From assembly GCA_046482545.1 (NCBI GenBank), contig JAWOEX010000030.1, positions 1-28,363 on the forward strand: a stretch of DNA of 28,363 nt. The letters are read 5' to 3'. The notes under the pieces are model-generated. The model was not told the origin of the DNA. It ran no database searches and saw nothing but the letters and a program-made list of their open reading frames with translations. The translations under genes and the position numbers were made by a program. This document shows positions 1-28,363 of the stretch, piece after piece (positions within the stretch are counted from its first letter, which is position 1; the number at the start of each line of letters is the position of its first letter). The stretch comes from Candidatus Thorarchaeota archaeon (GTDB taxonomy: Archaea > Asgardarchaeota > Thorarchaeia > Thorarchaeales > Thorarchaeaceae).

Positions 1-188
1 CCGGGTCAGGGCAGGAGACAGAAGCCGAGACCGAAGGAGGGACCGTGTCCTGATGATGGCGGTCAAAGCCCGTGCTTGGCCGGGGGTAGCGCTCCGGTAT
101 GGCGGCGACGCTGGGCAAGGAAAGGGTGGAACACAGGAGTTTCCTCAGTTGGGTTCACTCACTCAACTGTAAGAAACATGTTATCCAG
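1..188 (+). ncRNA. Copy 1 (3' part, cut by window start) of the dispersed ~425-nt structured mobile RNA element
   Basis: Aligns by eye with 17018-17198 and ~25410-25600 (CAGGAG..GAAGCC..GACCG..GGAGG..GATGA..AAGGGTGGAACA..CAGTTG..AACTGT..GAAA..GTTA.C.AG). K-turn hairpin at 29-64; 3' hairpin CAGTTGGGT(146-154)/ACTCAACTG(161-169). Confidence 0.8.
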
Positions 189-208
189 AAACAGGAAAAA
201 TACTTTAC

Positions 209-1861
209 CTACTCAGGTATAAGCACCATATTTCCGACGTTCAACAGCCATTTTGGATCCAGTTTACGCTTGACCTTCTGAATCTCATCTATACCTTCAC
301 TGCCATACATGATTTCTAAGAATTGGCGTTTGAGCTTTCCAATGCCATGTTCAGCTGCAACCGTCCCACCAAGCTCGACAGCCCGCTGTGCGAATAATCG
401 GTAGTTTTCCATGCCCTGCTCAACTTCTTCATTGTTACGTGGAATCATGTTCACGTGTAAGTGATTATCTCCAATGTGACCAAAGATTACGTATTCCATG
501 CCTTGTTCTTCCAATATCTCGCGGTAGAAGGCTAGATACTCACGAAGCGCCTCATCAGGAACAGCCATATCTGTGCCAATCTTATGCACCTTTTCATATT
601 GTGCCTTCCGCTGAGCAATCAACGAGTTAATCGTCTCGGGTACAAAATGGCGAACAGTCTTCATCTTCTCAAGCTCTCGGTAGTCTAGCCCAGCCCAGCT
701 GGACTCAGAAGAAGAACCATGCTTATTCAGTATCTCCTCCAAGGCCATTACTCGTTCTTCCAACTCTTCCTCAGTATAGGCAAATTCGAAGAAGACAACA
801 GCCTTTGTTTCCTCTGTGAGAGCAGGCACTTTGATACCCGCATCACCCGCTTTTTCACGTATCATATCAAGAGCATAAGGCCCGAAATATTCTATGAATT
901 CCGGCGGCACCGGGCTGTTGGGTTCGCGCAAATCGTAGACAAAATCAACGGCGTTCTCTTCACTTGGAAAGAATGCCATAACTGTCATTGTGTTCTCCGG
1001 TAGCTCAGTCAGGACGAGCTCAACCTCAGTAATCGCACCAAGAATGCCTTCACATCCAATAAAGAGGTCGATAAAATCCATATCGGGTTTTGAGTAAAGA
1101 GCTGCAGCATTCTTTGTGTTTGGCATTTCGTAATTAGGAACATCAACTTCAACTGTGGAGCCATCTGTAAGCTCTATTTCAAAAATCCCATCTTCTGCAA
1201 AGACTTCACCACGCCGAATATCCAGAGCATCACCATTAGGCAGCAGGACACGAATTCGTTTCACCCAGGGACGCACAGCTCCGTACTTGAATGTACGAGC
1301 ACCTGAAGCGTTACATGCAACTATTCCGCCCAGCCATGCGCTGGTCTCGGTGGGATCAACTGGAAAAGATATCTCACGGTCATCTTCCATGAATCGTTCC
1401 AAGGCTTTCTGATTCTCTGAATCTCCCATTCCTTTAATCTCATCAAGGTCCTTTGATGTGATTACTTTGACAAGGTCTTCGAGTAACACGCCCGGCTCAG
1501 CAGTTATGGAATATTGATCTTCATTGGGATAGTAGTTCATGTAGAGTAACTTGTCCATCTCTTCGAAGTTGAGTGTAGTACCTCCAAGAGGTACCGCACC
1601 TCCAGTGAGACCTGTTCGCCCACCTTGCATGGTAACAGGGGTACCGTTTGCGTAGGCGTTCCGAAATTCATTTGCTACTTCCGCTTCTGTTCTAGGAAAA
1701 ACGAGTCTCTCCGTTTCTCCGTTAATGGAATGACTCTCATCATCGAGATAGAGACCATAGACATCATTGATTTGCTCGCTATCTGTCACTATCTTCATGT
1801 CTGGATGTGAAGGTGCTGGAACCTTTTCTGCCTTGATTTTGTTGCCCATACTGATTGTCAC
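209..1861 (-). CDS. FAD-linked oxidase, GlcD/D-lactate dehydrogenase family
   Basis: 550 aa. FAD-binding motifs QGGRTGLTGGAVP, PVDPT, LGGIVACNASG and FIGCEGILGAITE; C-terminal FGHIGDNHLH and AEHGIGKLK. Confidence 0.9.
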   Translation of the reverse strand: MTISMGNKIKAEKVPAPSHPDMKIVTDSEQINDVYGLYLDDESHSINGETERLVFPRTEAEVANEFRNAYANGTPVTMQGGRTGLTGGAVPLGGTTLNFEEMDKLLYMNYYPNEDQYSITAEPGVLLEDLVKVITSKDLDEIKGMGDSENQKALERFMEDDREISFPVDPTETSAWLGGIVACNASGARTFKYGAVRPWVKRIRVLLPNGDALDIRRGEVFAEDGIFEIELTDGSTVEVDVPNYEMPNTKNAAALYSKPDMDFIDLFIGCEGILGAITEVELVLTELPENTMTVMAFFPSEENAVDFVYDLREPNSPVPPEFIEYFGPYALDMIREKAGDAGIKVPALTEETKAVVFFEFAYTEEELEERVMALEEILNKHGSSSESSWAGLDYRELEKMKTVRHFVPETINSLIAQRKAQYEKVHKIGTDMAVPDEALREYLAFYREILEEQGMEYVIFGHIGDNHLHVNMIPRNNEEVEQGMENYRLFAQRAVELGGTVAAEHGIGKLKRQFLEIMYGSEGIDEIQKVKRKLDPKWLLNVGNMVLIPE

Positions 1862-1998
1862 CCAATTTCAGCATGTTTCGAGAATAGAACAAACATATCA
1901 AATCATTGATTTGAACACTCCTGTCTTAACTAGCCAGCACACACTAAAGGGCTCCATCTATCCCCCCGGCCCCTGTTCCAATCAATAGGCCCCCTAAG

Positions 1999-2901
1999 GT
2001 GCAACTGATGAAGATTACTGCAGTATCAGATATTCATGTCAGGCCACACGGAAAAGATGAGCAACTGATTCAAGCAATACGAGGAAGGGTAGAGAAGGCA
2101 AATCCCGATGTCTTCGTTATTGCTGGTGATATCAGTGATCGACTTGATGTGATGGAGGAGTCGTTAGCATCTCTGAAAATCGACGACTGCATCAACCTAT
2201 TTGTAGCGGGTAACCACGATGTCTGGTTTTCAGAGAATGCATCTTCACTGGAAAAATATTCGGAAAAAATAGGCACCTTATGTAAAGAAGCAGGATGGGT
2301 ACATTTGCCTGATGAGCCATACATTCATGGCTCAGTTGCATTTGTTGGAAGTATGGGATGGTCAGATTATTCATTTCGTGTGAAACAGCTTGATATCCCA
2401 CCGGAGGCCTACAGGCAGAAGGAGTATAACGGGTCAGTTTGGCGGGACTATTTCAATATCGACTGGGCGATGAACGATCAGGAGGTTACACAGCTGATGA
2501 ACAGGAAATTGGCTTATGATTTAGGCAACCTGCCAGAAGATATCACCGAAGTTGTTTGCGTGTCTCATCATCTGCCATTCGAAAAGCTCGTTGTATACAA
2601 GAATAGACTTCCATGGGATTTTTTCTCCGCGTACATGGGCGCAGAGAGTACTGGGCAGATACTCTTGGATGATGGCCGTATTTTTCTTACCATATCGGGA
2701 CACAGCCATGTGCGGAGTACGTGTGAAATTGATGGAATAACAGCAGTAACGGCTCCAATAGGCTACTGTCGACCGCCTGCTGATGAGCTTGAGAAATTCG
2801 CTGATGCAGCCGTTGCAGAAATCGATGTAAGCAGTACTGATATTACCTTGAGCCATTTCGTTGAGGGAAACATCTGCAGAGGACTACCCTATCCTGATTA
2901 A
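1999..2901 (+). CDS. Metallophosphoesterase (calcineurin-like)
   Basis: Motifs SDIH, AGDISD, GNHD, SHH and SGHSH. Confidence 0.88.
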   Translation: MQLMKITAVSDIHVRPHGKDEQLIQAIRGRVEKANPDVFVIAGDISDRLDVMEESLASLKIDDCINLFVAGNHDVWFSENASSLEKYSEKIGTLCKEAGWVHLPDEPYIHGSVAFVGSMGWSDYSFRVKQLDIPPEAYRQKEYNGSVWRDYFNIDWAMNDQEVTQLMNRKLAYDLGNLPEDITEVVCVSHHLPFEKLVVYKNRLPWDFFSAYMGAESTGQILLDDGRIFLTISGHSHVRSTCEIDGITAVTAPIGYCRPPADELEKFADAAVAEIDVSSTDITLSHFVEGNICRGLPYPD

Positions 2902-3105
2902 AAAATGCTTCATTTGCTCTAGAAAAACCTCTCGCTTCAACTTCACCACTTCCGTTCAGATTTACCGAAAAACGATATGATGGACTTGCTACCAATTGCA
3001 GTTCTGGTAGTTTTCGTTAATAGAAACGTTGGTCAGGTTGATTCACCTAGAAGGATCCACACGGCTGCAGCTCATGTCATGTTGCTTACAAAAGCCGCAA
3101 AAGGT

Positions 3106-3165
3106 GGCGTCCACCCCCGTCATGCGCGCCGGGAGGATCGTAGACACAAACGGAGACTGGACGCC
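3106..3165. other. GC-rich three-way-junction structure in an intergenic region (candidate small RNA or cis element)
   Basis: GGCGTCCA(3106-3113) pairs perfectly with TGGACGCC(3158-3165) and encloses two smaller stems (CCCCG/CGGGAG; TCGT/ACGG). Confidence 0.35.
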
Positions 3166-3329
3166 TTAATTCGATGAATAAATGCCTTATTCAATAGATA
3201 ATTGCTAACTCATTTACTTGAATTTTGCTTTCTGGTATATTGAAGGCGTTCCATAACGAAATTCTTTAAGAGAAGAAGCTAGGGCAAATCGAATGACTGT
3301 GTATCCTTACATTATGGTGGAGTAGAACT

Positions 3330-3821
3330 GTGCCAAAGAGAGCAAGATGTCCTTACTGTGGGAAGCTGTTTGACAGATACGAGCTTGATGAGCATGTACG
3401 AGTCTGCAGAAGACGCAATCAGCACAGTGAGTCTAAGACCAAGAGTAGAAGAAAGCTTGTTATCGATGGCAATAATGTGGCCTATTATTTGTCCTACGAT
3501 GGGGTTCCACAGGCAAGAAATATCGCTCTGGCAGACCGGAGCCTCAGAAATGCAGGATACAATCCCGTTGCGGTCGTTTCGGCAGCCCTGAAGTATAGAG
3601 TAGAAGACGAGGGAATCCTTGATAGATTGGTGAGACAGGGAAAAGTCATAGAAGCTAGTAGTGGTACCAATGACGATATGCTAATTCTGCGTCTTGCAAA
3701 GCGGCGCAACGCCGATGTCGTATCGAATGACAGATTTCTCGAATGGGTAGACAGATTTCCTTGGATTGCTCGGAGACGACATGGATATAGAATGACGCCG
3801 TCCGGTTTGATACTGCTGTAA
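3330..3821 (+). CDS. Zn-finger + NYN/PIN ribonuclease (Zc3h12a/Regnase-like NYN domain)
   Basis: N-terminal CPYC..H...C; catalytic acidic motifs VIDGNNVAY, NDDMLIL and VVSNDRF. Confidence 0.8.
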   Translation: MPKRARCPYCGKLFDRYELDEHVRVCRRRNQHSESKTKSRRKLVIDGNNVAYYLSYDGVPQARNIALADRSLRNAGYNPVAVVSAALKYRVEDEGILDRLVRQGKVIEASSGTNDDMLILRLAKRRNADVVSNDRFLEWVDRFPWIARRRHGYRMTPSGLILL

Positions 3822-3935
3822 AGAGAGAATGAGGTTTTCTTGCAGCGTTTCCTAGTCTGGGCTCCTTAGCAGCACACCAAAACGTAAGCATTAAAATCGT
3901 ACAATCAATGCCCCGGCAAGTTAGCAGGATTATAT

Positions 3936-5732
3936 ATGGGTGATGGCAAATTGAATTGCGATGAATTGCGCCGTAAGTACCTAGAATTCTTTGAAGAGAA
4001 GGACCATGCCATCATAGGATCTGCCTCACTGATGCCTGAACATGATCCTACTGTGCTGTTCACTACTGCAGGTATGCACCCTCTGGTACCTTACCTATTG
4101 GGTCAAAGGCATCCGATGGGAACACGACTGGCCAATTGTCAGAAATGTATCCGTACCACAGATATCGAAGAAGTGGGTGATACAGTGCATCTCACCTTTT
4201 TCGAGATGCTTGGAAACTGGAGTTTGGGGGATTACTGGAAAGAAGAAGCTATTCGGTGGAGCTACGAGTTTCTCACTTCGGAAAAGTGGCTGGGATTTGA
4301 CCCAGAAAGTCTCTATGTCACCCTCTTTGAAGGCGATGATAATGCTCCGAGGGATGATGAGTCTGCCGAAATCTGGAAGGCACAGGGAATACCGGAAGAA
4401 CGTATCTACTACCTACCAAAGGAAGATAATTGGTGGGGACCAGCAGGAAAGACTGGACCATGTGGACCCTGCTCTGAGATGTTCATTGAAGTTGATGATA
4501 TCCCGAAATGTGGTCCGGACTGTAAACCAGGATGCAACTGTGGACATTTTGTGGAAGTATGGAACGACGTTTTCATGGAGTATAGTAAGACAGAAGATGG
4601 CGATTACGAGGTTCTCGACCAGAAGAACATAGATACAGGAATGGGTCTTGAACGGACTGCAGCTATGCTGCAAGGAAAGCAGACAGTTTACGGAATCGAG
4701 AATATGGCTCCACTTGTCGAGACACTCAAATCAATGAGTGAGAAGGAAGAGTTCACCCAAGAAGATATTAGAAGAATCAGGATAATTTCGGATCACATCA
4801 AAGCAGCAGTTATGATTATGGGAGATGATCGCAAAATCATTCCATCCAACAAAGAGCATGGATATGTTGTGCGTCGTCTCATAAGGCGTAGTATCCAACA
4901 TGCTGGGAAACTCGGAATATCCCAGGACTTCACCAAGAGACTTGCAGGACTTGTCATCGATATCTACAAGGATCCCTATGATGAAGTGGAACGGAACAAA
5001 GAGTTCATCATGGAAAATCTTGTGCGGGAGGAGAAGAAGTTCAGCAAGACACTTCGCCGAGCACTCAGGAAGTTCAATCGGATTCTCGAAGACAAAGGAA
5101 CCATAACAGGAGAAGATGCTGCTCTCTTGTATCAGAGTTTTGGCCTGCCTATCGAAATGACAAGGGAACTTGCTGCCGAGGAAGGTATCGATATAGATAT
5201 GGAAACCTTCAGAGAGGAGCAGCAAGAACACAAAGAGGTCTCAAAAGACGGTGCAGAGGATAAGTTTAAGGGAGGGCTAGCGGATCACAGTGAGGAAACC
5301 ACAAAACTCCATACTGCAACACACCTATTGCAGGCTGCATTGAGGAACGTGCTAGGCGATAGAGTAAAACAGAATGGTAGCAATATCACTGCAGAGCGCT
5401 TGAGATTTGACTTCACCTTCCCCAGGAAGCTTACTGATGAGGAACTGGAAGAAGTTGAGAAGCTCGTGAATGAGCAAATTGAGAAGGATCGTGAGGTGCA
5501 GCATGAATTCATGCCCTACCATGAGGCCATTGAACAGGGCGCGCTGGCTTTCTTCAAAGAGAATTATGGGGATAGAGTATCTGTATACTCGGTTGGAAAC
5601 TTTAGTAAGGAGCTTTGTGGTGGACCCCACGTAGATAGAACTGGAGAGTTAGGGCACTTCAGGATATCAAAGCAGGAAAGCATTGGTACAGGTCTTGTTA
5701 GAATCTATGCATTTCTTCAAGACGAGAACTGA
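3936..5732 (+). CDS. alaS: Alanine--tRNA ligase (short form lacking the C-Ala domain)
   Basis: LFTTAGMHPL, HLTFFEMLGNWS, GPCGPCSE, IDTGMGLER; editing domain HTATHLL and ELCGGPHV; 598 aa. Confidence 0.96.
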   Translation: MGDGKLNCDELRRKYLEFFEEKDHAIIGSASLMPEHDPTVLFTTAGMHPLVPYLLGQRHPMGTRLANCQKCIRTTDIEEVGDTVHLTFFEMLGNWSLGDYWKEEAIRWSYEFLTSEKWLGFDPESLYVTLFEGDDNAPRDDESAEIWKAQGIPEERIYYLPKEDNWWGPAGKTGPCGPCSEMFIEVDDIPKCGPDCKPGCNCGHFVEVWNDVFMEYSKTEDGDYEVLDQKNIDTGMGLERTAAMLQGKQTVYGIENMAPLVETLKSMSEKEEFTQEDIRRIRIISDHIKAAVMIMGDDRKIIPSNKEHGYVVRRLIRRSIQHAGKLGISQDFTKRLAGLVIDIYKDPYDEVERNKEFIMENLVREEKKFSKTLRRALRKFNRILEDKGTITGEDAALLYQSFGLPIEMTRELAAEEGIDIDMETFREEQQEHKEVSKDGAEDKFKGGLADHSEETTKLHTATHLLQAALRNVLGDRVKQNGSNITAERLRFDFTFPRKLTDEELEEVEKLVNEQIEKDREVQHEFMPYHEAIEQGALAFFKENYGDRVSVYSVGNFSKELCGGPHVDRTGELGHFRISKQESIGTGLVRIYAFLQDEN

Positions 5733-5813
5733 ATTCACCGGACACTAAAACAACTTAGTGGGTATCTAAAATAGAGATATATTCAAAAACAAAACGATGA
5801 TAATGGGATTATC

Positions 5814-5830
5814 GGTTGAAAAATTCAACC
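5814..5830. promoter_or_regulatory. Perfect palindrome GGTTGAA-AAA-TTCAACC upstream of the phosphate-uptake genes
   Basis: 7-3-7 inverted repeat between alaS and the DUF47 gene; operator or terminator role is inferred. Confidence 0.3.
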
Positions 5831-5925
5831 ACAAACCGCAGAAACCGGCTGTAAGAATCAAAATAGACATTCTACGCAGACAAAGGACTGTTAAGGAACC
5901 GTCTAGAACCTAGAACTGCAAAGAG

Positions 5926-6597
5926 GTGAATTTGTTGGGAACTTTCTCAAGAATATTTGGCGTAGGAAAAAAGGAGCTTCAGGAGAAAGCTGATGAGATA
6001 ATCCTAGATTTAAGCAAGGGATTACAAAGCGCTAGTGCGAAGCTGTGCGTGGCGTCCAAATCTTGGGGGTATGGAGATATAGAAACACTGCTCGAGATTG
6101 AAAAGGAAATCATCGAAATCGAGCGGGAATGTGATGAGATGCGAGACCGGCTTATTGAAAATATCTTTTCACAACGTGCATACTTGCCCCAGCAAACCCA
6201 AGAAAGACATCGACTGATAAACTACATGGACGATATCGTGGACGCAGCTGAAGAAGCAATCCGGATAATGTCGATATGCAAAGATATCAATCCCCGTTCA
6301 GAAATCAGAGATATAGCTGAGAAATGCTGGAAAAGCACAGATTTACTCCAAGACGCCATCAAGTATCTCTTCAAAGATTTTGACCGTTCTGTAGACTTCT
6401 CACATAAAGTCTCCGAAGTCCGGGAAGAAGCAAGAGATATCCAGTTCCAGTTCCTTGGTTGCCTTCTAGAAGACACAGAGCGAAACCCAACCGAATTGCA
6501 GTATCTTCGCCTTGTAGCTAGAACCATCGTAGAAGTTGCCATAGATGCAGAGAAATGTGCAGATTTCATCCGAGCTCTGGCCGTCAAGTATTCCTAG
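5926..6597 (+). CDS. DUF47/PhoU-like phosphate transport regulator
   Basis: Helical acidic protein with IERECDEMR, MDDIVDAAEE and AEKCADFI; directly upstream of a PiT transporter. Confidence 0.85.
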   Translation: MNLLGTFSRIFGVGKKELQEKADEIILDLSKGLQSASAKLCVASKSWGYGDIETLLEIEKEIIEIERECDEMRDRLIENIFSQRAYLPQQTQERHRLINYMDDIVDAAEEAIRIMSICKDINPRSEIRDIAEKCWKSTDLLQDAIKYLFKDFDRSVDFSHKVSEVREEARDIQFQFLGCLLEDTERNPTELQYLRLVARTIVEVAIDAEKCADFIRALAVKYS

Positions 6598-6614
6598 AAG
6601 CTGGAGGATTAGGA

Positions 6615-7643
6615 GTGGCCCTCGTCGCCCTAGTTGCGTTGCTCGCCATCGGTTTCTTCGTGGCTTTCGGCATTGGAACCAATGATGAGACAATGAGCCC
6701 AGCTGTGGGAGCCCATGTATTCTCAGCTGGAACTGCTGTTTTGCTTGGTGCAGTGGTGAATCTTTTTGGCGCTGTGTTCATGGGCAGCGCAGTATCAGAG
6801 AAAGTAGGCTCAGAACTTGTTAGGGGGAATGTGCTCACAATGGACATGGTTTTCGCCATTCTCATATCGATGGCCATCTGGTTGATTATGGCATCAGCTT
6901 CTCATGGAATCCCCATAAGCACGACACAATGCATTGTAGGTTCAGTGATTGGTGTATGTCTAATAGCACCGTTCCTCGGTTTGCCAAGCTGGGGACTACA
7001 AAGTATAGATTTCTTAGTACTTCTCCAGGTCTTTCTTGGATGGATAATCTCTCCAATGGTGGGTTTTTTTATCGCCGCTGTAATTTTCTTCCTTGTACGA
7101 AAGGCACAAGACCGAGCAAACGGTTTCTACGCACGAGAGAGACAGGAAACGATTGCTGCTTACGCATTAGCAGTGTTTCTGATTATCACCTCTCTCAGTC
7201 GGGGAGGTAACGATGTCGCCAATGCTGTTGCACCATTAATGGCATTGCCCGAGTTCAATATGGTGTACCATTTCGGATTCTTAACCATTCCAGGTACTCT
7301 CATGCCCCTAGTTGTTGGTGGAATTGGAATGGGCTTGGGGCTAATCATTGTCGGAGGAAAAGTAATCCGCACAGTATCTACGGAGATTGTTACACTATCT
7401 CCATCTTCAGCTCTATCTGCTAGCATAGCAGTCTCCTTTATCATGCTCATTGGGACTGTTCTCGGCTTGCCTCTGAGTGGAACTCATGTGCTAGTGGCTT
7501 CACTGATTGCAGTAGGATGGGTAGAACAGACCGAGATTCAGAAGAAGCAGATTAGGGATATTATCATTTCTTGGGTCATAACCGTTCCAATTTCTGCGTT
7601 TTTCGCCATTCTTTGTTTCTGTGGCATCCATCATCTTTTCTAG
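6615..7643 (+). CDS. Inorganic phosphate transporter, PiT family
   Basis: GTND and GGNDVANAVAP signature repeats, PISTTQ and PLSGTH, many TM segments. Probable GTG start at 6615 after GGAGG. Confidence 0.92.
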   Translation: MALVALVALLAIGFFVAFGIGTNDETMSPAVGAHVFSAGTAVLLGAVVNLFGAVFMGSAVSEKVGSELVRGNVLTMDMVFAILISMAIWLIMASASHGIPISTTQCIVGSVIGVCLIAPFLGLPSWGLQSIDFLVLLQVFLGWIISPMVGFFIAAVIFFLVRKAQDRANGFYARERQETIAAYALAVFLIITSLSRGGNDVANAVAPLMALPEFNMVYHFGFLTIPGTLMPLVVGGIGMGLGLIIVGGKVIRTVSTEIVTLSPSSALSASIAVSFIMLIGTVLGLPLSGTHVLVASLIAVGWVEQTEIQKKQIRDIIISWVITVPISAFFAILCFCGIHHLF

Positions 7644-8542
7644 CCTACGTTCTTAGCTTTCTTATAGGCATCAAAGAAGCTATCAGGACCACCCACAATC
7701 GTTTGTGTAAGCATTTCTCGACCAAGATTCTCGTCGATTGTCTCGGACATGTGCGCTCCGGCAACATACCATAGCCTGTTCCCCGTACTACTCATTTTCT
7801 CCATAACTTCGAAATCCAAGTCAGTCAGTTCACGACTACCCACTTCATCCAATCCTTCAAGGATTTCGAAGTATTCTGTTACGCGAGCTTGGCGCTCGTC
7901 TGAGTCAAGCAGGAGATGATAATCTTCATGTCCAAGACCGTTCTCGGAAATGCGTCTATCCATTGGCGCATAGACTGCAAGCCCCTCCAAGTGTGTTGAG
8001 TATCTCATGGCATCTCGCAGATCAGCTACAGTCTGTAAATCTGCAAGAGAGTAGATGGGATGGTAATCTGTGTATCCAACATGATGCAGCTCGTGCATAG
8101 CCATATAGACAAGCTCACGTCTGTCCGAAGAAAAATGGGGATGGGCAATATTCAGCATAGCTTCTCCCTGAGACACAATCCCGACATCATAACCTAGAAT
8201 TAGATTCAGGTGGGTTTGAAGGCTATAATCAGAAGGAAGATACTTCTTCAATTCTTGTATTGCACTAAGGAGCGTTCCTCTATTGAACTGTAGATACCTG
8301 AGGTTGGACCGAATGTGTTTTTCGTAGTCAGGTTGGTGCCTTGTGGCCTCCGTTAAAATGGTTAGCCAAAAATCAAGCAGTGAGGCCTCGGTATTTCCAA
8401 AACGAAGGGCATGGGCATGTGTCTTTTTAGCGGCTGTACAGGATGCAAGCTCAGACAGAAGAGATTCAGTAGGCGATGTTAGATATTCAAGAGCAACCTC
8501 AACAACTTGAGCATTGACTACCACACTATCAAGTTCCATCAT
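7640..8542 (-). CDS. Putative Zn-dependent protease (DUF5700/DUF2268-like)
   Basis: HELHHVGY (HExxH) followed by EGLAVY. Confidence 0.65.
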   Translation of the reverse strand: MMELDSVVVNAQVVEVALEYLTSPTESLLSELASCTAAKKTHAHALRFGNTEASLLDFWLTILTEATRHQPDYEKHIRSNLRYLQFNRGTLLSAIQELKKYLPSDYSLQTHLNLILGYDVGIVSQGEAMLNIAHPHFSSDRRELVYMAMHELHHVGYTDYHPIYSLADLQTVADLRDAMRYSTHLEGLAVYAPMDRRISENGLGHEDYHLLLDSDERQARVTEYFEILEGLDEVGSRELTDLDFEVMEKMSSTGNRLWYVAGAHMSETIDENLGREMLTQTIVGGPDSFFDAYKKAKNVG

Positions 8543-8558
8543 TGGATTCTACCTCTGT

Positions 8559-9305
8559 TCAGTTCCGATTATCGATGGAGGGCAATTGATGTATCAAGAT
8601 GTAGTCCTTAGCTAGTTGACCCAATGAGATCGCCTCCTCCTCCGACAGGTGTACCCGCAACCCCCTCTCAGGGCTTTCCTTTCGGGTTGCTTCAACAAGC
8701 GCTAGGTCAGCCCCCTGAATAGCAGCCCTTGCACCATCACAGAGTCGTGTATCTCCACTGTAAGCTATTGTTGTATCATGAATCTGAACCCTATAAGCGA
8801 AACACGGCATTAGTGTTCCCGTTGGCTGAGATTCTCTTCCGAAATGCTCAACCTCGAATGCTTTCACACCAAATAAGTCGATGGCGAATTCAGCATTTGG
8901 TCTCAGTTCTTGCAGCCGTATCTCAAAGGGGGTTGTGGATGTGTAACAGGCCTTGAAGGTTTCAACCAATCCTTCAACCTCGATTGAGTCACAAGGAATG
9001 AGGATATCAAGTGGCGTAGTACGTTCTAGCATTCGAAGAAAGCCCAATATACTGTGTAATCCTCCCATGTGATCAAAATGCCCGTGAGTGATAGCTATTA
9101 CCGCAAGCCTCTCAACGATAGATTGTCCGTAAATCTCAAAGAGGTCCCTTAGAACCCCATCACCACCATCAAACAACAAGATATCTTCTCGTTTCTTTGA
9201 TTCTACAATAGCAGAAGTGCTGATGCCTGCTACTGAATAGGGCACGAGAACTCGTACATCATCATTTTGCCATTCAATCAACTGCCCCTCACGTGTCATA
9301 ATCAT
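8559..9305 (-). CDS. MBL-fold metallo-hydrolase (RNase Z-like)
   Basis: LFDGGDG, THGHFDHMGG, AYSGDT, LIH. Likely start at 9305 or 9299 after AGGTGA. Confidence 0.85.
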   Translation of the reverse strand: MIMTREGQLIEWQNDDVRVLVPYSVAGISTSAIVESKKREDILLFDGGDGVLRDLFEIYGQSIVERLAVIAITHGHFDHMGGLHSILGFLRMLERTTPLDILIPCDSIEVEGLVETFKACYTSTTPFEIRLQELRPNAEFAIDLFGVKAFEVEHFGRESQPTGTLMPCFAYRVQIHDTTIAYSGDTRLCDGARAAIQGADLALVEATRKESPERGLRVHLSEEEAISLGQLAKDYILIHQLPSIDNRN

Positions 9306-9362
9306 CTTCACCTGCAGTGGTTGCTGACCAATCTCTGAACTTGAGGGGATAGAGGTCCGCAC

Positions 9363-10508
9363 TCACTCATAACCTATCTCTGGCATTCTCGCTAACCACT
9401 TAAAGAGATAAGCTATGATTACTGAAACGACCAGACCACCTGTAGTAAGTAGGAGCACATCAACCCAAGACGGTGTCACGCCACGGAATATCTGATTCCA
9501 GCTTACATAAGAGCCAGCGAGGGTAGCCCCAGCGAGCATCACTTTGAAGAGGGGAACTTTCACCGTCTTAGTCTGCAGGATTCCTAGTTCAGTCAGAGCA
9601 GCAGCAAGCGCTCCACCCTCATCTGGCTTCAAGTCTAGTTTCTTTGCTAGGGTACCAACTGGAACCTTGGAACCAAAGTCTACAATATCCAGAGCTTGTG
9701 GAGCTTTGTCGCCAACCTTGTCTGCCATTTTCTTTGCTGCATCTCGGGGATGCCATTCGTTGATGATAACTTGCTGAACCCGATCAATTAGCTCTTCCTT
9801 CGATATTTTCTTACTGTCCTTCTTTATTCGTCTCAGCACCACCGGTCTGGGGAAGGATCGAAGTTCATCATCACCATGAGCACTCCGCACTTTCCTAGCT
9901 CCAAGTATTCCCTGTTGGAACTCGTCAAGTGCTAAAAGAATCGAGAAAATGGACATTACTGTGAATCCGGCGGTGAGCAATCCCGCTACAGAGAAGATGG
10001 CTCCAGCTCCAGTAGGACCCAGTCTGACAACAAAGGTCTCAGATACTGTTGTATTCTGGTCGGGAGTATCGAGCAGAGAATATGTGAGATTCAACCTGCC
10101 AGTTAGTGTTCCGCTTACTAGGCTCATGTTGCCAAGCGAAACAAGCGAACTTGTGGGTATGGTTGAATTCATCATGTCAACTTCAGTCCCAGCAGGCACC
10201 ATTGTGTCTATCGTGAAATTCTCTTGGAGTATGCTTATGCCCAGGTAACGTATTGAAAAGAGGCCTGTCTTCAGAGTTAGGTTATCACCCGTTTGTATTC
10301 TGAGAAACATGTTTATGTCCTCATGAGCATCGACAGCGATTGGGTTATCTGCATCAGATTCAGCAGCAGAGACGCCGTTCACGGTAAGCTGAAAGGCCAA
10401 ATTGTCATCTCCACTCCAGCCTCCAGGTTGAGCGGTAGCAGGAGAACAGAGCATCGTAGCAGCCAATATTCCAAGCAGGACCAAAGCAATTCTGGATTTT
10501 GTTAGCAA
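9363..10508 (-). CDS. Hypothetical membrane protein (signal peptide, extracellular domain, TM, cytoplasmic domain, 2 TM)
   Basis: 381-aa ORF with N-terminal signal and hydrophobic segments; GGAGG RBS. Confidence 0.7.
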   Translation of the reverse strand: MLTKSRIALVLLGILAATMLCSPATAQPGGWSGDDNLAFQLTVNGVSAAESDADNPIAVDAHEDINMFLRIQTGDNLTLKTGLFSIRYLGISILQENFTIDTMVPAGTEVDMMNSTIPTSSLVSLGNMSLVSGTLTGRLNLTYSLLDTPDQNTTVSETFVVRLGPTGAGAIFSVAGLLTAGFTVMSIFSILLALDEFQQGILGARKVRSAHGDDELRSFPRPVVLRRIKKDSKKISKEELIDRVQQVIINEWHPRDAAKKMADKVGDKAPQALDIVDFGSKVPVGTLAKKLDLKPDEGGALAAALTELGILQTKTVKVPLFKVMLAGATLAGSYVSWNQIFRGVTPSWVDVLLLTTGGLVVSVIIAYLFKWLARMPEIGYE

Positions 10509-10571
10509 TTCGGTAGTGCCTCCATGTAGGACGTGATTTAGAAAAGAAAGGGGCCCAAATATATGATTTGG

Positions 10572-10943
10572 CTATTCCTTGCGTCTAAAAGCCTCGTCGA
10601 TTTTGCGGTCGAATTCTTCATCATCGTCAGGCTTGAAGATGATGTGAGGCGAAGAACGCTGTCTAATTGGCGTCTGCCAATGCCATACCCCTCCGACAAT
10701 TGTCCCAACTGTAAATGAAGCAATCTGTAAGGGGATTGGTGGCATGCGCATCATGACGTAGCTTCCAAATATGAGCGAGACTATGAAGCCACCAATTAGG
10801 GAGACTAGTCCGCCGAGGGCTATTCGCTCCCATCGGCCAGTATCTTTCAGGGCTCCTATGGCATAGCCACAACCCATTCCTAGAATCATCGATGCTAAGC
10901 TTACTATAGCATCCATGACAGCCATTACCTGCAATTCAAGCAA
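10572..10943 (-). CDS. Small 3-TM hypothetical membrane protein
   Basis: Three hydrophobic helices and an acidic tail; co-oriented with the downstream gene. Confidence 0.65.
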   Translation of the reverse strand: MLELQVMAVMDAIVSLASMILGMGCGYAIGALKDTGRWERIALGGLVSLIGGFIVSLIFGSYVMMRMPPIPLQIASFTVGTIVGGVWHWQTPIRQRSSPHIIFKPDDDEEFDRKIDEAFRRKE

Positions 10944-11142
10944 TCTCCGTCCACGTCTTATCTTGCTATGACCTGTTCCTTACAGCTAAGTAAACTGCCT
11001 AAAACTTCTGTGTTTCGCCCTTTGCCTGTGAGCGTCGTCGCCCTCAAGATACTTCTCAGATCTTGGGCTTTCAAAGACATAATGATATGGTAAGTTCGAT
11101 AAACTTTTCCTTATTCATTCCAAACTAAATAGGGAGCTACAT

Positions 11143-11700
11143 ATGAAATCATCAGAACTTTTACTTGACGTAATCGAAGAACGCCATAGTGGCAGAGCAT
11201 ACTCAAGCAAACCAGTTCCGGAGGACAAGTTGCAATCCATTTTGGAAGCAGGCCGCCGTGCCCCTTCCTGTAGCAACACGCAAGCATGGAATTTCGTCGT
11301 ACTCACCGATGAAAAAGCATTGAATCAAGCCCATGCAGGACTGAGCAGAGGAAACAGTTGGGCCAAAGATGCACCCGTTATGATTATGGTTGCAGCAAAG
11401 GAAGATGGCGGATGCCCAGCGCATGGGTTACCGTATTTCATGATGGATTGTGGATTGGCAATTGAGAATATGTTGCTTCAAGCTGTGCACTTGGGACTCA
11501 TGGGGCATCCAACGGCCGGATGGGATGAAACCAAACTCAAGGAGATTAACGGGGTTCCTGAAGAATATAGAATAACAGCGGTTGTCTTCTTCGGCTATCA
11601 GGAAGACTTGGATAAACTGGATACTGAAACTAGGAAAAAAGAAGAAAGCCGTTCCAACAGACGACCATTATCAGAAATCGTACACCGGAACGGCTGGTAG
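11143..11700 (+). CDS. Nitroreductase family protein
   Basis: RHSGRAY, APSCSNTQAWNF, DCGLAIENMLLQAVHLGL. Confidence 0.92.
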   Translation: MKSSELLLDVIEERHSGRAYSSKPVPEDKLQSILEAGRRAPSCSNTQAWNFVVLTDEKALNQAHAGLSRGNSWAKDAPVMIMVAAKEDGGCPAHGLPYFMMDCGLAIENMLLQAVHLGLMGHPTAGWDETKLKEINGVPEEYRITAVVFFGYQEDLDKLDTETRKKEESRSNRRPLSEIVHRNGW

Positions 11701-11708
11701 AGGAACTT

Positions 11709-11879
11709 CTAGCTCCTCTGCACCATCATAGTTTCTCCACAGTGTTGAGGGATTGCCTGTTCACCGCAGGTTGATCCCATCCAGCAGACCAGTTGGTCGC
11801 CTTCCTTGTGCATCTCCTTGCCGCAATGCACCGGTACGTCAAGCTCTTCTCCACAGATTTTACAAACGAGTTTAGCCAT
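11709..11879 (-). CDS. 56-aa Cys/His metal-binding protein with an internal duplication (not in ORF track)
   Basis: Own translation: MAKLVCKICGEELDVPVHCGKEMHKEGDQLVCWMGSTCGEQAIPQHCGETMMVQRS*. ATG at 11879, TAG at 11709-11711; two LVC..CG....P.HCG..M units. Confidence 0.8.
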   Translation of the reverse strand: MAKLVCKICGEELDVPVHCGKEMHKEGDQLVCWMGSTCGEQAIPQHCGETMMVQRS

Positions 11880-11977
11880 ATTTGATTACACCATACCCTT
11901 TTCACTATTGTTAATAATTATCCGTATTAGGACTTTATGGCTGGTGCAAATTTCGACAGTTCTTGGGTACTATTCGT

Positions 11978-13249
11978 TTAGTCTCGCATGTCAGAGGGAT
12001 AGTACTTTTGTGGGTCCTCGCTGAAGACTTTCTCCTCTTCTTTGTGAGCCCCAGGTGTATCTAGTTCTATATTTCGTTTCTTTGAAGCGTCCTCAGAAAG
12101 TATCTCCTTGACGACTTCGTTCTGAATTATGAGTCGCTGAACCTCGTTGCTACCGGTCCAAATCGTGGCTAGACGAGCATCCCGAAAGAGGCGTTCAATC
12201 GGATACACATCTGTATAACCGATACCTCCGAGAATCTGCATTGACTCATCAACTGTTTCTAAACCAGCTTCGGTGGCGAACGTTTTTGCCATGGAAACTT
12301 CCTTCCTACACCATTGACCAGTATCTGCCACCTTTCCAGCACGGTAAACCATTCCCCGGGCCGCATCCAACTTTGTAGCGCAATCTGCAATCTTGAAGGA
12401 TATACCTTCGAATTTCCTCAGTGATCGTCCAAAAGCCTCTCGCTTGTCTGCGTACCGTACTGCTATCTCTAAGGCTGCACGACCCATGCCGATTGGACCG
12501 GCTGCGGATGTTAACCGTTCAGGAACCATCATGGCGTTGAACACAGCAGCCCCATCGTGTAGTTCACCAACAAGGTTCTTTTCTGGAATCTGAACATCGC
12601 GCATGGTAATTCGTGCTGCACCCATGCCTCTGCAGCCCATAAGCTCATATTCCTCGTTGACTTGAATTCCAGAGTCTCGTTCGACAATGAACGCACTAAG
12701 TGACTTGTGAGGGGGCCCCTCGAAATCCGTCTTCGCATAAATCAAGAAATAGTCGGCTCCGACACCGCCTGCAACGAATCTCTTTTCTCCATTCAGTAAG
12801 AAACCTTCTTCATTTTTTACTGCAGTAGTTATTGTACCAAAAAAGTCAGAACCGCTACGAGGCTCGGTAAGGCCTTCTGCGCAAATCTTCTCACTGCGGA
12901 GAGTCGGGGCGAGATATTCTTCTTTCTGAGATTTGGTACCGAACTTATCCAGAGATTCGCCTACAATCGAAGGGAGAGAATATGCACATCCCAAAGCAAT
13001 CCCAAGAACTCCTATCTCTTCCAATGCAACAAGCTCGCTTATCCAGCCAAGTCCCCTTCCGCCATATTCCTCCGGAAATCTCAAACCAAGCAAGTTCGCC
13101 TTGCCACATTCCTTGATGAATTTGTATGGATACTCTTTCTCCTTTGAGTCCATAGCGAGAATAAGTGACCTGTCTACATTATCCCGAACAAATTCCCGTA
13201 CTTCGTCTCTTACTGCTTTCTCTTCTTCCGTGAGTACAACATCAAACAA
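11978..13249 (-). CDS. Acyl-CoA dehydrogenase
   Basis: AEGLTEPRSGSD, LNGEKRF, MQILGGIGY, IWTGSNEVQR. Confidence 0.93.
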   Translation of the reverse strand: MFDVVLTEEEKAVRDEVREFVRDNVDRSLILAMDSKEKEYPYKFIKECGKANLLGLRFPEEYGGRGLGWISELVALEEIGVLGIALGCAYSLPSIVGESLDKFGTKSQKEEYLAPTLRSEKICAEGLTEPRSGSDFFGTITTAVKNEEGFLLNGEKRFVAGGVGADYFLIYAKTDFEGPPHKSLSAFIVERDSGIQVNEEYELMGCRGMGAARITMRDVQIPEKNLVGELHDGAAVFNAMMVPERLTSAAGPIGMGRAALEIAVRYADKREAFGRSLRKFEGISFKIADCATKLDAARGMVYRAGKVADTGQWCRKEVSMAKTFATEAGLETVDESMQILGGIGYTDVYPIERLFRDARLATIWTGSNEVQRLIIQNEVVKEILSEDASKKRNIELDTPGAHKEEEKVFSEDPQKYYPSDMRD

Positions 13250-13275
13250 CTAACTCAACCTCGCAACCTGAGATG

Positions 13276-13626
13276 TTATTCACCGTCCAATAAAGCCTTG
13301 AGGGTTGACTCTGATCCAGCGCGTGACTCGACCGAAATTGCATCTACATCACATACCATCTCACAAGCAAGGCAATCAATACATTCAGATTGTCTCGTTG
13401 GGAGAATTACGTTCCGGCCTTCAGAGTCAGTATAACGTTCAAAGACATCCGTAGGACATACATCAAGACACTTCAAACAGAATGTACAAGAATCTAGATG
13501 AACTCCCACTCTGGTTCCGTGAATTACACTTTCGTCTTCTGGGCTTCGCCAGATTTCACAAGTGTCATCACGGTCTACAATACGCCACGTTTCACGGTAG
13601 TTAGGATCTATCGGCATGGGCATCAT
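13276..13626 (-). CDS. 2x[4Fe-4S] ferredoxin-like protein
   Basis: CTFCLKCLDVCP and CIDCLACEMVC. Confidence 0.85.
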   Translation of the reverse strand: MMPMPIDPNYRETWRIVDRDDTCEIWRSPEDESVIHGTRVGVHLDSCTFCLKCLDVCPTDVFERYTDSEGRNVILPTRQSECIDCLACEMVCDVDAISVESRAGSESTLKALLDGE

Positions 13627-13635
13627 AAGCCACTG

Positions 13636-14064
13636 TTAACTGAAATCACCAAGCCTGTTTTCGCCTGTGATTGATTGAAGAGGGGTTAAGTTGAGTGTGG
13701 CCTCCAATGTTCCCAAATACTTGCCTTCATCATCCCGAATGGCAAAATATCGAATCAATAGCTTTCGAGGTTTGTCATCCTCTGGAAGGTCAATCCAGAA
13801 ATCCACATGGTCGCGTTCACCACTCCTCAGGCCCTCAATGACCTTTAACACTTTATCTAGGCTTTTTTCAGGGTGGCAATTTCGCACATTTCTTCCGAGT
13901 ACGCCGTATGGCCTGCGAAAGATTCGGGATTCATGCTGGTTCCAGAAAAGTACTTCATCATTGGCATCGATTATAGAGAACTCCATGGGAAAAGCATCGA
14001 GTGCATGCTTCAGAAAACTAGCCGACATTTCTTTGAGGACATCTTTGAGGGGATCCTCACTCAT
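13636..14064 (-). CDS. Stand-alone PAS domain protein (PAS_10/DUF438-type)
   Basis: IFRRP..VLGRNVRNCHPEKS and YFAIRD.EGKYLGTLE. Likely start MSEDP at 14064. Confidence 0.85.
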   Translation of the reverse strand: MSEDPLKDVLKEMSASFLKHALDAFPMEFSIIDANDEVLFWNQHESRIFRRPYGVLGRNVRNCHPEKSLDKVLKVIEGLRSGERDHVDFWIDLPEDDKPRKLLIRYFAIRDDEGKYLGTLEATLNLTPLQSITGENRLGDFS

Positions 14065-14270
14065 TACTGCTTCATCTCCGTAATTCATACTTAAGGTAAC
14101 TGGATTCATCTCGATATGAGGGTTATGCTTGGATTAAGAACAGAAAAAACATATCAGACTTTCACAGGGAATAGTGGAGGGGTTACATTTTAAGTAATAG
14201 TGCCAATGAAACAGTAACGCCATAGTAGAAAACCCCATAGTATCCAATTGGGTTGGGAGGTCACCAAGTC

Positions 14271-14753
14271 TTGGCTGACATGTTCATTGCCTATACCACA
14301 GCAGCTGGCATCGAAAGGAAGGCGGAATTTGACACTGAAGAACAGATAATCAATCTAGACCTCCGAGATATCGCCACGGTGGATTTGTTGCCACTAGTAT
14401 GGGCTGAAGACTTGGAAGTACTGTGTCTTCGTCACAACAGAATAGATGAGCTGGATTTGACGCCATTGAGTAAGTGCAAAAACTTGGAGATGTTGAGTCT
14501 GACCGATAACTGCCTCAAGAGTATCAACTTATCCCCCTTAAGCGATTGCCCAAATCTGATAGAGCTTGCGTTGAACATGAATCCACTCGAAAGCATTGAT
14601 ATTTCGCCACTATTCGAATGTGCGAAGCTGGACGATCTTAAAGTCGATGATGATGTGTCATTGAAGGCTGACCTCTTCCTGCGCTCGATTGGTAATTGGC
14701 CGCAGGTCCTTATCGATTTGTATCCGAGAATTCTTTGGAAGACATCAGGATAA
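14271..14753 (+). CDS. Leucine-rich repeat protein
   Basis: Three to four LxxLxLxxNxLxxIDLxPL repeats; TTG start after GGAGG. Confidence 0.85.
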   Translation: MADMFIAYTTAAGIERKAEFDTEEQIINLDLRDIATVDLLPLVWAEDLEVLCLRHNRIDELDLTPLSKCKNLEMLSLTDNCLKSINLSPLSDCPNLIELALNMNPLESIDISPLFECAKLDDLKVDDDVSLKADLFLRSIGNWPQVLIDLYPRILWKTSG

Positions 14754-14863
14754 ACAATTCTTGGTTCACTGTGCTTCATCGACTTACTACTCAATTTCCA
14801 AGAACAATTGATTAATCAGTATATTGGGGGGAAAAAGGCTGAATCAATGACGAGGTCTATCAC

Positions 14864-16210
14864 GTGTATGTTGACAAACAGCTATGCAAACCAGAAAGGT
14901 GTGATTTAGCCTGCGCAGATACCTGTACACAGATTCACGGGGATAAAGCCCCTCTGATTCTTGATGAGAACACAGGTTACCCGGTCATTGATGAAGAGAA
15001 CTGCACCTATTGTTTGAGTTGTGTACGTGCATGCCCCACTGATGCCCTCACACCTGTCTCAGATCGATACAAGAAAAGGAAAGCCGAAGATGATGCTATG
15101 AAGTCTGAGCGAAGGAAACCACCCTATCGCGTTTCTGACGAATACACTCCATTTCCGGAAGGCCAGAACATATTCGCACGTGTACTCAATGACGAATCCT
15201 TCAGTTGTTACAGGCAGAGTGTCTACTCGAATGCCCATCAGATGATATCAAAAGACCTGCCGGGATATTCAAGGATAGAACATGAGCTAGTCATGGCTGC
15301 TTGGAAGCTCTATGATAACAGACACAAAATCACCCCAGCGACGATTCAGATGTCCAAAGAAGGGCAGCAGATAGATGGTGAGTGGAGCTGCATCACCCGC
15401 TTTATCAAGAAGGCTGCGAAATTTTTCGGAGCAGATCTAGTAGGTGTTGCAGAACTCGACAGAAAATGGCTGTATAGCACAAACAGAAAGGGAGAAGATT
15501 ATGACATCCCTGAAGAGTACGATAGGGCAATAGTGATGGCAATTGAGATGGATTATGAAAGCATCAATACTTCTCCTGCAATGCCGTGTTCAGCCGCCTC
15601 TGTTCTAGGTTACTCCAAGATGGCCTTTGTTGAAATCATGCTCTCCGCATTCATCAAGCGATTAGGGTATAGTGCTATTCCCTGTGGAAATGATGTTGGA
15701 TTGAGCGTCCCTTTAGCTATTGACACAGGACTGGGGCAGTATGGTCGGCATGGTTTACTAATCACAGAAGAATACGGTCCACGGGTCAGGCTCTGCAAGG
15801 TTTTGACGGATATGCCGCTGCATACAGACCAGCCGGATTATCCATTCTGTGAGTCCGTAATCCGCTTCTGTGAGGTTTGTGAAAAATGCGCTGAACATTG
15901 TCCGTCTCAATCGATTCCGTATGGTAAGGAAAGAACATGGGAAGGCGAGACATGCTCTAACAATCCGGGTGTATTCAAGTGGTATGTAGATGTCGAAAGC
16001 TGCTACGAGTTTTGGATTGAGAATGGTGGTGATTGCTCCAATTGCATCCGCTCCTGCCCGTACAACAGGGAACCGGGATTACAGCTGCGAATAATACACT
16101 GGGTGGCGAAGCACATCCCCCAGCTCAGCGGTTTTCTAGTCAGGCTAGATAATTTACTTGGTCATGGCATGCAGCAGGAGCCTGAGAAAGCGTGGCAGCA
16201 ATATGAATAG
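14864..16210 (+). CDS. Reductive-dehalogenase (RdhA)-like cobalamin/Fe-S protein with an N-terminal ferredoxin domain
   Basis: KFFGADLVGV, GLGQYGRHGLLITEEYGPRVRL, FCEVCEKCAEHCP, WYVDVESCY, CSNCIRSCP. N-terminal CKPERC..C...C and CTYCLSCVRACP. No TAT RRxFLK motif. Confidence 0.8.
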   Translation: MYVDKQLCKPERCDLACADTCTQIHGDKAPLILDENTGYPVIDEENCTYCLSCVRACPTDALTPVSDRYKKRKAEDDAMKSERRKPPYRVSDEYTPFPEGQNIFARVLNDESFSCYRQSVYSNAHQMISKDLPGYSRIEHELVMAAWKLYDNRHKITPATIQMSKEGQQIDGEWSCITRFIKKAAKFFGADLVGVAELDRKWLYSTNRKGEDYDIPEEYDRAIVMAIEMDYESINTSPAMPCSAASVLGYSKMAFVEIMLSAFIKRLGYSAIPCGNDVGLSVPLAIDTGLGQYGRHGLLITEEYGPRVRLCKVLTDMPLHTDQPDYPFCESVIRFCEVCEKCAEHCPSQSIPYGKERTWEGETCSNNPGVFKWYVDVESCYEFWIENGGDCSNCIRSCPYNREPGLQLRIIHWVAKHIPQLSGFLVRLDNLLGHGMQQEPEKAWQQYE

Positions 16211-16248
16211 CGCATGCCCGGGCCGAATTTAGGCTGATGTTTAGCGGT

Positions 16249-17287
16249 TCATTTCATGGAGGTAATCAAACCTTCAAGTTTTTCTCTATCAAAATTCCGC
16301 TTGAAAAGAGGACGATTGTTCGAGTCATATACTCCAGAAGCCTCTGAAAAGCTCGGTTTTGACGTATCTTGATAAAAGACACCAAGAGCTAATTTGCTCA
16401 TGTTGTTTACCTTCTCCTCTTCAACTTCAAAAAGCGCTGATAGAAAACCAACTGCAACTGTATTGGAGTAAATCTTTGCGCTTACTTCATTGGCGATATC
16501 AGTAAATGGGACCTTGAGAATTCGGTCTGTAGGAATCTCCATATCCGGGGTGATGTTCTCTTCTTCACCAACTACGAGTGTGGACTTGTTGAGTCTATCG
16601 TATCTCTTCAGATGGGGAAGTGCACGCTCATTCAGGGAAAATACAATATCTGATTGCTCCGAATACGAGGAAATGTTTCCCTGTCCTACACGAATCTGGG
16701 TTGAATTCTTTCCACCACGAATCTGTGACATAAATTCTCTTGTGGAATACACGTTGTAACCAGAACGTTTCAAGAATAGGCAAGTGGGCTAGTGCTGTGC
16801 ATGACGCCCACGGCCGAAAGCTGTGAGGAAACCTCTTCCTTCTAAGCAGAAGTCCTCACTCTCCGAACAAGGAACTTCATCAGGTTCCGGAGAGTCCGCA
16901 ACTGTTCACCATGTCCGTAATGGACCTCCTCAGTTACGGCGACAATGCTGAGATGGGTGATCATGACCACGCCGTGGTAAGAACTGTGGAAAACCTCGCT
17001 GTCGCCGGGAGTGATGACCCGGGAACACGACAGGAGGAAGCCAGGACCGCAGGAGGAACCCTGTTCCGATGAACGCGGACAAAACCCCTGCTGACTCAAG
17101 GGCCTACGGGTACCGTGGGGGTGGTAACGCTGGCAGGGGAAGGGTGGAACACAGAAGTTTCATACAGTTGCTAAAACTGTAAGAAATAGGTTATCAAGGC
17201 AGATACGAGAAAATCTTCAACAGTTGCTATTCCTTGACCCTCTGCACCAGATAGAACAATGGAGACTCCCTTCTTCAAATTGACCAC
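16249..17287 (-). pseudogene. 2-oxoacid:acceptor oxidoreductase remnant (korA 5' part fused to a korB-like 3' end), interrupted by the 424-bp element
   Basis: VSIVLSGAEGQGIATVEDFLVSAL (ending at 17195) continues after the insert as KRSGYNVYSTREFMSQIRGGKNSTQIRV. The ORF then ends after ~150 aa of KorA with LGVFYQDTSKPSF..PLFKR, resembling KorB C-termini. Confidence 0.8.
16775..17198 (+). mobile_element. Copy 2 (complete, 424 bp) of the structured RNA-like element, inserted in korA
   Basis: Flanked by TCAAG at 16770-16774 and 17194-17198. Deleting 424 bp gives TCT GCC TTG AAA CGT (S-A-L-K-R) in frame on the minus strand. Homologous to copies 1 and 3; no intact ORF. Confidence 0.88.
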
Positions 17288-17551
17288 GTCTATATGAGCA
17301 ATCCAATTCTCTTTCATGCTCCTAAGACTAGTGAAAACATGAGCTTGCAAATGATACCAACTTGTTGTATGCTCATGGTAGAAAATTACGTGTGTTGCCA
17401 TCTATCTCTAGGCCTGCGTTCCGTCCAATTTCTGAGAATAATAATCTAATCTCTTTAGGTTAGTCTGTCATTGACACCGGCATAGACTTCAAGTATGATT
17501 GTTCTGCTTCACGCACATAGTATACCATCACACAATAATGGGGTCATATGC

Positions 17552-18373
17552 ATGAATTTGGGATTTCAAAACAAACATATCATAGTAACTGGAGCTTCAG
17601 GAGGCATTGGGAAAGAGACAATCAAAGCTTTTCTTGCTGAAGATGCCACTGTAACAGCTACATACAACACCAACCGCCAACCGCTTGAACAGCTAGTTAA
17701 CAAGTATCAAGAAAGAATCAATGTTTTACAAGCCGATGTTACAGATGACACTTCCGTGAAGAATCTCTTTCAAAAAGCAGAATCTGAGAATGGACGTGTA
17801 GATATCTTAGTTGCGAATGCAGGTATTGCACATGGACCTGCTCCAGTCCACGAGATGTCACTTGAACAATGGCAAGAAACCATGGATGTCAACCTCACAG
17901 GTGTCTTCCTCTCTGCAAAACACTTCTTCAGAAACCTAAAGCGAAACCGGAAAGAATCTGCGTCCCTAATATTGATAGGATCAACGGCAGGTCTTTTTGG
18001 AGAAGCTAACTACGCAGATTATGCTTCTTCGAAAGCGGCACTACATGGATTGATGATGAGTCTGAAAAACGAGATTGTGCATCTCGCACCACAGGGCAGA
18101 GTTAACCTAGTGAATCCGGGCTGGACTATGACCCCCATGGCGGAATCCACTCTTCGAGACCCAGAGCTGATGAAGAGGATATTACAGACTATTCCCATGC
18201 AGAAGGTTGCGGTTCCGTCAGACATTGCACATGCTATACTCATACTAGCCTCAGATGTCACAGCAGGACACATCAGCGGAGAGACAGTGACTATCGCAGG
18301 GGGAATGGAGGGGCGAGTGCTCTTCGACCGTGAAAATGTGGATATCCATTCAAGCGGAAAGAAAGGTGACTAA
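17552..18373 (+). CDS. SDR family oxidoreductase
   Basis: TGASGGIG, ANAG, YASSK; likely start MNLG at 17552. Confidence 0.92.
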   Translation: MNLGFQNKHIIVTGASGGIGKETIKAFLAEDATVTATYNTNRQPLEQLVNKYQERINVLQADVTDDTSVKNLFQKAESENGRVDILVANAGIAHGPAPVHEMSLEQWQETMDVNLTGVFLSAKHFFRNLKRNRKESASLILIGSTAGLFGEANYADYASSKAALHGLMMSLKNEIVHLAPQGRVNLVNPGWTMTPMAESTLRDPELMKRILQTIPMQKVAVPSDIAHAILILASDVTAGHISGETVTIAGGMEGRVLFDRENVDIHSSGKKGD

Positions 18374-19311
18374 TCCCGTGAAGCAGTCAGAACCAGTATA
18401 CCAACCACAACCGTCGTGCCAACCGCAAGAATAAGGAATTGCTCTGTTCCTAGTACTCCCCCGTCTGGTGTTGGCGTGCTGGTAATGGGTGTGGTGCTAG
18501 TAATTGAAGTCGTAGACGATAGTTCTTCCAAGCCGAACGTGGGATCATAGAATAACTCATCTCCGCCAAAATTTGGAAAACAAAATAGAACGCCTTGACC
18601 ATCACCTTGATTCGGTAACTCGCCTAGTGATACATTAACACCAGCGGAATTCGAGTTGAATGTGACATTTGGGGGATATGTGAGAAATGCAGATTCGAAG
18701 CTAATCCGATTTTCTTGCTGGGTCGTGAGGGGTGTTGAAATGGAATCATTGCCGCGGTTACTCGATCCGACAATAGCTGCTAAACAGAGAGCATTTTCCG
18801 CACTGGTCCATTGCCATCCAGATATGCCGATATCGAACTTCACAACGGAGTTATTTGTTATGTCTATGTGATGTCTGAGGCTAATTCTAAGGGATGATTG
18901 AGCTGGAGAGAAACTACTACCATTCAGGTGAAATTGGAGTGATTGAATAGAACCATTCACCTCGTTATAGTTGAAGCCTTTGAAGACCCAATCCCCACCC
19001 TGCAATCCGACAGGAGGGGGCAGTATCTCATCAGAGGAATGGGAGTAAATGCCATCTCCATTAACATCTTGAAACTCGAAAAGCCTGATGAGCCTCAAAT
19101 GATACTCTGTACTATTGGTAATGCGATCAAAAAAGCGATAATGGGGACCTGTATCTTTGCCGAGCATGAGCCTGAAAGCGCCATTTTTGCACTCCAAACC
19201 CTCCGAATCGAGACTGTAGAAGATGCCATTCGCTCTAGAGGCTAGGGGGAAGAATCCCAGCATTACTATCAGAGAGATAGTCCCCAGGAGTACGGTCCGT
19301 GGTCGCCTCAT
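18370..19311 (-). CDS. Secreted, C-terminally membrane-anchored protein (paralog of 20360-21301)
   Basis: Signal peptide, DVNGDG, KFDIGISGWQW, YDPTFGL, Ser/Thr linker and C-terminal TM. Confidence 0.75.
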   Translation of the reverse strand: MRRPRTVLLGTISLIVMLGFFPLASRANGIFYSLDSEGLECKNGAFRLMLGKDTGPHYRFFDRITNSTEYHLRLIRLFEFQDVNGDGIYSHSSDEILPPPVGLQGGDWVFKGFNYNEVNGSIQSLQFHLNGSSFSPAQSSLRISLRHHIDITNNSVVKFDIGISGWQWTSAENALCLAAIVGSSNRGNDSISTPLTTQQENRISFESAFLTYPPNVTFNSNSAGVNVSLGELPNQGDGQGVLFCFPNFGGDELFYDPTFGLEELSSTTSITSTTPITSTPTPDGGVLGTEQFLILAVGTTVVVGILVLTASRD

Positions 19312-19391
19312 ACAACATATACCTTCATTAGCACGAATAAAGCTTGTTAGTAGCGCGGGAATTAGCAAACCATATTGAGAGGTGAGCTTGG

Positions 19392-20234
19392 TTGATGGAT
19401 GAGAAATTAATGGATCAGATGTTCAATGCACTATCGCACTCCATCAGACGACGAATAATCCTCATGGCGGGCAACCATCGAGAAGTGAGCTACACGGACT
19501 TAACGGAACTAGGTGTAGAACCAGGAACGCTCTACCATCATCTTGATATCCTCCTGAAAGCTGACGAACCCCTTCTGGAAAAGAGCGAGAATAAGCAGTA
19601 TTCCCTCACACAACTTGGGGAAGCAGCCTACAGGCTCATCCAACAGGGGGAGGGTCAACTTTTTTGGGCCAGCAACCAGAACGAGGGAGAATCTCCATCT
19701 CAGAAAGCTGTGAAATGGATAGCCCTCGATCCATTGATTGGTAGGATTCAAAACGATCCATACCGATTCGTTCTAGAAATGCTGATTCTCTTGGGCAGTT
19801 ATGGATATCTGGCCTCGGAAGTCGGTCTGCTTCCTTTTCTTCTGTTCTTTTTGGAAGGAGTATTCAACCCTGGAACCACAATATTGGCAGCTTTGATATC
19901 TTGGATACTGACGTATCTCGTTGTCGAAGGAATCTCAATTCCGGTACTGGGTGAGCGAGAGTATAATCCGTCATTGTTCCTTTCCGTCCCCCTTTCCTAC
20001 CTGCCTCATATGTTGGTTGAGCTGCTATGGTATTCAATGCCGGCAAGCCAGTCACTAACAGGATGGCCTCTTACCTTACTCCTTACGTTCGTTATTTCTT
20101 GGAGTACCCTCATTCTCACAGTATCGGTAGCCAGAGCAAAAGAAGTTCGTATCTCCCGAGCCGCAATCGTAACACTGGTTTCCACAAATGCCAATCTCAT
20201 TCTTCTCGCAATACTGGCCACAGCTTCTTTCTAG
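19392..20234 (+). CDS. ArsR-type winged-helix regulator fused to a multi-TM domain
   Basis: FNALSHSIRRRII..GTLYHHLDIL..YSLTQLG, then about five hydrophobic helices. Confidence 0.8.
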   Translation: MMDEKLMDQMFNALSHSIRRRIILMAGNHREVSYTDLTELGVEPGTLYHHLDILLKADEPLLEKSENKQYSLTQLGEAAYRLIQQGEGQLFWASNQNEGESPSQKAVKWIALDPLIGRIQNDPYRFVLEMLILLGSYGYLASEVGLLPFLLFFLEGVFNPGTTILAALISWILTYLVVEGISIPVLGEREYNPSLFLSVPLSYLPHMLVELLWYSMPASQSLTGWPLTLLLTFVISWSTLILTVSVARAKEVRISRAAIVTLVSTNANLILLAILATASF

Positions 20235-20359
20235 CCTGTGCCAATAGAATGCCCTTTCGGCGGAAATCGAAAGGATTTCGAGGAATCTCGAAACTAGGTT
20301 TACACAAATATCAAACTGAAATATTATATACTAATTTGATTAATCATTACACGTGACTA

Positions 20360-21301
20360 ATGATGAAGCACAAGAAAACAATCATGGCGCTTGCTCTGTT
20401 TGCGCTGGTGGCATCACTGCCGCTCGTGACAGCACAGGGCAACGGGATGCAATATCAGCATAGCCAAGGTATGGTTGAGCTGAGTACTGATGACATCAGT
20501 ATCAAAGTGACGGCTATGAATCAGGTGCCACACTTCCACTGGTGGAACAATACTGATTCAGGAGCAGACTATCATGTTATGTTCTTAAAGCTCTTTGAGG
20601 CTACGGACAACAATACCGATGGGGCATACGATCCAGAGAATGACAGTATTGTAGGTGCGCCCTTCGCACTACCTTCCAGTGGTTGGGACTTCAGCGGTTT
20701 TGAGACTGAAGAGGATGGGAGCGGAAACGTAACCGCAGTTCATTTCAACTTCACCAACACAGCAACCTTCTCCACTCCAGTTGACACTCCGGGTCCTGAC
20801 AGGCCTGATTTTGATACCACAATCCAAATCCGAGTTCATATGGACATGGATAATCCAGACCAGATGAAATTCGACCTCATTATCGATGGTTGGGAGTGGG
20901 CTGAAGAGGATTCCTTGCTTGTCTTCCAGTTCACAGTCTCTGAGAGCAATCGTGGTGAGGTAAATGGAACCCGGGAGCCTTCAGATTTTGCTCAGGAAGG
21001 TAACCAGTTTGAGTTTGGTGGAGCTTTCATGGAGTACGCTGAAGAAGCCTCTGCTGGTGAACACCAAGTTCAGGTACGAGGTACCCATGGTGAAGGGCCG
21101 GCTCAGCAAGAAGGCAAATCAGTCTATCTGGCTTTCGAGTACTTCGGTAACGAGACACTCGAATACGATCCAACAATTGGTGTTGCATCCATAGGTGATG
21201 GAGACACTGGATTAGGCATTGACTACACACAGTTGCTGCTCATAGCTGGCGGCATTACGATAGTCGTTCTCGTAATTGTGGCTTTCAAGCTGAGAGGATA
21301 A
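20360..21301 (+). CDS. Secreted, C-terminally membrane-anchored acidic protein (paralog of 18370-19311)
   Basis: Signal peptide, DNNTDG, KFDLIIDGWEW, YDPTIGV, C-terminal TM ending KLRG; several N-x-T sequons. Confidence 0.8.
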   Translation: MMKHKKTIMALALFALVASLPLVTAQGNGMQYQHSQGMVELSTDDISIKVTAMNQVPHFHWWNNTDSGADYHVMFLKLFEATDNNTDGAYDPENDSIVGAPFALPSSGWDFSGFETEEDGSGNVTAVHFNFTNTATFSTPVDTPGPDRPDFDTTIQIRVHMDMDNPDQMKFDLIIDGWEWAEEDSLLVFQFTVSESNRGEVNGTREPSDFAQEGNQFEFGGAFMEYAEEASAGEHQVQVRGTHGEGPAQQEGKSVYLAFEYFGNETLEYDPTIGVASIGDGDTGLGIDYTQLLLIAGGITIVVLVIVAFKLRG

Positions 21302-21327
21302 TATCCTCATATAGTTCAAAATACAAA

Positions 21328-21372
21328 GGTCCCGGAGTGAAACAATCGCTCCGGACCAAGTTCCTTTTTTTC
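21328..21372 (+). terminator. Hairpin + T-tract terminator
   Basis: GGTC-C-CGGAGTGA aacaa TCGCTCCG-GACC followed by TTCCTTTTTTTC, just after the 21301 stop. Confidence 0.65.
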
Positions 21373-21461
21373 TATGAATGTGATAGTTTGGCTTATAAGG
21401 ACGTGACCCAGTGAAACCAAAGATTATTAAATATAGTTAAGAATTATAAACTGTGATTAGG

Positions 21462-22244
21462 ATGCCTAAAGATATAATGGACATGTGTTTTGGAATCAAG
21501 GGTCACAATGCCATAGTTACAGGTGCCTCCTCCGGGCTAGGTGTTGATTTCACCGAAGCATTAGCACAAGCGGGGGCGAATGTAGTGATTGCCGCCAGAC
21601 GATACGAACGACTTGTCGAGAATGCAGAACAAATCATGGAAGACAACGATGTCAGAATCGTGCCGGTGGAAGCCGATGTGACAAAAGAAGACCAAGTTAT
21701 CAATATGGTCGATACTGCAGTTGAAGAGTTTGGTTCTCTGGAAATAATGGTTAACAACGCGGGAATATCAGCGATGGTTCCATCAGTAGATATGGCCCTC
21801 GAAGAGTGGAAAAAAGTCATAGATGTCAACCTTACAGGTGTATTCCTAACAGCCAGAACAGCAGCAAGGAAAATGATAGAACAAGAATACGGCAAGATGA
21901 TTAATATCGCATCAATATACGGTGCAGTAGGCGATAGGTTTCACGCAGCACCATACTACGCATCAAAGGCAGCAGTAATCAATCTTACGAGAGCTTTTGC
22001 AATCGAATGGGCACCACACAGCATTAACGTGAACGCCATAGCACCTGGATTCTTCCCCAGCGAGATGACAGAGGATATTCTTGATGATGAACAGGCGAGG
22101 CAGCTAATAAAGTCGAGGACAGCGCTTGGTAGGGTTGGTGATCCATTCGATCTTCAGGGTGCGCTCATCTACCTTGCATCACCCGCTTCAGACTACATGA
22201 CTGGTGAGACCTTATTCATAGACGGCGGATGGACTGCCCTATAA
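21462..22244 (+). CDS. SDR family oxidoreductase (gluconate 5-dehydrogenase-like)
   Basis: TGASSGLG, NNAG, YYASK, APGFFPSEMT, IDGGWTA. Confidence 0.92.
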   Translation: MPKDIMDMCFGIKGHNAIVTGASSGLGVDFTEALAQAGANVVIAARRYERLVENAEQIMEDNDVRIVPVEADVTKEDQVINMVDTAVEEFGSLEIMVNNAGISAMVPSVDMALEEWKKVIDVNLTGVFLTARTAARKMIEQEYGKMINIASIYGAVGDRFHAAPYYASKAAVINLTRAFAIEWAPHSINVNAIAPGFFPSEMTEDILDDEQARQLIKSRTALGRVGDPFDLQGALIYLASPASDYMTGETLFIDGGWTAL

Positions 22245-22315
22245 GTACAGGCGCGGCAGATTCAAGAGGCGGAAGCACAAGGAAGATTGGTCGGAACCAA
22301 CAGGATAGGTTTCGG

Positions 22316-23133
22316 CTATCCTATCCCGGAAGAAGGGTAGACGACTACACCCTTCTTGAACACTATAAGATTTCCTTCATTGAACTCATTCCAGTCATGA
22401 TTGCCTAGTTTGCGTGTGGAAATAAATGCTTCTTGCTTTTCTGATTGTTCTCTATTTTCGGGTCTAGCTGATTCCGGCTCGACTCCTCATAATGGTTATC
22501 CGCATCTCTCAGGTCATATCTATCTGAGACCGCTGATAATTGAAGAAGGTGTAAACCAGCATTGTGGTCGTTTTCGTCCGAATACCAGAAAAGAAAATTA
22601 CCATTGGAAAAGATGCAGTTCAGTGTGTTATCTACAATATTGTTTTTGCGCAACAGATTCTCAGTTCGGATGAATTTGTCTTCACCCCAACTGCTAATCT
22701 GTTGTTCTTGGGGGGTATTGAGGATATAACGGAATGTCTGTTCAGAGTCGGTCTCGCCACCTGGTTGGTAATACTTCATTGTAAGAGACAAGATATCCTG
22801 TGGAGTGTCATTATGGGCAAGAGCCTATTCTTCTGAATGATTGGTAAGGCACAGCTCTCTGTAGAAGGGGTGGGTATTGACGTATCTCCTGCCGTCTCGC
22901 GTTGAACGACGAACATGAGAAGTCAATGTGCTTGTTCAATGATGAGACTCAACGAAATCGAATAGCGATTTTCGTACTGAATGTATAGGTTCCTTTACTA
23001 CCTGAAGGTTGTTCTAACGGTAGCATACAACACCCCAGCCATCTGGATTACTTTCGCCATGGATTTGGAACAAATCCAGAGAGACTTTTATTTTGACTGG
23101 ATGACTAAAGGAGAATCCGAGTAAATCACACAA
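22316..23133 (-). pseudogene. Class II glutamine amidotransferase (YafJ/GATase_4-like) pseudogene
   Basis: Own translation from TTG at 23133: (M)CDLLG..NPDGWG..SHVRRST..NTHPFYRE..AHN..GETDSE..LNCIFSNG. In-frame stops at 23014-16, 22936-38 and 22825-27; the C-terminus (ISTRKL..DWNEF..LIVFKKG) lies in another frame. Confidence 0.85.
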
Positions 23134-23281
23134 TCTTATTCCTCTGCCGTTCCCTTATGCGGAGATCTACTATAAAGCAGTTGCCAGATAGAAGTAGGAT
23201 ATTGAGGGAGTACAGGGAGGTATAGCTGAATTCTAATACGCATCTTAATCCTTTAGGCCGTACAGCGGAGAAAACCAAGCT

Positions 23282-24142
23282 ATGCAGATATCAAGTGAAT
23301 GGATAACAGACCTCGTTCGCAACTTCATAGAGGAATCACCGGTCAATTCTCTCGGAAATGATACCGATGAAAAAGCGTGGGCCGAACCGCTGGTGGGTTT
23401 TTCAAATGGAGCTGATCCGTTGTATGAGTTCTACAAGGAAGACATAGGCAAGTTCATTCTCACACCACAAGAAGCATTCATTGATAGATTCCCGGAGGCT
23501 CGAATAGAGGCTTCCAATCTCACTGTTGTGACATGGATCCTTCCCCAGACTGAGGCTACAAAGACAACTCAAAGGAAGATGACGACCTTTCCATCTGAAC
23601 AGTGGATGCGAGCCAAGGTATTCGGTGAAGAAGTCAATAACAAGCTCAGGGAGTATGTAGTAGGCTCACTACAAGATGAAGGTCATCGGGCGGTTGCCCC
23701 GGTCCTCAGTTCAACATTTAGTGAGATGTTCTCTGAGAAGTATAATTATGCATCTACTTGGTCTGAACGTCACGCAGCGTATGCTGCAGGCTTAGGCACA
23801 TTCGGTTTGTGTGACGGCTTGATTACTCCTCGAGGGAAAGCAATGCGGTGTGGTTCGGTTGTTGTTGATATTGAAATCCCACCTTCTAACCGCCCGTATT
23901 CAAACCATAGAGCATACTGTTTGTATTTTGCTGATGAATCATGTACAGAATGTATCGACCAATGTCCTGTCCAGGCAATTTCTGAGGAGGGGCATGACAA
24001 GGACAAATGTGTGTGTCATTTGGAAAAGGCTAGGGTTCGCGCAATGGAGAGATATGGGTTCGGTTCTGATGCATGCGGCCTCTGTCAAGTGGACGTGCCT
24101 TGTGAATCAGGTATTCCATCAGGGAAACAAGACCAGATGTGA
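23282..24142 (+). CDS. Epoxyqueuosine reductase (QueG)-like 4Fe-4S protein
   Basis: WSERHAAYAAGLGTFGLCDGLIT..G.AMRCGSVV, CTECIDQCP, CGLCQVDVPC. Confidence 0.75.
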   Translation: MQISSEWITDLVRNFIEESPVNSLGNDTDEKAWAEPLVGFSNGADPLYEFYKEDIGKFILTPQEAFIDRFPEARIEASNLTVVTWILPQTEATKTTQRKMTTFPSEQWMRAKVFGEEVNNKLREYVVGSLQDEGHRAVAPVLSSTFSEMFSEKYNYASTWSERHAAYAAGLGTFGLCDGLITPRGKAMRCGSVVVDIEIPPSNRPYSNHRAYCLYFADESCTECIDQCPVQAISEEGHDKDKCVCHLEKARVRAMERYGFGSDACGLCQVDVPCESGIPSGKQDQM

Positions 24143-24264
24143 AATCAACTCGAGGGCCTACTTTGAAGCAGACATCCGGTCGGTCGCATACGAAGGTCAC
24201 AAGATGTAGAACCCTCTTGTTGGTGTTTATATCTTCCAGCAGAGACCAAGGGTAGGTTCCAATC

Positions 24265-24516
24265 ATGCAATATCTCAAAATGTTAAGCCCCCTGAGCAAA
24301 TTCGCTGAAATGCTTTGTACTTATTTCATCGAGATTTGGGACTTTCTGATTCTCATAGGGAGAATATCCGGAGCAATCGTGGTTCTTTCAGGGGCAATTC
24401 TGTGGTTCACTGAGGTTAACATTGGAAAGGGGCGGAGTCTTGTTATGAGTGGAGTAATTCTTTCAATCGTTGTCCAGTACTTCGTGATGTATCCACCAGA
24501 TTTCGTAGTTGGCTGA
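24265..24516 (+). CDS. Small 2-TM hypothetical membrane protein
   Basis: Two hydrophobic helices separated by EVNIGKGR. Confidence 0.6.
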   Translation: MQYLKMLSPLSKFAEMLCTYFIEIWDFLILIGRISGAIVVLSGAILWFTEVNIGKGRSLVMSGVILSIVVQYFVMYPPDFVVG

Positions 24517-24597
24517 CAAGGCATCTCTGGCAATTTTTTACCAAGAGAGACTCCTAAATGATACTGGCTAGGCAAACCTCAGAGTATAGCGAAAATT

Positions 24598-24649
24598 TGA
24601 AAAGTTTTCATCTAACTGAATTGACAAACATATGAAAAGTTTTATCTAA
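24598..24649 (+). promoter_or_regulatory. Tandem operator/promoter repeat upstream of the ArsR gene
   Basis: TGAAAAGTTTTCATCTAA (24598-24615) and TGAAAAGTTTTATCTAA (24633-24649); the first contains the palindrome TGAAAA-G-TTTTCA. Confidence 0.55.
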
Positions 24650-24671
24650 TAGTACTAACAGAATTCTGTTC

Positions 24672-24959
24672 ATGCCTTCAGCAAATGACACACTAGAACT
24701 TACCGGAGATGACATCATAGCAGTAGGCAGTGCCTTAGGTACTGCCTCCCGCCTCAGGATAATACGGCTCCTCCAAGAAGAAGGGCCAATGATGATAACG
24801 GAGATTGCAAAAAAGCTCAATATGACCGAAGCAAATTCGAGTGCTCAAGTCAAGATACTTGAAGAAGTCGGTATTATTAAAGCGGACTACGAAGCCGGAA
24901 AACATGGTCTAAAGAAGATTTGTTCGGTACAAAAGAACAAGATTATCTTCAAGCTGTAG
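24672..24959 (+). CDS. ArsR family winged-helix transcriptional regulator
   Basis: ALGTASRLRIIRLL..ITEIAKKLNMTEANSSAQVKILEEVGII..GKHGLKKIC. Confidence 0.88.
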   Translation: MPSANDTLELTGDDIIAVGSALGTASRLRIIRLLQEEGPMMITEIAKKLNMTEANSSAQVKILEEVGIIKADYEAGKHGLKKICSVQKNKIIFKL

Positions 24960-25040
24960 AGCCTTAGTTCTCGGTTTCGGATTTGTGAATTGATTCTCCT
25001 GAAAGACAAACGGGATTGTGTAGCAACAGCTCCTCACTAG

Positions 25041-25600
25041 CTCAAGAGTTCGATGAATCTCTCTTTGTGGAGAGTAAGGACTTCTACTTAGAATCACAGG
25101 ACTTCCTCACATCTTTCGGCCGCGTGCTTCGCGCTTCTGTGCTAGCCCAATTGCCTGGTCCTACTGATATCCAGTACGGTTGTCTGTCTACTAAACTCCT
25201 TTTTGGTCACGAAAAGGGCTCGATGAAATCTTACACTCTACTGTGCTGATTTATTTAGGATTCTGTAGGATTTACAAAGATCTTGAGAGTCCGCTGCTGT
25301 TCACCTCGTCTGTAATGGGCCTCCTCAGTGGCGGTGACAATGTTGAGGTGGGTGATCATGACCATGCCGTGGCAAGAACTGTCGAAGACTTCACTGTCAC
25401 CGGAGTAATGTGCCTGAACAACGACAGGAGACAGAAGCCAGGACCGCGGGAGGGACACCGTTCTGATGAACGTGGACAAAGCCCCTGCTAACCCGAGGTC
25501 CTAGAGGTACCGTGGGGGCAGTGACGCTGGCAGCGGAAGGGTGGAACAGAGAAATTTTAGGCAGTTGGGTTCACACAACTGTACGAAACAGGTTAGCAAG
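25041..25600. mobile_element. Copy 3 of the structured element, with its 5' domain inverted
   Basis: 25281-25600 (+) matches 16886-17198. 25048-25156 (-) matches 16778-16885. The inverted block 25048-25280 is bounded by CTCAAGA(25041-47)/TCTTGAG(25281-87). Confidence 0.85.
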
Positions 25601-25730
25601 AGGAGCCTAACGGTTCTACAGCAAGTTGAATCTTGCACAATCCGAAGTGCATGAGGATATTGAAATGCAATGTTTCCCAATGCTTCTTCTCGTTCTTACA
25701 CAAGGAACCGGGTAAGTCAGTGGCGGCATG

Positions 25731-26837
25731 TCACTCCGCCAGTTTCCTTAAATCCAAGTCTCCCACACGGGCACGTATCCTTTTTCCAATCTTTTCAATG
25801 TCTTTCCGAAGATTATCAATTTGCTGACTTCGTTCCTCTATCTCTTCCTTCTTTTTTTGATCCGTTTCCATGTACTCTTCATATGCCTTGGACCACTCTT
25901 CTCTTGTCTCACTAATCTGGCGTTTCAAGTGTTCATACATCATCTTCTTAGCATGTACTTTGTTCCTGAGTTTGAGAAGCTTAGTCTCATATTGTGAAAC
26001 GACATCTGATAGTTTATCCTCGGCATTTTTGAGCTCTTTGCGTAGCTCGAGCAGCTCAGCCATCTCTTTTCCAATCTGATCCTCTTTCAGCAGTTTGGAG
26101 TCTTTCACCAAAGACGTTATCGGATCCAAGTGGGGTATCTCAGAGGCGGTATCATTCTCAACAGATGGGACCATTGCGTGGTTTGTACTCGATTCAGCGC
26201 TTTGTTCAACGGTCGCGGATTCTCTTGAAACTGACTCCTTTGCTTCAGCAACATTGACTTTCTGTTTAGATTCATCGGAGAGTTTTCGGGTTCTCTCAAT
26301 TATAAGCTCAATCAGTTTCAGGAAGGCCTCATCAATATTCTCTCCTGTCAAAGCAGAAGTCTCGATGAATGCAGCTTTAACATTCAGTTTCTTACTGAAT
26401 TTCTGTGTGAATGCCTGACCTTCTTCGGGTGACACAGTCTCTCTTTCCGGACGGCTTCCTCGCAAGTCAATTTTATTGGCTGCAACTATGAGGGGTGGTA
26501 GTTCTTCCATGAATCCGTGAGCTTCGACGAGCCACTTTGAGGCATTATCGAAGGTTTTCCTGTCTACCACAGAATAAACAACAATAAGGCCGCTACAGCC
26601 TTGATAGTACCGCTTCCGGAGGCTCTTGAAAAGGGGTTGCCCTGCTATGTCCCAAATGACAAGTTGGGTCTTGATTCCGTCGTAGGTCAGAGTTGTATGT
26701 GCGAAATCAACCCCTAGGGTGGGAAGATAACTTGCTTTAAAACCCCTACCCAAATATTCTCTTCTTATCGATGTTTTGCCTACGTAACCATCTCCAATCA
26801 GGCACACTTTGAATTGCCTGCGGATGCCTTCCGTCAT
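25731..26837 (-). CDS. Rab-like small GTPase with a C-terminal coiled-coil extension
   Basis: GDGYVGKT, YLPTLGVDF, WDIAGQ, NKID, ETSA; linker then ~110 aa of heptad-rich E/K/L sequence. Likely start MTEG at 26837. Confidence 0.9.
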   Translation of the reverse strand: MTEGIRRQFKVCLIGDGYVGKTSIRREYLGRGFKASYLPTLGVDFAHTTLTYDGIKTQLVIWDIAGQPLFKSLRKRYYQGCSGLIVVYSVVDRKTFDNASKWLVEAHGFMEELPPLIVAANKIDLRGSRPERETVSPEEGQAFTQKFSKKLNVKAAFIETSALTGENIDEAFLKLIELIIERTRKLSDESKQKVNVAEAKESVSRESATVEQSAESSTNHAMVPSVENDTASEIPHLDPITSLVKDSKLLKEDQIGKEMAELLELRKELKNAEDKLSDVVSQYETKLLKLRNKVHAKKMMYEHLKRQISETREEWSKAYEEYMETDQKKKEEIEERSQQIDNLRKDIEKIGKRIRARVGDLDLRKLAE

Positions 26838-27083
26838 ACAGTAAATTCTCCTTCCCAAGAGTGGCGCATTGAGTATTTGCTCCAAAGGCATATAGTACTA
26901 TTGTGCGTGTGACCATTCAATTTGACGAACTTAGATACTTGGTGGCTTGTAGAAGTGATGGGAATATTCCAAAAATAGAAACCGTAGCCAAAACAAAGTT
27001 CTATATGGCATCATTAGAGTCATATTGAACTGTGTTCTAATACGATTGTTTCCCCCACAGAAGAGGTCGTCACACTGCAGCCA

Positions 27084-28363
27084 TTGAAAAAATTTACGAT
27101 CATAGCACTGGTGGCTATTCTATCATTTCATGTATTTTATAGCAACAATCGTGGGCTCCAAATCAATGATAGACCAGACATACCAAGTCTCGACTCAGAA
27201 GGTATCGACATAGTTGACAGGCAAGATAGCGATGGTGGCTCAAAACCCCTTCGCAGAAACACACTCTCCGATTCTGGTACCACAGGTGTTCTCAATCCTC
27301 TAGAGGTAGAGCAAACAGGCATCATCTCAACAGGGACCGTAAACGCAAGAACAGATACCAGCTTCAATACGAACACTACGCTGGGCATTGATACCGCCAA
27401 TAATTGGATGGCTAGCGAAGCGTCAGCAGATATCTGGAATCTTGAGAGGAGATATGCTGTAAATGGTACATTTGATGACGGGGTTCCCGGACAGTATATG
27501 GTGGTCAATGAATCACAAGTATACTATCCATATGGTTGGACAGCAAACAATGTTTCTACCGATACTGAACAGACACAGGTTGCAGGATACAGTGATGATG
27601 GGTTTGCTATACTGGAAAATCAAGGGAAAAAAATCGGACAGAGTGGAGTGCAATACGATCATGTAGCAGGAACCAAAGTCCTTTGGGAGCAGGATATAAC
27701 CAATGTGCCCTACACCAAGAACTTCACCTTCAATTTTAGATATCTGTAATCGAGAGGGCCATTAGACCGACCGGGTGGTGATGATCTTGGAGGTAATTGT
27801 TCACTGAGCGTGTTTGTTAATGGCTCTGTAGTATGGAATCAGAGCCTTCCATATGTTAGTGAGAGAGGTGCATGGATAGAGACTGGTGACATACCTATCA
27901 ATATAGCTGACGCAAATGACACGCTGGAATTTGCTATAGGTATTACAATAGACGAGACAATGAATCTAAATGCAGAGAAAGACTATGACGCCGATGACGT
28001 GGACGATGGGCTCGCTAACACAGTCTATATAACGGCGTATATAGATGATGTCTCATTCACTGGGCTCAACCCCCCCTCTTTTGAAGAGGTCGATTTTACA
28101 TTTCACGCAGGTAATGACACTACCCCAGCTACAGGCTCATCAGGAAACGGGAGTGCCACAATACCCAATACCGAGTATTGGTCAACAGACGAATTGGATA
28201 TTGCTTTTACTTCAAATGCCAGCATTTCATTCGACTACGAAGCGTTCTTACTTGAACACAGATTCCACAACTCAAGTTGGACAACAAGCATAGAAGAGGA
28301 AGGAGTAGAGTATACTATATATGACAATCAGAGTGCAGAACTTGGAGTACATACGTATGTGGG
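27084..28363 (+). pseudogene. Large secreted/surface protein, N-terminal part, with a single in-frame TAA at 27747-27749; runs off the window
   Basis: Signal peptide and T/N/D-rich beta-type sequence. After FRYL* the same frame stays open to the window end (SRGPLDRPGGDDLGGNCSLSVFVNG...GVHTYV). Confidence 0.65.

Follow-up and report, generated by a model that had tools for sequence, protein, structure and literature searches.

The window, by which we mean the whole 28,363-nt stretch of Candidatus Thorarchaeota DNA analysed here, carries at positions 16770-17199 of its + strand a copy of a dispersed repeat (copy 2) that empty-site alignments identify as a non-autonomous element lacking most of its left end and inserted antisense in korA (2-oxoacid:ferredoxin oxidoreductase alpha). 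The interrupted gene lies on the - strand as a 5′ part (17200-17340) and a fragment downstream of the copy (16414-16773; PF01558), which form one piece in the congeners G001 and G002, and in both congeners the site is empty. TCAAG is found at both junctions: the left hexamer of the TCNNGA type is TCAAGA (16770-16775, +), and the right hexamer, TCAAGG (17194-17199, +), is host-derived according to the empty-site alignment. A left-end remnant (16776-16785, +) is joined to the RNA start through AGGCAAGT microhomology, the left-end body having been removed by a deletion between two copies of AGGCAAGT (8-bp microhomology). The left-end repeats, the TATA box and the 5′ strand of helix P1 are gone, and P1 is only 0.6 paired. 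What remains is an omegaRNA-like scaffold of ~417 nt (16778-17194, +). It contains both strands of a pseudoknot, AUGACC (16963-16968, +) and GGUUAU (17189-17194, +), the latter being scaffold end and right terminus at once; the 5′ strand CUGUG (16984-16988, +) of a long-range helix, P7, which pairs with 17150-17154 (145/145 cells paired, 4 double-sided); and a domain closed by CCCCUGC/GCAGGGG (17085-17137, +). The predicted cis guide, inferred to lie in the 3′ flank, would occupy 17195-17210 (+). When folding was compared with that of shuffled sequences, copy 2 gave z-scores of -3.5 on the + strand and -2.5 on the - strand. Copy 2 has neither GUUCACUC nor the GTTCACTCA motif. The copy is a post-insertion deletion derivative and, with left-end body and TATA box lost and GUUCACUC absent, it is probably silent or dead.

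An earlier note, written from the sequence alone, had placed three copies in the window (1-188, 16775-17198 and 25041-25600), and all three places were confirmed; it had overlooked a fourth, a degraded 3′ fragment on the - strand (10961-11078) that is absent at the orthologous G001 site. The ~425 nt assigned there to copy 2 proved to be an incomplete unit, the intact unit being ~560 nt long with a 145-nt left end. Copy 1 (1-189, +) is a 3′ part cut by the contig end, which keeps GUUCACUC at 153-160 and has TCCAGA as its right hexamer (184-189). Copy 3 (25042-25601, +), given in the note as a third copy, is a full but decayed 560-nt element with its 5′ ~240 nt inverted, and its site is empty in G002. 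The inverted segment (25048-25280, -) holds the left end, a TATA-like box (25188-25196) and the first ~110 nt of the RNA. It is bounded by the reverse-complementary hexamers TCAAGA (25042-25047) and TCTTGA (25281-25286), and undoing the inversion restores a left end followed by model positions 1-419; the right hexamer is GCAAGA (25596-25601). The 3′ part of copy 3 folds no better than shuffled sequences (z +0.06). The empty sites in two congeners support the note's proposal of a non-autonomous mobile ncRNA family. Its statement that the window has no transposase held, and there is no TnpB in the window either; its claim that there is no nuclease ORF failed, as the ORF at 3330-3821 (+) encodes an NYN RNase (Zc3h12a-like) that has a zinc-finger-like motif at its N-terminus and no relation to the element.

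In the source genome (G000), 88 HMM matches to the repeat were found, 45 of them near full length, amounting to ~1.1% of the assembly. Of 24 other genomes in the same family, 17 contained the repeat when searched with a DNA query, as did none of 16 more distant genomes; an Rfam search returned no match to it. The note had pointed to a resemblance between broken + strand peptide frames and TnpB tails, and had proposed a link to tnpB. Both held: the frames are the C-terminal tail of TnpBs, and each of the genome's six TnpB genes with a strong PF07282 match ends within an element copy on the same strand. The omegaRNA interpretation thus survived the test that the note had set for it, and the + strand is the RNA strand. 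Intact TnpBs are 544-612 aa long (~550 aa), and in full elements the tnpB tail frame overlaps the first ~250 nt of the RNA. The ~420-nt repeat body is thus a conserved structured RNA that overlaps the 3′ end of tnpB. In 40 of 52 family loci the RuvC residues of the TnpBs read D-G..E-D, with G where E is usual and an E further on; this kind of rearrangement has been described as a compensated, probably active site (PMC10691335, section 8), and the nearest solved relatives of the protein are TnpB and Cas12f. Taken as a whole, the system works as TnpB omegaRNA systems do, and its membership of the Cas1H-Asgard group is very likely. At G000:C28:236401-237303, the N-terminal part of a tnpB has given way to an AsnC-like HTH start, without a break in the open frame.

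The RNA fold was derived from an alignment of 28 tnpB-linked loci plus copy 2, in which 55 of the 103 predicted pairs showed double-sided changes; the covariation that the note proposed to test is strong. The individual stems it named fared less well. The CCCCUGC/GCAGGGG stem held, with 28 double-sided cells. Pairing of CGGCGACA with UGUCGCCG was not favoured (9 cells, against 21 and 28 for local helices on the same bases), and neither was the long-range UGUUC-ACC/GGU-G-GAACA stem (88% paired, 2 cells), which was outdone by UCACC/GGUGA (98%, 13 cells) and CUGUG/CACAG (100%, 4 cells); two of the three stems are thus likely to be wrong. The internal AUGACC pairs with the terminal GGUYAU to form the pseudoknot (own vs. 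shuffled, p = 0.005), and in an orphan-only clade from three other genomes both sides were changed, to AUGAAC/GUUUAU, in 8 of 11 copies. Such a pseudoknot is a conserved element of TnpB omegaRNAs (PMC13639567). By analogy with those RNAs, we infer that the guide starts directly after it, in the host flank. The note's suggestion of a guide taken from the 3′ flank is supported to this extent, while transcription of orphan copies and guiding of TnpB by them have not been shown. A guide in the variable stretch before GTTCACTC was considered and rejected, as this stretch is semi-conserved and pairs with an upstream RNA or in a cis hairpin. The GTTCACTCA motif that follows the variable stretch downstream of tnpB is present in the family, as in Cas1H-Asgard loci. 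Conserved GUGAU/UGAUG motifs also occur in internal and terminal loops (RNA columns 208-216, 262-266 and 321-327 of alignment A1), which we take to resemble kink-turn or kink-loop L7Ae sites.

In an intact orphan copy, ~560 nt long, two hexamers enclose the left end, a TATA-like box, the whole RNA and the right end. The earlier note had recognised neither the left end nor the TCNNGA core, and it had also missed the Cas1-fold protein and the small RNA upstream of tnpB that are described below. On the left, TCNNGA is followed by 9-10 variable bases and then by inverted, 11-bp-phased TCTTACA/TGTAAGA motifs, and the TATA-like box lies 34 nt before the RNA (27-36 nt across the orphan cassettes of separate origin). 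On the right, TGTAAGA stands 9 nt from the end and the second hexamer follows. In 10 of 74 right ends in G000, two extra bases (TA) separate the right end from the hexamer. The two hexamers were identical in 20 of 40 copies, and their central NN was equal at both ends in 27 of 40, compared with 5.6 after shuffling (one row of the hexamer table, C28_23559, was mis-assigned without effect on the results). Close left ends had the same NN in 24 of 52 cases, against 8.2 expected (p = 0.00025). Plain target duplication would not give such inheritance, and the element therefore seems to carry its core. No NN inheritance was seen along the tree of the RNA body (29 changes vs. 27 shuffled), and the copies look mosaic. 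We infer that a target hexamer identical to the element's own is required, or at least strongly preferred, for insertion. A casposon-type 15-bp duplication was rejected (match beyond the hexamer 77 vs. 72 shuffled), and right flanks were no more alike than expected (122 vs. 119), giving no sign of RNA-guided choice of insertion site beyond the hexamer. Short derivatives consisting of a left end and a right end with matching hexamers also exist. At G000:C20:181321-182440, two orphans lie head to head with one hexamer common to their left ends.

Full elements with the same ends were also found. Two of 8 kb (contigs C20 and C28) have the left and right ends of the orphans and matching, identical TCNNGA hexamers, and they carry tnpB together with a divergent giant gene encoding a protein of 1,400-2,000 aa. 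The giant protein had no Pfam match, Cas1 included, and no PDB sequence match, and was recognised by fold search only. A model of its first 290 residues (pLDDT 89), searched against 48,161 chains, gave Cas1 or casposase structures as all of its top 12 matches (Z 8.9-13.1; next Z 7.0), casposase 6opm among them, with an rmsd of 2.9-3.8 over 146-189 residues; Foldseek E-values taken alone were weak (best 0.006). Residues E68, H163 and D173 of the Cas1 domain are invariant in 40 homologues. The gene is present in 48 of 86 family genomes and is the only conserved partner inside the element ends; of the 41 loci with sufficient flanking sequence, 27 have it beside tnpB in divergent orientation. Giant proteins at L019:3122-7318, L020:2911-8799 and L021:4205-8974 have a PD-(D/E)xK-like motif after the Cas1 domain and more than 1,000 residues without a Pfam match. 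Serine (PF00239), tyrosine (PF00589) and IS110 (PF02371) recombinases were not matched in the 98.9% complete genome, and no Pfam match was obtained among the element ORFs tested. A Y1 transposase was rejected as the mover, the single Y1 gene of the genome being truncated and unlinked, and no reverse transcriptase was found, so that a retroelement reading was rejected as well. Because no recombinase of these types was found and the Y1 gene is truncated and unlinked, the Cas1-fold protein is inferred to be the best transposase candidate, although its activity is untested.

Upstream of tnpB, a ~75-nt two-hairpin motif follows a TATA box in 27 of 28 loci. Its GAGUGAACUCAACUG segment can pair with CAGUUG-x-GUUCACUC of the big RNA with locus-specific compensation (own vs. 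shuffled, p = 0.0015), and the duplex is more stable on the + strand in 21 of 27 loci; pairing on the minus strand also covaries (p = 0.006). The motif ends in GGUCAG, as the scaffold does in similar form, and is followed by 12-15 nt that match the upstream TATA region of the same locus (12.9/15 own vs. 9.5 across loci). The match begins at base 1 and fades after base 13, and in 31 of 40 loci the matched promoter site sits behind TTAAT (23) or TTCAT (8). In a second, overlapping set of loci, 34 of 38 reached 12/13 or better, and the 38 loci had 35 different 13-mers, each matching only its own partner. For four G000 loci, the promoter site was the only TAM-adjacent match in the genome. Permutation tests overstate these results, since the loci are related and guide and target are both TATA boxes; two mis-assigned rows of the guide-promoter table (L038 and L075) did not affect them. 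Only one repeat-like unit per locus was seen within the ~1.5-3 kb inspected around the loci. From covariation and sequence only, we infer that the small RNA is crRNA-like, with the big RNA as its tracrRNA, and that it may serve short-guide repression of the element's own promoter; support for the tracr-like pairing with a separate crRNA-like RNA comes from covariation alone. A standalone small-RNA copy without tnpB (G000:C38:60477-60555, -) has a different 3′ 15-mer, whose 15-nt match at C27:11533 (-) lacks a TAM-like motif.

The promoter sites suggest TTNAT as the TAM, and this motif preceded none of 54 insertion sites on the left flank. T at its invariant position, three bases before the hexamer, was found at 0 of 54 left junctions in G000 and 0 of 7 in other genomes, compared with 29% of genomic TCNNGA sites. 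Given this lack of a TAM at insertion sites, there is no evident homing benefit of the kind that an omegaRNA usually brings. Likewise, a scan of cis guides, self-targets included, found no TAM-adjacent genomic target.

Whether orphan copies function was approached through their mutations. Copy-private changes fell equally on paired and unpaired conserved columns (0.76 vs. 0.75 singletons per column), and private pair changes kept the pair in 30 of 111 cases vs. 28 expected. Pair variants common to four or more orphans were canonical in 34 of 41 cases, against 41 of 147 for singletons. Orphan insertions are recent. Orphans group with several tnpB-linked clades, so cassettes arose several times, and each independent origin retained the complete RNA downstream of a TATA-like box. 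This box was present in 25 of 33 outside orphans vs. a 5% background, with the caveat that the motif was picked after viewing the data. GUUCACUC is lost in 47 of 74 right ends. The simplest reading, which remains an inference, is that the RNA is under selection as long as a lineage is spreading and that copies decay once inserted; it is also possible that the structure kept in shared variants comes from unsampled tnpB-linked parents. Four orphan RNAs (L186, L187, L192 and L193, in G022 and G024) have a TATA-like box with no recognisable left end or hexamer; orphans of this type may be immobile, and one lies directly after a tRNA gene.

In our best explanation, a Thorarchaeota transposon with TnpB and a divergent Cas1-fold giant protein gave rise to this non-autonomous element. 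The Cas1-fold protein would act in trans on the end repeats of orphans to move them, and a target hexamer equal to that of the element would be needed or strongly preferred; Cas1 is not known to require core homology, which counts against this reading of the hexamer. Orphans would be transcribed and would load TnpB in trans with the 3′ flank as guide. In full elements, the ~75-nt RNA would pair with the GUUCACUC region of the scaffold, displacing its 3′ strand, and would supply a guide of 12-15 nt, by which TnpB would be held at the TATA box of the element and repress it without cutting. Without transcript data or biochemistry, we regard this explanation as a whole as likely (probability ~0.72). 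A bolder reading is that one 420-nt RNA has two uses, as a single guide with its flank and as tracrRNA for a one-spacer, self-repressing crRNA, with dozens of promoter-bearing RNA cassettes acting as trans guides; a single Cas1-mobilised element would then unite Cas1, TnpB, tracrRNA and crRNA without a CRISPR array, in the manner of a minimal CRISPR system. This joint claim could, in our judgement, as easily prove false as true.

One rival is a passive MITE, in which only the DNA ends matter and orphan RNA is unused baggage from tnpB-linked parents. This is possible: private mutations are neutral, the tail frame is kept in only 4 of 38 orphans, empty sites have no TAM, cis guides have no TAM-adjacent targets, and short end-only derivatives exist. 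Against it, full-scaffold cassettes outnumber short ones, repeated independent origins retain a TATA-like box at fixed spacing together with the whole RNA, and compensatory changes were fixed in the orphan-only clade. A second possibility concerns the upstream motif, which could act as DNA only, the matching 12-15-mers being paired promoters or operators and the GUUCACUC complementarity an old inverted repeat. Both 15-mers are indeed TATA boxes at promoter spacing, and the minus-strand pairing covaries; yet 13-mers that differ between nearly all loci each fit only their own partner, the match begins exactly after GGUCAG, a mimic of the scaffold end, the promoter partner has a TnpB-like 5′ motif that the guide copy lacks, and the duplex is stabler on the + strand.

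Two further rivals concern mobility, and we consider both unlikely. The RNA might be needed for movement if TnpB with a copy's own RNA bound that copy's right junction and marked it for the Cas1-fold transposase. Right ends do read NTNAT (GTTAT, GTCAT or TTTAT), which is TAM-like and followed by a guide-matching flank, T is never present at the invariant TAM position of empty targets, and structure is kept in amplified lineages and not after insertion. Against this, pseudoknot and hexamer fix the same bases, so that the resemblance to a TAM may be accidental; GTCAG is found at many tnpB-linked ends; there are short derivatives whose hexamers match; and, given a full match, an active RuvC would cleave the host DNA. 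Alternatively, an unrecognised serine- or tyrosine-type recombinase (IS607-like) could be the mover in place of the Cas1-fold protein. The NN inheritance, the inversion between inverted cores and the phased TGTAAGA repeats in the left end would fit such an enzyme, and rearranged-RuvC TnpBs often accompany serine recombinases. The near-complete genome gave no match to PF00239, PF00589 or PF02371, however, its Y1 gene is truncated and unlinked, and the Cas1-fold gene is the sole conserved partner inside the ends.

Asgard aCas1-associated TnpBs (Cas1H-Asgard-1/-2) have been published (Altae-Tran et al., 2023; PMC10691335, which cites Makarova et al., 2020, for aCas1), and the pairing of TnpB with Cas1 is thus already known. 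Our family resembles them in having TnpB beside a divergent Cas1 variant, flanking repeats, the conserved GTTCACTCA downstream of tnpB and an Asgard host. In that study the guide was placed, as a guess, in the variable stretch before GTTCACTCA, and the RNA regions were said to need more work; here, in contrast, this stretch pairs with the small RNA from upstream of tnpB, and from the position of the pseudoknot the guide is predicted to lie ~25 nt further 3′. An RNA fold, orphan cassettes and a hexamer core are all missing from the main text of that paper, and in the open-access literature searched, coverage of which is incomplete, we found no description of these three features or of the promoter-matching small RNA.

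As in IS200/IS605 and IS607 omegaRNA systems, the RNA overlaps the 3′ end of tnpB, has a pseudoknot at the right end and a putative flank guide, and occurs in protein-free mobile copies; standalone omegaRNAs acting in trans are known (PMC10691335, introduction). Unlike in those systems, the RNA is ~420 nt long, roughly double the usual size of a TnpB omegaRNA, there is no Y1 or serine TnpA, a hexamer stands on both sides, and the sites lack the inferred TAM. Identity with IS200/IS605 (PATE) was therefore rejected on account of the hexamer on both sides and the only Y1 gene being truncated and unlinked, and identity with IS607 because PF00239 was absent from the genome and the element ORFs tested had no Pfam match. 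In TranC intermediates, the TnpB RNA was split in IS605/IS607 lineages (Jin et al., 2025, summarised in PMC13639567). Our system would likewise be functionally split into tracrRNA-like and crRNA-like parts while a cis guide persists, but it has one repeat-plus-guide unit with a short self-promoter guide, no array being seen in the ~1.5-3 kb around the loci, and a Cas1-fold partner instead of an IS605/IS607 TnpA.

With casposons, the element shares a Cas1-fold enzyme as likely transposase (E/H/D residues, activity untested) and the location of some members at tRNA genes. It differs in that no PolB was found inside the ends, the Cas1 domain is fused to a giant nuclease-like protein, and TnpB is carried. 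Casposons have a ~15-bp target duplication, whereas a 5-6-bp shared core is seen here. The absence of a PolB Pfam match in the element ORFs tested and of a ~15-bp duplication led us to reject identity with a classical casposon, and a retroelement, group II intron or ribozyme was rejected in the absence of a reverse transcriptase and of an Rfam ribozyme match. Several tnpB-linked elements (L030, L033, L038, L041, L045, L048, L049 and G000:C23:124200-124290) end beside or inside tRNA-like sequence, four of them with the same ~13-nt flank. Autoregulatory RNAs of CRISPR-Cas loci include Cas9 tracr-L, scaRNA and CreR. The small RNA is like these in its short promoter match beside a PAM or TAM and in its predicted binding without cutting; unlike them, it belongs to a transposon TnpB and not to a CRISPR-Cas locus, and its role is inferred, with no biochemistry.

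Type V CRISPR is thought to derive from TnpB and the Cas1 integrase of a mobile element, and here a single transposon carries both TnpB and Cas1, in archaea closely related to eukaryotes. To the published account we add the RNA ends and fold, a predicted guide position, a candidate TAM (TTAAT/TTCAT), a putative tracr/crRNA split and the transposon ends. If confirmed, the small RNA would be the first case of RNA-guided self-repression by a transposon TnpB in the open-access literature searched, and integration by a Cas1-fold enzyme through a 6-bp homology core would be a new chemistry.

Comparison of the window with both congeners showed a 2-kb deletion at 16415 that removes most of korA and korB and, at 17340-17445, a ~1-kb deletion of the next gene; the two deletions flank copy 2. 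At the G001 site orthologous to window position ~13620, a short left-end plus right-end derivative is present (L063; G001:C84), with none in the window. Downstream of copy 3, the - strand encodes at 25731-26891 a small GTPase of the Ras/Roc family that is extended far beyond the domain at its C-terminus; eukaryote-signature proteins of this kind are typical of Asgard archaea.

Follow-up and report, generated by a model that had tools for sequence, protein, structure and literature searches.

The window analysed here, a 28,363-nt stretch covering positions 1 to 28,363 of contig JAWOEX010000030.1 of a Candidatus Thorarchaeota assembly (GCA_046482545.1), carries a korA gene that is split by a 424-base insert. 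The insert is a real transposon insertion, clean and with definable ends, and other copies of the same family lie elsewhere in the window. Features are given below by window position, strand, and content.

16249 to 16769, minus strand: downstream korA fragment (PF01558, E 6e-19), fused to the last ~55 korB codons across a ~2.3-kb deletion with its junction near 16420
16770 to 16775, plus strand: left copy of the target-site duplication (TSD), TCAAGA, korA sequence, in the register of the exact hexamers of 17/31 complete family copies
16776 to 17193, plus strand: the element itself (418 bp), an aCas1-TnpB transposon family copy with an internal deletion and no genes, matching positions 135-559 of the 559-nt family model (nhmmer, E 8.8e-135)
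16776 to 16785, plus strand: retained left-end tip ATAGGCAAGT, identical to the opening 10 nt of C24, C16, and C10, the complete copies nearest to this one
16786 to 17021, plus strand: what is left of the 3' coding end of tnpB (TnpB P0001, 544 aa, residues ~460-543), doubling as the 5' part of a structured RNA
17022 to 17193, plus strand: non-coding 3' part of the RNA unit and right end (..GGTTA), with terminal hairpin and right subterminal repeat
17194 to 17199, plus strand: right TSD copy, TCAAGG (family right flank T29 C19/A8 N N G25 A30 of 31)
17200 to 17401, minus strand: korA N-terminal fragment (POR gamma-type domain), upstream of the insertion and in frame to 16769 and beyond once the insert is removed
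1 to 189, plus strand: copy A, right-end part of a family copy (model positions 384-559), cut by the contig start, with a GGTTA-TCCAGA junction at 179-189
10970 to 11052, minus strand: copy D, an 83-nt right-end remnant (model positions 476-558, E 1.7e-10)
25040 to 25601, plus strand: copy C, rearranged, with model positions 245-559 on the plus strand at 25277-25595, followed by GCAAGA (GGTTA-GCAAGA junction at 25591-25601)

An earlier sequence-only reading of this DNA had placed TCAAG on both sides of the insert (16770-16774 and 17194-17198), and these positions are correct; the repeat is in fact a hexamer that matches at 5/6 positions, its sixth base differing between the two sides. The chance of a 5-nt match at fixed junctions is ~1 in 1000. 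With the 424 bp removed, korA has an open N-terminus reading ..ATVEDFLVSALKRSGYNVY.., and this restored frame, also claimed in that reading, aligns without gaps to the same-genus orthologs L040 and L041 (65-70% identity over 167-182 aa) as well as to orthologs from two other genera. The intact L040 and L041 genes, which read ..VEDFLVSILKRSG.. at the site, are colinear with the reconstruction. Orthologous empty-site DNA reads CGTT-TCAAAA-TAG in the same genus and TTC-TTCAAGA-CCG in another genus; given that each holds one hexamer copy, the repeat in korA is a true duplication. The gene is doubly broken, by the insert and by the ~2.3-kb deletion, which fuses korA residue ~188 to the korB end. 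Residues 1-121 and 117-174 of the downstream korA ORF match two genes 2.3 kb apart in G001 and G002 (frames of 578 and 314 aa).

Family copies were collected from the 3.05-Mb genome (G000) by BLAST (81 hits) and nhmmer (103 hits); a permissive regex search for the ends returned too many right ends (358 hits), and nhmmer was used in its place. Thirty-one copies are complete at ~559 bp. Each standard mini-copy consists of a ~135-bp left end and a ~420-bp unit, the latter made up of the last ~85 tnpB codons, the downstream structured RNA, and the right end. At 5-6 loci this unit lies directly 3' of tnpB or overlaps it, with the tnpB stop ~250 nt inside the unit. The complete copies share a single 5' end, and the heterogeneous 5' boundaries that the sequence-only reading had named as the mark of random deletion remnants are confined to remnants.

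An identical hexamer stands at both junctions in 17/31 complete copies, compared with 9% for non-self pairings, and the 6-bp TSD has the consensus T-C/A-N-N-G-A. The hexamer covaries between the two junctions of a copy and differs between copies, at least 20 variants being present among the 31. Subterminal inverted repeats, YTTACA on the left and TGTAAR on the right, lie 11-16 nt from each end; the former is at a fixed distance from the tip in 29/31 complete copies and the latter exactly 10 nt from the end in 28/31. Together with the TSD and the empty site, these family copies bear out the earlier claim of a clean mobile-element insertion with exact ends. The other copies in the window end in a similar way, as had been noted (GGTTA followed by TCCAGA in copy A and by GCAAGA in copy C). 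Since the 183 nt of copy A also open contig C40, the assembly breaks inside the repeat. In copy C, model positions 6-256 run the other way, from 25274 back to 25040, and both inversion junctions fall at an internal hexamer, TCTTGA/TCAAGA. This internal hexamer (TCYGGA, model positions 249-254) is the breakpoint in copy C, C2:33450, and C28:105449; C2:33450 is a deletion between direct hexamers and copy C an inversion between inverted hexamers. Such recurrent breakpoints could point to recombinase-like action instead of simple staggered integration.

The korA copy is 89% identical to its nearest relative, C24:2694-3119 (11% divergence), and its right-hand unit is 85% identical to the tnpB-linked copy at C28:133388-133818. 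As first described, the insert is essentially the RNA unit: 418 bp of tnpB tail, RNA, and right end. Window positions 16749-17021 (plus strand) match residues 453-543 of TnpB P0001 (E 7e-14) with one TGA, and the tnpB tail reads ACTAGGCAAGT in nearly all family copies. The terminal hairpin, CAGTT-GCTAA-AACTG, lies at 17165-17179; TGTAAG, the right subterminal repeat, occupies 17178-17183 and leaves 10 nt before the element ends. On the left, YTTACA is absent from the first 60 nt; the ~135-bp left end is gone, inverted repeat included, and the 10-nt tip is what remains of it. The sequence-only reading had seen neither terminal inverted repeats nor a left-end module, which holds for the korA copy but not for the family, with its YTTACA/TGTAAR repeats and ~135-bp left end; its argument against a DDE-type MITE from missing inverted repeats is likewise not supported, the family having symmetric subterminal ones. 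A resemblance that it had drawn between AAGAATAGG and AAGAAATAGG at the two sides of the insert carries no weight because it is peculiar to this copy, the family right end being AAGAAAYRGGTTA.

In the C24-type copies closest to the korA copy, the 9-mer TAGGCAAGT is present both at the left tip and at the unit start, and the missing left end is consistent with a 135-bp deletion between two such repeats. Of the three mechanisms proposed earlier, the loss of the left part of a larger element at microhomology came closest, except that the microhomology would be TAGGCAAGT and TCAAG(A) is the TSD. The left-tip argument uses one diagnostic base (A, not C, at 16777) and the TSD; a decayed tnpB tail at C28:71841 also reads AATAGG. 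The korA copy, having lost its left repeat, can probably no longer move. Both it and the gene around it are dead, and the interest rests with the family.

In full-length elements of ~8.3 kb, the same two ends enclose tnpB and, divergent from it, a giant ORF. They occur at C28 ~133386-141686, with exact TCAGGA hexamers, and at C20 ~228518-236745, with exact TCTGGA hexamers; left-end model positions 3-83 were recovered beyond the giant ORF at C28:141604-141684 and C20:236665-236740, respectively. A tnpB-proximal sequence, CTTAATAG.TTTAAATA.., was tried as the left end and rejected; it is the divergent promoter region, and the true left end lies past the giant ORF. ORFs of at least 150 aa inside the long elements are tnpB, the giant ORF, and an extra one of 224 aa in C28a only. 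The giant ORF (1400-2000 aa, Pfam-less) adjoins tnpB divergently at 4/4 G000 loci examined (C28a, C28c, C23, and C20), and the same arrangement is found at most of the 15 tnpB loci listed for relatives; its paralogs share 26-32% identity.

Comparison of the giant ORF with Pfam, NCBIfam, and PDB sequences, whether with one sequence or with a profile of eight, gave nothing usable; a whole-protein profile found no match among PDB sequences, and the Pfam Cas1 model matched nowhere in the genome, giant ORF included. The N-terminal 340 aa were modelled (pLDDT 85.7). Foldseek returned weak Cas1 rows alone for this model (best E 0.048), so that recognition of the match needed an exhaustive structural aligner. 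With that aligner, each of the best 12 of 48,161 chains was a Cas1 or a casposase (Z 13.4-9.4, with rmsd 3.6-4.0 across 151-197 residues), and the next hit had Z 6.2; casposase 6opm was among the top matches, with Z 11.2 and an rmsd of 3.8 across 189 residues. An invariant motif, H205..D212..D215..R218, is present as well. Based on the predicted fold and the motif, the N-terminus of the giant ORF has the Cas1 catalytic-domain fold. Apart from tnpB, the Cas1-like gene is the one gene that all long elements share, which makes its product the candidate transposase.

The TnpB protein was recognised by NF040570 (E 5e-26) and PF07282 (E 2e-12). Its RuvC-II glutamate is an invariant glycine in 12 homologues. 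A nuclease-dead TnpB was considered and then dropped as a conclusion, because PMC10691335 describes E-to-G 'rearranged' clades that are believed to be active.

The unit has the layout of a TnpB omega-RNA in that it overlaps the tnpB 3' end, reaches the right end, and has a conserved secondary structure. RNAalifold on 32 copies gave 89 pairs, with 96% of cells paired and double-sided changes in 20 pairs, compared with 38-48% paired and 7-14 such pairs in slid controls. Pairs with changes in at least three sequences numbered 15, against at most 3 in the slid controls. The part at 16786-17021 holds 44 consensus base pairs, 11 of them with compensatory changes. Rfam at gathering thresholds found no family in the whole window. 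At ~420 nt the RNA is unusually large next to the shorter guide RNAs known for TnpB. It may at present act as a guide for TnpB in trans; for the guide itself, PMC10691335 proposes an internal hypervariable segment.

We judge it probable that the korA insert is a non-autonomous mini-copy of an Asgard (Thorarchaeia-type) Cas1-TnpB transposon, with the following mechanism and history. The autonomous ~8.3-kb element is ordered as left end, giant Cas1-like gene (reverse), divergent promoter region, tnpB, omega-type RNA, and right end. Its Cas1-like protein would bind YTTACA and TGTAAR, the symmetric repeats that lie 10 nt inside the tips, and would join the two 3' ends of the element, staggered by 6 bp, to T-C/A-N-N-G-A, a favoured target that is almost a palindrome; gap repair would then duplicate the hexamer. 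A deletion in the long form that brought its ~135-bp left end up against the last ~85 tnpB codons would have produced mini-copies of ~559 bp. One integration would have placed such a mini-copy into korA at TCAAGA, splitting the gene, and a second deletion, of 135 bp between the TAGGCAAGT of the tip and that of the tnpB tail, would have removed nearly all of the left end and left 418 bp. Later drift would account for the change of one TSD base, the 11% divergence, and the stop in the tnpB tail.

Against this scheme, the TSD of the korA copy is imperfect (5/6), and the Cas1-family integrases known so far make duplications much longer than 6 bp. A variant to which we give a small chance is that the Cas1-like enzyme, alone or with TnpB and the RNA, recognises TCNNGA as a recombination core and may recombine two hexamers. 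This would explain the breakpoints at internal TCYGGA, the near-invariant TC..GA, and the partial clustering of TCAAGA by lineage.

The junctions could also be read as the product of conservative site-specific recombination at a TCNNGA core, following IS607-like logic, with a circle carrying one hexamer and the repeat as a shared core. The hexamer is indeed identical at both junctions with its outer TC..GA nearly invariant, the internal TCYGGA served as breakpoint in three copies, including an inversion and a deletion, and TCAAGA clusters on a 32-copy tree (5 changes versus 7.98 +/- 0.91 shuffled, P = 0.0085). On a 52-copy tree, however, no clustering was found for the whole hexamer, the central NN, TCAAGA, or TCTGGA (P 0.31-1.0), and lineage inheritance of the hexamer is unproven. 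Moreover, the 31 complete copies carry at least 20 hexamers, and the long elements hold no ORF of at least 150 aa beyond tnpB, the Cas1-like gene, and the 224-aa ORF of C28a. The known chemistry of Cas1-family enzymes is transesterification by 3'-OH ends and differs from conservative recombination. The serine recombinase PF00239 was not found in the genome (98.9% complete; the control search matches 12/14 reference genomes). IS110 transposase was likewise not found in the genome, and the single Y1 gene is unlinked to copies, and the recombinases suggested earlier are not supported. Overall we regard this reading as improbable.

We also regard it as improbable that the 418-bp form transposed as such, either with the internal tnpB-tail sequence CTAGGCAAGT mimicking the tip ATAGGCAAGT as a pseudo left end or because the deletion preceded transposition. 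The TAGGCAAGT repeats at the tip and unit start of the nearest C24-type copies would permit it, and the order of deletion and insertion is not readable from sequence alone. Against it, the korA copy lacks the YTTACA kept by 29/31 complete copies, and no second short-form copy was found among ~80 G000 hits or 12 informative copies of G001, G002, and G008, where all copies with upstream sequence have the long left end.

It is very improbable that the insert is an IS200/IS605-type PATE moved in trans as single-stranded DNA by a single Y1 transposase, with TCAAG as left target/TAM and an identical right cleavage site. The unit does comprise a TnpB-type RNA and a right end with a subterminal hairpin, and one Y1 gene is present (C24:6134-6874, PF01797, E 3e-27). 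That gene, however, lies among thiolase genes with no family ends near it, and the long elements have no Y1. A fixed right cleavage site would not give a hexamer that covaries between junctions and differs between copies, the one-hexamer empty site indicates a true duplication, and the ends carry symmetric inverted repeats. Comparison by eye of the hexamer with the 4 nt 5' of the right-end hairpin found no IS608-like guide covariation. The sequence-only reading was thus right that IS200/605 rules do not fit. Its suggestion of RNA-templated (retro) insertion of the RNA unit alone, prompted by a korA copy that is almost solely RNA unit, is effectively refuted: reverse transcriptase was not found in the genome, the 5' boundary is the left tip of a DNA element whose sisters keep the 135-bp left end and whose 8.3-kb forms have identical termini, the duplication is constant in length and favours certain sequences, and neither poly-A nor variable 5' truncation is tied to TSDs.

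The preferred reading, a Cas1-TnpB transposon and its mini-copies, can be set beside known systems. Casposons resemble the family in that a Cas1-fold integrase is the only candidate transposase and inverted repeats occur with a TSD. Casposons produce a 14-15 bp duplication, carry a family B DNA polymerase, and are not known to have a TnpB or guide RNA, while in CRISPR integration an entire repeat is duplicated; the element here duplicates 6 bp and has tnpB and a ~420-nt RNA as cargo. Its Cas1-like domain forms the very start of a protein of 1400-2000 aa, with no counterpart of the Cas1 N-terminal domain in the VIA-align aligned ranges. The standard mini-copies resemble MITEs and PATEs in being short, gene-less, and multi-copy with both parent ends, and they retain a guide-RNA region as TnpB-family PATEs do; they differ in that the parent is neither DDE nor Y1 and that the RNA unit is three quarters of the mini-element. 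Compared with a classical TIR-type MITE, the korA copy has the right TGTAAG and no left YTTACA. IS607 shares TnpB with an omega-RNA at the right end and a short identical sequence at both junctions, and its insertions reportedly fall beside a GG or within it, duplicating 0-2 bp. Here no serine recombinase was found in the genome, and the 6-bp junction repeat varies between copies.

The closest likeness is to the aCas1-TnpB loci of Asgard genomes, a family catalogued by computation in PMC10691335, with a divergent Cas1 homologue next to tnpB in a repeat-flanked, predicted transposon. The TnpB groups of these loci are Cas1H-Asgard-1/-2 (Altae-Tran et al. 2023, PMC10691335, citing Makarova et al. 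2020), and aCas1-associated TnpB loci are called 'likely a distinct family of transposons' (PMC10691335). The GTTCACTCA motif given in PMC10691335 downstream of tnpB is also found in the tnpB-linked copies here, as ..GGGTTCACTCACTC.. in the terminal hairpin. In the part of that paper available, no account was found of the exact ends, of a TCNNGA duplication 6 bp long, of symmetric repeats near the ends, or of mini-copies without genes. The korA copy is a further-decayed derivative of such loci that has lost the left end.

Asgard Cas1-TnpB loci have hitherto been only predicted transposons. The korA insertion, with an empty site in sister genomes and dozens of copies, is direct evidence that the family moved, and the family data supply exact tips, a nearly palindromic 6-bp target, and candidate binding sites 10 nt in from the tips; the korA copy adds a naturally occurring loss of the left end, which is expected to make it immobile. 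Cas1 is the integrase behind CRISPR memory and casposons. Here a ~420-nt RNA that is overprinted on the tnpB end is retained in gene-less copies. If TCNNGA did act as a recombination core, the family would offer a Cas1-family enzyme with a site-specific recombinase-like outcome, or RNA-assisted target choice.

The window is contig C41 of a 3.05-Mb, 98.9%-complete genome (G000), and the Ras/Roc/LRR genes present in it fit an Asgard archaeon of Thorarchaeia type. An insert of 54-57% GC (vs ~40-44% in the flanks) interrupts a gene that lies on the minus strand and encodes a POR/KorA gamma-type domain (PF01558). The TCAAG repeats claimed by the sequence-only reading were both found, at 16770-16774 and 17194-17198. 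As it had also claimed, excision of 424 bp rejoined korA in frame: the restored frame was open (..ATVEDFLVSALKRSGYNVY..), and korA orthologs, which that reading had named as a test of its reconstruction, were aligned through this point without a gap, both from two genomes of the genus (578 aa; ..VEDFLVSILKRSG..) and from two other genera. In orthologous DNA, the insertion site held a single hexamer position (TCAAAA in the same genus, TCAAGA in another genus). The gapless frame and this single hexamer confirm the empty-site reconstruction. The interrupted gene is itself truncated, since residues after ~188 correspond to the end of korB, located 2.3 kb further on in relatives:

Window 16249-16773, minus strand: korA-korB fusion with its junction near 16420, where a ~2.3-kb deletion has brought the final ~55 korB codons directly behind korA residue ~188.

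Having both this deletion and the insertion, the korA-korB operon is a doubly disrupted pseudogene.

The insert belongs to a repeat family with 81 BLAST matches in G000. A profile built from 13 copies returned 103 matches, 31 of them complete at ~559 bp, in which a left end of ~135 bp precedes a ~420-bp unit as in korA. Positions 1-183 of the window are identical to positions 1-183 of contig C40 (the right end of the repeat), and the two diverge after TCCAGAAA; the assembly therefore breaks inside family copies, and the number of copies given here is a minimum. Of 18 genomes sampled from the same taxonomic family, 12 carried the unit; it was absent from all 12 genomes sampled at greater distance, and TnpB homologues ranged somewhat wider.

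The recurrence of the 5' boundary and of the flanking core was checked over the 31 complete copies. The hexamer following ..GGTTA was T (29), C (19) or A (8), N, N, G (25), A (30), and an identical hexamer preceded the left tip in 17 copies (9% in non-self pairings); in most others, the left and right hexamers had a single mismatch, as in korA (TCAAGA left, TCAAGG right). Since the seventh position is variable, the repeat is 6 bp. YTTACA occupies nt 11-16 from the left tip in 29/31 copies and TGTAAR ends 10 nt before the right tip in 28/31, forming a symmetric subterminal inverted repeat at which an integrase with two-fold symmetry could plausibly bind. The earlier statement that inverted repeats and a left-end module are lacking thus holds for the korA copy but not for the family.

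The korA copy starts with ATAGGCAAGT, the same sequence as the left tips of the copies nearest to it, and then reads GGGC.., which in complete copies is located after the second TAGGCAAGT, 135 nt further in. Almost every copy has ACTAGG in the tnpB tail (one decayed tail is AATAGG), so that A at position 16777 speaks for retention of the left tip. Random 5' truncation was rejected, as a matching hexamer directly before the start would then be expected in ~1 in 1000 cases. The short form was not found a second time among family matches in G000, nor in 12 informative copies from three related genomes (13 were fetched, the thirteenth being cut by its contig end), where the long left end was seen wherever upstream sequence was available. 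The simplest reading of these sequences is a one-off deletion between two 9-mers, which probably postdates insertion and removed the left inverted repeat. Of the mechanisms proposed by the sequence-only reading, a larger element losing its left part at TCAAG microhomology comes closest, but with the two 9-mers as the probable microhomology and TCAAG(A) as the target-site duplication.

The unit was located directly 3' of tnpB in 5-6 loci. The 544-aa TnpB ORF (P0001) was matched to NF040570 (E 5e-26) and PF07282 (E 2e-12), and its stop falls ~250 nt within the unit; in the korA insert, TnpB residues ~453-543 are therefore represented, in decayed form, by the first ~245 nt, and the last ~170 nt are non-coding. 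In the consensus fold of 32 copies, which contained 89 pairs, 96% of cells were paired, and compensatory changes were found at 20 pairs (11 within the coding overlap). As these values exceed slid-partner controls (38-48% paired), the unit is a conserved structured RNA of omega type, ~420 nt long; no Rfam family matched it. In the TnpB homologue alignment, RuvC-I D243 and RuvC-III D438 (NADRNG) were invariant, and at the position of the RuvC-II glutamate, near P0001 residue 346, all 12 homologues carry glycine (..VAIGRLK.IR..). This fits the 'RuvC-II rearranged' pattern in PMC10691335, where such a 'rearranged' configuration is described as probably still active.

An ORF of 1400-2000 aa was found head-to-head with tnpB at 4/4 G000 loci examined and at most of the 15 relatives' tnpB loci listed, with no match in Pfam, NCBIfam or PDB sequences. 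Its paralogs within G000 share only 26-32% identity, so the pairing is old. The N-terminal 340 residues were given a predicted fold (pLDDT 85.7, 13-sequence alignment), and in a search of 48,161 chains, Cas1/casposase catalytic domains took ranks 1-12 (Z 13.4-9.4; next Z 6.2). The invariant motif H205-x6-D212-x2-D215-x2-R218 resembles the Cas1 active-site motif as a sequence pattern. Past the Cas1-like domain, residues ~400-445 of P0002, the giant protein of related genome G001 (L078:218-5353), contain an invariant ..D415..(M/I)xxE(V/L)K439T.. that resembles a PD-(D/E)xK nuclease motif; no domain was recognisable in the remaining ~1200 residues.

The left end of the gene-less mini-copies was detected by profile downstream of the Cas1-like gene (C28:141604-141684, C20:236665-236740), and each of the long elements (~8.3 kb in C28, ~8.2 kb in C20) has an identical hexamer on either side (TCAGGA in C28, TCTGGA in C20). 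They match the aCas1-associated TnpB loci of Altae-Tran et al. (PMC10691335), including the GTTCACTCA motif. At the C20 junctions (236745 and 228518), the match spans 10 nt (TCTGGATTGC at both), 4 bases beyond the hexamer into the left tip. The C28 element has a tnpB/Cas1-like intergenic region of ~1.3 kb, where ~0.25 kb is usual, and within it an extra 224-aa ORF without a Pfam match (C28:135866-136540; L088:2967-3641), possibly a secondary insertion.

The data are best fitted by staggered, Cas1-type integration, which would make the 6-bp duplication. Less likely, though with some backing, is a recombinase-like action on the hexamer: the inversion breakpoint in one copy and the 5' boundary of two shortened copies fall at an internal TCYGGA (model positions 249-254), and one of the shortened copies has the same hexamer as target-site duplication:

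Window 25040-25601: copy C, 5' half (model 6-256) inverted relative to 3' half (model 245-559) by profile alignment.
C2:33141-33450 of G000, minus strand: 5'-truncated copy starting at model position 249, TCTGGAGAGTCC.
C28:105449-105764 of G000, plus strand: 5'-truncated copy starting at model position 249, TCTGGAGAGTCC.

In copy C, the internal hexamer TCTTGA (TCAAGA in reverse complement) marks both junctions, with GCAAGA at the right flank, and the copy looks like a product of recombination or self-integration at an internal TCNNGA site. The C2 copy has TCTGGA at its right junction, as would result from recombination of its left duplication with the internal hexamer. In tests of whether daughter copies inherit the hexamer of their parent, TCAAGA clusters on the 32-copy tree (P = 0.0085); hexamer labels showed no clustering on the 52-copy tree (P 0.31-1.0).

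Compared with staggered Cas1-type integration, IS200/605-type insertion fails by its rules, as the sequence-only reading had said: a duplication is present, its six bases differ between copies, and the element has symmetric ends and no Y1 gene. The sole Y1 (IS200-type) transposase gene of G000 (C24:6134-6874; L038:1474-2214; 246 aa, long for the family) is flanked by thiolase/ChsH2-like genes, has no link to tnpB or any repeat copy and may be domesticated. IS607-type, IS110-type and retro or RNA-templated insertion, and linkage of such genes to longer copies, found no footing, as no serine recombinase, IS110-type transposase or reverse transcriptase was found in G000.

The family is already known from computational catalogues (PMC10691335), in the consulted text of which the exact ends, 6-bp target, symmetric repeats and mini-copies are absent; what the korA insertion contributes is clean proof of an empty site and a naturally occurring deletion of the left end. 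The korA copy may well be silent, because its left end and probable promoter region are missing. Since intact TnpB and Cas1-like genes are present at C28 and C20, both proteins could possibly be supplied to it in trans. The guide has been proposed to lie within an internal hypervariable segment (PMC10691335); a guide lying past ..GGTTA would instead make the korA copy specific for korA without the insert.

Follow-up and report, generated by a model that had tools for sequence, protein, structure and literature searches.

How the two parts of one repeat copy came to lie on opposite strands, and whether such an arrangement could switch a non-coding RNA, is the question raised by a locus near the end of the analysed window (a DNA stretch of 28,363 nt from an Asgard, Thorarchaeota-like genome designated G000; 3.05 Mb in 45 contigs, 98.9% complete; positions are those of the window, positions elsewhere in the genome are preceded by the contig number). 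In this copy of the approximately 420-nt repeat (copy 3), the first 108 nt (GGCAAT...CATCGAAC; 25048-25155) are encoded on the minus strand (BLAST match to positions 1-86 of copy 2, minus strand), and the remainder of the repeat follows on the plus strand (25281-25601); copy 2, which is inserted in a POR-family (korA-like) gene, served as colinear reference (16779-17199, plus strand). A block of 233 bp is bracketed by the heptamers CTCAAGA (25041-25047) and TCTTGAG (25281-25287), which are exact reverse complements of each other, as the original prediction had described them in position and sequence. The last six bases of the left heptamer, TCAAGA (25042-25047), represent the insertion-site hexamer of the mini-element discussed below, whereas the right heptamer coincides with the junction of the 5' and 3' RNA domains, where it forms the 3' strand of an inner hairpin and the start of the outer helix. 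The 3' domain proper (25288-25595, plus strand; 80% identity to copy 2, best partial matches 89% and 83%) ends with a CAGTTG...CAACTG hairpin and AAACAGGTTA; it is followed by GCAAGA (25596-25601), the hexamer of the right end, which differs from the left hexamer TCAAGA at one base.

After the block 25048-25280 had been flipped in a script, the junction aligned gap-free and colinearly to copy 2, and the outer ACUCUC/GAGAGU helix together with the inner hairpin refolded into the topology of copy 2; the predictions that re-inversion rebuilds the full RNA, and that the inner hairpin differs in sequence yet still pairs, were thus borne out. The refolded junction had an energy of −10.5 kcal/mol in copy 3 versus −16.2 kcal/mol in copy 2; the folding energies of the whole element (−137 versus −141 kcal/mol) did not separate the two arrangements. 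Both fragments of copy 3 end at one and the same element position, a coincidence that independent truncations would produce by chance in about 2% of cases (approximately 10 of 420 positions, as a rough estimate). Copy 3 was the sole copy with its 5' and 3' domains on opposite strands when compared with the 44 colinear copies of the genome and about 15 sets of hits in relatives. Inverted-repeat pairs of at least 7 bp are frequent (16 distinct pairs in 800 bp of the re-inverted locus), a 7-bp pair is thus not rare, and the repeat alone proves no mechanism.

The nature of the repeat became apparent from its genomic context. Copy 2 as BLAST query gave 41 matches in the genome (73-89% identity), and separate searches with the 5' and 3' domains brought the total, complete and partial copies together, to about fifty. 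The TnpB zinc-ribbon family PF07282 gave six hits, each located directly upstream of a repeat copy on the same strand, their reading frames (544-573 aa) extending about 250 nt into the scaffold; Pfam confirmed TnpB for two of the six loci. Because of this constant position and of the overlap between the TnpB frame and the repeat, the approximately 420-nt repeat is, on sequence grounds, the predicted 3' omega-RNA scaffold of TnpB. Besides the six TnpB-linked copies, roughly 45 orphan copies without protein were counted, copy 3 included. All copies diverge completely right after the terminal hexamer; a structured and conserved scaffold followed by variable 3' sequence corresponds to what defines a TnpB omega-RNA, the variable part being a putative guide. 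At copy 3, the locus-specific sequence directly 3' of the scaffold (25602-25621, plus strand) occupies the position of TnpB guide sequences and, by analogy with established TnpB biology, may represent such a guide. No Rfam family matched the repeat at either gathering or permissive thresholds.

Several further copies deviated from the full-length form. Contigs 40 and 41 start with an identical partial copy (C40:1-188 and window 1-188), which indicates that the assembly breaks at these repeats. A fragment at 10968-11067 of the window (minus strand) comprises only the last ~100 nt of the scaffold and immediately precedes an ORF of 123 aa (10572-10943) with the same orientation. The copy at C28:124551-125144 (minus strand) is truncated in the boundary hairpin and is followed within ~60 nt by a tRNA-like gene (recognised by eye), and the full copy at C38:28606-29085 terminates with TCAAGA and is directly joined in tandem by a second partial 3' domain. 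At one of the TnpB loci, an AbiEii toxin is encoded by the upstream gene. A candidate full element spanning C20:236748 to 228521 was rejected, as a 1410-aa gene on the other strand lies in between.

The 125 nt that adjoin the 5' domain within the flipped block (25156-25280, minus strand) are not anonymous flanking sequence; they are the element's own conserved left end, since many copies have its first ~55 nt at a distance of 125-180 nt upstream. This left end comprises a conserved ~50-nt motif and an A/T-rich, TATA-like box that probably acts as promoter. The ~50-nt motif is also found at C36:6757 and C42:5006; many orphan left ends carry an 11-bp inverted repeat (AAATCTTACAG / CTGTAAGATTT), and in full TnpB elements the upstream region is a different one that contains TTTAAATA.

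Immediately 5' of the left end, a hexamer of the palindromic pattern TCNNGA was present in 17 of 21 copies (own count), and its two middle bases tracked the left-end subtype: TCCAGA, for example, was seen in three cases with unrelated flanks, and TCAAGA in each of the four copies with the left-end subtype of copy 3. Such subtype-specific middle bases favour a site choice that would be directed by the element. At the other side, every copy ends with ...AACTGTAAGAAACAGGTTA, directly followed by TCNNGA in 29 of 64 ends. When left and right hexamers were paired by reading the alignments, the middle bases were common to both sides in about half of the 18 copies readable at both ends. Empty sites contain one copy of the motif, e.g. 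at ~7796-7816 of contig 26, a site that is empty for an element of G002, one of two sequenced genomes of the same genus (G001 and G002). As the hexamer class is the same at the element end, a 5-6-bp duplication and a target-adjacent motif plus element end look alike. The gene broken by copy 2 (16249-17321, minus strand) matches Pfam POR (PF01558), the name korA being approximate; it is intact in both congeners. The pentamer TCAAG that copy 3 was predicted to share with the korA insertion is real, but it is one instance of the TCNNGA hexamer found at the ends of most copies.

The boundary between the two RNA domains is well defined in the family. In 42 aligned copies, the junction consists of ACUCUCC, a variable hairpin and then GGAGAGUCCGCGGCU; minimum-energy folding closed the outer helix in 37 of 41 copies, and covariation was apparent in the inner hairpin (26 different 5' strands, still pairing). 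Copy 3 alone has U in place of the first G of GGAGAG (TCTTGAG, with T versus G in 41 of 41 other copies), the other copies reading TCTGGAG, TCCGGAG and similar at this position. It is this private base change that makes the internal sequence a perfect 7-bp repeat with the flank; in a search of 86 family genomes, no colinear copy with TCTTGAG was found, the versions there being TCTGGAG only. The aligned hexamer of other copies is often not TCNNGA, so an internal site is not conserved across the family.

The orthologous locus was compared in the related genomes. Copy 3 is flanked by genes for an ArsR-type regulator and a Ras-family GTPase, and the relatives of the latter are from Thorarchaeota or Promethearchaeota metagenome-assembled genomes. 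The alignments of G001 and G002 to the window break off at about 24959-25005 and resume at about 25724; neither genome has the element at this locus, and the outer flanks are syntenic. Of the two, G002 could be aligned on both sides without the block: in the global alignment of its spacer, the missing stretch begins right after 25047 and ends before 25602, which identifies the 554-nt block as an insertion in the lineage of the window genome. G001 is deleted over the site of copy 3 and does not fix the insertion boundary. With the insertion placed right after 25047, the left inverted repeat and the insertion hexamer are one and the same; the empty site of G002 prefers TCAAGA over TCTTGA by one aligned base only.

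The two halves of copy 3 differ in their closest relatives. The flipped block corresponds to a copy on contig 20 (C20:181892-182123) with 99% identity in the left end (C20:181892-182015) and 94% in the 5' domain (C20:182016-182123), and right past the domain boundary the identity drops to about 70%. Both loci share an exact repeat of 117 nt (25151-25267) in opposite orientation, and the flipped block differs from the contig 20 copy at about nine positions (by eye). The contig 20 copy is itself colinear; it belongs to two full copies arranged head to head (C20:181320-182441) that have a single hexamer in common (181886-181891), read as TCAAGA or TCTTGA depending on the strand. The palindromic TCNNGA pattern thus seems to permit insertion in either orientation at one site. 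Two further copies consist of the 3' domain only (C2:33139-33447, minus strand, and C26:67485-67792, plus strand); they start within about 2 nt of the domain boundary, and their left and right hexamers match (TCTGGA/TCTGGA on contig 2, CCTGGA/TCTGGA on contig 26). The domain boundary may consequently serve as an alternative left end. The empty sites of both were sought in G001 and G002, where the flanks had diverged or were rearranged and no clear site was found.

A mosaic descent is nevertheless not peculiar to copy 3. Across 861 pairs of copies, the identities of the 5' and 3' domains correlated at r = 0.14 only, and among the 44 colinear copies of the genome all combinations of the two main 5' clusters with the two main 3' clusters were present, which indicates that domain exchange at the boundary is common in the family; in consequence, the mosaic loses most of its weight as an argument against an inversion. 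An attempt to name the chimera among the window copy and the contig 20 copy by their nearest neighbours was abandoned, as third-party copies all showed 78-85% identity and the domain trees were uncoupled.

A search for enzymes that might carry out an inversion gave little. The whole genome contained no match to the tyrosine (PF00589) or serine (PF00239) recombinase families, and none of the neighbours of copy 3 was a candidate invertase. The absence of PF00589 is odd for an archaeal genome of 98.9% completeness, as an Xer-type enzyme is usual, and might reflect the sensitivity limit of the search. The sole Y1 TnpA (PF01797; C24:6134-6874) is solo and linked to no repeat copy; this IS200-type transposase of 246 aa has a C-terminal extension and is located beside thiolase genes, and no end motifs of the family were detected near it. 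Cas1 (PF01867) had no match anywhere in the genome, whereby a very divergent Cas1 could escape Pfam.

Taken as a whole, the data are probably best explained by a single, fixed inversion in which the insertion hexamer recombined with a sequence inside the RNA that is by chance its inverted copy, i.e. by the one-off inactivation that had been put forward as the alternative to a switch. For the order of events, we infer that a 554-nt non-autonomous mini-transposon (left end, ~420-nt scaffold and terminal hexamer) inserted between the ArsR-type and GTPase genes, immediately 3' of TCAAGA, once the species had diverged from the two congeners that are sequenced. A private base change would have converted the internal TCTGGAG to TCTTGAG and thereby given rise to a perfect 7-bp inverted repeat of CTCAAGA, the hexamer with its flank; one recombination event between the two repeats would then have flipped the 233 bp carrying the left end and the 5' RNA domain. 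The route may have been illegitimate recombination, by short homology or template switching, or else the transposition machinery of the element may have reacted aberrantly at the hexamer. Such a flip would cut the 3' domain off from the likely promoter and 5' domain and split the conserved helix, so that this orphan copy would presumably no longer give the full RNA. An inversion is supported by the agreement of the left hexamer TCAAGA with the right hexamer GCAAGA in their middle bases, as seen in about half of the copies read. The split between ~70% and 94-99% identity speaks against it insofar as at least one further exchange at the boundary is required, the cost of which is low in a family where shuffling is common. 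Under blind short-homology recombination, the pair used would include the insertion hexamer by a roughly 1-in-16 coincidence, which lends modest support to a cut made by the element's own machinery. The proposal that insertion and inversion were driven by the same activity has thus gained in plausibility by the identity of the left repeat with the insertion hexamer, but is not thereby proven. It is tentatively conceivable that TCNNGA is the cleavage and strand-transfer site of the transposition machinery of the family and that the inversion arose as a by-product at an internal inverted site. If so, the same reaction, taking place at the domain boundary, would account as well for the copies reduced to a 3' domain, for the head-to-head arrangement on contig 20 and for the domain shuffling, and copy 3 would be a natural record of the reaction at a palindromic site on both strands.

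The different descent of the halves would be explained directly if no inversion had taken place at all and two elements had inserted head to head, a 3'-domain-only element on the plus strand after TCTTGA and subsequently, on the minus strand after this hexamer in its other reading (TCAAGA), a left end plus 5' module akin to the contig 20 copy. The palindromic nature of TCNNGA and the pair of opposite orientation on one hexamer of contig 20 provide a precedent for this scenario, and the two 3'-domain-only copies (ends at C2:33447 and C26:67485) indeed start at the boundary, within ~2 nt, with matching end hexamers. It is unlikely all the same: no other free-standing module of left end and 5' domain with this precise end was found, the two 5'-only fragments ending elsewhere; the module would have to end in TCTTGA, yet the corresponding base is G in all of the 41 other copies; the end hexamer GCAAGA of the 3' part is mismatched to the left hexamer TCTTGA that would be required; and the empty site of G002 is slightly better matched by TCAAGA. 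Still less probable is an assembly artefact or a strain chimera. A metagenome-type assembly of 45 contigs, in which an exact 117-nt repeat recurs on contig 20 in opposite orientation and contigs 40 and 41 begin with the same repeat, invites such a suspicion, but the 21-mers across the two junctions occur nowhere else in the assembly, an overlap of 7 bp is too short to mislead a k-mer assembler, the ~9 differences to the contig 20 copy argue against a misplaced duplicate, and synteny with G001 and G002 extends over the outer flanks on both sides. No match was obtained when metagenome contigs were scanned by exact pattern for a 32-mer that both orientation states contain. The lowest probability is assigned to the ON/OFF switch of the original prediction, a reversible, programmed inversion by which the non-coding RNA would be turned on and off: perfect inverted repeats around a likely promoter and 5' domain, themselves carrying the recombination-site motif of the family, are what such a device would need, but the repeats measure 7 bp only, the adjacent genes encode an ArsR-type regulator and a Ras-family GTPase, neither tyrosine nor serine recombinases were matched in the genome (98.9% complete), the internal repeat is due to a private base change that is not conserved in other copies, and a single flipped copy, an orphan among about 50, stands against 44 colinear ones in this genome and about 15 sets of hits in relatives.

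The presumed fixed, one-off inversion can be set beside several known systems. The family resembles the TnpB omega-RNA (reRNA) of IS200/IS605-type elements in that the scaffold begins within the 3' end of tnpB and continues beyond it, with locus-specific sequence directly 3', in that insertion appears to take place beside a short fixed motif with one motif copy in the empty site, and in its many protein-less copies, which recall the non-autonomous derivatives of IS200/IS605; it deviates by the palindromic-pattern hexamer at both ends and by the lack of linkage to the only Y1 TnpA of the genome. To our knowledge, the ~420-nt scaffold is longer than the characterised TnpB RNAs. For aCas1-associated TnpB of Asgard archaea, a GTTCACTCA motif has been reported downstream of tnpB (Altae-Tran et al. 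2023, PMC10691335); a subset of the copies analysed here likewise has GTTCACTCA in the 3' hairpin loop, and the host is Asgard in both cases, whereas the present TnpB elements are solo in a genome with no PF01867 match. With bacterial invertons, copy 3 has in common a likely promoter block between inverted repeats, but differs by repeats of 7 bp, the absence of an invertase candidate, its occurrence as a single case and the one state seen. Further parallels are illegitimate or template-switch inversions at short repeats and adjacent inversions made by transposases, in which the breakpoints are likewise in a short perfect inverted repeat; one breakpoint of copy 3 is situated exactly at a transposon end. 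Replicative intramolecular transposition leaves a duplicated element copy, and none accompanies the inversion of copy 3.

Taken by itself, the flip of copy 3 is an ordinary broken repeat copy and does not support the idea that RNAs are switched by inversion in archaea. It is of value as a marker, as one of its breakpoints coincides exactly with the insertion hexamer in an uncharacterised Asgard family of TnpB guide-RNA mini-elements. Together with the pair of copies that share one hexamer and the copies reduced to the 3' domain, this breakpoint points to where the family is cut and joined, a hypothesis on the cut-and-join site that can be tested at the bench.
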